Source: Podarcis liolepis
Taxonomy: Eukaryota
Length of the DNA: 64,000 nucleotides
Assembly: GCA_965112155.1 (NCBI GenBank)
Contig: OZ218100.1
Direction: 5' to 3' (one strand)
In this document: positions 1-64,000 of the stretch, in pieces
How positions within the stretch are numbered: position 1 is the first letter of the stretch
Layout: every line of letters begins with the position of its first letter
Translations under genes and position numbers: made by a program
Notes under the pieces: model-generated
What the model was told of the DNA's origin: nothing
The model's input: only the letters and a program-made list of their open reading frames with translations
Database searches by the model: none

Positions 1-509
1 ACGACTTTAAAATCAGACTAACGTTTCTGCTAAGGAGAGGTAACAGGAGACATGCACAGATCCTGATCAGACCAGATGGAATGCAGAAAGAGATTTTCTG
101 TGGCTGCAGAAGACATCACGCAGAGAAGCTTGTCCCCATTGCATATCAGGAGATACATTGCTTTAATGAATCTGCCTTAAGCCATTTAAAACATTTGAGA
201 AAGCGGCGATGGCATTTATGATAGTAATTCCTTTCTCTGCTTTTGAAAGCAAGGAGAGCTTGATGATCTGCTTCACTGCAATTTGTACCCAACTATTAAG
301 TCTCAGATTATACACGTTTATATCACAAGGTGGCCACGGATTCCTGAGGGGCAACAATCAGAAAGTGGAAATGGTATCTTTAAAAAATGATTAGTATAAC
401 AGAATTCTGTGCAGGTTTGTTTTTTAATGGCACAATTCTGATTTCAAATGGTAAAAAATGGTAAAAAAATATGGTGTGTATATGTAAGGAAGATATACTA
501 TTACCTAAT

Positions 510-1010
510 TGCGTGGCGGGGCCCTGGGGCCCCCAGTTCCCCTTAGATAATAAGCACACGGACATAAATATTTTGAGTTAATGGGATAAATTTTGACCAA
601 ACTGCAGGAGGCAGTGGAAGGCAGGAGTGCCTGGCATGCTCGGGTCCATGGGGTCATGAAGAGTCGGACACGAATAAATGACTAAATAACAACAATGGGA
701 TAAATAAGGCCACAACTTTATTGCTTACAGATGTGAGCGGTTTGGCTTAGGCATTGGGTGAAACCAGACTATATCCTCACTCCTGCATGCCTGCAGGAAG
801 TCTCTTAAAGGTCAACCACCGGAAGGGGGAGCCCTATGATATACATCAATTAAGAGCACCCCCAGGGTTCCCGATGGGGTCGTGCCATGGTCCTAGCCCA
901 CGTCCAGGCTTTGGACAGGAACCACACCGCTGAATCCTTTTAACGGGATACCCTTAATGAGGAGGGGCAGGCAGAGGCAATAACCTCCCCTCTCATGAAC
1001 AAGGCTTACC
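510..1010 (-). mobile_element. LTR-like element interrupted by a Bov-B fragment (right boundary uncertain)
   Basis: Starts with TG; minus-strand AATAAA near 717-722. Shares AGGCCACAACTT..TG.TTACAGAT, TTGGC.TAGGCATT and TTTAA.GGGATAC blocks with 46165-46500. Confidence 0.5.
592..693 (+). mobile_element. Bov-B (RTE) LINE 3' end
   Basis: GTCCATGGGGTCATGAAGAGTCGGACACGA with a (CAA)n tail; 12-bp TSD AATGGGATAAAT at 580-591 and 694-705. Confidence 0.85.
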
Positions 1011-1184
1011 GCTTTCATAGCTCATGAAAGCTGAAATGCAATATGAAAACATTGGAGTGCCTTTGGACTAAGTTTAATGTCTCCCCATCCTATATTTCTA
1101 TTTAAATGCCTGCTGTTGACCCCAGCGACTTTATTGGAAGAGATTTTGTTGTGCTAATTTTAAAGCTCCCATTTTCACTTCTCA

Positions 1185-1464
1185 NNNNNNNNNNNNNNNN
1201 NNNNNNNNNNNNNNNNNNNNNNNNNNNNNNNNNNNNNNNNNNNNNNNNNNNNNNNNNNNNNNNNNNNNNNNNNNNNNNNNNNNNNNNNNNNNNNNNNNNN
1301 NNNNNNNNNNNNNNNNNNNNNNNNNNNNNNNNNNNNNNNNNNNNNNNNNNNNNNNNNNNNNNNNNNNNNNNNNNNNNNNNNNNNNNNNNNNNNNNNNNNN
1401 NNNNNNNNNNNNNNNNNNNNNNNNNNNNNNNNNNNNNNNNNNNNNNNNNNNNNNNNNNNNNNNN
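1185..1464. other. Assembly gap (280 N)
   Basis: Run of N bases. Confidence 1.
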
Positions 1465-1544
1465 AGATAAATATTATACAAAGCCTGTCTGTCTTATAGC
1501 ATCACGTTATTGGGATTTATAATGGAATAGGGTGATTTTGAATA

Positions 1545-1648
1545 AAAATGGCTTCCCATACCAGCATCTAGATGGTCACTGTGAGAACAGGATGCTGGAA
1601 ATAGATGGACCATTGACCTGATCCATCAGTTCTTTTCTTCTGTTTTTG
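1545..1648 (+). mobile_element. CR1 LINE 3' UTR remnant
   Basis: CACTGTGAGAACAGGATGCTGGA..TAGATGG..CTGATCCA resembles the reptile CR1 3' end and is the reverse complement of part of 10342-10568. Confidence 0.6.
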
Positions 1649-2726
1649 AATCCAATCCAAGCTTTTAACCATACCACCCCCTCGTATAAATTTAGCAGTC
1701 AAGGAACATATATTACAATGAAGCATGAGCTACTGTGGCATCAGGAAGAAAGTTTTAAAACAGAATAAGAAAGGGACTAGTAAATACTTTTAGTCTTAAA
1801 GAACTCTCTCCATCTTATTGAAAGGAAGCTTGGGGGGCAATTTGTTTTATCAGTCTACATATGCATGAGCAATACCTCTGAAGAGTAAAGCCAGCCAGAC
1901 TTAATAAAAAGGACACACAGTCCTGCTTATGTACCTAATGAGGTTTTGAAACATCAAAAAGGGGGTCTTGTTTCACTAATTTGAGTATTTAAAGTGTGAT
2001 TGGCTGTTCTATCCAAAATATGAATTATTAATTAAACTTGCATTCAAAAGTAGAGCATTTTACTGACTCTACAGATTTGGTAGAGAGAAAATTCTGACCA
2101 TATGGACTATGAAAGCTTGCACAAAATGATCCCTCTGTGCTTTTAAACATGTAGTGTTTTGTGAACGATACCAAAAACAGCAAGCTAGTTAAGGTAAACA
2201 AAATAAAGGTCACACTGAAAAAGCAACAAAAATTTATCAGGCATGCTACTGCCACATGTTCTTGAAAACAAAACTAATTGAAGCCGCATTAGAAATAATA
2301 GTTGTTGATTATAAAATTATTGTAACAGTGAATATCTGTTTGTTAGATTATTATTACTATGATGATGAATTGCTTCCTATAAGGCATCTTGAAGTGATTT
2401 ACAATAAAATCATACATAAAATATTTATATATAAAAAGACAGTTGCAACATATTGCATATATTAAAAAACCCAATTACATATAAAACAATTACATACATC
2501 AATCAATTTCAGAACTGTTACAGATACCAACTAGGATAACAGCCACCACATAGAAGGTTTGCTGAAGGTCTAAGAGTCTCCAAAAGAGTCTCCAAAAGAT
2601 TGCGTTTGTCCGATACATAATGGGGGATAATTTGACAGAGTAGGTGTCTCCTGATATGATAGGGTGCTCTCCCCTGCAAAACATAGTGATTGGCTGGGTA
2701 TATAAGGGATGAGTTCATCTTTTAGC

Positions 2727-2880
2727 CAGGGCTTTTTTTCAGCTGGAACTCGGCGGAACTCAGTTCCGACACTTCTTAGGTGAATTCTAGCACCTCTCAG
2801 GTGGGCGCCATTGCCATTCTAAGAGTACAAGGGAGGTGTTGGTGAATTCTGGCACCTCTTTTTCTAGAAAAATAACACTG
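2727..2880. mobile_element. hAT-type MITE
   Basis: Ends CAGGGCTTTTTTTC and GAAAAATAACACTG; near-identical flanks CTTTTAGC (2719-2726) and CTTTTTAGC (2881-2889). Confidence 0.7.
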
Positions 2881-2953
2881 CTTTTTAGCTATCCTGATTC
2901 TAATAGGGCTTTGTGCAACAGCACCTTGAACTTAACCCCCATATGCACTATAA

Positions 2954-2984
<31 letters not shown>

Positions 2985-2998
2985 GTAGTAGTAGTAGT

Positions 2999-3253
2999 AG
3001 AGCCAGTGTGGTGTAGTGGTTAAGAGCGGCAGACTCGTAATCTGGGGAACCGGGTTTGCGTCTCCGCTCCTCCACCTGCAGCTGCTGGGTGACCTTGGGC
3101 CAGTCACACTTCTTTGAAGTCTCTCAGCCCCACTCACCTCACAGAGTGTTTGTTGTGGGGGAGGAAGGGAAAGGAGAATGTTAGCCGCTTTGAGACTCCT
3201 TAAAGGGAGTGAAAGGCGGGATATCAAATCCAAACTCCTCCTCCTCCTCCTCC
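2999..3253 (+). mobile_element. tRNA-derived SINE, Squam3-like (MIR/Ther1-related)
   Basis: A-box TGGTGTAGTGG, degenerate B-box, core CTGGGTGACCTTGGGCCAGTCAC and (CTC)n tail; nearly identical to the copies at 26879 and 37028. Confidence 0.85.
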
Positions 3254-3398
3254 TACTACTACTACTACTACTATTATTTGTGTACTGCCCTTCATCCAAA
3301 GATCCCAGAGTGGTTCACAACAGAAAAATATAAAAGCTGAGGCTGATGAGGAGACCAGAGACAGTAACAGATTTTGCAGGAGGTACTGGCTAGTTTTT

Positions 3399-3763
3399 GG
3401 AACGCGGGTGGCACTGTGGGTAAAACCTCAGTGGCTAGGACTTCCGATCGTATGGTCAGCGGTTCGAATCCCCACGGCGGGGTGAGCTCCCATCGTTTGG
3501 TCCCAGCTCCTGCCCACCTAGCAGTTCGAAAGCACCCCTAAGTGCAAGTAGATAAATAGGTACCGCTTTATAGCGGGAAGGTAACAGCATTTCCGTGTGC
3601 TGCGCTGGTGCTGGCTCGCCAGAGCAGCTTCGTCACACTGGCCACGTGACCCGGAAGTGTCTTCGGACAGCGCTGGCTCCCGGCATCTTAAGCGAGATGA
3701 GCACACAACCCCAGAGTCGGTCACGACTGGCCTGTATGGGCAGGGGTACCTTTACCTTTACCT
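3399..3763 (+). mobile_element. Sauria/Squam1 SINE, full length (variant X)
   Basis: GG(A/G)ACGCGGGTGGC start, B-box GGTTCGAATCC, (ACCTTT)n tail; 13-bp TSD TACTGGCTAGTTT at 3384-3396 and 3764-3776. Confidence 0.92.
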
Positions 3764-4445
3764 TACTGGCTAGTTTAAATTGGTGGTGTGTGAATCCATC
3801 CCTGGCCAGCATCAAATTTCTTTTAAAAATCCCATCCTCCCACACACAACAGAAAAATGCATTTTAGCTCCAGCTTTTTCTCCTGCGGGCTGCTTACAGA
3901 GGCATACATATCTGAAAACAAAACTCAACATGAGAGCATCCTGAGGAAGCATCATTCTAGCTATCTTGTTATCTGGTGAGCCCTATAAAAATCAATGCAA
4001 AGCTCCGGGAGGCAGTTTGGTGAGAAAAATCAACTCCAGAAAAACTCTTGTAATATTAATTATGCCTACATTGTCTTCAGGATTTTCAACAGTCCTCCTC
4101 CATGCAGAAATCTAGCTAGGAGTCTATGCAAGGAAAGGAAAGCTGCATTCTGTTTAATATGTGATTATTACACTACACTGACTGTACATGAAATGACAGT
4201 TCCAGTCAGCGCACTTAATATATGAGTACATGTGCTTATTTAATGCTTACTGTAGTATGCATTACATTTGATGGGAAAAGACTTTTTCAGGGTAAAGATA
4301 TGCCACAGTGAGTGTAGTGTGCAGACATTGTACTGATCCATTCTAGCTACCTTTCTCCACTCTGAAAGCAAGCACTATAGACAAGGATGCGTTGTGATTT
4401 CCACTGAATACTTGGGGCTTTGCCAGTGGTAATATTAACTCCCCC

Positions 4446-4448
<3 letters not shown>

Positions 4449-4486
<38 letters not shown>
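4449..4486. repeat. (CA)n microsatellite (others at about 35203-35231, 42554-42597, 58661-58688)
   Basis: Seen directly. Confidence 0.95.
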
Positions 4487-4488
<2 letters not shown>

Positions 4489-4957
4489 AGATGTACATAT
4501 ACATTCAGATTATTGTTCAAACAGTTCTAGGAGCAACAAACTCTAATTTTTGCAGAAACATGACAGTGAGTTTGCTCCCGCTAGTGCCTGCTTTCCCTAA
4601 GGGGAGTTCTGCACAGGATGCTCCCACTGGCAAAAATAAGGGGTGATGTTTGGACTGCAGGAAGCATTCACAAAAATGGCCTCCTCCCTGTTCAGTCAGA
4701 GATTTTCCTTGGTACCAAATAATGCACTTATTCATATATGAAAGAAAATGTTCCTTAGTACAGAAGGGTCCACCAACCAGCAGTCAGATGACTGGTCCTC
4801 CAATATTTCCATTGTGCACAACATATTAAGTATTCGCTTTTTATTTTGGGTGGCCAGAACAAAAGTTCACAGGCAGCCACAGTCAGTGGACAGAACAGGC
4901 TAAATTAGAACCTGACCCATTTGGGGAGATTTCAGTGACTGGATCAGAATAACTGGA

Positions 4958-5088
4958 TCAGCCTTTCTCAACCTTGATGTTGTTGGACTACAAGTCCCAT
5001 CATTCCTAGCCAGCATGGTCAGTGACCAGGGATCATGGGCATTGTAGTTCATGAATGTCTGGGTACCCAAGCTTGAGAAAAACTGTTC
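4958..5088. mobile_element. Degenerate non-autonomous hAT-like element (related copies near 25095-25210 and 43848-43980)
   Basis: Internally palindromic GGACTACAA.TCCCATCA ... TGGG..TTGTAGT.C block shared among the three sites. Confidence 0.55.
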
Positions 5089-5265
5089 TAAATGGCAGCT
5101 CATGATATTGTCATGCTCAGCAACACCCACAGCAGAGCACACTGTTAGTTGCTTTGCTTTTTTAATGACTCTTAGCTCCTCACCCTCCAAGGAAGGCAGC
5201 ACAATACCACTCACATGGAGAACATTTTTCTTTCTCGTTACTGTAACACTATCTTTCAAGCTATT

Positions 5266-5576
5266 GTAAACCACTAAGCCTTGGGCTTGTTGATCAGAAG
5301 GTCGGCGGTTCGAATTCTCGCGACGGGCTGAGCTCCCATGGCTTTGTCCCAGCTCCTGCCCACCTAGGGTACTGCTCCAGCGGGAAGGTAAACGGTGTTT
5401 CCGTGCACTGCTCTGGTTTCGCCAGAAGCGGCTTAGTCATGCTGACCACATGGCCTGGAAAAACTGTCTGCAGACAGACATTGGCTCCCTTGGCCAGTAA
5501 AGCGAGATGAGCTCCACAACCCCAGAGTCGTCTGCAACTGGACTTAACTGTCAGGGGTCCTTTACCTTTACCTTTT
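5266..5576 (+). mobile_element. Sauria/Squam1 SINE, 5'-truncated with internal deletion
   Basis: Aligns to the other copies; lacks the segment between CACCTAG and GGTAC; (ACCTTT)n tail. Confidence 0.85.
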
Positions 5577-5685
5577 ATATTTGACAGAGGAGGTAGAACA
5601 CAGCATGGGTGGCTGCTACCCATCAATAACACTGATGTTGGGATTGTGCAGAAGTGCTGGCAGGAGTGCCAGTTTGCCTCCTCTG

Positions 5686-5871
5686 CTGCTCCAACGGGAA
5701 GGTAAACGGTGTTTCCGTGCACTGCTCTGGTTCTCCAGAAGCAGCTTAGTCATGCTGGCCACATGACCCAGAAGCTGTACGCCTGCTCCCTCAGCCAATA
5801 AAGCGAGATGAGCACCGCAATCCCAGAGTCGTCTGTGACTGGACTTAACGGTCAGGGGTCCCTTTACCTTT
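5686..5871 (+). mobile_element. Sauria/Squam1 SINE 3' half
   Basis: CGGGAAGGTAAACGG...GGTCAGGGGTCCCTTTACCTTT matches the 3' half of 42071-42425. Confidence 0.85.
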
Positions 5872-7352
5872 TAACTCCTCCCCCCATCACAGTGTTTTCC
5901 ATTACATTCCTTGGCCCAGTTATGGGGCTGCCAAATGAGATGGTAACCGGTGTAGTTACTTTCTCTAGCCATGAAGACGACTACATTCTACAATATACCA
6001 CAATTTGCCAACTACTGAATCTGCAATGCTTTACTCATTAAAGCGACAGCATTTACATTAGGATTTGAGCAGTACCACGTACAAGTGACAAACATAATCT
6101 AGGTTCTCACAAGACAACATTTGCCCACACAATCAAATTGATTCACACTCAGTGGTTGGAGGTGCCTCAAGCAGACATCCTGAACTGTGGTGTTCATTAA
6201 CCTCCTGAAATGTCTATAACTGAACAGTACTTTTCAGAAGGCCAGTGCACACATTTCCAGCATGCTAGGACAACTCTGAATTTAAACTACGAAGATAAGT
6301 AATTGTGTTCTGTCCCTCTCCTTCACACAGTTTTCGTGGTTACTGTTTCTTTCCAGCAGCATCTGGGTGTGGGTGTAAATCTGATATTTTTCTGATGATT
6401 TTGAAACCCTTAAGCAATTTTTATTCTTTCCACCTGAGCTCTAGCAGTGGCTTGTCATTTTCAGAGAAGGGACACAAACAAGGAGACTAAGCATGAGCAA
6501 TAGTGGGTGCACACATCCACTGGTGACATGCTTGCAAAAAACCCCCACATCTGGAGCTGCAGACAGAAAACAGTAGTAGTAATTAATATCATCTTGACTC
6601 AAACTGACTTCCTCACAGAGATAAGAGAAGCAACACACAGCCTGTCTCCTTTCTGTTCCTTGCAGACATAGACCATGACTTCCTCTCCGTGCTTAGTCTG
6701 ATTGAGGATGCTGTTCCTTAACCCTATGTATAACAACATGCAGCATGCAGACAGCCTTATGGCCAAGCATCATCATCATCATCATCATCATCTTGTGAAA
6801 GTGCTGCTTTATTTATTCTATTTTCTTACATTTGTACCCTGCCTTTCTTTCCTTATGGAACCCTAGGCAGTGCACGTTGCCAAGCAATCTCAAAACAAGG
6901 AGAAATGCACTTCCCTTAATGAGAAATTAAAGCTGGATATTTGCTGTTTGATGATGAGCTATTTAAGACACATATACCTCTTCTGTTGCTGCCCCTCTTT
7001 CATGTTTCAACACCACGGCATTGGTAGGAGCATTTAAGAGAAACATTTACATCAGAGCTAGAAACTTGCTCTGTTTTCTTTTTACAAGAGAATTATCAGA
7101 TTCTATGTCACTTGTCCATTTTGTGGCTGTGTAAATTCCTAGTCACTCTTGCCCCAATCCAGAGAAAGTTAGTTATTAATAGGCTGTAACCTTCTGCTCG
7201 CTTACCTTGAAAAAAGCCCCATTGAGATCAATTTTGAATTTGTTCTCTTGGTTTCAATAACACCTAAGTGTGCTTTACTTTCACTGGGCTGGAGCCCAGT
7301 AGAGTGACGTAGAAAAGGCAGTGCCTTTTAAAACATGTATATCCCATTCTTA

Positions 7353-7715
7353 GGGATGCGGGTGGCGCTGTGGGTAAAACCTCAGTGCCTAGGACTTGCT
7401 GATCGCATGGTCGGCAGTTCGAATCCCCACGGCGGGGTGAGCTCCCATCGTTCGGTCCCAGCTCCTGCCCACCTAGCAGTTTGAAAGCACCCTTAAGTCA
7501 AAGTAGATAAATAGGTACCACTTTATAGCGGGAAGGTAAACAGTGTTTCCATGTGCGGCGCTGGTGCTAGCTCGCCAGCTGCAGCTTCGTCACGCTGGCC
7601 ACGTGACCCGGAAGTGTCTTTGGACGGCGCCGGCTCACGGCCTCTTGAGCGAGATGAGCACGCAACCCTAGAGTCGGTCTCGACTGGCCCGTGCGGGCAG
7701 GGGTACCTTTACCTT
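7353..7715 (+). mobile_element. Sauria/Squam1 SINE, full length (variant X)
   Basis: 13-bp TSD TATCCCATTCTTA at 7340-7352 and 7716-7728; Pol III boxes; ACCTTT tail. Confidence 0.92.
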
Positions 7716-8299
7716 TATCCCATTCTTAATGCTTCAAACATTGCAGCTTTTCAGATATATTGTCTCAATATATAACTAATTTATCCGGTCCTGAAAATGG
7801 ATGAAGAGTGTTCCATTTATCCCTTCTACCCCAGGAAATAATTAATAGAGTACAAGCTCATTTGTCCAAATAGAATGGCAGAGTCGAAAAGAAAAGAAAA
7901 AAGAAAAAAAACCCTGATAGATGGAAGCAATATTTTCTCAGAATCAAAATGAACGATTTTTGTTGAGACAGAATTCTTTTGGCTGTAAATTCTTAATGTA
8001 GGAAGCCATTAGAGATGAGGTAGAATGCTTAGAATCCAGTCTGAAACCAGGTTCTGATTGGGGTGGAAACAAAACAATTTTGGATTTGACAACCTATGCT
8101 GGAGTTTTGACAAAGTAGAATGCTTACATTCCTGGCTCTAAAATCCCCACTTCTCCAATTTTTGCATTGCTAGAAGCTAAACATACTTCATATAGGACAG
8201 TCATTTGTTCTTAAATATGTATTTAAAAATAGAATCCAATTTTTCTAGTAACTTTTCTAGTAACTTTTTTATTAGTTGCAAGAAGAAACTATTTCATAA

Positions 8300-8486
8300 C
8301 AAGGACTTACTGAAGGCAAGAGCTGCTCAGCAGTAGAACAGACTCCCTTGGAAGGGGCGGGCTCTCCTTCCTTGGAGGTTTTGAAGCAGAGGCTGGAAGG
8401 CCATCTGTCATGGATGCTGTAGTTGAGATTCCTGCATTGCAGGAGGTTGGACTAGATGACCCCCAGGATCTACAATTCTAGGATTT
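8300..8486 (+). mobile_element. CR1 LINE 3' end
   Basis: TCTCCTTCCTTGGAGGTTTTGAAGCAGAGGCTGGA...GGTTGGACTAGATGACC...ATTCTAGGATT is a typical CR1 terminus. Confidence 0.8.
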
Positions 8487-8546
8487 CCATAAGAAAGATT
8501 TTTCTCAGAGGAAATATTAAATCATTATCAAGCATTGATATTACAC

Positions 8547-8965
8547 TGTATATATAAAGAGTCAGCTCTCCCTGCAGAACATCAGCCTGAAGGGGGAGAA
8601 GGTGGAGTGGCTCCACCTGCAGCTGATCAGCCTTCAAGGGCACTAGGAGAAGGCACTAGTAAGAACCAGCTGACACTGATGAGAACCAGCTGGCTCCAGC
8701 TCTCTTAAAAAGGGCTCTCAGCAGCAGTCAGATGCCGGGAACAATGCCCGTGGTTCTTGGCCCTACCTGTCTGCTTGCCATTTGGACCCTTGGCTCTGTG
8801 ATCATCTGGATCCCATGGCATCTGGACTGTCTGACTACATAGATTGCTGCCTGCCCGACCCTCGGAACGGACTTGACTTTGTGTGTGGATCCTGCTCTCA
8901 GGCAAGTGTTCCTTGGAGACTCCTAGCCCCTGCTAACTCAGCAATGGGACTCAGATGGGGCTACA
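8547..8965 (+). mobile_element. Possible solo LTR
   Basis: TGTA...TACA termini and a GC-richer body with short internal repeats (AGAAGGCACTAG, AGAACCAGCTG); no clean TSD seen. Confidence 0.35.
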
Positions 8966-9349
8966 GCAATTTTAATTATTCTGCAGTGCTCAGGAAGACA
9001 CTGCATTGGGTGTTCCAGGACACTGTGGGGAAAACTAAAATGGTTGGTAGTGCCATCTGTGACCATATACCCACAGCCTACGGACTGAGCAGGCAGGCCA
9101 AATGGCTGCAGTGCTTTGCCTGCCAGGGCTCTTCGGCTCTAGAAGCTTTCTATAGATGTAATAGGAATTTCTGCTCCCAAGAACTTGTGTTTAGGATTGA
9201 TGTAATGAAAGTCCAGTCCTATATGAAAAGTAAGCCATAGTGCCGTCTAGGGAAAATAAAGTTATGAAGTGAAGATGAAAGGCAACAGATGAAGCACAGC
9301 ATTTTAAGGGGTTAACCCAAGAAATGTCAATATGAATAGGGTAGATGTG

Positions 9350-9371
9350 GATGATGATAATGATAATGATG

Positions 9372-9418
<47 letters not shown>

Positions 9419-9437
9419 TAATAATATTATTATTATA
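9350..9437. repeat. (ATG/ATA)n compound microsatellite
   Basis: Seen directly; explains the poly-Ile ORFs on both strands. Confidence 0.95.
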
Positions 9438-10341
9438 GGATTTCCTTCACAAGATACCACAATTTCTCACATGTTTAACATCAAAAACAAGGAGTTGTAC
9501 CAAACGTTAAGTCACACTAGGAGTGGATTTGTTGAAATCCATTTACCTAAACATGCAATTTAAATACACTAATTTTATTGGATTTATTCTGAGTATAAAT
9601 TGGAGGCTGTAAACAAACCATGGGATATACTAGCTTGAGAGACAATGGAAAGTTTCAGGTTAGACTTGTAGATATCCAAATAAGAAAGCATCACAGATAC
9701 TCCAAGTCCAGTTTTGTAACATTCTTAACACACTGCTGTGTTTTCATTAGTTTCTGGAGTTACTTTCTTTGAAAGTAGACAACTGACTCATTTTGTACTG
9801 TCATACTTCACCTCAGAACTACTGGTAATTTCAAAGCCCTTCGATACTAAAGAAATAAACAAATAAATGGAATAGTTAACAAAGCTTGCAGTTGCAACTT
9901 TGATGAATAGTTGCCATTTATAAGCATAAAGCAAAGGCATTCCTTTTAAACAAGCATTTAGCATTAAGTTGTAGAAGCGCGTTGACATTGTGGGAACTCA
10001 TAATTCATCAGAGCATTAACAGCATTTTCAGTAACAGCACCGTCAAGTGAGGACTTGCATATTTGAAACTCGCAGATCAAACGCCATAGACAAAAGCTCT
10101 CATAATACCTGACAGCACATCATTTCATCTGAAGGCATTTCACACATTCAGTGGCGAGATGAATGTGCACATGCGAAACAGAATGGAATTGTAGAGGAAA
10201 AGGCAATGCCTTTTCTCCCCCAGATGGTGAAACTTTTCACCAAGGAAGGCCACAGCACTGCTGTCTCTGATTATTTTCTGCTGGCTGGCAAAGACATTTT
10301 CATTCACACAAGAGGGGTCCTCTGCCCTTAAGTTGAGGTGT

Positions 10342-10568
10342 AAATAAGAGCATATAAGTGTCTTGCTGTGCCTGTCCAAAGGCCCACCTAGTCCAGCACT
10401 CTGCTTTCACAGTGGCTAATCAGATGCTTAAGGGAATCCCACACAGCAGCTCTCTCCCCATTTGTGATTCTCAGCAACGGGTATTCGGAGGCTCACAGCC
10501 TCTGACAGTGGAGACAGAACCTGGACATCATGGCTAGTAGCCACTGATAGGCTTATCCACCATGAATA
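10342..10568 (-). mobile_element. CR1 LINE 3' end
   Basis: AAAGGCCCACCTAGTCCAGCA...CACAGTGGC...CATCATGGCTAGTAGCCACTGATAG...TCCACCATGAAT is a reverse-oriented reptile CR1 3' region. Confidence 0.75.
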
Positions 10569-11230
10569 TTGGGAGATAGGTTACCAGTTGTTTCTTTTAT
10601 TGATTTCAGAGATTTTCACAGTGTTTTATTAAGCCTAATATATTGTACTTTATTGCATTTGTTTTGTTGCTAGTCACCCTGGACACCATTGGTGTACAGA
10701 CGCTTGCCAGATCAATCAATCAATCAAAGAGAAGTGAGGATGAAACTTGAGGCTATTTAAATAAAAACAGAATGTGCAGAAATGGCGAGGCTATCTCAGT
10801 TCAGGAAAGTTGTGCCTTGAGCAGGATGATAGTTTAAGTAAAATACAATAAAGGTTGCACTGTCAGGGTAGGAAGAGGCAAGAGACTGGAAGACAGAGGT
10901 GTACTTTTAAAAAATAAATGAAAGCATATGTTCTCAAGGACAGTACAACTGCTTTCAGAAAATATTTAACCAGAGGCCTTATTCACATGTTAATTTTTAA
11001 TGTGATAATGCCACAAAGAGGTGACCTGTCCATGTAATTTTCATATAGTGAATTATTTAAGAGGTGGGAGAAAATGTGAAGTTTTCAATGAGCCCCCGCT
11101 AAAGATAAATATATATCATGTGCCCTTATATGAGGATACATTCAAAGAAAAATTGCATACATAGCTCACGTGCACACACAAGCCCATGGGAAAGTCACCT
11201 CAAAGTAACCCAGAAAAAAAATCAAGAACT

Positions 11231-11506
11231 AGGCCACATTCACACCAGACATTTAAAGCTCTATGATACCACTTTAAACAGCTGTGGCTTCCCCCAAAAC
11301 ATTTGGGGAACTGTAGTTTAAAGGTGCTGATAGGTACAATATTCAGAGTGGTTTAATGGTCAATCTCTCTTCACAGGGAACTCTGGGAATTGTAGCATCT
11401 GAGAGGAATAGAGGTCTCTTAAAAACTGTTAACAAACCACAGCTCCCACAATTCTTTGGGGGAAATCCATGACTGTTAAAAGTGGCGCCATAGTGCTTTA
11501 AATGTA
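11231..11506. mobile_element. Palindromic MITE, PIF/Harbinger-like (related copy near 60515-60682)
   Basis: ACATTTAAAGC..TATG..ACCACTTT pairs with AAAGTGG..CATAG.GCTTTAAATGT; internal GGGAA.TGTAG repeats. Confidence 0.6.
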
Positions 11507-12624
11507 AGAAAGTTTAGGTTTGTAATATATAAAGGGGGCTTGGAAACTCTCCTCCACAAATCTCAGCAAAGACCGATATTATAGGACTTGATCCATTGCT
11601 GTTCTGAGGAGATCCTAGCAACTGAAGGGGCATAAACATTGCTTATTCCGCCTGTAATCAAGCTCATCTGTTTTGGCCACTGCATTCGGATCCAGTAAAA
11701 GAACTGTTGCTGTTGGCAACACAATTACGAACTGCTCTTAAAACAATGAAAATTTCCCCAGTGGCCTTGGTTTCATTTTTTAAATCTAAATGGACATGCT
11801 GAATGATCTCCCCACTGAGATCAAGTAAGCAGCAAATGCAGGGTGTTTGTGCCACCAATTGAAGATATACTTGATCACCTAGGTTCTACTAGGTCCTTAA
11901 TATAATTAACACTGGCCATTGTGATTATTTTGCTGTTTTTACTGCCGATTATTTTGTTGGATATTGTTAAGTTTTATTATTGAGTTCTGGTATTTCTTTT
12001 GGTAAATGAAAAGCAGTGTAGAAATGTTTTAATAAACGACTAAAATAAATAAATGTTGGTTTAATCTAGGAAATGTTTTAGCAAAAAATATTATCAGTGG
12101 TTTCAGATGTATCACAGTGAGCAGATTTCATTTTTCAGCTTTTAACAAATGTCCATCTATATGAATGGATTTCTCACCACTTTTTATGGGAACGAGGTGA
12201 AAACAAAGGTTCTCTGATAACTGATTAGTCAGATGGACACAATCCTCTTTAAGACAGGAGGGGGGAATAATTTTTTTTTTGGGGGGGGGATATGTGCTTT
12301 TCCTGTGTATGATCTCCAATTCAATCCCTGTCATCTTCAGTTTGAAAGAGACCTCAAGTTAGTTGGGTTAGGAAGAACTTATTTCGGAAGATTTGTAGAG
12401 CTTCTGTCAGTCGCTATAAATAGTACTAGGCTGGGTAGATCCATATTATGACTCTTGGGCTACAACACACTATTCAGCGAAGATCTGGTCAGGTAATCCC
12501 AAATTACTGCTTTACCCCTGAAAACCACAGCTCCAGCTGATTTCCCCGTGACACAGAAAACCATAGCTGTCAACGTTTCCCTTTTTTAAGGGGAAATTCC
12601 CTTATTCCGAATAGGATTCCTCGC

Positions 12625-12657
12625 AATGAATGAATGAATGAATGAATGAATGAATGA
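12625..12657. repeat. (AATG)n microsatellite
   Basis: Seen directly. Confidence 0.95.
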
Positions 12658-14514
12658 TAGAGATGATTCGGCTCAGTCTTAATGGCTCATTGTCACCTTA
12701 CATTTGCATTGCCCAGGCAGGCACATTCTGTGGCCCTGCGATAACTGAATTAACTCAAAAAGCTGTTGGGGTTGGGCGAAATCTGGCCAAATCTTTATTG
12801 ACTGCAGTGGAAAGCAGGGTTGGCATGGCAACAGGGCAAGGATCCAGCTCCTCATTCTACCAGCCAATGCTGAAATGCCAGTCTCCCTCCCGGGGAGTCA
12901 CCAGCGCTAATGCTGCCCAGTGCCATTTCCATCAAAGTATACACAGTTCAAGTATACACAGCTCCACTGTCACCTAATAAGCCATACTGCAAGTCACTGA
13001 GAAAAAAGGTGAAAAGAAAAAACCCAACCCAGGGGCCAATTTCCAGCCCTGTTAACCTCCGGCCAATTATCCCAGTGATGCTCTAACACTGAGATTGGGC
13101 AGATGAGAAACTTGCAAAGGGCAAAATGACCCTGAGCCCTCATGGTTGAGGTGCTTTAAGATCCTGCAGGTGAGAGCCCTGTACTGCTGAGCAAAGTTGC
13201 CCCATGCACAGGACGTGGCTGTATCAAGACTTAGCAATGAATCACCAGAAGATCCTGTACAAAATGTGTTAGAAAACAGCTTCTATCAAATTCAATGGAT
13301 CTTAATTCCAATCAGCACCCTGATCCTAAACAAATGTGCATGAAGCTCAAAGTGCCACTTCAAGGATTTTTGTTTTATCAGAACCTATTAAAATCCTTCC
13401 CCTTCCAGCACTCCTTTTAAAATATTAAATCCCAATATTTATATGCATTGGCCTAGAAATTATATTTATAAATGTTTTGTTGGTTGTTGTTTTTTAGTTA
13501 AACCATTTTCTGAGATGCATAAATGAAATAGTCAAAAATGCATAGGATCACTGTTGAGTGTGTTTGAAACAAATTTCCCCTTCAATTTTTTTAAAAAATT
13601 TAAAATGGAAAAGGTGTACTACTGATATAAATATACATTTTTTAAAATTACTCTTTCATTCTGTTATTAAAGGAAAAGATATTTCAATCGACAGTCAGTA
13701 CAATCTAACTGACCATTTATTTGATGAACCCTAGCCTTCAAACAGAATTAATTAGTATTTTAACCAGTTGGAACTACTACAAAAATGCTTCCTTGGGGAC
13801 ACATGTTTAAAATCACTACTTAGATCAGACCAGACACCATTGTGAGAAAAGTAAACCCACAGGAGTGTCATTGAAATCAATGAGATTTAAGTTATATATT
13901 CCAACCAGTTTTTGGTTTCATTGTGGGTAAGTGCACACACAGCTTTCTCTGTATCACACCCAAACGCTTTTAGCAGTTTGATTTATGGCTCTACTGCCAG
14001 GAAAAATACTTTGAGGATTAAGCTGTCCAGGTTTTCTTATGGTGCCAATTAGGATGTGCTAGCAATGAATGGTTTGTTCACTAGCACCTAAAACACAAGA
14101 GAGAGGCATAATTGAATCTCTAATGCAAAGGTAATTCATCTTACCACTACTGAACGGCCTTCACCTGTTGACAATTTTCACCACAAGTGAAAGATCAGCA
14201 TTAATATAGTTCAGATGAATGAAATGTAGCAAGGAAATTAGTTACACTGCAATTTTAATACATTTGATTACAGCACCATTTAATTTCAAGTGCAGTTAGG
14301 TTAGTGGTATATAGACCTGTTACTATATACTTGGCAGGAAGAGGAAGATTTTTCCTGGAAAGGTTTTCTCCTTTTACTTCCTTGTTTTTCAATATGGAAT
14401 TAATTTAGGGACACAGGTCAGGCCATTGGTTCAACCAACTTATCTCACTAATTCTAACAGATATAAGTATAACCAAGTCTATATCCAATCGATGATGATG
14501 ATGATGCAGGCATT

Positions 14515-14665
14515 ATATGCCCTCCAACATTTCTTCGATGAAAGTAGGGAGGTTCCATACCCTCCAATATTTCTCTGATGAAAATAGGGATGTCCTAAGG
14601 AAAAGCGGGACAGCTTCTGTAAATCTGGGACTGTCTCTGGAAAATAACGACACTTGGAGGTTCTG
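14515..14665. mobile_element. hAT-like MITE with duplicated left end
   Basis: CCCTCCAA.ATTTC....GATGAAA.TAGGGA occurs twice in tandem; opposite end TTGGAGGTTCTG. Confidence 0.55.
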
Positions 14666-17600
14666 ACATCATTAAACTATCCTGATAACCTTGTCCCAGA
14701 AAGCATCATGTTGTCCGGAGACCACTGTTCCCTAACTCTGAACCTGTATTGTGCAATTCTTGAAAAACAGTTATGCAAAAGTCACAAATACTCTTGTTCT
14801 GAACGTCTTCATAATTCCAAAAATAATTTTATTCGAAACAGCAGCTTATGTAGGAAGGCCGAGTACCTAATGTGGGCTATTACTAATTTGCTTGGATGCA
14901 GTCCAGAATCAACTCTTTCATTTATTGTTAGCAATTCTTTTGGGGCGTTGTTTCTTCCATGAATAATGCACACTATAAAGCTTTATGTTGCTTTACCTCT
15001 TATGTCTACTCGAAAATCATTTTAAATTTTTATTTTTTTAAAGTAAAATTTCTAGCTAAAAGTTAATATTGTTGCCTAATGTGGATAGGTCACTGAGATA
15101 TACGTACAAGAGATCACATTGAAGTGTCAAAAGAAAATTTTCAGCACCACATAAATTCACAAAACCAGATTCTAGGTTTATTTTTGTGTAGAGATAATTA
15201 AAACATTCTGCTGGTTATCTGCCTTGCTTTTGGCAAATCTTCCACATGTTTGCCTTGAACCACAATGTGTTTATTTTTTATCACTCATTCATTTATTAGA
15301 TTGGTACCCCATTGTTTCTCTAAGGATCTCAATATGGGACTTCTTCCATTTTATTTTCACTCCAGTACTGTGAAATAAGCTTTTTCAAGAGATAAGGATT
15401 TACCCATCCTCTTCCTATGCATTTTCTCTGTATCACTTTTTTCTTTATAATTGATAATAAAAAAATCTTACAATAAAATCTTAATACAATTTATTTTAAG
15501 GAGGGATGAAACCTTGCAAAAGATTGCCCAGGTCCTGCTTGCCAAGTCAGAAGTGTTGGAGCATTCTCACTAATAAAGCATCTGGTTGGCTTTCTTTCCA
15601 GTTTCTGACTCAGGACTGTTTAGTCATTGTTTTAGATATTTGTTCTTCTTCTCGTGAAAAGGCTTGTGTCATTTTGTCTTCTAAGAGTTGTGTGAAGTCA
15701 AAGAACTGAAATGGAAGCCAAGACACCAAAGCTACATATCCAGAGCAGGGATGATGAGTCAATGTTTAACTCTTGGAAATAATTCAGCTATTCATCTACA
15801 AAATGCTTTAATTTACTTTTTGCAAGTATCTCAATGATTCCTTCTTCCCCTACTGAAATGTTTGAGATCTTCAGAGGTAACACATCCAGTATGGGGACGA
15901 CGACGGGATGGACGCACACCCAATACAAGGGTAGCATACTGGAGTTTGCCTGGCAACAGACTGGATACTTCTCTTCCAAATACAAGTGTAATTAAACAAA
16001 GACTCTTCTTTTAATGTTTCTCAGCCCTGGTAAATTGTTTGCAACAATCACTACCAGCTGGCTCACTCAATTGATTAGTAAAATAATAATAAAAATCACC
16101 CAAATCATGCTATTTCTATTTCTTAGATCTCTATCAACCCAAAGGGACTTTCAAAACTAAAACTTTTTGAACTTTTGGGTGTAACAAAATACCCTGAGGA
16201 ATTATGGAGGTTCATAATTGCCCTTGTCTTGGAATTTTCCATGCAAGAAATGGGGAAGTTTTTTTTTTTTTGTGTACTGAAAAGTTTTCAGATGGACAGC
16301 AGGGGCTGATGCCACAAGCCTCAGCAGCTGCCCCTATTACTAAGCTGCATGGGCTGACCATTTCAGATGCTAAAGGGCACTGGGAGTAGCTCCTCCAGAA
16401 ACATGAGTCCTGAGCCTTTTATCCATCCCCCACTGTTGAAGGACATAGCTGTGTATCCCTCACCCAACCTGATGAATCAGGTGCAGTGTAGTATGCTATC
16501 CCAATGTCAGTGCTGAATTAAGATTCAACTACTAGTCCAGTCAGCTTTTTTATACATGGAAGGGGAAGAGAAGCTCTGGCTTGCCCTTTGCTTCAGGCAG
16601 AAAAATGTCTTGGTCCCCAGGCAGGTGGAGCTTGTGCCATCAGGCTCATCTGTATACCCTAGAACCAAACAGGGCAACAAATCATAGTTAAGAGGATTCC
16701 TAATATAGTACTTTCCAAAAACAATTTCTTTTCCCTTTTACTTTTCTTCTGGAATTGACACTGCTGTAGAACAGGAAGGGAGTAATAAAGTCTTAACTGG
16801 TATCTTAATAACAGCACAGCTTTGGGCACCAGAGATGTTTCAGTAATGTTTCTTCCCCCGCTCCTGCCCCAATGATCAAGGCTGCAGTCTTCAAGCCATT
16901 CATTTTAAGGTGCCATGTTCACTTCAGACAGGATTCCTCTAGAGTCCCATTTAGTGTACAGTAAGTGATTTGAGGATTGCAGTTAGAGTAAAAATAGGTC
17001 AACCTTCTAGATGAAGAAGGCTATAGACATCGAGGTTAAGAGGAATATACACAAACTGGAGGGGAGACAGAAAACTGTACACATTTCTCACTGTTAAGAG
17101 TATTTTCTAGATGGGGAAAAATGCCAGGAAACAAGAAAGAGCTGGAACAGAACTGTTGTACTTTCAGTTTTATAACTCATGACCTTCAAATATCAATTCA
17201 TTCACTCCACTGGGTCAACCCCAGTACATCTGGTAGTTATCTGCTATGTCATCAGTCCCTCAGCACATTCTTCCTTTGGTCTCAGTAGAACAGTTCTTCC
17301 CTCCTCTTGGCCCATTCCCTGTTTAAAATACTCATATATATTTTTTAATGAAATCTTTTTAATTCCAGAGAAAATTTCTCATCCGTGGTCCATCTATTTC
17401 AAGTCTGCTTTCCCCAAACTTCCATTTCTTCAGCTTTCAGTCCTGAGAGGAGTTCTGGTGAGATTATCATTGACAAAGGCACTGAATATGTGAGGCATCA
17501 TAGTTTAAAAAATAAATTACTGCTATCCATATCAAGACACAACCCCCCTTTTCCTAACTTGATTTGCCCCTCTGTGCTAATTAACATGTTCACTTGGGAA

Positions 17601-18329
17601 CGTCAGTGGACACATGAAGCTCCATGGTACCAGATTCTCCCCCTTTTCTCTTTAATGTCAGGAAATTCTTATATCCTGAATGAATGGTTGAACTACAGAG
17701 GAGGATTCTTCCTTGAACAAGCAGTGTTGGCTCCTTATATACAGACATCCAGTTCTCTGAAGAACTTTGGATCATGACCATTCTATGCAAATTATTATGA
17801 TGGGACTCAGAAGTACCGGTACATAACTGTGCGAGAGCCTCATGGACATTAGCACAGATTTTTTTCCAGATGTCAGTTTAAGCTTAGTTGACAGGTCTTG
17901 TCTACTGATAGGAGATGAACGGAAGTTTAATATAAATGTGCTTTACATGAAAAAGGGCCAAGGATACCTGAAAGGTTCCATTCTGTATTTGGGACCTAAG
18001 CCTTTTGGAAGAGAACAGCTTTTTAATGTGTACTCTGTGTTTGGGCAGACAATGTAGTTCCTTTTTCCTCTGCTAAACATGTTGTGGTTTTTATGTACAA
18101 CATTTAATTTCTTTGGGCTGGATTCAACTGCCTCTCACTAGTTGGAGTATACACCAGGCTTTCACCCATCTCCTCCTGCATATACCCCACCCCCAAATTT
18201 TGTATGGAGAGTGTTGGGAGAACCCTCTAGAACAGTGGGGGGGGGGAGGAGAGGGATTGTTCCACCTGGCTAGCTGAATAATTGCTGCAGCACTATGTTC
18301 AATTCCACAACTAGGGTTTACTTAGAGTA

Positions 18330-18692
18330 AGGTAAAGGTACCCCTGCCCGTACGGGCCAGTTGTGACCGACTCTAGGGTTGCGCACTCATCTCGCTCAAG
18401 AGGCTGGGAGCCGGCGCCGTCCGAAGACACTTTCGGGTCACGTGGCCAGCGTGACGAAGCTGCAACTGGTGAGCCAGCACCAGTGCCGCACACGGAAACG
18501 CCGTTTACCTTCCCGCTATAAAGCAGTACCTATTTATCTACTTGCACTTAGGGGTGCTTTTGAACTGCTAGGTGGGCAGGAGCTGGGACCGAATGACGGG
18601 AGCTCACCCCGTCGCGGGGATTCGAACCGCCGACCTTACGATCAGCAAGTCCTAGGCACTGAGGGTTTTACCCACAGCGCCACCCGCGTCCC
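18330..18692 (-). mobile_element. Sauria/Squam1 SINE, full length (variant X)
   Basis: 12-bp TSD TTACTTAGAGTA at 18318-18329 and 18693-18704; most CpGs retained. Confidence 0.92.
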
Positions 18693-20337
18693 TTACTTAG
18701 AGTATATCCACATAAATAGGCCAAGGTGAAAGCTGAATCATGTTTACTAATTTATATAGGTCTACTCTAAGTGAAATTTAGTTGCATACTACCCCAATAC
18801 ATAATAAAACTTGCAACCTTATCCTACTTTATACTCAAAATTAAGTCCCGTCGCTATAAATGGAATTTAGGTTGAAATCCTAGACATGTTTACCGGGAAG
18901 ATATCCCAGTGAACTGAGGACAATTGCACTGTTACAATTGCACTGTTACAAATTTGATTGCTAAGACTGCAATCCTAAATTTTCTGAGTTCATTGCCTAA
19001 ATCTAAGCATACTTGAAGAATACCAAGCACGTCAAGAGAAGGGAAATAAAATGTAGAGTAGAAAGTGTATTGCTTGCCGCATTTGTTTTTTTTTTTTAAA
19101 AAATGATTAAGTGGTCCCCTTGAAATGACTATGATGTGCCACCCCTTCCTGAGTAATTGTCCAGAGAAAAAGGTGGCTGCCCACCTTTCACATCACAGTG
19201 TACTGCTGCTTCCAGGAATTTTTTAGTCAAAAGTGTCCAATGAGTGTGGCAGGAATCACACTTTCCAAATGCTACAAACAAGTAAACATGGTTTTAAAAG
19301 ATGGGGAAAATGGCCGGGAACACCTTCAGACCACCTCTCCTTTTTCTTTAAGTCAGCTTGGAACAAACAATGCTTAGAAGGGTTTTGTAGACATGCAATC
19401 TAATCCATATGTCTATGTTCCAAGCATAATTCATTGGATACAGATGAGGGAAGTTCACTCCAAGTTGTGAAGTGAACCAAAAACCTCCCCCACCTCCAGT
19501 GGATGAAGGGCAGAAGCTGAGAAAGACCAGCTTGTTCAGGGCAATCGAGCAAGTTTAGGCAGAGGTGAAATTCAAGCTGATAGCTTCTTGATTTTTAGCT
19601 TAGTCTCTTAGCTGCTTTGCTACACCAACTCTTAGTGTTCCAGGTACATGCAGTTTCTTTGCAATCCTCCTATATAATCAGCATTAACCTTTGAAATAAC
19701 CTATATGTTCCGGTTCTAACCCCGCCAAGAAAACTGTGTGCATGATATCCCTGTACCCCGGGGGAAAAAAATCTGGAAAGAGTATGGTGTACGATTGATT
19801 CCCACATCACAGTTTATATTTATGATACAGAATTGATCCAATCTGATTCTGTTCCATATTATGTAAGATAATGCACAAGCTGTTTCTCATCCCTTTCCAA
19901 TAGCATTTTTAACATACAATTAAGTTCTAAGACAAATTTAATTACCAGTGACAAGAGTCTAGTGAAATACTGTCAGACCTACGAAACAGGTCTGCTGTTA
20001 CACTGCCAAGGCCAATTAGGTAGAGGACCTTTTCTCCCCTTACAATGCCCAGGGGAGGAAATGAATATTTAACTCTGTTTGACAACTTGCAGCAACCACC
20101 AAGAACATTTAAACAGTTGTGGCTCTGATCCACACTTTCTTGGAAGTAAGTTATACTGAAACCCATGGAGTTTATGTACAATATAAATGTTCTTGGGTAG
20201 GGGATAATTTTTTTCAACTGAAGTTCCAGTCAAAACCCGGCAGTTTTAAGCCAGTTTAATTTCAACAGGAGAGTTAACCATGTGCTTAATGCGGTCCAGT
20301 GAAATCCATGGGACTTAAAAATGCTTACCTTTGGCTT

Positions 20338-20554
20338 TGTTGTTGTTGTTTAGTCGTTTAGTCGTGTCCGACTCTTCATGACCCCATGGACCAGAGCACG
20401 CCAGGCACTCCTGTCTTCCACTGCCTCCCGCAGTCTGGTCAAACTCATGCTGGTAGCTTCGAGAACACTGTCCAATCATCTCGTCCTCTGTCATCCTCTT
20501 CTGCTTGTGCCCTCAATCTTTCTCAACATCAGGGTCTCTTCCAGGGAGTCTTCT
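20338..20554 (-). mobile_element. Bov-B (RTE) LINE 3' fragment
   Basis: Minus strand encodes a degraded ...LREAVEDRSAWRALVHGVMKSRTRLND followed by (CAA)n; 9-bp TSD CTTTGGCTT at 20329-20337 and 20555-20563. Confidence 0.88.
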
Positions 20555-21504
20555 CTTTGGCTTAGTCATGCCCTAAATTTGTTACTTAATGTGCATTGCT
20601 ATGTGCATTGTAGAGTAAGTCTGTTGGGAAAAGGACTAAAGCAAATTGTAGAGAGACATTTGTTTCATAAAGGTTCTATGGTCTCACAGTAGGGGAGTAG
20701 AGAAATATACAATGTAATGATGACATATTGCAAGAGAGTGCATTTTACATCCCAAAAGTATGGACTTAGCACTGGGGTACCATTTTTAGTGACAACCCCA
20801 CATAGATAGGATGCAAAGAATTTTCACCTGTTTCAGTTTTGGGATCAAGTTTAGTGTTTCAAGGGAGAAAAGATTTTCCTCTAAAACCTTTGGACAAGCA
20901 AATGCTAATCTTTCTTTAAAGGTGTTCACTGTCATAGTTTCTTCTATTTGCTACTGCTTCAGTACCATTTCCCCCTCCCCTGATTTGGCCTTCATTTTAC
21001 CCGCTAGACTAGAGCATTCCCAGACAAGTGTGGTGATGACATCACTAGGGCTTCATTCTTCTCTCCAGAGTATTCCAAGACAAGTACAGGTGATAACATT
21101 ACAGCACTAGATAGCCAGTGAGATCCAGCTAGATGCTGAGGGCAAACAAATGTGATTTAAAATGTGGGCAATGCTTCCTGGTCACATGGATTGGTCACAG
21201 ACATCACGGCAAACTATTCTGACATGAGAGCAATGTTTTCTGAACAGACAAATAGTTCCCCCTTTTCTGTAAACTGGAATGTGTCCTCCTTTAAGTGTGA
21301 TGATGCCTCTTGCTTGCCAACATGGAGAAATGTGCGCATTTGAATTTGTGTGTAGAACTGCCAGACACTGTATGACTGACTGGAATGTAGCCTATAGTCC
21401 AAAAGAAAGAGGCACATCCACATGTTAAAGTGTTTTAGGGCTATGATTTTATAATTTTTACTGAGAACTGCACGCCACCTTGTGACGGACTTTTGTGTTA
21501 AAAT

Positions 21505-21852
21505 AATTTAATAATAATAATTTATTATTTATGCCCCACCCATCTGGCTGGGTTTCCCCAGTCACTCCGGGTGGCTTCCAACAAAAGATTAAAAATACAT
21601 TAAAACACCATTCATTAAAAACTTCCCTAAACAGGGCTGCCTTCAGATGTCTTCTAAACGTCAGATGTTTATTTCTTTGACATCTGATGGGAGGGCGTTC
21701 CACAGGGAGGGTGCCACTACCGAGAAGGCCCTCTGCCTGGTTCCCTGTAACCTCACTTCTCGTAGTGAGGGAACCGCCAGAAGGCCCTCGGTGCTGGACC
21801 TCAGTGTCCAGGCTGAATGATGGGGGTGGAGATGCTCCTTCAGGTATACTGC
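21505..21852 (-). mobile_element. L2 LINE 3' fragment
   Basis: Minus strand gives the ORF2 end (...WNAL...TFRRHLKAALFREVF) and a (TTA)n tail; same family as 56515-56646. Confidence 0.8.
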
Positions 21853-21922
21853 TTAGAAATCTTAGAAATTAGAAATTTATATTTTAAATAAAATAATATG
21901 GTAAGTCTACATCTTTTAAGTA

Positions 21923-22139
21923 CAGTGGTACCTCGGGTTACATACTCTTCAGGTTACAGACTCCGCTAACCCATAAATAGTACCTCGGGTTAAGAACTTT
22001 GCTTCAGGATGAAAACAGAAAACGCACGACGGCGGCGTGGCAGGCCCCATTAGGTAAAGTGGTGCTTCAGGTTAAGAACAGTTTCAGGGTAAGAACAGAC
22101 CTCTGGAATGAATTAAGTACATAACCAGAGGTACCACTG
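21923..22139. mobile_element. Tc1/mariner (Tigger/pogo-like) MITE
   Basis: TIRs CAGTGGTACCTC and GAGGTACCACTG with TA on both sides; second copy at 61112-61338. Confidence 0.88.
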
Positions 22140-25100
22140 TACTCAAAACAATTTGAATACCTTGTATTAGCAATGGGTGAAGTTTAAAGATTTAAGGCTT
22201 GTTCTCACATCACTAGTAGATTTGGTTTGATGCTAAAGTGAGATTATAACGGAGGAATTTTTGTCTCAATGTTTCTTCTCTTACACTGAAATCCCATGCA
22301 TATCTATCCAGAAGGATATGTATTGCACTTACCTCTGAGTACATAGGCATAGGATTGTGCTGTTAGGCACTAAAGAAAAACTATGAGTCAAATTATCAGT
22401 CAAGAAACAAGTAAAGAAAAGTTAAGAATGAGACTGATTAATTAAAGGTCTAATTCTATTCTCTTTTGTGTCATGAGGTTGTCTCCAATTATGTTTGACT
22501 TAGTATAGACTTATTAAAGTTAAATGAAATTAAGTTAGATGTGTATGTTAATTTCAGCTGGTCTACTCTAAGAAGGAATGGAGGAGAAATCATTTTTTAG
22601 CTCATGCTTAAAGATGAAACTGCCAAATCTGCACTTTTTGAAACACACAAGCCAAAATGTAGCCATTCAGAGAAATTCACACTTCTCTGAATTTTGCAGT
22701 CCAGTTCTCCAACCAAGTAATGTGTGCACTAAATGCATGTACTAGGTTAAAGGGTACTGAATAAAAGTGGCTAGTATGCTAAGTATGGTTAGCATTGGAT
22801 GTGACCTGTGCTTTTTAGATTTTAAGTGTCAGGGCAGGGAAAGTCTTATTATTGGTATTTGTAAGTCACTCTGAGATCTGTATTTCAGCTGAATAGTGAG
22901 ATGAACATTGTTTACATAGATAAGTAAATGCTTCTAAGGATGTGTCTGTACCAGTTGGTCAAAGAAGGAGACAGGATTTGACCTGAGTCAAGGATCACAC
23001 CAGAAACATCCATATAAAGGTATCCAATTAAAAAATAAACCAGAGGAGCCACCATCACCCACATATTAATTAGAATGAGTAAGTCTTCCAGCATAAAGGA
23101 AACTTGAATGTTTTTCTCAAAATTAGCCACTGGAACTATACATGAATAACAGTATCAAATGAAAATGAACAGTGTATCCTCAACTCCAATAATCCTATAG
23201 AATGGCCAGTGCCTTTTCTCATTATGTATAGGCCTAATAAAAGAGTGCAGAATCATGCACTGGATGCATTAGACTTGTTCAAGAAGTTGTATTTTAAGAA
23301 ATGTTGCTTTAAGGTCAAAACAGGAAGTGTTACTATACATCTGAGATATTGGCACTAGCAAAATGTTACCTATAATTGGGTCTTGTGAGGATTATACACC
23401 TGATGCTTAAATAACACTTCAGCAATATAAAGTGGAGCAACACATACGAAATATGCGGAAGGGAATATATATTCTCGCTTTGCACTTGTACCTGGGCCAA
23501 CTTGTGTGTTTCAAAAATATGCTCAGAATTGTCTCAGAACAGATAAGTTAGAAGTCTGACTGAAGCCAAGATAAAAGAACCAAATCATAAGATTAATGTC
23601 TTCTCTTTACAATTAACAGTACTGACGCTGTGTGGTACAATAATTCTGAAGATGTCACATGACCAGCTACTAATTAGGACAATGAATCCTGCCACTAGGC
23701 TACTAGAAGAAGGTGCCAGAAACTTTTCAGCATAAAAACCTCTGGGTTTCTGATTCCAGAAGTCAGATAAGTCTCAAACATAGACAAAATTACATTGGCT
23801 GATTTCAGTAGCACACAACGGGAGACTTTTGTGACCTGATGAACCGTACAAAGCCCACCTTTCATATAATAAAGCTCCTATTCCTGCTGTCTCCTGGGGC
23901 TACAAAAACAGGGGTTGAAAAACACCTGGCAGGTGCCCATGTTTGCTTGGTAGGCTGAGTTTGGCTTGGGTCACAAATGACCTGGCTATATAAATAAGGG
24001 GCTATTCAGCTATTTGTAGATCTGAAGTCTTGCAGATCTGCCTTAGTAAGCTGTTTCTGAATGGCTTATAGCCACAGAAAGTGTTGGGAAGTATCTGCCT
24101 CCAGAGAAACTGCCTCTCTTTTTTTTCTTGATGTCCCTCTTTGTTTCCTCAGCAGTGAAATAAACAGCTTATTCCATGGTTTAGACCCATCTGATCTTTG
24201 ACATTGTGTCATACTGTACATGGCAAATGAATTTTTCAAGTTCTTGGGACAATAAATCCAATAATTCATTCACAGCTCTGACACTTGCTCTGTCTTCACA
24301 GCTCTGACACTTGCTCTGTCACCCAAACTTAGGGACTTGGCTATGCCAAATTCTTTTGCATGATTTATGGAATTATTTTGCTGGGACTGGAAGGTCATAG
24401 GTCCCTTGAATTAACTGATTGGATGACACTGGAACTTTATAGCTGTCTTTGTCATCCTTCGGTCTCTTTGCCTTATGGTCATTTATCCTTTTATTCCCTT
24501 CAGTCTCTGAGCTTTTTTTGCAGAGCAGTTGTCACATCTTAATTTTTATACAGGAGTGAGTACAATGAAGTATTGAAAAACGGCACAAGTGAAATTCTTG
24601 CCTATGAAACATTCCCAAATATGCAGGAATTTACACTATATGCAATTATAATATAAGACTAATATGTTGTTAGGACTACTTATGTTTTCATTTGTTTTGT
24701 AAGTGCAGCTTTTGATTATGTGCATAATGCTGTAGATAAAAGTAAAAACATCATGATCTACTCAGTTCTAAATAACGATGCACGTGTGTAAAAATGAAGG
24801 TGACAAAGGCTGCATACTTAGGAAGAGCTCCCTCTGTTTCATGAACTGGGCTGTGTCCATTAACATAAAGGCTTTATTTTGTGGACAGCCATTTTGATAC
24901 AGTGCATAAAGTTCTTTTCTTGGACATACAAAAATACTAGTTCAAATCCTTATCCTGCCTCGAGGCTTCAGGGAAGTGTTGTGGTGAGTATAAAGTCTTC
25001 TAAGCCCCATAGGGGAAGAGTGAATACAAATGTAACACCTAGTTATGAGAAGAAATACATTATTTAAATCAAGGATAGATGATCAGCAGGATCAGGATGG

Positions 25101-26878
25101 AGGGATCAGCCTCCAGATCCTGCCCCGCCCCTGAACACTGTTCATGCTGGTTGGGGCAGAAGGGATCTGGAGTCCAAAAACATCTGGCAGCACCATGTTG
25201 GCTACCCTCCCGAGCTTAGTTCAAAATTTAGTCCCAGGCCCTATCAGAGAGCATTTGAAGGGGGAGAAATCTCCACTCCTATACAGACTTACCTGGAATC
25301 ATGTACTCTTGAACATGGGGAGGGGGGGGGTTACGTCTGAGTAGATATGTATAGGATTTCACTGTTAAGGTATATTCTGTGTGGAGGCCCTTCACAAAAA
25401 CAAGAAATAAGCCTGAGGAAAATGAAAGGGAAAAGTCACTATGTGACAAATCTGTTCTATCCTAAATGACTGCAAAACATATCCTAAGTGACACTGAGCC
25501 AAACTTATGTGTCTTCATGGAAAAACACATCAGGCACACTTACTGTACTTTTACAAGCAAAAGTTAGGCTTGGTGTACACAGCCATTTCTATAAACAATT
25601 TTCATTTCCTTGAGGGCAGCTGTATCCAATACCTTGTGCAGCATTCTCTGGAGAGAGTAGCCTGTACTTTGTCACTGCTTTTAATGATGTGAGATTATTT
25701 TATTTCCACTGACATTTTGTTCAGAAGGAGAGAGCTGGGGGGAAGAAAGATTTTGAGTTTTCTCCCCTTGACCATTTGGATAGTGGTGACAGGAGAACTT
25801 GTACCACTCAGCCACCTTCCACTCTAATAATAATAAAATCCAAATGCTGCCCTAAAGTAATCCTATAAGCAATAACATTGGAAAAAATAGGCGGGCAAAC
25901 TCAAAAGAAGTGAAGAAAGGTTGATAACATGATTAACAACAGATTTTTATTTGGGGTGGGGGTGGGGGAGATCTTTGCTATGATTCCAGTTCCCCAATGC
26001 TAAAATCTCCACAAAGAGAATTCTGTGTGTCCTTTATGAACTCTCTACATTTGGGTTAATGCAAGAACTACATTTTAACAAGACAAATGTTTCCTGACAT
26101 TTCACACCTGGGCCTTCAAATGTTTTCACACCCACTTGATTGCTTTTTACAGTTGCTCATGTGAAAAAGGACTGGAAGAGTAGAAGCAGACTCAAGGTCA
26201 TTCCCTGCCTGGAAACATATATCCAGAGCAGAAAATATAGCTTGAGTTTGGACTGAGTTTTTAAAAAATATATATGCTAAAGAAAATTATTAGTGTGAAG
26301 TTGGACTGTTTAATGGCCACCATTTTAAAGCGAGGTGAGCTCATTTGTCAATAAGTCTAAATTAGCTGTGCCAACTGTGTCATGTAAAACTGTAGGCATC
26401 TGGCATAGGTACTAATATCTCAGCATGCAACCAAGGCATTCTAATACCAATTATCTCAGCTTGCAATACTGCCTTGCCAGTCAAAAATGCTCGCCTCACA
26501 CATAGGGAACGCCATTAATTTTTCTGCCTTACACTTTTCATCTCCCCTCAATAAAATGAGATACACTGATGGCATTTCATTTTTATTCCACCCAATTAAG
26601 AGTTCATCAACAATCCCCAAAGAGTTTAGAGGATAAATAAAAGGACTTTGCTAAATAAACAAGCACTTTCTTTGGAATCAGCCAGTTATTAGCTAAATGG
26701 AATCCATGCCCAGAGTTCATTATGTTCACACAAATTTAAAGAGCAACAAACACTCCAGGCAAACATCTCTAGAAGTTGTACTCCATCCCTGAGTCAGTAT
26801 TTAAAATTAAATAAATTAAAGCAGATAGTATTGATTTTGAAAGGGGGAAAACGCTATTTTTTGTTTTCTTATGCAGTA

Positions 26879-27122
26879 GAGAGCCAGTGTGGTGTAGTGG
26901 TTAAGAGCGGTAGTCACGTAATCTGGGAAACCGGGTTCGTGTCTCCGCTCCTCCACATGCAGCTGCTGGGTGACCTTGGGCCAGTCACACTTCTGTGAAG
27001 TCTCTCAGCCCCACTCACCTCACAGAGTGTTTGTTGTGGGGGAGGAAGGGAAAGGAGAATGTTAGCCGCTTTGAGACTCCTGAAGGGGAGTGAAAGGCGG
27101 GATATCAAATCCAAACTCTTCT
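26879..27122 (+). mobile_element. Squam3-like SINE
   Basis: Near-identical to 2999-3253 and 37028-37291. Confidence 0.85.
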
Positions 27123-29711
27123 AGACTTGAACAGAAAATTGAAAAAGTATGGTGGATATCTATTGTGCTGGTTTTCAGTTCTTTCCTTCTAATTATATAT
27201 AAAAGTGCTATTATTTAAAATATATGACCTCATCAAAGCCAACAGGATGTGTGACATAAATGGGAATGCACCTATCAGTCTGATAGGTGTTTAGTAGCTC
27301 TCTCCTTGACTTCACTGGTACAGTTAAGTAATTTTGGACTCTGGAGTTTGAACTTAATAGTCTTGTGTGGGTGTCATTTTCAGATGTTGACATGTTTTAC
27401 TTCAGTTACCTCAAAAAAGTGATTCTGCTGTCCGGGGGCCAGAACACAAAATTGGGGGCCATGAGCAAAATTGGGCAGCCTAAAGTTGCATTTTATGCAA
27501 ATTGCTTCTTAATTATGCAAATTTTGTTGGAGTTGGGGAAATGGTTAAGCAAATTTCCCATCCCAAACAGAACCTCCCAAAGTTGCTTAATAAGCAACAC
27601 AACTACTGTAGGTTTAGGGGTTTGTTTGTTTTTTCAGGGAAGTGTGAGGGGGCTGAGAAGTTGATTGCAGTGGGAGTAATTAACACTTTCTTTCAGCCTG
27701 TTTGTGCAATTAAGACTTATGAGTTGTCCCCTGCTCTTTCCACCTCACTAGCAATTCATTTCTCCCTCTGTTTCCTCTTCCATAGTGCTGCTGGAATTGA
27801 CTTCACAATGCATGAAAGAAGATTAAAGTTGGAAAGATCATTCAAGACTCCTTTCTTTATTTGTAGCTCCCTCCCTGCCCTGGTTACACTGAAATCCTAG
27901 ATTTCTCCACTATTCTCTCTCATCAGCTAATTTCTTCTACAAAGAAGACAAAAACTGGTTTCAAAAAGAATCAGAACGTCTTTTGGGTAAGCAATGAGTG
28001 TGTCAGTATACGACACACAGTGCTACTTCTCTAAATGTTAGTCATTGGCTAAGAACAATAAAGAGTCGGGGAAGTCTTTTTTCTCACAAAATAACTGGCA
28101 TAATTCAGGCAATTATGGTACCCTTAGAATAGTTTCCATAAAATTGTCTGTGTGCCAGCAGATGGGCTCAGAAATTAACTCTGTATTCCTGCAGTGATAG
28201 TTTAGAGTTTCGGGCCCAAGCCTTATCTTCATAAATAGTTGCTCTAGTTCTAAACTGCAGAAGGTGCTCTCCCACCCTCCCTCCTAAAATGTGGTTTGCA
28301 CAACATTGTGGATAAACTGCAGTCACCTTTGATTCATTATGACATGATTTGGAAACATTTGCCATTACATACTTTAACTTGACTTGGGCCCTGTGTGAGC
28401 CAGAAACTTGACTTTCAAAGATGAGTGTTGGGGCTCTGGGGGGCTGAACATAATCCTGCGTAGGCAACAGGAATTAGCCTTTGAGGGAAGCCTGAATGGG
28501 GCTCACTCAAACATTAACTAATATCCAATATGGTATGCTAAAGACTTTCCCTTATTTTTATTTCATGAAAGACAGAAAGCTCCAGCACTGCATTCTCATT
28601 GTGCTTTATTTCTTGGCCCAGCTATAATTTAAAAACAATATGGGGATAGTTTTCTGTTTTCCAAATTTTAAATACCCTTCTCTCTTATTTATTAGAGGAA
28701 ATGTGGTCCTATAATGGATGCAGCAGCAGCAGCTCTACTTAACTGCAGTTGGTGCAGATGTAGTGTAGCATCACACAGGATGGGTATTATGACTTACACA
28801 TTTCTGACAGGTCCTGAAGCCTGTTGCCATGGTGCCAGCTTGGATTCTAGGGCAGAACTAAACAGCCGACTGTAACTCTTTTCATTTCCAGCTGTCACTG
28901 TGCCACAGCCTGTTTTGTCATAGCATCAAGGATTTTTTTTAAACCAAACTCCATAAACATGGACTGCATCAACTTCACAAACACACATGTTTTCCTGCAG
29001 TTCTTCTATAATTTCAGCACTTCCAAAATGAGACGCACCATAAAATCAATGAATACTTTCTTCCATCCCTCTCTAGTCAACACAGTATTTGCCCCTAAAG
29101 CACTCAATGCAACTTGATAGGACAAAACTATGTATCAGTCTGTACATGTTCAGCTATTATAGGCCTTTCCCACTGTGTATTAAAACATGCCTAAGTCAGC
29201 TGCTACTGGGACGTAACAATAAGTGGGAGGAGGGGACACAGTGTACATTGTATAACTGTGGAGAAATCCATACCATCCATGTTCCAGAGCTTCTGTGGGC
29301 AATGACAGTGCAGTGACACAGGCAAACATAGGGCTACTTCTGAACCCTGTGACTGCACAGGTTGTAGCTATTCCATGAGAAGTGGGGGGGGGGCAGACAT
29401 ACAAGCAAACCAGACAACCTATCCTCTCCTTGTTAGTTTCACTGGTCACCACAGAGTGGATATCATTTCCCTCCCATCCTACTACCTCCATTAAACAGCA
29501 CTGTAACCTTTGGGAATTTATAATCTTTCCAACCTGCTCCCTATATTGGTTAGAATGGTGTCACACTCAGGAATGGTGAGAATAACATCTCTCTATCCAA
29601 ATTTTCTAAAGGGAATGATGCTTTTGCCTACAGTTTTAGTAAGGAACAAGCTTGTGGGACAATGGTTTTAGGGAAGAAAACTACTTCCCCCATGAGAGAA
29701 AATAAAAATAA

Positions 29712-31503
29712 CGCTGGTCCACAACAAATTTGTTGCCTGCATTTTTTCAGTTGATTTAGGATGAATCTGATGCGCTGAATCCAAAAATCACATTGGTTTT
29801 GCTCAATCAGGTCAAGTTTTTGAGCTATGGCCACATGTTGTTTTTTTATGTTTTTGTTCACATGTACGCTTGTGTGGAGCATTTTAGAAGAAGTTGGTGT
29901 GGGTAAAATGCCATGTCAAATAATTGTTTTGATTGGAAATGATTATTTTAATGACAAGTTAATGGGGCAGCCGCCCCACGAAGTATCCTGATCTTCAATC
30001 AGCACGTTGTCCTGTAGCTCATTATGATGAAATTCCAGTGCCTATCTTTGGAGAACTTCCTGACATTAGTGACGAAGATGCCTTCAGTGTTGAAGGACAT
30101 GAAGAAGAAGTGGTTCTTGAAGATGATGCTCCACATCCATTTTCCCAAAAGGAATTGAATGATCTAGTTCATGACCTCAGCTTGTCAAAGGACTCTGCCG
30201 AACTGTTGGCATTCAGATTGAAGGGAAAAAAACCTCCTCTCTGACAGTGCTCGCATCAGCTTCCTCCGCAACAGGCATCAAGAGTACCTCCGTTTTTTCT
30301 CGGAAGAGAAGGACTTGGTGTACTGTGCAGATATTGCGCAGCTTCTGCTCAAGCTTGGAGTGCCACAGTACGAATCCAAAGATTGGAGACTGTTCATTGA
30401 CAGCAGCAAGCGATCACTGAAATGTGTTCTGCTACACAACGGCAACCAGTTTGCCTCTATACCCCTGGCTCACTCGAGTACACTGAAGGAGAACTATGAA
30501 GCGGTGAAGTATGTGCTGGAGAAAATTGGTTATGATCAGCATAAGTGGTTTATTTGTGTTGACCTGAAGATCGTGAACTTTTTGTTGGGACAACAGTCTG
30601 GCTTCACCAAGTACCCATGTTTTCTGTGCATGTGGGATAGTAGGGACCGTGCTCAGCATTACACGAAGAAGGACTGGCCTGTGCGGGAGGAACTGGTGCC
30701 TTGCAAAAAAAGGAACGTCATCAACAACCCTCTGGTGGACAGAGACAGAATATTCTTCCCACCGCTGCACATCAAGCTTGGCTTAATCAAGCAGTTCACC
30801 AAGGCTCTGGACAAGGATGGTGACTGCTTCACTTACTTGTGCCAGGCTTTTCCAGGATTGACCATGGAGAAGTTGAAAGCTGGCATCTTTGACGGTCCTC
30901 AGATCTGTCAGCTCATCAGAGATCCAGAGTTCGGAAACTCAATGAACGAAGTGGAACTGGAAGCGTGGAAGGCATTTGTTCTGGTAGTGAAGAACTTTCT
31001 TGGCAACAATAAGGCCAGAAACTATGCAAAACTTGTCAACAACATGCTGACTGCTTTCAGAAACTTGGCCTGCAACATGAGCGTCAAGATGCGCTACCTA
31101 TTTTCACATATGGACTGGTTTCCTGAGAACCTGGGTTCAATGAGTGACGAGCAGGGGGAGAGATTCCATCAGGACATGAAAGAGATGGAGACTAGGTATC
31201 AGGGTCGCTGGGACGCAGTCATGATGGCTGACTACTGTTGGACTCTGAAGAGAGACCTCCCTGCCACTGATCATTCCAGGAGTTCCAAGAAATGAAGGTT
31301 CAAGCCCTGAAGTTTGAAAAATGGTGAAGCAACATGCAATTTACGTGTACTTACCTTTATCAATGCCCACCATTCAGTTTACAGAAAACCTGACCTGATG
31401 GAGAGAAACGGATACCATTTCCTGATTCAGCAGTGCAAAAATACCCTAAATCAGTTGTAGAAATCTAGACAACATTCAAAAAGTAAAAAATTGTTGCCCA
31501 GTG
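29712..31503 (+). mobile_element. Chapaev3-type (CMC superfamily) DNA transposon, internally deleted, both ends present
   Basis: TAA flanks both sides (29709-29711 and 31504-31506). Left end is CGCTGGTCCACAAC and right end is GTTGCCCAGTG (reverse complement CACTGGGCAAC). About 110 bp of imperfect terminal inverted similarity with shared blocks TGTTG(C/T)CT, TGATTTAGG, GCTGAATC and ATCAGGTCA. Contains a transposase frame. CAC...GTG termini with a 3-bp TWA TSD are the established Chapaev3 signature. Confidence 0.9.
29981..31295 (+). pseudogene. Chapaev3-like DDE transposase, N-terminally truncated, one frameshift
   Basis: From 29981 reads KYPDLQSARCPVAH...FSQKELNDLVHDLSLSKDSAELLAFRLK. A +1 frameshift in the G/A run near 30222-30232 is followed by an open frame (LLSDSARISF...DLVYC...) through the 326-aa ORF 30315-31295. 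Motifs: WRLFIDSS, ICVDLK, YPCFLC, PPLHIKLG, GIFDGPQI, SDEQGERFHQD, MMADYCW. Confidence 0.9.
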
Positions 31504-34500
31504 TAATCCAGCTATATCTATTCAAGATTGCTTCTCTAACCTAGCCAGTACTTGTCCATTTATGTCATAAAGCAGCTGGGTTTCTTTGAAACCTTCTCCT
31601 GGTCCATTTCTGCTGTGGTGCCCAACTGTGATCTCTGACACTTTCCAATGTTCCACCTTACTTGAAATCTGCCAGATCTTGCTCTCTTGCAACTTTTCAG
31701 TTCTCAATCATCAGTGAAACTTCTCACGGATGGCAATGAAGACCTTGTTCTTCAGTTTGGCTGATATTTTCCCTCCCCCTCTGACCTTTTCACCAGTTAG
31801 GAGTGTGGAGTCCTTCTATTTCTCCTAAATTACTAGGTTCCTAGGCTGAATTCATTTATTTATTTAGCCCATTTATTAGGGTTCACATATTTCAAACAGT
31901 GAAAATCAGCTTTTAAAAGGCAAAGTTGTTGAGCAATTCCCCCCCCCCCCATTTTTGACCTATTTTTATGGGAAATTGAAAAAAAGTCACTGCTGACATG
32001 GGCTGCAATATGTCTGATTTTCCTAGACATTTGACCAATTTCTGCCTGGACAATGCTGCCCACTGCAGTATCCTGGATTTGTTCAGGAAATTCCAGCTAT
32101 ATGGCAAGCCTACATTTATAAACCACTTAAGATCCACAAATCTCAAAGCAGTTAGAATAAATAAAAATCCAAATACAAAATTCAACAGTATTGTTTCAAA
32201 TAAATTAATTTACATGAAGAAAAATCCAAATACATAAATGCACACTATCTATTTCCATAATAATATCTATTTAAGAAGCAATATAAAAGAGTCAAATAAA
32301 TCTCTACAACCAATTAAGAACAGCTGGAGTTAAACTGCCAAATGAGCATAAGTTCAACAAAATACAATAAAAATGAGTGATTATTTTTTTAAGTATGTGA
32401 AGTCCACTTAAAAGAGACAAGCAAAGGGATTATTCTACATATTTGGAGGGCAAGGAAATTTCACTTCAAAATTAAAGATAACAGTATGGCAGAATAAGGT
32501 GGTACAAGGGCATACCTTTAGCACACTTTCTCCATGTTTTGGCCTGAAATCTTGAGTACTTCAATATTATCATATATACAAAGAGTGATCCCAATGTTTT
32601 GAGTGCCTGTTCTTATGTAATCCAAGCAAGATAAGTGCATTTGCATCACAATATCATAGAATGGGTTGAAGGAAAGCTGACTCACTTGCTTGTAGGGATG
32701 TGGGAGAAACTCAGTGAGGTTCACAGAAGTGCTATCATTTGCACTTCCGGAAACAAGAGACAAACTGAAATGCAGTTATCCTTTGAAATTCACACAACTC
32801 CAGATGCTCTTCAGCCAAAAATGTGTACAAATATACATATTTTGTTTGAGATGCACAGCGAATGAAAGTTGGGCTGTTATGTTATCAAAAGAAAGACTTC
32901 CCAGTCTCTTGGTACATATTTATTAGATTAGAGCTGAATCTGCACTAAATATTTATGCTTCAGATGGTGTTCCATTCATCAATAAGAATTGAAAATAATT
33001 TCAGTTCATCATATATTATAGCACAGCTTTTTATATAATTGGAGGTTTCTGCAAATTTGATGGAGTGCCATATGACTGGGAATGAGGGAGGGAGCGATAT
33101 TATAAGTACATTCACAAAAATCTGTAATAACAAACTCAGTCTCCAAGAGTGTATTCTTATGTAGCCAAAACAGCACCACAAAGGAGAAGTATAAACATGG
33201 TCTGGAGAACAGCAAGGTTTACATAATACAGAAAAGGAGTAAGGGAACCTAAGGGGGCAACCCCCTTAAAACAGCAACAACCCAACACTGAGCACAAATT
33301 TAAAACAGACTATCAAAAACCATTTAGAACAGGCTCTGTCACAAGTTTCACTTGTATGACTTAATAAAAAGAATGCCACTGAGCAGGTGCAAAGTGCATA
33401 TCTTTCACTTGGAGTAGCTACAGCTAGTTTGCAGATGTCTGAGGTTGAGGATATGATGACTGACTACTGAGTCTTTTTTTGGTCACTGCCACTCCAACTC
33501 TTCTGTCTACCTGCTGATGTGTTAAAATTAGCTGTAGTCAGAGCAGTCCCAAAGGCAGAGGCTGAGAAAGAGGTGGGGGAAAGTTCAGGGACAAGCAAGT
33601 CACAGCAAGTTAGCTCATTTCAGAAAGTGGTGCTCAACTGGCCACTCACACTATTATGGAAAAGAGAGCTTCTGTCTTTGAAAGATATGTCGGTGTGATG
33701 TTGTTGTTGTTTAGCTTCCTAACTATTTGGAAAGACCACCAGAGAGTGGAAATCTCAGGGTCCCTGAATCCCAGTTCCTTAATTTTCACATGGAGGCTAC
33801 AACCAACATTGACAAAATACTTTCTGGCATTGAGCAATGAATTGTGCTGACAGGTTATATAAATCTCCTTTTTGTATTCACTAAAGTCTAAGGCTAATGG
33901 CTTTTTTGAGCTTTGTTACTCTCCTTTGGGGGGGTGGGGTGTTTAAGCCAAAAAGGAGAGAGATGGTTATAAATACTTGGCTCCAGCATCTGCATTACAT
34001 CTGTTCAACAGGGAAAGAGTGAAGAATGTTTTAAAGCAACAAGCATGCAGTTAAAGGTAACATGCCAGTATTGCCTCATAGCTTATGTTGTGACAGGACA
34101 TAACAGCAATTCAATCCAAATTGTTCGACAAAATAAAGGGGTAAAAATGGATACCTGTGGTCAGCTTAGGCCAGATACATGCCTAAATCTAGTACTCATA
34201 CTAGAATATGACATCTATCAATGTGATCCTTTGTCAGATCATAGGAAGTAAGTGGAACCATTGCAGGGGGTGGGGTGGGGACACAACACTCAAGTTTATA
34301 AAATATAGTTGGCTGTTTTAGTTCTAGAACTAAAACAGTAAGATGGAAAGCAGTCCTCTCATGAAGCTCAAGAAATCCAATCAAATTGACCTTCAAACTG
34401 TAATCCTAAAACATTGTTTTGAAGCCAAAAGCAAACTGAAAATATATGGGATTTGCCAAGAATCCTATATGGTTTGACTTAGGACAAGAATGTAAACAAA

Positions 34501-34567
34501 GAGCACAAACCTCTGCATGTTTCCTGGGAAGTAAGCCTGAGCTCACTTACATGGGAATAAGTTCCAT

Positions 34568-34837
34568 CAGTGGTGACTGGTGCCATTTGGGACTGATAGG
34601 GTAGAAAGCATGGAGGCTAACAGTAGGTGGAGCCAGAGCCAAAGCAAGATGGAGCCAATTTATTTTGGTTTTGTCCCCATCTTTTACTCTTCTGAGCTTC
34701 ATGAAGACAAAACAGATTGAACAGGCTGATTGTCCACCCATTAGGCTAAATACAAAGGCAGGCAGGTGGGGAGCTGGCTGAGGGCAGATTGAGGTTGTTG
34801 GGGTGCCCCCCCCATCCAAATAGTCCAGCTTCCACTG
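34568..34837. mobile_element. hAT-like MITE (old)
   Basis: Imperfect TIRs CAGTGGTGACTGG and CCAGCTTCCACTG; TSD not preserved. Confidence 0.5.
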
Positions 34838-35199
34838 GCTCAAAGTCACCGTTGTCTCCTATGAAAGCATTTGACCACTGGATTGAAAAGTTGTGTGCAG
34901 CTTTGAGGGCATTTTCAAAACCAGGATAAAATATGGTAAATATTAATAACAGAAGGCTAAAAATATGTTCAGGCATCTTGGAGAATAAAAATATATTTGC
35001 CTGGCTACAAAAATTCACCGTGTTGGCTCTCAGTAAGCCAACTTGGGGGGGGGGGAATTCCCTGGGGGAAACCACAAAACACCTGTTTTTATTTATGCAT
35101 TTCAGAATGTTTCTAATCAACCCTGTGAGAGGACTCAAAATAGCATTAAAACAGTCTCAAAATTGTATGTAAGATCATTAGAAAATACAGGATAGTAAT

Positions 35200-35232
<33 letters not shown>

Positions 35233-37027
35233 CTCAAGTACAGTGCTACATTTTAAAAGTAAAAACTGCCCTCTTTGTTATGTTTGCTTTTTAATTTTTT
35301 TAAGTGAAATCTCTCTTCAGTCTAAAGCCTTATCTGGAGAGGTGAACCTTGCACAGTTTCCTAAATGAAAGCATCTCCCTTCTATGCAGATGCTCAGTGT
35401 CTTGAGGGGGGGAAACAGGTTTGTGCCAAACCTGTGACCTTGGGGACGGTGGCAGCACCAGTGGAGGGATATTCAATCACTTTTTTGGGAAGCAGGATTT
35501 GAATATTTCCCCCCCCCCTTAACTTCAACTGCCTTGTGTTGACATGTTCTTATCCTTCTTTTCTTAAGTGAAAAGGCCTTGCTGTGGCTTGAAGCAGTGC
35601 ATTAGCTGCTCAAGCTGCTTTCCTGAGAAGAACGTACCTGAAAATATGGCTCCAGCGGCCAAACTGCTGCTTGCTTCTTATCCGTGTTTGTGTTTGTCTT
35701 CTCGGTGAGAGAGTCCAAAGCAAAAGCAATAACACAGCGGAAGTTCTGCTAATGCCAGCAAAACAGTGCTGGAATGTAAACAGATATGTGACACGTAACA
35801 GTTCCATGTCTGCTCCTTAAGGTGGAATATACATTTCCCAACATCTCCCATCCCTAGCACCTGAACCAGAGCCTATCCGCAACCTTACAAGTTCTGACGA
35901 TTTGCTACGTGGCAGGCAAATCCCAAATGGCAACAGCCAATCAGCCAAGTGGGGAAAATTCCTGCCATGCCCCTGTCCCAATGACAGATGACACACGATG
36001 GCATAGCAAGGTCAATCGAAAAATACCCTAAATATAGGGAGAGGTGGGGGGGTGTTCCATTTGCACGAGCTGAAAGAGAATGTCTGGGTCACATGCAAGG
36101 GATTAAATAGGTCCCTCAAACTATTTAGACTGCCCCCCATTGGCCATATTACAGCCAGCAACGAGGGACCCACAAATTGGGTGTTGTGGCTATCCAATAG
36201 ACACAACAAGGAGGTCAGTCTCCAGGTCTCACCACAACACGTGCCCTCTTTTAGGGAGGACACGGTTTATTAACAAAAACCTTGACCAACTTGTGTTTAA
36301 GGTAAGCTGGGAAAGTTTTCAAGTTCACCTCCTTTTCCCCAAAGTTTACTCCAAATTTTTGGGTAAAAATGTCCCCTGCAAAATTTGTAAAAAATATCTG
36401 GGCTAAATCCTTCATCCCAGCACTTATTTACCTGTGTTCAAATCAAAAATCTCTGCTCTTTGCAAAGGGATTATGGGTTATATGGGTTCTAAAAAAGTGT
36501 TTCTTTTTCTTTGAGCCAACTCAGCTGCTAACAAACCAGACTGGTCACCAGTGAGCCAAACTATTTGTAAACATAGACATGTTCTGGCCCTTGCATTTTA
36601 AAAAAAATTAAATGTGAACAGCAGGTATAGAGAGGCAATTTTGATTGGCACAATTGGCACCAAGGGCCTTTTTAATGCAAATTGCAGGTTCAAGGAATAA
36701 TTTTCTTCAGGACCACAACAGAGGTGGAAAGGATTAAATGCCCTCTTTCTGCCTGCTGCAACCTTGAAAATGATCAGCCCTCATCCCCAGCTCATGCTGT
36801 TTGCATTTTAAAATCAACCTGCAAATAAAATGCAAAGTTGCATTTAACATCACATCTAATTTGGCCTGAATTTAGATATTGGATATTTAGTGGCATTGTG
36901 AAGAATTTCCATTGCATGGGAAATTTCATAAACCAATTAATAATATTTGAATACAATGTGTATTTTGCATTTTTAAAACATTATCTTACCTTTTTCTTCT
37001 TTTAATTTATGCAAAGTTTGTACATAT

Positions 37028-37291
37028 GAGAGCCAGTGTGGTGTAGTGGTTAAGAGCGGTAGTCATGTAATCTGGGAAACCGGGTTCGTGTCTCCGCTCC
37101 TCCACATGCAGCTGCTGGGTGACCTTGGGCCAGTCACACTTCTGTGAAGTCTCTCAGCCCCACTCACCTCACAGAGTGTTTGTTGTGGGGGAGGAAGGGA
37201 AAGGAGAATGTTAGCCGCTTTGAGACTTCTTAAAGGGAGTGAAAGGCAGGATATCAAATCCAAACTCTTCTTCTTCTTCTTCTTCTTCTAC
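37028..37291 (+). mobile_element. Squam3-like SINE with (TTC)n tail
   Basis: Same body as the other two copies; (TTC)n at about 37266-37289. Confidence 0.85.
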
Positions 37292-37337
37292 TTCAGTTAC
37301 AGATATTATAACCTTCATTGTCATTATATATACTAAC

Positions 37338-37773
37338 TATAATGGTTGGGAGTTACTCGTGCGTAATCCTGCTCCGTTTGAGCATTAGATTGCCTGGTTA
37401 AACCCTCCGGACTGCACAGCCCATCTCAGCGTGGCTGCCCTTAGTCACTCGTAGAATCTGTCTGTGGGCGTTTCTTAAAGCGTTGCCAACATAAGAGTTG
37501 TTTGACGCCCAATCGTCTCCGCCTCTCACTGCGCGGGAGTCTCCTGCGCAGGGTGGGCGTGGGCAGCGGGGTGCTTGGGCTCTCCTCGTTAATTTCCAAC
37601 GAAGAGTCCTGGAGCCCCTGCACCTCCCTGTCCCCTGCTCTCCTGGATCCCTGGTGTTACACTCATTCTCTTCCCCTTCTTCCCAGCTGAGTCTCCCTCT
37701 AGCGCTGGGACCTTCCCTTGCAGAATCAGTGACCCTCTCCTTCTCCCGTGCCTCTGATGGCAGTTCCCTGACA
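37338..37773. mobile_element. Solo LTR (probably Gypsy-type), CpG-rich
   Basis: 5-bp TSD CTAAC at 37333-37337 and 37774-37778; ends in TGACA and begins TATAA (TG probably mutated to TA). Confidence 0.7.
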
Positions 37774-38468
37774 CTAACTTTAGTTGAGTTGCTACTTTCA
37801 CAGTACTGCAAAGCACCTGCATATGTCTCATTTTTGTACATTTATTATAAAAAATGTGGGCACAGTGCCAAATGCTTTCACTGCAGTTTACAAGCACATA
37901 CTGCTCCTGTTTACTCTTGTGTAAATTCATAGTGGCAAGTTGGTTTCTGAATGCGTTTAGCCTTTGAACAATATATCTTTATAATAGCTGGGTGTGATTT
38001 CTAAAGAAATAAAAGTGCTTTGTTTCCCAAAGACAATTTATTTTCAAACACATTAAAACAAAAGAGAAAGAAAAAATATTACAGATATAAAACTCTGTAG
38101 CTAACACATCACAAGATGGAGCCAAAGAGGCTACCTGGAAGGAAATACATAGTCAAAAGGGGGGTGGGAGTGGATCTTGAAGAGGAAATAACTTGCTCTT
38201 TACCTACATATAAAACTATCCATTACTACTCTAATTTAAAATTCCACCAAAAAAAATATTAGGCCTCTATTCTATGCTCATTTGGATAGTGACATAGTGG
38301 TGGACTAGAAGGAAATATTTCTGTAGTAGCTAAACAAATGACACTTTTAAAACTGTAGAAACATGGTCACTAGTTTTGGATTTGAAAAAAAGCAAGCACA
38401 ATAGCAAAAACATACCCCACTTTTTTGGTCAGGTATGACACTCACTTTTATTGATTAATAATTATCAC

Positions 38469-38471
<3 letters not shown>

Positions 38472-38523
<52 letters not shown>

Positions 38524-38534
38524 CTCTCTCTCTC
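38472..38534. repeat. (TC)n microsatellite (another at about 46038-46083)
   Basis: Seen directly. Confidence 0.95.
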
Positions 38535-38805
38535 TATCTATCTACTTCCCTCCCCCCTCCCCCCATCCAGTAAAAGGAATTTGTCAACTGAGGGCATGAG
38601 AAAATCCATTTTCTTCTTCACTCTGTTCAAATTGTCTTCCCAACTCTGCTCAAAGTCCTTTCCCCACTGTGCCTAAATCACATATGGCATATATTGCCTG
38701 GTTCCAAATGAATCTGAATCTGAATAAGAACCAAGCAAGAGAGAAACACACACAGACACACCCCTTTGCTACTGTTTGAAATGTGAGCAGTGAATTGGAC
38801 CAGAG

Positions 38806-39070
38806 GGACCCATTTGTGATTCTCAGCAATTGATATTCCTTATCCTCCATGAATTTGTTGAATCCTTTTTAAAAACCATCCAAGCTAGTGGCCATTGCTA
38901 CGTCTTGTGGGAGTGAATTCAACAGTTTATCTATGAAGAAATACTTTCTTTTGGCTATCCTGACTCTTCCAACATTTAGTTTCATTGGATGGCCCCAAGT
39001 CCTACTATTATGAGCTATAGGGAGTGGGGAGCTTCTTGCTATGCCCTTTAGCCACACCATGCATAATTCT
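38806..39070 (-). mobile_element. CR1 LINE ORF2 C-terminal remnant
   Basis: ORF 38869-39189 contains RTWGHPMKL...RKYFF...NSLPQDVAMATSLDGF, the conserved end of CR1 ORF2. Confidence 0.85.
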
Positions 39071-40099
39071 ATTGTGTGCTTCTTGTTTGCTGTGTGGGCC
39101 ACACTGCCAGCCCTGTGGTTCTTGCTAGTCTGCTGCTCTGAGGTATCCCTGAAGATGCAATCTTCCTGATTGTGAGTGCAATAAACCACTATTTACTGCC
39201 ACTATCATCTGTAGCTCAGTTTATGTATGTAAATATTCTGTGGTCTCTGGAAGGAGGAGCAGTCCAGCCGCTTGGCTAATATGGTAACACTACCGTCATG
39301 ATGTTGCTATTTCTTTCCCCTTGATATGTTAAAACACTAAAGAAGGGATAAAATCATTTTGTGTTCTGTGTACAGCCCAAGCAGGGCTCATTCTGCATAG
39401 ATCCCATCTGAGTTAGGCAAACTCATCTTTTAGTTTTAACACAGCCATCCATTATCAAAGCTGCATATTTTGATTCCTGATGAGATTGTTAAAAAAATAG
39501 CTTTGGCTGTGGAAACTCATACAGAGAGCAGAAATGTGTTGCCCATTTTATAATGTGCTACATGGGGTCAGTTCACACAGCACTCCCCCCCCCCCCCATG
39601 AGAGTAGCCCAGAAATGTCACCAGCTGCATCCATAACTGCAACGGGGAATAGTCAGTGTGGGGAGGGCTAGACTCAGATAGATCCAGAAGCAATGTTTCA
39701 CATCATGGCAGAACTTTTTCTAGCCAGAGTGACCACGGGAATTGCTATAGCTGTCCCTGTGTACATTACCCTCTTCCAAATTCACACATGTGGTTGAAGT
39801 TGGCTCCAGGCTGCTGGTGGTGAAGGGGAAAAAATCATGGAACTTGACACAAAGTTTGCTCCTAGAAATTTGCTTTTTGTGGATTCATTCATTTATTTAT
39901 TTACGGCTATTAGCCCATAAACTTTTTGTGGATTGATGCTGCCCTATTATCCTGGGTTTGTGGTGCCAAATTGGAAATTAATCCTAACTGTTTTATTTTT
40001 GATCCCTTAACTAATAATGCCAAAGTTGCATTTCTCTTTTCTTTTTTGCTTCTACAGCACAGTTTTAATAAAAATTCCACTGTGCTTCCAACTCTATTT

Positions 40100-40400
40100 T
40101 CTGGGAAGTCACAGCCAATTTAGACCGCATCATTTTGCATTCACTTATATCTTCCATTCTGTGTCTCATTAATTCAGTCTAGAAACCTAGTCTGCTTTCA
40201 CTACCCTGAATAATTTGGCGTCATCCACTTATTTGGCTTCTTTACTGGACACCTGATTCCAAATCACGTACGAACAAGATACATGGTTCTGCTCCCAGTA
40301 GGAATAATTGAGGGACACCACTGCCTACTTCCCTTCCATGTAAAAACCGTCCACCTACCGGTATTTCTTTCCCCTCATTGCTAGTTCTTGAGAAAATGTG
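40100..40400 (-). mobile_element. Highly degraded CR1 RT remnant
   Basis: TAATTTGGCGTCATCCACTTATTTGGC resembles the reverse of the KFADDTKL-coding segment. Confidence 0.4.
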
Positions 40401-41412
40401 TTATTTTATTCCAGGACTTAATACATTTCTGATGAATAAGGGCATGAAGAACAGGTCCTATATATGCTTAGCCAGAAACAAAGCCCATTGATTTCAGTGT
40501 ACTTTACTCTCAAATATACACAGAAGTCCAGCTTGGCTAGAAACTTTTTGAAAACCTGAACACATCATTCTAGTTCATTATATTCCCTGAACAATTCAAC
40601 ACCCAGAAAGGGGGGATGGTGGGGAGATATGGCTTTTAGCCCATATTTTAAAGAGAATTCCAGTGATTAAATCTTCAGCTAGTCTAAGTGGATACAGTTT
40701 GTAGCATCAGTGGAATTTTGCCAACATAAAACATGCTTCAGATTCTGCAAATCTGTCTGCATCATGAGACACCCTTTTGGGGGGGGGGAGTGTTGAGCTT
40801 AATCAAACATTCATGCTGCTGCTGCTGCTAGTCCTACTAATTTACATTCTTCCAATATGGGTTTGATGCTATAATAATAAAATAATAATATGGCCTCTTC
40901 CTAGATAGCTGTGCCAAGTGAAACTAGAAAGATACAAAATAGGCCTTGTTAAGCATGAAAGTATTGAAAAGGGACTCAAAGATGAGTTGGAAATGGTTAG
41001 GCAAGCAGAAAAGGGGAGTGTTTTCAAGGCAAAAAAGCAGCATAGAAAGGAGATAAAGTTCAGGTGGAATGAACTTCTCTGGAGGAAGATGCAGGGCACA
41101 TGTACCTTCTCATGGCAGGAGTGACTCCTAACACCTCAGAGGAAGGTTGTCAACAGGATCACTTGTCTCATGGGTCTTTAGGGGCATTTGTAATCTTGAG
41201 AGTGTGCCATGGAAATGCTGTCGGGCTCTGTGTGTTTGTTATAGTATGAGAGAGGTGAAGCAGGATCTCCACAAGGTGAGCAAAGGACCCTTGGAAGCAA
41301 AAAGATGTCTCAGCTTATTATAGCACCAGGGAGGGATGAAATGGAAAGAGAGAGGAAACTTCAGAGTGGGGAAGAGAGTACAGAGGAGGAGCTCCATTGT
41401 GATCAGCGCAAC

Positions 41413-41699
41413 CAGTGGCGGAGGAAGGGGGTTGCGGTAGGTGCGGGCCACCCCGGCTGTCACCACTGAGGCGGGTGCCAAAATGCTGGGCGGCACTCAC
41501 CGTGGGGCTTGCAGAGACACATGCGATGGCCAAATGGTTTGTCCGCTGCCTCCCCCCCCCCAGCTGTAGGGTGGCTGAGTGGGACGAGGCAGGCAGACTC
41601 CGGAGGCCCTGTAGTGTGCCCTGCCCCTATGGGTGGTGCGCCCCGCCCTGCCCCTGGGCGCGCTGCCCCCACATGCCCGAGCAGCTTCCTTCACCACTA
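41413..41699. mobile_element. GC-rich hAT MITE
   Basis: TIRs CAGTGGCGGAGGAAG and CTTCCTTCACCACTA; 8-bp TSD AGCGCAAC (41405-41412) versus AGCACAAC (41700-41707), one CpG-type change. Confidence 0.8.
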
Positions 41700-42070
41700 A
41701 GCACAACACCCACTTGCCAGGGGGTCTCTCCAGCCCATCTGGAATGTCGTTTCCCCTGTGCTCCTGCCATGTAGCTTCTTTTGCACCTTCCTTGAAATTT
41801 TGTTTTCCAGGGAATGTGTGATGACCCTTGCAATCCATCTGAATGTTTATTTGAACAAATTCAAGGTATTCACAAGTTGTTGTTTTTCTAAATGTGCTGT
41901 GGAGTTGTGCCATTTTAGAAAACTCAACAATTTAAAATAAAAGTCACATGGTTATTGCCGGGACGATTCTTAGTTTGATAAGGGAAGGAGTAAGGTTACA
42001 TTTAATAACAGTCATCAGTAAGCTTACACATTATATACCCTGTTGAAGTCAAAATTGGCAACAACTACTT

Positions 42071-42425
42071 GGGACGCGGGTGGCGCTGTGGGTTAAACCA
42101 CAGAGCCTAGGACTTGTCGATCAGAAGGTCGGCGGTTCGAATCCCTGTGACGGGGTGAGCTCCCATTGCTCGGTCCCTGCTCCTGCCAACCTAGCAGTTT
42201 GAAAGCATGTCAAAGTGCAAGTAGATAAATCGGTACCACTCCAGCGGGAAGGTAAACGGCGTTTCCGTGCACTGCTCTGGTTCGCCAAAAGCGGCTTAGT
42301 CATGCTGGCCACATGACACGGAAGCTGTATGCCGGCTCCCTCGGCCAATAAAGCAAGATGAGCGCCGCAACCCCAGAGTCGGCCACGACTGGACCTAATG
42401 GTCAGGGGTCCCTTTACCTTTTTTT
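42071..42425 (+). mobile_element. Sauria/Squam1 SINE, full length (variant Y)
   Basis: GGGACGCGGGTGGCGCTGTGGGTTAAACCACAGAGCC...GGTCCCTTTACCTTT. Confidence 0.92.
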
Positions 42426-42552
42426 ACTTAGGAAAGAGATGCCAGAACTACTGTATAAAACTTATGCGGAACGGTTAAATAATTGTTCTGCAGCACTTTT
42501 TAAGAGTCAAATGCTGTCTTATGAAACTAAAAATAAAATGGCAAATGTAATT

Positions 42553-42602
<50 letters not shown>

Positions 42603-44469
42603 CTATGGTGGTTTTATTTGCTATTTAAATGCTCATCTTTCCTGTGAGTTTCATAACTCTGCCTTGCATTTGTTGTGGGACTGAACTTGAAGGCCCCAAA
42701 CATTATGACACTACATGCACAGTCTGTTAGGAAGCAACCATATATTCAAAGTTGCTTGGAAGTCAGTGTCTGTGAAGTCAATGGCACTTCTTCATTGCTT
42801 AGGACAAGGCAAAGTTTTCTGATTTCTAGTTTCTACCCCCCCCCCCCATTTTATTTCTACTTAAGACACATTGGAGGGGGGAAATTGTAGTATTACAATT
42901 AGGCGCAGGTCAATGGGAAATTGATTATGTCGAACAAAATGAATAAAAACAAGAGATAGGGCTCGGTTCAGCCAAAATTAAACATTGCTTATTTTATTTA
43001 TTTGTAATCCATCCTTCAAGGGTGACAGATAATGAGTTGAGTTCAGCTGAGTAATATTCAGAGTACACCCACTTAAATCAAGGGATGTGAGTCTACTCCA
43101 GGTATTATTCAGCTGGATGAGACTCGATAACATGGAAGACATGATCATCAGAACAAAATTAAAACAAAAGAAATAAAAAAAATCATATAATCACAACTAA
43201 AACAAGCAGATATGAAAATAAAATATCAATATGGACTTCATCCCTCTCCCAGAGCCTGGGCAAAAAGTTGTGCGTTGCCTTGTCTTCTGATGAAAATAAC
43301 GTAGAGAACAAACGAGTTAACCGCTTCATGCTGAAATGAATGGGGCTTAAATATGTTTATCTTTGGCAGGATCAGCATAATCCCATAATAACTTATCTGA
43401 TCTATCCATCACAACAGCTTAAATATTTTTTTCAAAATAAGAGAACTTTAAAAATGCCTTTAAAACCAATGTGATTTATGCCATCATCTGCTAACAATGC
43501 CTCTCTGCATTCTACATAGGGCAGGCAGGTCAGACTCCAACTGTATAGGAACACAAATCTGACATCAGAAATGGCAATAGCCATAAACTAGTGGGAGAAC
43601 ATTCAACCGCCGAAGATATTCAGTAACTGATCTTAAGGAAGCTATTCGGTAACAAAGGCACTTCAATGGAAGAATAAGGAGCCCACCATCAGTCACGTAT
43701 TATCTTCAGAGCTCCTGATGGTGGGGAGAACTGTAACTGCATGGAGCTGTATATGCTTATAATCTCCCTCATTGCAGGAATGTTGGGGTGAATAAAGCAG
43801 GGGTTCATGTTGCACAGTCATTATTGAATGTATGATGAGTGCTAAATGAGGAATGACTAACCTGTAGCCCTCCAAATATGATTGGACTCCCATCAGCCCA
43901 ACCTGGTGTAGCTAATGGTCAGGGAATGTTGGGAGTTGTAGTCCAACAACATTTCAATGGTCAAAGCTTAGTCAGCCCCAGGATAAAGAGTAGATGGGAT
44001 CCAAGAATCTCTGTCTTTGAACTAAAGCTGAATCACCCGTGCAAAATAATTTTGCATCACTTGACTATTTAACATTGCATGCGTAGAATGTATTTTGTTT
44101 GAAATGTAAATGTCTGATGTGATATTATATTGTATGAATGACACCTCAAAACAAATAGATTCATTTTATATTATTGAGTCATGTAATTGAACAGGATTGT
44201 GGCTAAGCAATGAAATCATATTCTTTTCTGTGTGAATTCTAATTCCTCCCTTGCCCTTTCTTCCCTTTTGTACAGATATATTGAATAATTTTTGGAAAAT
44301 GTGGTGATGGAAACTCCTTATCCTATTGCCAGTGGTTTCAGAGGTATTATTTATTTTGATGAAGAAACATCTGCTTCTTGTTATGAGTTCATATCATAGT
44401 AGTGTACATTAAAATGTCAGTCACTCAGCTAAGGAAGATATGTGTAAATGTCAGCAGTAACAGAACTGA

Positions 44470-44684
44470 TAGGGTTGCCATATTTCAAAAAGTAAAAACC
44501 AGGGCATCCCAGAAGTTTTTGAGCTTTTTTAGACAACCTCCAAAGTTGTGGAGTTTTCTTTTTACAAAAATGCCCAAAAAACCCCCATGATTTTATGACT
44601 GACTTTTGGAAATTCCCACCAGACGTCAATTCCACTTTGAAATCCAGGTGGTGTCCAAGAAAATCCAGCCATATGGCAGTCCTG
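44470..44684. mobile_element. hAT (Tip100-like) MITE
   Basis: TIRs TAGGGTTGCCATAT and ATATGGCAGTCCTG; perfect 8-bp TSD AGAACTGA at 44462-44469 and 44685-44692. Confidence 0.85.
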
Positions 44685-46034
44685 AGAACTGATGCAATAC
44701 TTTTCATTAATAGGCACAGCAATCTTCACTTGAACTAAGTTCTGCTAACTTCATTGTAGGGAAGGTGGGCTTTTTATTTTTCTTTGCATTTTAATGTCAA
44801 CCTACCTAATTCTCAGTCCGTGAAACAATACAGGCAACTCCTATTTTAGGTGGGGTTTACATTCTAAGGCACTGCACAAGTGGAACCACTTAGGTGAATC
44901 TGGGGCAACATTTCTATTAGTCTCCCGGGTATTTGAAATTATCTGAATTACAATTTGCCTACATTCATTTTCTCGCCTTCCTACTGCTTTGATATTAACA
45001 CATTTCTTAATGTAACATTACATTGTAAAGGAAAGATGCAATACATTCTGAGGTTTACCATGATATCTATATGGAAAGAGTATCTACTCTCACAATCAGC
45101 TTCCCTCATTAACATGCTCTATGACAGCATTCCATTTAAGAGCTGGCATTTACCATGCCAGATTAGGACTAGAGGGAGTTAAGATATGATGCCCCCAGGG
45201 TATGTATGTATGTATGTATGTATGTATTTGCCACCATCTGACTCCAGTGACTCTGTGTGGCCTCCAGCGAAATATAAAAACACAATAAAACATCAGTATA
45301 GGCTGAGAATGGGTCAACTCACCTCATATAAAATTGGGGGAAGATGAACTGTATACATAATCTTGACCTCCTTGGAGGAAAGATGGGATATAAATGTAAT
45401 AAATGGGTTTTTTTTTGTTTTTTGTTTGCTTTATAAGTACCATAGTGGATATTTCCTTTCAAGCAGACAATTTATAAAAGAATCACAACTGAGCCCAAAC
45501 CTGCAATTATAGAAAATTGGAGTCTTACTGATTTTTTTTTTTGCCCTCACTCTCTCAAAAAATAGTCATTTTCAGAGACAAGCAAATAAATTAATTGTCT
45601 CTGTTTGAAAACAAATGTTGTGAGAGGGTGGGAAATCCTCTCCAGTGGCCTTGTCATTTTTCCAGAAGAAATTAAGAGCTGGATTCATCAAACATTTAAT
45701 GTTAAGGAGTTAGAAACATTGGAATGTTTGTCCAAAGTCCCAATCCCCACAGAAAACTTTGTCATCCTGCCGGGCTCCAGTCAAAAATCAGAGCCAAAAT
45801 AAACACAGACAGAAACTGCATCTGACTGATCCTGTGGAAACAGCTGTAACCACTTAGGTGGAAAACCACCTCAAATTCTTCTCCCAGAAAACACTGATGA
45901 CATGGGAGAGGGCAAGCAGGAAAACTCTGTCAAGTTCTCTTCAGGAAAATATTTTCTTTCTCCACAACTGTAAATAGATGGTTTCAGCCATGATCACAAT
46001 AATAATAACATAAGAAACAAGCCACAGGAATGCT

Positions 46035-46087
<53 letters not shown>

Positions 46088-46164
46088 TGTTACCTCTCTT
46101 CGTTTCTCTCCCTTGTATACTGCTGAGAATTTGGTGTTCATCTCTTGTGGACCTAGGCAAAGGG

Positions 46165-46500
46165 TGCCTGGCCGGTGGGACCCAAGAAGAAGACAAAGAC
46201 ACAGAACAAGGCTCTTGGGTTCAAATAGGCCACAACTTCACTGGTTACAGATATAAGTAGGCTTTGGCATAGGCATTTGTATGTGTCCTGAATCAACCAG
46301 CCTGACTAAGCTGACTCCGGGGTAAGGGTGATCCGGCCAGAACCATCATTTGGAGGGGTGCTATGGCCTGTCAGTCCCCATCTGGGCATCTGCACAGAAG
46401 CCACCACTCATGGACCTCTTTAATGGGATACTTGCAGCAGAGGTGGGCGGGCTGCCAACCCTCACTCCCTGCTAAGACTCAATCCAACAAGTTATGGCAG
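46165..46500 (-). mobile_element. LTR-like element related to 510-1010
   Basis: Collinear shared blocks with 510-1010. Confidence 0.45.
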
Positions 46501-47194
46501 CCCCTAAGTTGTGGAACTCTCTCCCCACAGAGGTGTATCTGGCATCCTCTGCATTTTAGTGAATGCTGAAAACGTATCTCTTTATCTTGGGCTTTTGACA
46601 CCCGAGTTGTACATTTTTAGGACTCACCTTATTTTGTGGGTTGTGATTTGAACTGTTTTTAGTTCAACTGTTTTAATTGTTGTTCAACTGTTTCAACTCT
46701 GTGAACTTAGGGTGAAGGGAGGAGAAATATTCATAATAATAACAACACAAGACCTTACTTTTAACTTTGTACCTTGAATGTGCACCCCAGCATGCTCCGA
46801 AGAATCCTCTGGCATGACCAGGGTTACATGCACTTGAGCAAAGGTTCATTGGCAGACGATTTAATGTGCAATTGGATCCACCAGTGTAGAACCATTTTAG
46901 TAAAGTTATTGTTTGAAGCCCACTGAGAAGAAAAAAGCAGATGCTTAAAAACTTCCCAGTGGAAAAAAAAAGGACTGATATAGTGCTTATCTTTGGCTAG
47001 ATTGTGCCTGCTGCTTTGTTTATAGCATTAAAATCTATCAATTAACAACAGAATCACAATAACCTCTCTTCTGCATCTGAAAAATCCCTTGGCTTGGGAG
47101 GGACCACAAGTGGATAGGAGTTTAGAAATGAAAGGAGGGTGTGAGTTGGAACAGGAATCCCAAGTAATCCAATTACAGGGTGAACAAGCCCTAC

Positions 47195-47261
47195 CTTGAT
47201 AAATCCGTGCCAGAATGATGTAAAGCCAGAATGAGAACAAGAACATTCCATTGTTATGCAT
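47195..47261 (-). CDS. Candidate signal-peptide (leader) exon of an unidentified gene
   Basis: ATG at 47261 encodes MHNNGMFLFSFWLYIILARIYQ(G), ending at a phase-1 donor CAAG|GTAGGG; no downstream exon identified. Confidence 0.25.
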
Positions 47262-47984
47262 CCCTTTTCTACAGCTGCAGCTGGACCACTGCCTAGGAGG
47301 CCAGAAAAGCCAGCAAATCCCCTTCCTCAGAGCAACAATGTTACAAGAACATCTGCTGTGGCCGAGAGAGAAACTAAAAGTAACTGTGCAGTGGAAGTGC
47401 TGAGCAAAGAACACCCAAAACTTGCTCACCCAAGGATTAATACCTGCATTCATTTTCAGTCAAAACTGGCTTCAGCCATGGGTGCTAACAGGATGTTCTG
47501 GGCCCAGTATGTGGATTGGGTCCCTCACCTCAGCTGCAAAACAAGGCACACATTTGCATACAATATTCATATGTTTTGTGCCATATGCAAATTTATGCAA
47601 GTTTCAGTCAATTTTTGTGAGTGGTATGGAGGATGGATGGATGCCTGTTGCTGTTGCTTTTAGAACATACTTGCCACTAGTCGGTTTGTGGGCATAAGTA
47701 TTGGTAGATCATGACAATTTCAATGGAATTAACCGTCTACATAGGCCTGGTTAAACTACCCCAAACATTTTACTAGCAGCCTAGCATCAGATTCACAATG
47801 CTTCACTAGTAGGCCATACCTCACTCAGCTGAGTATTACAAATATAGACTATGTATTATACAATTAAGAATCAAAGGTTATTTTCCAGGCTACAGTAACA
47901 ATGTCAAGATTTCCTTATGCTGCTAGCAATTGTTGATGCTTTCTCAAGATATTTCAGCCCCAATTCTACAGGATTTCAAAGAGT

Positions 47985-48160
47985 TCGAGCTGGCATACAT
48001 GGTTCTTCCCTGCTCCATTTCATCCTCTAAACAAGCTAGTGAGGTAGATTAGGCTGAGAGGCAGTGACTGGCACAATGTCATACAGTGAGCTTCATGTTT
48101 AGGAGGGGATTTGAACTCTGGTCTCCCAAGTCTGAGTTCGGTGCTTTAACCACAACACCC
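47985..48160 (-). mobile_element. Old MIR/Ther1-like SINE (further remnants near 50690-50815 and 54120-54270)
   Basis: GTGAGGTAG.TTAGGCTGAGAG.CAGTGACTGG...GGGGATTTGAAC..TGGTCTCCC...TAACCAC.ACACC is a reverse tRNA head plus CORE. Confidence 0.7.
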
Positions 48161-48981
48161 AAGCGGCCAGTCATACTTTGTGGTGAATTTTGCATTGGTA
48201 TTTTTCAATCATTCACCCATTAGTTGTCCCCCCTCCACACAATTAACCAGAAAATAAAACTGTTTGAGGCCGTTTACGAACTCCTGGGTGACTCAGGAAG
48301 ATAGGATCAGAGGATAAAGAGCCTTCCCAGGCTAGCTCTTGTTTTTAATCTCATCAGCTCCATAAGACCAAAAACAAAAAGGGGGGTTGCTTGCTCTCAT
48401 TTGACAGTTCAGCCAGATGGCATGTCTACGTGAAATAATTGGTGGTGTTGGGACAGCTTGTAGTGGCCAGATGTCCACATCATCACACAAACAAACAAAT
48501 GAATCCACAAACACATGTTCAATGATGGCTTTGTTGGCACCCAAAGCAGAGAAGCCAAGTAGTAGATGAGAACACTGGCTCAAGGTTAGAGACAGCGATA
48601 AATTAGTTGAGATACCCCATCAATGCTCACACCTGTACTTATATAAAACAACAACAGAGAATGATGCTTGTTAAAGCTGTCACTTAATCTCCTGTCACAT
48701 TTATAGGGTCATCTTCAGAGCAGACCCATTGAAATCAATGACTGTGACTGACTTAAATCCATTTGTTTCAGTGCGTCTATTCTGAAGATGACTTAATTGG
48801 GTACAATACAACCCATGACATTTGTTTATTCCATGGTGGAGGAAAGGAAGAGGCCATTTCAATCACTTCTTTCTTTGAGAAATATCAGCAGCTCTCGTGA
48901 TTGAATTCAGTGAACTCTTGGAAACACACATCCTACCACTGTTGTCTTTGCCAGAACAATTTTGCTCCCTTCACAGGTTGG

Positions 48982-49356
48982 TGTCAGGGCAGGTGTCAGG
49001 AGAAGGTCAGCAATAACTCAGACGGAGTCAGTGAAGTTAACTCTCTTTGTTCAAAGTAACAAAACAGCTCAGGAGGCAGGCCTAGTGAGCACAGCAACTC
49101 TTCCCATTAAATCTTGCCCCCTCCTCCCAAGCCTCTGCCTTTGCTTCTGGACTGCTCTCTGTCCCAGCCTCTTCCTGCTCACAAAGCCCTGTTACCTCTC
49201 CAGCTTTCGCCACTTCCTCCTCCTAGACTGCTCCCTTTTCTCCCTCTGACCACTCATTGTTGTCCCACCACCCACCCTCTGGCTCTGAGCCTTCTTCACT
49301 TGGGGGGTTCCTAGCTGTTGCCTGCCACCATTCCTCTGCACCCAGCTACCATGACA
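48982..49356. mobile_element. Solo LTR
   Basis: TGTCA...TGACA termini; perfect 5-bp TSD GTTGG at 48977-48981 and 49357-49361. Confidence 0.8.
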
Positions 49357-50275
49357 GTTGGCAATGCTAGCAAATGGCAGATACAGCTTGTATTTCAAAC
49401 CCATCATTGCATCCTCCAATGTTCTCTAGATAATGTATTTTCACATCAGTTACATGGCAATGCTATAAATATTTCCCTAACCAGTATAAAAATAGACCAG
49501 CAAACACTGCTGAAATCACAGTAGCTATTAGGATATATAATCTGCTAAATTTCTAAATGTATTCTTGAACCAATATATATGTCCAATAAACGGCCAGCAG
49601 TCCTGTTTGGTGGCAGATGCTACCACTGCAGCAGATCAGTCATTAAACATTTCAAGCCATCCACAAAAAGGTGTTGCTGGTGGAGGAATAACAACTACTC
49701 AGTGCTTAATTTCATCTTTCCAGATTATGTGTCCACTCTATTCCTTCCAGACAGATTATACAGGATTGTGTTTGGCAGTTGTCCCTCTTCTTAGAGAAGA
49801 CTAATCAGTCAAACTGATTAATTCCACCCCTATCTCATTCTCTGGATGCTAAAAACCCAGTAGAGAGAGCAAGAGGGCACAGACCTTGATGTTGTTGTCA
49901 GCCAAACAGCACAGATATCTGTTAACCATTAAAATGCTGTTGGTGCATAGAAAATGACTCCCTGCAGAGAGTTCCCAAGACTGTTGACTCCATGCAGCAG
50001 TGTGACACCAAATGCTTTGCCTCTCTCCTTTGGGGGACTTTGACTCCTGTTGGCATTATTTCATGTGCTTATTGCACATTATTTGCATATTCAGCCTTTG
50101 CCTTGTGTGCTAGGGACTCCCCTGGCTTGCCCCCTAGTGCTTATACTTCTCTGTTAGCTTGATTTTCTCCCCTCAGCCTTGTCACCATGGAACAATTCTT
50201 TGCCAGTATCTTATGTTATTTATTTTTATTATTCAATTTATATCATTCATTTTCTGAAAAAAGCTCAGAGTTGAG

Positions 50276-50685
50276 CTTATTTATTTATTTATTTATTACG
50301 CTCTTCATCTTAAGATCACAAGATGGTTCACAACATAAAAATACAAAATGAGAACATAAAATACATAATAAAAACAAAAACAGGCCAATAACCTCCCCTC
50401 CCACAAACACATTTAAAAATACATAGAATAGTAATCAGCCAAAGGCCTGGTTAAAGAGAAACATTTTCACCCAGTGCCTAAAGATATATACTGAAGGTGT
50501 CAAGTGAGCATCACTGGGGAGAGTATTCCACAAAGGGGAGCCACTGCAGAAAAGGCCTGTTCTCATGCTGCCACTCTCCAGACCTCTCACTGGGGGCTCA
50601 CATGAAGCAATTATTGCAGGGTCTGGGGTGGCTTATATGAGGAGACATGATCCTTAGGGTATTGCAGTCCTGAGCCACTTACATG
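50276..50685 (-). mobile_element. L2 LINE 3' fragment
   Basis: (TTTA)n tail, then TTCCACAAA.GGGGAGCCACTGCAGAAAAGGCC, homologous to the 21690-21730 segment. Confidence 0.7.
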
Positions 50686-53598
50686 GCTCTCCCTTCCCCT
50701 TTTATCCTCACAACAGCTCTGTGAAGAAGGATAGATGGGATAAGGTATCTGGTCCCAGGGGTGGATCTTGGTAATATGCCACCCTATTTGAGGCCTTCCC
50801 ACAGCCTTTACACCATTGGCTTAAGTAGGGCTTTGGGAAAGAGGTACAAGGCTCTGGCAGAGTCCTAGAGACTTCCTATCTCCTTCTCAAAGCTTGGTAA
50901 GTGCTTGCCTGGCTTTGTAAAGGAGGCAGGAAGACTCTAGGATCCTGCCAGAGCTCTTACACCTCCTTCCTGAAGCTGGGCATGTGCTTACCAGGCTTTG
51001 AGAAGGCATCCTCTTTCTCAAGCAGCGACTGCACCACTTGCACTGCCTAAATCCACCTTTGCTGGCCCAAGGTCACCCAGTGAGTTTGCATTTTCCTGTT
51101 GCATCAGTTGCTTTGATTCATGTTCTAATTCTAAAGCTAATTTTAAATCTTGATGCGAGTCTCCTCTGGACCGTTGATCTGCTTCATTTACATAGGGCTG
51201 CCTCACCCTATGTGCATCAATCGCCAGAAACAGAATTCAGGAATTCAGATTTTCAATGACTGTGCATGGGAAGATGTTGGCTACTGCACACCATCAACAT
51301 AATTTGTGTCATCATGCATTCAGGTGAACAACTGAGTAGGGCTACAGCAAAAGCTTGTTTTGCGATAGCTTAATGATTGTGAGAGCATATCTTGTGTCCT
51401 TAAATATGTGTGTGGTCAGGTTTGGCAGAGTTTGGGGGCATTACATTACTGCAGATGACTGCCATGATATAGGAATGATCTAGTTGCCAATGCAACAAGT
51501 CTTAGTCCTGGTCAATTCCCAAGTTCAAAAATCCGTTGTAAACTTTTGGAATTAGTAGACTGCAGAAATGTTCGTTAAAGTGTGTCATTTGCTCACTTGT
51601 CCTCATTTGCCCTCTCTTCCTCTGAATTGCAGGGTTTTCTACTGAGACGTTTGCAAAGAAGTGCTTTCTTGATTAAGAGAACTTATCGTATAAGCCACAA
51701 TCCAAAGGGAATTTTCATCCCTGAGTTAAAACCCCTGTAAATGCTGTTTTAGAATGGAAAGACAGCTCTAATCTATAGAGTCACAAACTCAGAGCCATAT
51801 AATACTCCTATCATCACCTTGCAAATCATGTCACGTAAATATGTCAAGATACTTGTCATGTTGTGAATGGTTGCAAGAATCAAATGGAACAAAATTTACA
51901 TAAATACCAAGAGACTTGATTCTGGAAGCCAAGCATACACTCTGAGGCCAAAGAATTTATGGTGCTGAATTTAATAACATAATGGGGTTTCTGGATGCAT
52001 AATTTGGCCCAGTTTACCTTTGTGGAGCCATTTGCCAAAGTTCTGGAAATCTCCCAGGTCATTTGTGTAAATTACGTTGCCTTGTACATCTGTTTGGTCT
52101 CTTGATCTGTATTTAAACTGTTCTGGAAATCTGGGATGAAAGTTGTTCCGATCAAAAACATATTCTCTGTTATGTTAATTTATGGCCTAAAAAAACCCAC
52201 ACCGAAAACCAGAAACATGATGAGGCAGAACTTCCTTGATATAAGATGTGCATTTTCAGTAGTATTGTATTACAACTTGCAGTTCTGAAGGCCAACAGTT
52301 TCTGCTGAAGGCCAAGAGTAGTTAATGGCCAATGCAATAACCCTGCCTAGGTTTCTGGTTTCCGTGTGATTAGAACTGTGTATGGAGAGGAGGGGAACCA
52401 GACTCTCTGTTACTTTCCACATATTGGGTTAGAAGTCTGACGTGGGGAGCTTGATGTTCATTCGTAGGCATTATTTGAACCCAGATTGCACAGAGTTCTT
52501 AATCTCATGAGGTGCCTACACATGTAGAGAACTCAGACCTTCCTCACCATTTCAGGTCTTCTCTCCCAAGACATAAATGGCTGGGGCCAGGGAGAGAGAG
52601 CAGAGGTTGTGATTGTGGATGCAAGGACAGTGTGTATAGCCTCACTGCCCCCACTCCCGGCACACAGCCCTAATTCAATGAGGCATAAAGCCTGAAAAAG
52701 GCTAATGATGCAAGGGAAACTCAGTTCAGCTTGGCATTCCTGATAAGCAGGTATGATAGTAATAACACAAGCAACTCCCTGTTTGTGTGAGGGTTGCATT
52801 TCGTGTCATTGCGTGTGTCCATGGAACATGCGTAAGCCCACCCCACCCCCTTCTTGGGTAAGAAAGGGCACATGTGCCAGTGGTCATGTGCCAATTGAAT
52901 GCACACAAAATGGTGGATGCCTGTAAAAAACACTAATAAATATCTTCCTAAATGAGTAATCATAGAACTACAACTGGAACTACATTGTTTTCAAAATTCT
53001 CCTCAGAATTCTCTTTTGCAGATGCGAGGCCACTTCTGAATATTCATGTATTCTCCAAATATCTGGCATCTGTATTTCATACCCAATGAAAAGGAGTTTC
53101 AGTGTATGGTATCCAACAATTAATATTTTGAGGTATCTGACAACTGGCAATAGAATTCAAGACAGGCAGTGGCTCTGTACAGATGTCACACTATACGAGC
53201 ATTCACGGTTTGTGGATGTATACAGGTGGCTATATGAATTCTCCTGCAACAGATCAAGCATGAACAAATTTGCTCCAAGCTTGTGAGACTTGCCTCTGTG
53301 GTAGGGGTGGGTGGGATCTCATTCAGCTGCCCAGCAGCCAAAGATGGGCTGTGTTGCATCACCTATTTAAGAGTGGTACTGTAGCTATTACGTCTTCACT
53401 TCTTACTTAAAAAACAACAACCTAATAACATTACTATAAAATCATAATATTTGCCTGCAAATCTTTCACTGGTCAGCACACCCAGTGAGAAGCCACACAC
53501 AGTATGAACTTGCAACACCCCTCTTACACTCACTCCATGATCCCATCCCATGCATACAATCATAAATCATGAAGGAAAAGTTCCTGTTTCTAATATAA

Positions 53599-53880
53599 GG
53601 GCTCATCCACACTTACACTGGTTCTGTGATTTCTAGACATGGGTCCGAGAGGATTTTCTTTTGTCTCGTCACTTTCCCTGGGAAAACCTGCTTTTTACTC
53701 CTGAACTGGAAAAACATTAAACAGGTTTTCTGCAGTTTGATGTTTGCTCTGAATCAGTCGTAAACAGTGGGTTTTCCCAGGACAAAATAAAAGTGACAGG
53801 ACAAAATAAAAATTTCTTGTGGACCCATGCCTAGAAATTATGGGACAAACAGAACAAAATATGTAAGTGTGGATGAACCC
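53599..53880. mobile_element. Fold-back MITE, PIF/Harbinger-like
   Basis: TIRs GGGCTCATCCACACTTAC and GTAAGTGTGGATGAACCC; inverted similarity continues about 110 bp inward (ATTTCTAG.CATGGGTCC, CCTGGGAAAACC). Confidence 0.75.
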
Positions 53881-55519
53881 TTGAATAAAAACAGTGTCGT
53901 CGTTACCATTCATTTATTATTATTTATTGCATTTATATATCACCATTATTCCTATGGGGGCATTTGACAGTACTGGATTGATGCCATGCAATAGTTTTCT
54001 AATTTTGTTCCTAATTTCTTCATTCAAAAATCAGAATGGGAAAGTTTTGCACATTTTGAGAAAATTCCTTTCAGATCTAAATCTGTCATTTTCTTATAAT
54101 GGCTAGGATGAATACAGTCCGTAAAAGCATGTGTGGAATGACTGGCTGCTTGTGAATTGGGCTTGGGAGCTGTGTGTCCATCTTCCTGCTCAGGCATGAA
54201 GCTCACTGGGTAGTTGCTTTGTCTCCTAGCCCTACCCCAACAACACAGGTTTGCTGTTAAGAAAAATGCAGTCGTCCACAAATACATTTCCACAAGCTTC
54301 AAGCTTCAAGGATTTAGGGAAGGATGCCATTATTAGGAAGGAATGAAACAGCTTTTGTAGAAATGTTGCCTTTGGGACTATACCTTGAATATGAATCCCA
54401 ACATATACATTAGGGGTTTCCTACTAACTGTGGCCCAATTAGAGCTGTAAAATAAAACTGCCTTTTTTGTGTCTTTCAAATGTACTTTGATTGTTTCGGA
54501 CCACATTAGAGAGTTTTCAACAACAAAAAAATTAAACCTGAGTGGCATGTTTTAAAGCACTTGGTTAAATGATATGCTGAACTGCTCTGAAAGACTCAAT
54601 TGGTTGGAATGAGGTGGTGCTGTTAAACCTAGCTGCCTCCCTTTGAGATTGTTGGAGTGAAGTCCTTTCCTTGCGATTTCTTTTTATTAATACGTTGGGT
54701 TCTTAGAACTTGGAAGTCTACGTATTTATTTTCATTATTATTCTAAGGTAAAAAAGTCATGCATGGGGTGTGGGTGCGTAGTATCGGTTTTCTTAACAGC
54801 CAAACAATCTGAAGGCAAGTTGCGTATGAAAGGGAAAATCCTCTTTTTCAGCAAGACTCTGAAATATGACACCTTGATCCCCTCAGGAACATAGGAAGAC
54901 AGCATTTTTATTTTTTTTAAACAGCCTTCAGATTCATGTTAAATTCAGATGTTTCCATGCTAGAGACAGCTTTACGGCAGATCAGATTCTACCACTGGCC
55001 TGCTGCCTTTTATTAGTTTAAGCTGTCTCTGGCTGCCCAGAATGGAAAAGTCTCCCTGCCGCCAGTGGTTAGGAGTTATTATTAACAGGACAGCCAAAGA
55101 GGACTCACATGCCTGAGCAATTTTATTCAAAGATCTTGTTTAAAAATGTGAAGGGCTTTAAAGGCCACTCTCAAACACAGCTGTCATTCATTTAAGTGCC
55201 ACATTCACAGAAAATTGGGCTTATTTCTCGCTGCTTGGTGGGGAACACCATGCAGACAGGTAGGGCCAACTGAAAAGTTAGACTGAGTGAGGAAACCACC
55301 TCAGGTGGCAAGTGCTCAGGGACTGGGAGTGGTGACAAGGTGTTGGAGGACAGAACTGTGTATGCCCCAAAGCCTGCCCTGTGCTTCAAATCCTCTGCTT
55401 TCGAGTGTGATGCAGATTTATGTTCCATCAGTTGAAGTAAGATTCAACTGCCAGTCCATCTAGCTTTTATACATGAAATGACCTCCTTTGGGGGAGATGA
55501 TTGAAAGTTGTAGTGGAGT

Positions 55520-56200
55520 AATTGCAGGCCTGGAGGAGACTGATCATCTAGATCCATTTCAGTCTGGGTTCAGGCCTAGCTTCAGGAACAAATTGGCACT
55601 GGTCACCCTGGGAGAGTGACAAGGGGAGTGTGATACTATTATTGCTGCTTCATCTTTCAGCAGCTTTTGATGCCGTTGACCATGTTATTTTGCTGAGATG
55701 GGTATTAGACATTGAACCTCAATAGTTTCAGTCCTACTTGCAGGATCATTTTGAGTATCGGATAAGAGATCTTCAGCCTCCTGGCAAGAGTTTGAACTGT
55801 GTGATTTACAGACTGGCTTGCTCTGCTACACCATTCTAATCCTGGATCATCAGTAGTCTGCATGCAGACCAATGAGCTGAGCATGAGACCTGGCAAGGTA
55901 GAGGTGCTATGAGTGAATGGTTCCTATATCTGGGAAACAGGCCAGTTACTTGCTCTAGATAGCACTGCACTCAATCTGAATGAACCAATCCGTAGTCGGG
56001 TGAACTCCTAGACCCCTCTTTGACATCTGAGCCCCCCCCCCCCGAGGTCTTCAGTGGTTGGGAATGTCTTTTACCAGCTTCAGCTGGTAAATAACATATG
56101 ACCATTGCAAGGACTCGGACAGATTAACCACTGTTGTTCATACATTGGTAACCTCATGGCTCAATGACCTTACTTGTGCCTTCCCTGCTACGTATGCTGC
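55520..56200 (+). mobile_element. Degraded L2 LINE reverse-transcriptase remnant
   Basis: LDPFQSGFRP at 55548-55577 and LSAAFDAVDH at 55654-55683; many indels. Confidence 0.75.
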
Positions 56201-56514
56201 AGTCATCAGAGAAGGTGCTTCTTTCAGTGCTGGATTTTTGACATCCAACACATATTTATTCCCACAAGCCTTCCCAAAAGGATAGCCTTGACCCCTGTCG
56301 ATTTTGGAAGAGTATGATGCTATTTCAATATATCATTATTATATTGTATTGCACCGTGTTTCTGTTCGGTGTGTCATTTTGAATTTCTCTTGCATACAAA
56401 GGGGTTATGAAATTTTCTAAATAAATAAGAAGAGGAGGGACACCATCTTGCCTTCGTTCAGGTAATAGGTGTCTTGAACTGGTCTTGCAAAGAGTAATAG
56501 ATAAAGGGGTTAAA

Positions 56515-56646
56515 TGTACCTTCAGAAGACATCTTAAGGCAGCCCTATTCAGGGAAGTTTTTTGGTCTTTGTGGAAGCCGCCCAGAGTGGCTGGGGAAAC
56601 CCAGCCAGATGGGTGGGGTACAAATAATAAATTATTATTTATTATA
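56515..56646 (+). mobile_element. L2 LINE 3' end
   Basis: Encodes TFRRHLKAALFREVF; reverse complement of part of 21505-21660. Confidence 0.8.
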
Positions 56647-58655
56647 TACCTACTTTCAGTAACACTTCTCTGGGTACTGTGCTAGCTTGTCGGTGCAGCA
56701 TACAGAACCATATTATTCATAGTAAGTACTGTGCCCTTCATCCAGTTAATGGTGCCACAAATGCCAAACCATGTCATTTCTGGAGAAAATCTAGTTTATG
56801 AGATAGGAATTGATTCTGCAACAGATCAGGCTTCTTTCTTCTTCTTTTGTAGAATGCTGTTATTCTTCTATATTCTGAATACCATAGAATTCAGGCAATC
56901 TGATCAAGTTAAGAGTAAAAAAAATTGCTTTTAAAAATACAGATATACTACAGTTTGGTTTGATATAGAAAAAGCTATTTCCTGAAATTGGGGGGTGGGG
57001 TGGGAATCTTCCCTGTGACATTGCAAACTGTAAACCTCTTTCCCAAGTCACTCTTAGCCCTGAAGTTTAATGGCAGGCAGATTTAAATGCAAAATTACTC
57101 CATCTTAGCATAAAGTTAAAAATTCATGAAAAAGAATCATATCGTTATCTGCTCTGTGTCATTAAAAGGTCTTTAGCAAGTTGATGAGGCATATTTTTAA
57201 CCACATAAGCTCTTATCCCGCAAGCCAGTTAACAGGGCAAGGCGTGGTAATGTGTGGTAATTAATGTGAAAATGCCAAACCCACAACCTCGGCTTAGAGG
57301 GAGTACTTGTAAAGGGTTATACAAACAAAGCGTAAAAATACCATCTGACATCAGCAAGATGAAGTTGAGATGGAACATTAAAGACTGCAGCATCATTTTG
57401 TTTCCTATGCATGAATTTTATGTAGATAAAACTATATATGGAAGTAGTTTATTCTAACAATATATTGAATACAGATATATGGAAAAGTTTTCTTGAACAA
57501 AGTTTCTAATGAATTTGAGAGAATAAATGCTCTGTGGGGAGTTGAACTAGAGGACAGATTCATTAAATAAGTAGCTTAAGAGCTCTCGTCAAGCTTTCTG
57601 TCATATTCCGTTGACATGTGAAAGGAGCTGTTATACGGATGCACGAATTAGCTCTGACCCTGTATCCCCTGGTCACCATTTTGGTTCACCATTGTCATAT
57701 GGAATTTAGTAGTGGGGTAGGATAGTGGCACTCACATCACGGCTGTATACCAGGATGGAGAAGGCTAAGAAGGAGGAAGAGGCAAGGTTGGTGCAGTGCA
57801 CACACGCCGGAAGAACCAATATGGTGCCCCCATGGTGCATTTGCACCTTGCTCACTTTGCTGTCACCTTCCCCTCTCTAACCTAGTCTGTAGTGGTGCTG
57901 TGGGTAATTGGAAGTCAGGTGAGCACTACTGCCTCACCCTACAACCCACTACAGGTTGGAAGCTAAGTGCATGGATGTTTGTAGCGAGGAAGTCGTCTGT
58001 TTGTGGAAGCTTCCCATGCATTTTAGAGCCCTTGAAAATTAAAGATCTAAAATGTTTGGGGGAGCCTTGAAGCAGGATCCCTGCTTCACAAGTCTGTCCT
58101 CATGAAGGGTAGCAGCAGAGTGATAATGGGTGGAGCCAATGTGCTTATCCCTGTAGCCCCACTTGCATATTAACAGCACACATGGATGGAACGCCTGCAG
58201 AGGCCTAAGATGGGTAACAGCAGATGCAGGTAACAGCATTACTGTTTGAAACCTCCACAGCACAGAGGAAAATCTGTGTGTCCCTCTCTTTTACCCTCCA
58301 AAAGAAGACAGGGAACAGGAAGGCAAGTTTCATTGTATGTACAGAACTCAAATGCTTCATATCAGTAGTTAATGGATGTAATTCAGGGCCACAGTAAATG
58401 TGATGTGGCAGAGATGGATAAATCTTCCCATATTCATTTCTCTTGGTTTCAAAAATTTTTTAAGGCCATATGTGAATTTGTTCAGCATATTATACTTTTT
58501 CCTTTTGGGAACAATGTTCCCCAATTCAATGCATTTTTATGTTATGCACATATCCACTAATATATGGATTTTTATACACATTATTTGGTGGGGGAATTGC
58601 ATCACCAAGCTCAGAGGTGTGAAAGGATAGTAATAGGCAAAGAGGATCTCCTGGC

Positions 58656-58691
<36 letters not shown>

Positions 58692-59095
58692 AGTCCTGAT
58701 AGTAGCGGAATTGTGGAATGCCACTTGTTTGCCCTTCCATGCAGCTTTGGCGCTGGGTATAGGAAAGCTATTTACATTACAAATTGACAGTGAGAAAAAG
58801 GTTATACCTCTCCCCCTATGCCAGATCCTTGATCTGAATCCCCTCCCATCCTCATAACACACATTTAAGTGTTTGCGTGCATGCACACACACAGACTACT
58901 AGAAAACCCAGTTATGGATCTCATACATTACATTTAATTTGACCCTCATCATTCTGCCTTACAGCAATAATGCTGACAATGGTACTGTAGAAGGATGGAG
59001 TGGGTTTAGCAACCAATATCATTTTTCTTGTTCATCCTTAGGCTATCTATGATATCTTGGCTCTTGTTGATCACCAGTGGCTATGAAAACTGTAT

Positions 59096-59156
59096 TTCTT
59101 CTTCTTCTTCTTCTTCTTCTTCTTCTTCTTCTTCTTCTTCTTCTTCTTCTTCTTCT
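59096..59156. repeat. (CTT)n microsatellite
   Basis: Seen directly; explains the poly-Leu ORF. Confidence 0.95.
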
Positions 59157-60810
59157 AAACAGCTACAGCCATAGCATCCAGTTCCTGACTAACCTTATAA
59201 ATGCAATATCAACCAAGCTAACAGATTCTACCTTAACTTACAGTTTAAGCCAAAGCTACATTTCCCTCCTCCCACACACTTAACTGTTTCTGCTTTATCC
59301 ATTACCTGCTCTGCCCTTATATTTCAACAATGAAGCCAAGGTGGAGATCATGACAAATCTAGCCTAATACATATAGAGTTTTCTTTTGCCATTCAGATCT
59401 TAAATGCTGTGTGTAATCTTAGAACTAGCCATACCCTCGGTGCAGAATCCAATAATCTCTAAGCGAATTTACAGTCTGAAAGTAGCATAATATGTGTATA
59501 TAATAATTTTTTATATCAGTATCTTGTTCTGTTTTACTTGCGCTCTGAACACTTTGGCCTGATAAAAGGTATTATTTCACCCATTTCAATCCAAGCTGGT
59601 AATAAACTGGGACACATTGCAGGAAACAATAAATATCTCAACAGTTGGCCTATAATAATGCAACAGACAACCCTCTAACCTACTTCCTCCACTTCAAAAG
59701 ATAAGAAACAAACAAACAAAAACAAAGTTAGCTTTTAAAAACCAAAATACAATGGGGAAAACTGGGTGAAAAGTTTGAATAAAAACTTTTAGAAAAAGAT
59801 ATAAAATAAGGATGTTAGATGTAGTTTCTTTTTCATTGAATTGTTACCTGGGTGGCTCGGGACCTTCCATAGACACTGCAGGCTTGCTTTCCAGGGAGGT
59901 CACTTGTAATATCTCTTGTAAATTAACCATGTTAGTTGAAACAATAAAACTTGATTAAAATATCTGCCTATTGATTCAGCCCCCAGGAACCTGATTTGTT
60001 ACATATTTTTATCCTGGTACAAGCTTTATGACCCCTGAAGATTTGTAAAGACCATTTCCAGAAATGTGGATGTTAAATTTTGATCTACAGTATTGTGCTT
60101 TGAGGGTGGACTCAATATGAGGAGTCAGCATATTATTTAATGTGCAGCCTCATCTTGTGCACACCATCTTCTCCCTAGTATGTTTGGCTTGTTCTAATGG
60201 TTGAATGTGTCTAGTTTTTCAATAAGGCTTCCACTGCAGAGTCAGAAAGAGGCCTGGCTTGATTGTGAAGCACAATCTGCCTTCATGCAAGTAGGAAGCG
60301 ATATAACTGGCAGAATGAAAAACAGATTAAGGTGGCGGCTGATAAGGAAACTACTGTGGGACAAGCACAACTGGGCTGTAAAAGTTCATTAAGAGACAAA
60401 GTGCTGATTGACAGATAGCGTGCAACGTTTGGAGTATAGTTTAAAAATAAAATTCGCTCTTTCTCACCCAATCTTCTTTCTCACTTCATTCTTACTGTGT
60501 GTATTTAAAGGTCACAGTGAAAGCACACAATACATTTAAAGCACATCAAACACAAGCTTCTCCAAGAATCATGGGAGCTGTAGCTTACCGCTCACAATTC
60601 CCAGCACCCTTAACAAACTAAAGTTCCCAGGATTATTTGGGGGAAGTCATGGGCTTTAAATATATGGTGCATATGCAGCCATAAACTGAGGGAGCTTTCT
60701 TTTGACATACACCGTTCTAGCCACAACAGAGATCTAGAGAAGACTTAATTTGAATTCACAGCTTAAATCAATCGAGTGTCATCTTTGCTACAGTTTAAGA
60801 ATATATTCTT

Positions 60811-61104
60811 GCAGAAATAAAAGTTATTAAATATACAACTACGAATGAAAGTCAAGAAACCTGTGGCTGTCAACAAAGGATTAAGACCGGAACGGTTGTT
60901 ATTGGATTAATTAAGATTATGAAAGCAGGAAGAAATAATAACTTTGTAACCTGAAACCCAGTACACCGGAAGTCATATCAGATTGATTAATTTGGTTTTT
61001 GAATAATTGACTCTCTCTTTTTTAATTGGATTGTAATTTGGTAATGTGACAATGTGGCTTTTATTGGAATTGTATTAAAATTAATAGAAATTATTATAAT
61101 AAAA
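60811..61104 (+). mobile_element. 5'-truncated LINE 3' UTR (L1-like) with A-rich tail
   Basis: AT-rich body ending AATAAAAAA. TSD AAGAATATATTCTT (60797-60810) matches AAGAATA+CATTCTT once the MITE at 61112-61338 is removed. Confidence 0.6.
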
Positions 61105-61111
61105 AAGAATA

Positions 61112-61338
61112 TAGTGGTACCTCGGGTTAAGGACTTAATTCGTTCTGGAGGTCCGTTCTTAACCTGAAACTGTTCTTAATCTGAGGTACCACTTTAGCTA
61201 ATGGGGCCTCCTGCTGTCATTGCGCTGCCGGAGCACAATTTTTGTTCTCATCCTGAAGCAAAGTTCTTAACCCGAGGTACTACTTTCCGGGTTAGCGGAG
61301 TCTGTAACCTGAAGTGTCTGTAACCTGAGGTACCACTG
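61112..61338. mobile_element. Tc1/mariner MITE (inverted relative to 21923-22139)
   Basis: TAGTGGTACCTC and GAGGTACCACTG with TA flanks. Confidence 0.88.
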
Positions 61339-62720
61339 TACATTCTTACAGCAGCTTTCTATGTCTGTCTTTTTAGGATTTTTTCAATGTAGCTTACTTC
61401 CAGGAAAAGTAAAACTTCTGTCTAAAAAGTTATTATGTTTACATTAAGATTTGAGCCTGACTTTATTCGATGGGTTGGATTCAGATATAAACTTTCATGA
61501 ACAGAAAGGCTCCATCTACGCACAGAAGGTTTTTGATCCCATGGAGGAGTTTTAAGTAGTGCAAAAGGGAGGAGGCTGTTTTTGCTGACTTTCTCCTCCT
61601 CCAGCAGCTTCGCCTCGCCGGTTTCAATCGGTCTCCCAGTCCTTCGGAAGAGATTTTCAGAGGATGCAAGCAAGCGTCTGTAGGGAAAATTGGCAAAAGT
61701 ACACATACCATTTCAAAGTTAGCTGAAAAGACTTTAACACATTTCTGTATCTATATTTATAACATTTTGTGAAAATTGCAACCACCAATGATATTTTTTT
61801 TAAGAACAGGAAGTACAAAATCTTGGGAAAACAGCAATCTGCATAGACCAAGCTCAAATGATTAAAACATTCCATCAAGTAACAATAAGCTCCATCTATG
61901 AGAGGGAAACTCTCCACAAGGATCTTTGAGAAACTGGAGGCTGGATATCTCTTAACCTTGGATTAATACATAGAGATAAATATCACTCTTCCACAATTTC
62001 CTCTCTTGCCAATTTCCATTTTTGCTAGTTTTCCAACAAAGGCAATTTTCCAGACCCTGTCATACCATTGCCTCAATGAAAAACCCACTTTGGTTTCTTT
62101 CAAACAGCTAAAGATACCAAGAAAAATGCTTATTAAACCCTCCTCCTCGCCAAAAAAAAAGAGCAAATTAAAATAGTTTTTACAGTGCTTTATTAATACA
62201 CTCCTCTAAAATAAGGCAGCACACACTCATATAAATACATTCAGCCTTCTATAATGTAAATCCCAACACTACAGATCTAGTGTGAGGTGAGCACAGCTGG
62301 TGTGGGCTGCTTCCATGTGACATCCCACACCCCTTGGCCTGTAGCGACAGTGTAGTATGTAGGATTATCCTATAAAGCATGGGGGCATTTTCAATAGGCA
62401 TGTTCCTAAAACTCCTTATATTGTATGGAAAACCCTTCCTAAGGCCTATGGAAAATATCGCCCTTGTGATACAGAGCTCACTGTTACACTGCTATTTCAA
62501 CTATAGACTGTGAATCATGCTGCTGTTCTAAACTCCTTTTTTCACCAATGTTGGCTGGGCTTCTTCTTTGAAATAACCAAACATTCTCCTACAGCTACTT
62601 CAATTTCACTGACCCATGTTCCTTGTGTCCCATATAGCGCAACACACTAAACTAGTTCCAGGCCCTCGATGCCAAGCATTCCAGGAAACCTACATTTGGA
62701 CGTTTCCTTAGAAAGCAGGA

Positions 62721-63075
62721 GGGACGCGGGTGGTGCTGTGGGTTAAACCACAGAGCCTAGGACTTGCTGATCAGAAGGTCGGTGGTTCGAATCCCCGCGA
62801 CGGGGTGAGCTCCCGTTGCTCGGTTCCTGCTCCTACCAACCTAGCAGTTCAAAAGCACATCAAAGTGCAAGTAGATAAATAGGTACCACTCCAGTGGGAA
62901 GGTAAACGGCGTTTCTGTGTGTTGCTCTGGTTCGTCAGAAGCGGCTTAGTCATGCTGGCCACATGACCCAAAAGCTGTACGCCGGCTCCCTCAGCCAATA
63001 AAGCGAGATGAGTGCCACAACCCCAGAGTCGGCCATGACTGGACCTAATGGTCAGGGGTCCCTTTACCTTTACCG
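62721..63075 (+). mobile_element. Sauria/Squam1 SINE, full length (variant Y)
   Basis: 13-bp TSD TTAGAAAGCAGGA at 62708-62720 and 63076-63088. Confidence 0.92.
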
Positions 63076-63634
63076 TTAGAAAGCAGGAGTCTGAGGGTGC
63101 CATGCTTTGTAGAATAACACAGTATGCCTCCTTGTGGGCACCAGCCAAGACCCAAGACCCTGAAACGTGGTGTGTTTTCTTCTGTGCACGCTCACAGATT
63201 GGGGCATGGCAGCTGCAATTCCCTGTAGCTACAGATGCAAGCGTGCACAGTTCTTTCGCATTCATTGTTGTGTTTGAAAAATGGAGAACACTCAGAATGT
63301 ATCCTCCCCCAAGACAGTGAAAACGCTGCTGATTTAATTGTAACGCAGGACACGATGCAAGCTCTTACCTGTCTTAAACATCCCAGATGCTCATGTGTTT
63401 AAATACGCCTACCATGGATGCTGGCCCAGAAGCAGCAAGAGCATGCCTGTGATCAGCTTCCCTCATGGCCTGCGTTCAGCTGGACCTGAGAAATGATTTA
63501 TAGCAGGATTGTGTAACTTGTAACAATATATGGAAAACGTGGGTTGGAGTATATTGACCAGACCACAGAGCACAAGACACCAGCATTCCAGGGACATGAC
63601 TGTTAAAGATGGACAAATCCTCGGGTTTTGGCAG

Positions 63635-64000
63635 CCGTTATCTCAGCTACCGGGTTTTTCTGTCCTCCACCAGTCACGGGCTGTGGGCCGGGGGGGAGGG
63701 GTGGCACTATTAATCCGGGAAGATTGTTCTTTCAGGGCTCTACCACCGCCACCGATCCCCGGCATTGAATGTGTTGGCCTAGTGTGGGGCTCCGAGGTGA
63801 GCTTGGCTGTCTGGCTGGTGTACCGGCCACCTAGCGCACCAGCAGCCACCCTGTCAGGCCTGCTGGAGGCGGTGGCCGGCTGGGCCTTGGAGTTCCCTAA
63901 CCTATTGGTATTGGGGGACTTCAACATCCATGCCGATGCCACTCCCTCCTCACAGGCTCTGGACCTGGTGTCTTCCATGGCAACACTAGGGCTCTCCCAG
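63635..64000 (+). mobile_element. L2-clade LINE ORF2, AP-endonuclease region, open to the window edge
   Basis: Uninterrupted frame 63647-64000: LPGFSVLHQSRAVGRGGGVALLIRED...LVYRPP...LLVLGDFNIHAD...MATLGLSQ. GGGVA, YRPP and GDFNIH are APE motifs of L2/CR1-group LINEs. GC- and CpG-rich relative to the flank. Not in the ORF track because there is no stop inside the window. Confidence 0.88.

Follow-up and report, generated by a model that had tools for sequence, protein, structure and literature searches.

Short and long ends, one helical turn apart, in a Chapaev3-type transposon of Podarcis liolepis and its relatives

Introduction

The origin of the 12/23 rule of V(D)J recombination is debated, and a 2021 review names some Transib families as the only transposons known to share its asymmetry (PMC8355894). 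A transposon within 64,000 nucleotides of Podarcis liolepis DNA (assembly GCA_965112155.1, contig OZ218100.1), a stretch hereafter called the window, raises a related question. Its two ends share four sequence blocks, which lie 10 bp farther from one tip than from the other. Is this spacing an accident of one copy or a property of the whole group of elements, and what could then maintain it? The initial annotation of the window had proposed that the family pairs unequal ends in a phase-preserving way.

The Element in the Window and Its Transposase

The element covers positions 29712-31503 (1792 bp) and is flanked by a TAA on each side. The left target-site duplication (29709-29711, + strand) is preceded by an A and the right one (31504-31506, + strand) is followed by a T. 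A contig of sequencing run X15 carries the empty site; it joins 29708 to 31504 and skips 1795 bases, that is, 1792 + 3. The A-TAA ... TAA-T arrangement is the 3-bp TWA duplication between A and T that enters the definition of Chapaev3 (PMC4079192). The right tip is GTG and the left tip is CAC in most copies, which corresponds to the 5'-CAC ... GTG-3' termini of this group. The same termini, the same duplication and the same protein motifs, C(2)C, LH and H(4)H, characterize the Conan, Merrow and Garfield elements (Zhang et al., 2014, PMC4079192), and by eye the published Garfield_BM protein carries the motifs of the element's relatives (PMC4079192). The size of the transposase, about 560 residues in intact relatives, is also that of Chapaev3. 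Since the TWA duplication, the CAC ends and a DDE core carrying these three motifs occur together, the element is, as far as sequence features tell, a decayed Chapaev3-type cut-and-paste transposon, in agreement with the initial annotation. Chapaev3 has been assigned to the Transib superfamily (PMC4411706) and to a wider CMCT clade (PMC12730594).

In intact relatives, a Cys-rich N-terminal domain is joined by an acidic linker to a DDE core, in which C(2)C, LH and H(4)H are invariant or nearly so (alignments A1 and A2). The N-terminal domain, of about 135 residues, was found in relatives 84-87% identical and is likened by its description to the domain named Chapa (PMC4411706). In the window, a remnant at 29981-30229 (+ strand; tblastn) corresponds to residues 127-210 of the intact relative P0002 and ends in a frame break near 30229. 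It is followed by a 357-aa open frame (30222-31295, + strand), which encodes the catalytic core and retains D, D, E, C(2)C and LH. This frame has 3236 relatives among 4186 candidates; no Pfam family of the Chapaev3 kind was found among the 3236. The first His of H(4)H is replaced by Arg in the window copy, and the N-terminal 126 or so residues of P0002, the putative Chapa zinc domain, have no tblastn match there. Lacking these residues, with a broken frame and with Arg at a conserved His, the window copy is non-autonomous and would have been mobilised by an intact relative. P0001 (424 aa, 46 members), to which the 357-aa frame is 96% identical, is likewise devoid of the N-terminal domain, which suggests an amplified deletion subfamily.

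The predicted fold of the core matches the RAG1-type catalytic core, which supports the kinship with RAG1 and Transib implied by the initial annotation. The top alignments begin at RAG1 residues 458-459, one of them at 441, and piggyBac chains are absent from the fold matches listed. The closest solved folds of the N-terminal domain are ZAD domains, with weak scores. The models thus predict a ZAD-like zinc domain on a disordered acidic linker, followed by a RAG1-like core. The ZAD likeness of the putative Chapa domain, weakly scored as it is, also raises the question of an origin common to the insect ZAD, the RAG1 non-core domain and this transposase module.

Two Ends with the Same Blocks at 19 and 29 bp

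The left end is made up of an 11-bp tip (29712-29722, + strand; CGC at its start here), an AT-rich spacer of 8 bp (29723-29730, + strand) and an interior array of about 90-95 bp (29731-29825, + strand). The right end, read inward on the - strand, has an 11-bp tip starting with CAC (31493-31503), an AT-rich spacer of 18 bp (31475-31492) and an interior array (31380-31474). The blocks start at 29731, 29752, 29774 and 29806 on the left, 19, 40, 62 and 94 bp from the tip at 29712. On the right they start at 31474, 31453, 31431 and 31399, 29, 50, 72 and 104 bp from the tip at 31503. All four were found exactly where the initial annotation had placed them, and the whole 10-bp difference is located in the spacer between tip and block 1 (8 vs. 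18 bp).

The constant offset is borne out by an ungapped comparison of the two ends. At +10, 62 of 95 positions match, whereas the other 35 offsets between -15 and +20 give 17-33 matches, and 5000 shuffles of the right end never exceed 45. Identity is concentrated in the blocks (33 of 34 bases). The stretches between them, described earlier as diverging, do so, with 24 matches in 50, and yet remain above chance. Two further features of this region can be mentioned. With the majority letter at 29736, positions 29721-29736 form a 16-bp palindrome over the spacer and block 1 of the short end. Tip bases and block 1 also form an inverted pair, 7 or 17 bp apart, which by eye is not general across families.

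Is the offset due to an insertion or deletion in this copy? Reads from 4 of the 24 listed runs, belonging to four organisms, were placed on the element at 80% likeness, and differences present in at least 20% of the reads were listed, with 1086 further loose ends outside this listing. At that threshold no indel occurs in 29712-29815 or 31399-31503, save one T-run base at 31485 in one of the four runs. The +10 offset is not a private indel of the window copy. The same reads correct two details. CAC-starting ends hold for the right tip and for the left tip of most copies (19 of the 20 run X24 reads spanning this base, as well as the contigs from three further runs), the CGC at the left tip being that of the window copy. 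Block 1, given as TGTTG(C/T)CT, is indeed present at both ends, but the C/T variation disappears in most copies, where it is TGTTGTCT at both ends (T at 29736). In run X24, many read ends are loose at 29958, 30020 and 31384-31387 (64-189 reads each), from which it follows that longer or chimeric forms of the family exist in that organism.

The Spacing across Families

Relatives of the element, at 31-87% identity, were collected from metagenome contigs, where the best 80 of 405 confirmed stretches gave 79 loci, and from genome contigs, which gave two; they are called the best-80-of-405 set below. An 88-base profile seeded only from the two interiors of the window element matched 112 of 164 locus sides in this set, and a separate tip profile was left free to fall 5-70 bases outward of the interior. 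Among the 102 tips called in the best-80-of-405 set, near-identical loci included, 42 lie at 19 bp, 33 at 29 bp and 27 at 15-31 bp; none lies near 39 bp. With loci grouped into 41 families at 80% nucleotide identity, the modal distance is 19 bp in 23 and 29 bp in 21 of 55 family-ends of the same set.

Thirty-five loci of the best-80-of-405 set have both ends called, and their difference is exactly 10 bp in 22, 6-12 bp in 11 and 0 in two. One of the latter, L007, lies on a palindromic contig and was dropped as a symmetric case, which leaves 22 of 34 loci at exactly 10 bp; the offsets are not random among families. One short and one long end are present in 20 of the 21 families of this set with both ends called, related families not being independent draws. 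Thirteen of its elements combine both ends with a frame of 500 codons or more; the spacing is 19/29 in 11 of them, 19/28 in one and 26/26 in one. Hence, the one-turn offset is kept across most Chapaev3 families sampled, and the family-wide, phase-preserving spacing anticipated from the single window copy is observed.

Either side of the gene can carry the short end: it is found on the 5' side in 14 families and on the 3' side in six (best-80-of-405 set). L016 is 29/19 by eye. At least three changes of side are forced on well-supported branches of a 31-row tree. These swaps may be explained by recombination between the two inverted interior arrays, which would flip the gene between fixed tips.

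Symmetric Elements and the Case for a Pairing Rule

Symmetric ends are found in two of the 23 families with both ends seen (the 21 called, plus L016 and L050 by eye) and two short ends in none of the 23 (best-80-of-405 set). L025 has 163-bp repeats with 26/26 spacing, a 634-codon frame and TTA at both flanks. L050, which the interior profile did not recover, is a two-exon relative with terminal repeats of about 665 bp, two long-type ends by eye and, again, TTA at both flanks. The two are not sisters (p-AU 0.0002). They show the two lowest ratios of N-terminal to core score among the 50 loci with both domains covered (0.46 and 0.53, the next being 0.67; residuals of -3.2 and -3.3 SD), a pattern noticed post hoc in two elements, with the L050 clade thin in the profile. 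L070 and L080 have lost the same short motif as the symmetric pair, yet their ends are asymmetric. Given these natural symmetric elements, the 19/29 rule is strong, not absolute.

We consider it probable, at about 0.6, that the rule exists because an asymmetric paired complex of the transposase takes one short and one long end. In such a complex, the catalytic cores would hold the CAC tips and the N-terminal domains would dimerise, as ZAD domains do. This dimer, directly or via further transposase dimers along the interior array, would fix both arrays on one face of the helix. Tilting of the module on its linker would accommodate one extra turn at one end, and two equal ends would fit poorly, by analogy with the nonamer-binding dimer of RAG1.

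Another view needs no pairing rule. Each end would work with either length, since both preserve the helical phase, the ancestor would have had one of each, and selection would have removed only out-of-phase lengths. The matching duplications around the symmetric L025 and L050 speak for such phase tolerance, as does the fact that side swaps by inversion need no selection. Among published elements, by eye, the first block lies 19 bp from the tip in the 3' ends of Conan and Merrow and at 29 and 28 bp in the 5' ends of Merrow_TO and Merrow_LF (PMC4079192, Fig. S6). The lamprey Merrow consensuses, with first blocks at 19 and 20 bp, are possibly symmetric (PMC4079192), which would be a further argument for phase tolerance. 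Moreover, Transib includes symmetric and asymmetric families (PMC9435367, PMC1131882). Tolerance alone fits poorly with how few families are symmetric, with the lack of short/short pairs and of ends near 39 bp in the best-80-of-405 set, and with the decayed N-terminal domain of both symmetric elements. It also has to face the homogenisation of ends described in the next section, and we regard it as rather unlikely.

A few loci are unusual in other respects. L050 (1172-5737 of its contig) is inserted among other frames resembling those of a Helitron Rep/helicase. In L001, the 3' end is present twice, as inverted copies (2319-2689; 91% over 190 bp), so that two long-type interiors stand back to back. 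L080, a complete Chapaev3 element of 2.2 kb, and L081, a repeat-rich stretch with microsatellites, lie in contigs filed under bacterial genomes, which are likely eukaryotic contamination.

Anatomy of the Ends

Each end consists of the 11-bp tip, a spacer of 8 or 18 bp and the interior array of about 90 bp. Similarity between the two ends falls to background level about 100 bp inward of block 1. The spacers are 83-86% AT, and the long one runs from an A tract into a T tract. The consensus directly after the spacer is TgnTGnct, and the array then follows. Across families, conservation extends beyond the four blocks recognized in the window. In 24 short and 22 long ends, the period of conservation peaks at 10.75 bp (p = 0.0085), and the interiors of short and long ends cannot be told apart at any column. 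Support for a 21-bp repeat is weak (z = 3.1, the highest of 47 lags).

Sixteen families have an exact pair of ends. In these, tip bases 4-11 are 89% alike within an element vs. 63% between elements, block 1 is 82% vs. 45% alike, and the remaining interior 65% vs. 51%. The higher likeness within elements on both sides of the spacer means that the flanks co-evolve while the 10-bp gap persists. This weighs against phase tolerance; the two ends of a family have been homogenised at tip and block 1, by conversion from one end to the other or by co-selection, and such a process should often have equalised the spacer too.

The ends could also be read by the host. Nucleosome positioning or bending proteins of the HMG-box or AT-hook kind would recognize array and spacer, the extra turn with its A and T tracts would supply a needed bend, and the transposase would read the tip only. 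Such a role would suit the long spacer and the AA/TT steps, whose 10-11-bp power is reached in 0 of 2000 permutations (same 24 short and 22 long ends), with their highest peak at 18 bp. HMGB1 assists RAG on the long signal, and the top fold match has an HMGB1 linker in its title. Against this, block 1 and the interior vary among families and co-vary between the ends of one family, as sites read by the enzyme of each family would, and the motif GCTGA is kept in relatives from many unrelated samples. A host-read asymmetry is therefore improbable to us, and the paired transposase complex remains our preferred reading.

Relationships with Known Systems

Like Transib and RAG-like (RAGL) elements, Chapaev3 has a CAC tip, a second element shifted by about one turn between the ends and a catalytic core of related predicted fold. 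One-turn end asymmetry is present in several Transib families, including Transib5 and Transib2_AG (PMC1131882); PflRAGL-A has a 10-bp end difference (bioRxiv 2023.08.20.553239) and the ends of AanRAGL are 4/13 (PMC9435367). Distances are close to those of the RSS: 19 is 7 + 12, the 12-RSS distance, and 29 is 7 + 22, one short of the 23-RSS, the start of block 1 being set by conservation to within one or two bases. There are also differences. The target duplication is 3 bp in the window family, not 5 bp. The spacer is followed by an array of about 90 bp with helical phasing, instead of an A-rich nonamer of 9 bp, and the likeness to the 12/23 rule is thus one of offset and not of the block behind the spacer. 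The structural match starts after the nonamer-binding domain of RAG1, with a predicted ZAD-like domain in front, and either end can be the short one. With a 3-bp duplication and no nonamer, the element is not a member of Transib/RAGL in spite of its 12/23-type geometry. Finally, asymmetry is the norm in Chapaev3 (20 of 21 families, best-80-of-405 set), whereas the first Transib survey reported it in "several families" (PMC1131882).

The RAG1-RAG2 system and Chapaev3 each have a short and a long end about one turn apart, and a dimer-type module on a flexible link, predicted in our case, precedes a RAG1-like core. Under the 12/23 rule, cleavage is efficient only for such an unequal pair; a comparable requirement in Chapaev3 is suggested by sequence comparison, with two symmetric exceptions. 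In contrast, no RAG2 gene is seen in the Chapaev3 elements of about 2 kb and no nonamer is present. A separate branch with a predicted RAG1-like fold has nearly the same distances (19 and 29 bp) with other DNA elements and another N-terminal module; either the asymmetry is older than Transib/RAG or the fold has repeatedly invited it. In a bolder version, possible but doubtful, the asymmetry would go back to the common ancestor of Chapaev3 and Transib/RAG1, before Transib and RAG. A dimeric ZAD-like domain pivoting on its linker would enforce it in Chapaev3, and decay of the domain would relax it, much as the near-symmetric ends of RAGL-B, whose NBD is degenerate, suggest for the relatives of RAG itself. 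In that case, Chapaev3 would represent a widely distributed 12/22 system that depends on a single protein.

Ends of piggyBac and piggyBat also carry the same internal motif at unequal distances from the tips, several transposase dimers bind along them and symmetric piggyBat donors are inactive (PMC11707139; bioRxiv 2026.07.15.738711). Unlike Chapaev3, these elements have a TTAA target and another transposase family, and the cited passages describe no one-turn difference conserved across families. They bear on the idea that asymmetry is a brake or fidelity device, symmetric ends working as well or even better but being selected against through sister-chromatid pairing or host overload. Hyperactivity is reported for piggyBac ends made symmetric and combined with a redesigned transposase (PMC11707139), and symmetric Chapaev3 elements exist but are rare. 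Wild-type piggyBat nonetheless requires both ends (PMC11707139), and a brake by itself does not account for the 22 loci, out of 34, whose ends differ by exactly 10 bp (best-80-of-405 set). This makes it the least probable explanation, very far behind an asymmetric paired complex. Intact natural transposases come with their own ends in 11 exact 19/29 elements, and two natural symmetric elements can serve as controls.

The asymmetry is apparently undescribed for Chapaev3. Neither "asymmetr" nor "subterminal" occurs in Zhang et al. (2014, PMC4079192) by word search, and in the papers searched we found no description of the end asymmetry, the 19/29 rule or the array of about 90 bp. The anole Chapaev3 paper gives terminal repeats of 11-19 bp (PMC3014272). 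For annotation or vectors, Chapaev3 ends should be taken as about 110-120 bp, not 11-19 bp.

Other Repeats in the Window

Imperfect palindromes at 53584-53894 and 50882-51006 are probably MITEs of other families; the Chapaev3 end profile has no match to them. A SINE-like family of about 244 bp with short direct flanks is present at 2993-3240, 26879-27122 and 37028-37271. Another, of about 365 bp and likewise with short direct flanks, occurs at 3396-3760, 7352-7717, 18329-18693, 42071-42421 and 62720-63071, and resembles the squamate Sauria SINE.

Follow-up and report, generated by a model that had tools for sequence, protein, structure and literature searches.

The window, which is the whole 64,000-nucleotide stretch of Podarcis liolepis DNA analysed here, contained a single 1792-bp element at positions 29712-31503, in the context A-TAA-element-TAA-T (Table 1). 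The coordinates, both ends and the TAA duplications were exactly those given by the earlier sequence-only reading, and a self-BLASTN search found no second copy of the element within the 64-kb window. The left end reads CGCTGGTCCACAAC and the right end ...TTGTTGCCCAGTG, and the two matched at 10 of 13 positions. The right end finished in CCCAGTG (GTG present), and the left end began with CGCTGG instead of CACTGG. As compared with the left end of the related locus L012, the left terminal inverted repeat showed two differences (CAC>CGC and CAA>CCA). Among related elements from metagenome contigs, all five aligned left ends began with CAC at the same position, and four of five aligned right ends finished in CCCAGTG. 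These ends support the boundaries called here, and the CGC on the left most probably arose in the window copy. CAC...GTG termini therefore appear to be a property of the family, and the departure from them in the window copy is most likely decay. The subterminal inverted repeat likely represents a putative transposase-binding region.

Table 1. Features of the element and its insertion site (positions in the window)
Feature	Position	Strand	Basis
Left target-site duplication TAA, preceded by A	29709..29711	.	Sequence and single TAA at empty site (X1)
Left terminal inverted repeat CGCTGGTCCACAA	29712..29724	+	Comparison with relatives' ends
Left subterminal inverted repeat, 69% identical to 31385-31474 over 90 nt	29731..29820	+	Self-BLASTN; kept in relatives
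22-nt junction in place of the lost 5' segment, which held the start codon and residues 1-113	29959..29980	+	Loose ends, alignment
Piece 1 of the transposase remnant (KYPDLQ...); the match to full-length P0128 starts at its residue 114	29981..30222	+	
+1 frameshift; the X15 contig has one G fewer in this run	30223..30225	+	
Transposase remnant piece 2, catalytic core: FIDSS, CVDLK, CFLC (C(2)C), PPLH, SDEQGERFH	30226..31292	+	
Premature TGA (CGA>TGA, CpG loss), 5 codons before family stop 31308-31310	31293..31295	+	
Second deletion junction; X15 contig has 140 extra letters here	31384..31385	+	
Right terminal inverted repeat, reverse complement CACTGGGCAACAA	31491..31503	-	Comparison with relatives' ends
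Right target-site duplication TAA, then T	31504..31506	.	Sequence and empty site (X1)

The target-site duplication was directly confirmed by a single contig of 1060 nt from run X1 (organism A), which spans the two flanks, joins 29708 to 31504, skips 1795 bases (1792 + 3, the three letters fitting on either side) and has a single TAA at the empty site. The sequence-only reading had proposed to look for such an empty site in related lizards, and it was found here in a relative whose flank differs from that of the host at 26 of 606 letters (4.3%), consistent with insertion after a recent host split. Among the 198 other reading frames of at least 68 aa in the window, Pfam gave four matches, all below the cut-off, and no host exon, which places the insertion between genes or far inside an intron. 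No Rfam matches and no tRNA genes were found in the window.

Other repeats were observed around the element. Copies of a ~360-nt SINE in at least two subtypes, which we take to be the Squam1/Sauria SINE, were located at 3398-3760, 7353-7717, 18329-18693, 42071-42422, 62721-63072 and 5267-5872. Two MITE copies of ~220-260 bp (21922-22142 and 61082-61341), flanked by TA and ending in CAGTGGTACCTC...GAGGTACCACTG, are presumably Tc1/mariner-like. The length of the ~360-nt SINE fits that in PMC10058329 (partial text). Three SINE copies of ~244 nt, 95-98% alike (2998-3241, 26879-27122 and 37028-37271), appeared young and of the Squam3B type; they match by eye the Squam3B rows of the supplementary alignment of PMC7983390, in which the diagnostic 12-mer occurs six times, the lacertid rows being assigned from row order. 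This match makes a lacertid lizard the likely host and agrees with the earlier recognition of a lizard-like genome. A unique stretch richer in GC and CpG, with no Pfam or Rfam matches, adjoins a SINE at 37350-37620 and is possibly a regulatory island. A 280-base assembly gap (N run) lies at ~1185-1465.

The coding remnant of the element spans 29981-31310 (1330 nt) and carries one frameshift. The sequence-only reading had rightly described ~1.3 kb of coding sequence with a single frameshift, but it overlooked the loss of the N-terminal 113 aa, the late stop, a His-to-Arg change and the 140-nt deletion. The 113 aa missing from the window copy, as compared with full-length relatives, form a Cys/His-rich region, whose Cys and His residues are invariant in the full-length relatives that are 92-93% identical to the window copy. 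This region corresponds to the Chapa zinc finger, a domain shared with RAG1 (PMC4411706, partial text). Loose ends of contigs or reads were found at 29958 and 29981 in X15 (an invertebrate-metagenome RNA run) and X23 (an RNA run of organism B), and at 29958 also in X1 and X2 (organism B). Within the 5' junction, a fold-back (GGGGC-AGCC-GCCCC) was seen at 29964-29977; its first half matches sequence that lies immediately upstream in the full-length form, suggesting templated repair at the deletion. At the second junction, all relatives break alignment.

The frameshift was not present in the X15 contig or in the related proteins P0001 and P0131, both of which begin just after the 5' deletion junction, and the gapped depth of X1 at this position was only 332 of 93,552, so that part of the lizard subfamily may share it. 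The first His of H(4)H is replaced by Arg at 31092-31094 (RYLFSH here vs HYLFSH in P0001), and the His letter (31093 G>A) was seen in reads of all four runs compared; judged by these reads, the Arg is a private decay of this copy. We conclude that the window copy is a decayed non-autonomous deletion derivative and not a near-intact transposase. The possibility of an autonomous copy was dropped in view of the missing zinc finger, the frameshift, the late stop and the H(4)H change, and the copy is predicted to be immobile and without function.

Chapaev3 elements are defined by insertion as A-TWA...TWA-T, CAC/GTG ends, a DDE transposase, and the C(2)C, LH and H(4)H motifs (PMC4079192, partial text). 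In the window, the 3-bp TWA duplication (TAA) was present between A and T, the C(2)C and LH motifs were found in the ORF as CFLC and PPLH, and the D, D and E motifs were unchanged. D254 and D308 of P0128 were invariant in 95 sequences and E504/E507 nearly so, either of which may be the catalytic E. By these sequence features, the family is of the Chapaev3 type, and the window copy departs from it in the left CAC, the first His of H(4)H and the Chapa domain, three departures that are explained by decay or deletion of this copy.

A search of representative proteins gave 16,364 matches, all without names. The best protein match of the window copy was P0001 (424 aa, Logan), with 95.9% identity (398/415), and the full-length relatives at 92-93% were 556-560 aa long (P0122, P0123, P0127, P0128 and P0162). 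Proteins of Helobdella robusta, the source of three Repbase Chapaev3 families (PMC4079192), were 77-82% identical to the family. The Chapaev3-like nature of the matches, together with the TWA duplication and the motifs, upholds the Chapaev3 assignment that had been made from the sequence. Related metagenome elements were found at 16 loci, and the best long matches for 13 of them were 73-88% over 0.2-1.4 kb. Among these, near-identical relatives at ~87% (L002, L003, L004, L006 and L008) had the same flank in several metagenome contigs, with non-TWA flanks (TAG left, TAG right) and extra sequence in the 5' region.

When P0128 was modelled with AlphaFold from a 95-sequence alignment (pLDDT 90.9), the predicted structure matched RAG1 (best E 2.8e-7) and HzTransib (best E 3.3e-7), and 47 matches had E<=0.001, in agreement with the placement of Chapaev3 near Transib/RAG1 (PMC4411706, partial text). 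The full-length transposase of ~556 aa is thus predicted to have a RAG1/Transib fold. The likeness to RAG1/Transib comprises this predicted fold of the full-length relative and the Chapa domain shared with RAG1, whereas sequence identity is 8-14%, the duplication here is a 3-bp TWA, and there is no RAG2. Pfam assigned no family to the two ORFs of the element or to P0128. A PDB sequence search gave three matches, none significant; those bearing on the N-terminal domain were weak (7po9 at E 0.1, a RAG1 fragment at E 3.1). The ESM Atlas matches to RAG1 clusters, all <0.9, serve as leads only.

In X1, the summed contig depth was 198,000-417,000 on the element as compared with 79 on the flanks, a ratio that is not a copy number, and seven contigs extended past the right end, their flanks agreeing at only 0.46. 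As read from depth only, the lizard family appears to be high-copy and dispersed, on the order of 10^3. Contigs fitting only partly numbered 129 of 3789 in X1 and 117 of 6490 in X2, and four to five loose ends were listed at each deletion junction in X1. These low numbers suggest that the doubly deleted form dominates and that full-length copies are rare. Organism B (X2, without flank coverage) showed the same pattern as X1, and the form with both deletions seems to be a non-autonomous subfamily present in many copies. In the RNA run X23 of organism B (133 reads from ~12% of the run), five to six reads at each junction (29981 and 31385) carried the full-length form. Full-length junctions were thus frequent in this RNA although the DNA-type contigs of organism B are mostly of the deleted form; from these few reads, full-length copies are possibly transcribed preferentially in organism B. 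Word shares were 0.45-0.52 for organisms B-G; the values for fish- and mollusc-metagenome RNA runs X16-X20 were 0.12-0.15, and these runs were kept outside the evidence for transfer.

Close relatives of the element were found in distant animals. At the protein level, XP_064120350 (uncharacterised LOC135224977) of the prawn Macrobrachium nipponense was 92.2% identical to the window protein (236/256) and 95.0% identical to P0001 (230/242; 93.0% by BLASTP with gaps). The prawn protein, encoded on a 106.6-Mb contig, falls into the 90% cluster of P0001, where it is the one named protein among 40 of the 46 members. It differs from the window copy in keeping the N-terminal zinc finger and in being frameshifted at the C-terminus, and is without transposase annotation. 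At the DNA level, X15, a mixed sample under a metagenome label that could hold non-host nucleic acid, contained the form without deletions, covering it from 29714 onwards and past the right end, without host flank. It differed from the window at 72 of 1674 letters (4.3%; 95.7% identity) in five main pieces, both ends included; within the coding part the figure was 3.8%. Decay of the window copy itself accounts for about half of these differences, and the total divergence equals that between the host and organism A. The 95.7% DNA identity and the 92-95% protein identity appear to lie far above host-gene expectation; dS of EF-1a between insects alone is 0.57-3.5 (PMC4079192 Table S8). Identity to P0001 was 91.7% for barramundi (Lates), 89.8% for a sea spider, 88.7% for soldierfish (Myripristis), 83.0% for a firefly, 78.1% for a shrimp, 77.5% for a leech, 72.4% for a woodlouse and 61.5% for the worm lizard Rhineura.

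ML trees (LG+G4) were computed from two selections, of 19 and of 23 rows. The window and P0001 grouped at 99/92 and 100/90, and these two formed a 100/100 clade with the prawn protein and a set of full-length proteins. The branching inside this clade was without support, and 10 of the 23 rows were ungrouped in the larger tree. The transposase tree conflicts with the host phylogeny: a clade of the window with Rhineura was rejected (AU p=1e-28; the squamate group was fixed before the first tree), as was one with two fish elements (AU p=7e-5; the fish group was chosen after earlier trees had been seen). Five pattern matches on viral contigs yielded no confirmed case and the phage collection gave no match, so that no viral carrier was found in these sets. 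Taken together, these comparisons bear out the candidacy for horizontal transfer that had been raised from the sequence, and the horizontal acquisition of the family by lizards is well supported by them, with donor, vector and direction left aside.

Two further observations were made among the matches. A sister family joins woodlouse and goby at 100/100 (P0489-P0493 and P0032/P0474), with intact 556-aa copies on several chromosome-size contigs of the woodlouse, and likely reflects a further arthropod-fish transfer. Chapaev3 transposase sequence was also found inside NLRP12-like models of the fishes Lates and Myripristis and a pyruvate dehydrogenase phosphatase subunit model of a crab (P0517, P0534 and P0048), which are probably annotation fusions.

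The transfer may be real and yet have had another immediate source, namely another vertebrate or an unsampled vector. A single wave would then have reached both the prawn and the lizard, and the copy in the invertebrate run may be passenger nucleic acid. The neighbouring fish families from Lates and Myripristis, the presence of about half of the words in organisms B-G and the unsupported order inside the 100/100 clade are consistent with this view. However, the two fish elements fall outside that clade and their union with the window was rejected. In addition, X15 differs from the window at 68 places, vs ~35 for the element copies of X1; being both more distant and undeleted, the X15 sequence is not simply the lizard subfamily. 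We regard this explanation as possible, but as clearly the less probable one.

The element could also be a known transferred family. Merrow, Garfield and Conan are reported to be horizontally transferred, Conan between tenrec and anole (PMC4079192, partial text). The present family shares with these three the A-TWA...TWA-T insertion, CAC/GTG-type ends, the C(2)C, LH and H(4)H motifs, high cross-phylum identity, non-autonomous derivatives and a lizard among the hosts (Anolis for Conan). It differs in its termini, in having a lacertid and not an anole as host, and in having a prawn as its closest named relative. Identity with Merrow or Garfield was rejected, as their termini (CACTGTGTAAC and CACGACTC) match at only 8-12 of 14 positions; three of the four Garfield motifs were missing from all 468 proteins compared. 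Across Conan, Merrow, Garfield and Chapaev3-2_AC, the published ends match at only 7-12 of 14, and, compared by these ends, the family appears to be a different one. The element being Conan itself (Chapaev3-1_ET / Chapaev3-3N1_AC) is very unlikely: the size is similar (Conan_ET, 1865 bp, 461 aa, single exon) and the TWA duplication and a lizard host are shared, but the ends match at 9-11 of 14 (~30 nt compared per Conan end), as compared with 87.6-98.3% likeness among Conan members. The anole MITE copies of Conan are mostly 80-90% identical to their consensus, and derivatives in the published families shrink to MITEs of 300-450 bp (PMC4079192, partial text), whereas the copy studied here lies ~2% from the family majority and belongs to a derivative in which the catalytic core is complete. 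Chapaev3-1_AC and Chapaev3-2_AC of Anolis are likewise 1.8-1.9 kb long, with a TWA duplication and a squamate host, but they have other terminal inverted repeats (CACTGRWAAACA and CACTAGGAAACAC) and are old, extinct and present in 4-15 copies (PMC3014272, partial text).

The age of the copy was estimated from its distance to the family majority, 40 of the 135 rows of differing sites being listed. The window differed at 42 places from the majority letters of X2 (2.3%) and at ~35 from X1 (61 minus 26 in the flank; 2.0%), and nine CpG losses were among the 24 element positions listed. With 2.56e-9, a rate applied to Lacertidae (PMC12001565 Table 1, partial text) and the one borrowed rate on which the ages rest, the host would have split from organism A ~8 My ago, and the copy would be roughly ~5-9 My old. 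Organism A carries the derivative and yet lacks this insertion, which makes it likely that the family invaded, and the deletion arose, before the two hosts split; further transposition probably took place at about the time of the split or later.

The element contained 35 CpG (o/e 0.40), as compared with an o/e of 0.24 in the rest of the window and 0.18 when 15 repeat stretches were masked, and its CpG excess is real but moderate. The CpG o/e was 0.64-0.92 in five full-length Squam1-like SINE copies of the window, and the value in four related metagenome elements was only 0.47-0.54, suggesting that CpG content alone says little on age. CpG content was accordingly dropped as the main dating argument, since SINEs beside the element reach 0.9; the CpG retention noticed in the sequence-only reading stands as an observation, but is a weak clock here. 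Its description of the copy as young also needs tempering: the site is empty in a close relative, but this is a decayed derivative ~2% from the family majority that has lost CpGs. The copy is dead and only moderately young, several million years old. A very recent insertion, still mobile or near-autonomous as the CpG excess had hinted, is highly improbable; the excess over masked DNA, the empty site and the intact D, D and E motifs fit it, but the ~35-42 differences from the family majority, the frameshift, the late stop, the H(4)H change, the missing zinc finger, the mutated left CAC and the nearby SINE copies with twice the CpG o/e argue against it.

Vertical inheritance from an old squamate or bilaterian ancestor with conservation by selection is effectively refuted, since, although Chapaev3 occurs in other squamates (Anolis, PMC3014272, partial text; Rhineura P0117), the DNA identity to the invertebrate-run element extends to non-coding ends, the Rhineura protein is only 62.5% identical to the window protein and its clade with the window was rejected, and the copy decays neutrally and is absent at the orthologous site. 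Of the two contrary outcomes named beforehand by the sequence-only reading, an orthologous insertion across distant squamates and best matches to a non-Chapaev family, neither emerged: the orthologous site was empty in a relative only 4.3% divergent, and the matches were Chapaev3-like proteins.

We therefore favour, with considerable confidence, the explanation that the locus carries a decayed Chapaev3-type copy with two deletions, occupying a TAA site where a close relative has no element, and that the family entered lizards by horizontal transfer, probably within ~10 My. In this scenario, a full-length transposase family spread among distant animals would have arrived in a lacertid ancestor. 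A 1.8-kb derivative, as the alignments show, lost the Chapa zinc finger and 140 nt at the 3' side while keeping both ends and the subterminal repeats. Judging from read depth, full-length copies probably mobilised this derivative in trans, and it multiplied to a high copy number. The present copy entered its A-TAA-T site at about the time of the split from organism A or later, and has since decayed neutrally, as seen from its CpG losses, frameshift, late stop and left-TIR change.

A broader reading that joins these observations is speculative, and we consider it rather unlikely as a whole. It holds that an undescribed Chapaev3 family may have swept within ~10 My over crustaceans, other invertebrates and several vertebrate lineages, leaving a thousand-copy derivative in lacertids. 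The master of the derivative may have retained an uninterrupted reading frame of 424 aa that spans the complete RAG1-like catalytic core and lacks the Chapa zinc finger, and, by analogy, the 424-aa protein may have acted as a dominant-negative brake on the invasion or as a helper of it. The KP derivative of P elements is a parallel for such a truncated-transposase brake. Full-length copies may still be transcribed in at least one host.

A recent horizontal arrival in lacertids (0.6-11 My) is also described for the Helitron Heli1Xen1, which is found in amphibians and fish as well; it differs in being a rolling-circle element with vertebrate hosts only (PMC12001565, partial text). Most transfers among vertebrates involve ray-finned fishes and Tc1/mariner (PMC7070016, partial text), and the main text of that paper contains no occurrence of Chapaev, CMC, Podarcis or lizard. 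At the level of titles and the beginnings of abstracts, the literature listed yielded no Chapaev3 family in lacertids or prawns, and the family may already carry a name elsewhere, for instance in Repbase or Dfam. The entry of Chapaev3 into lizards is already published for Conan (PMC4079192), and the present case is thus an increment, which adds a likely transfer of a little-studied RAG1-related transposon from an invertebrate to a terrestrial lizard. The family is young enough to supply presence/absence markers among closely related lacertids, and public data contain full-length transposases that are intact and share 96-97% identity with the lizard subfamily, so that the biochemistry of Chapaev3 transposition is testable.
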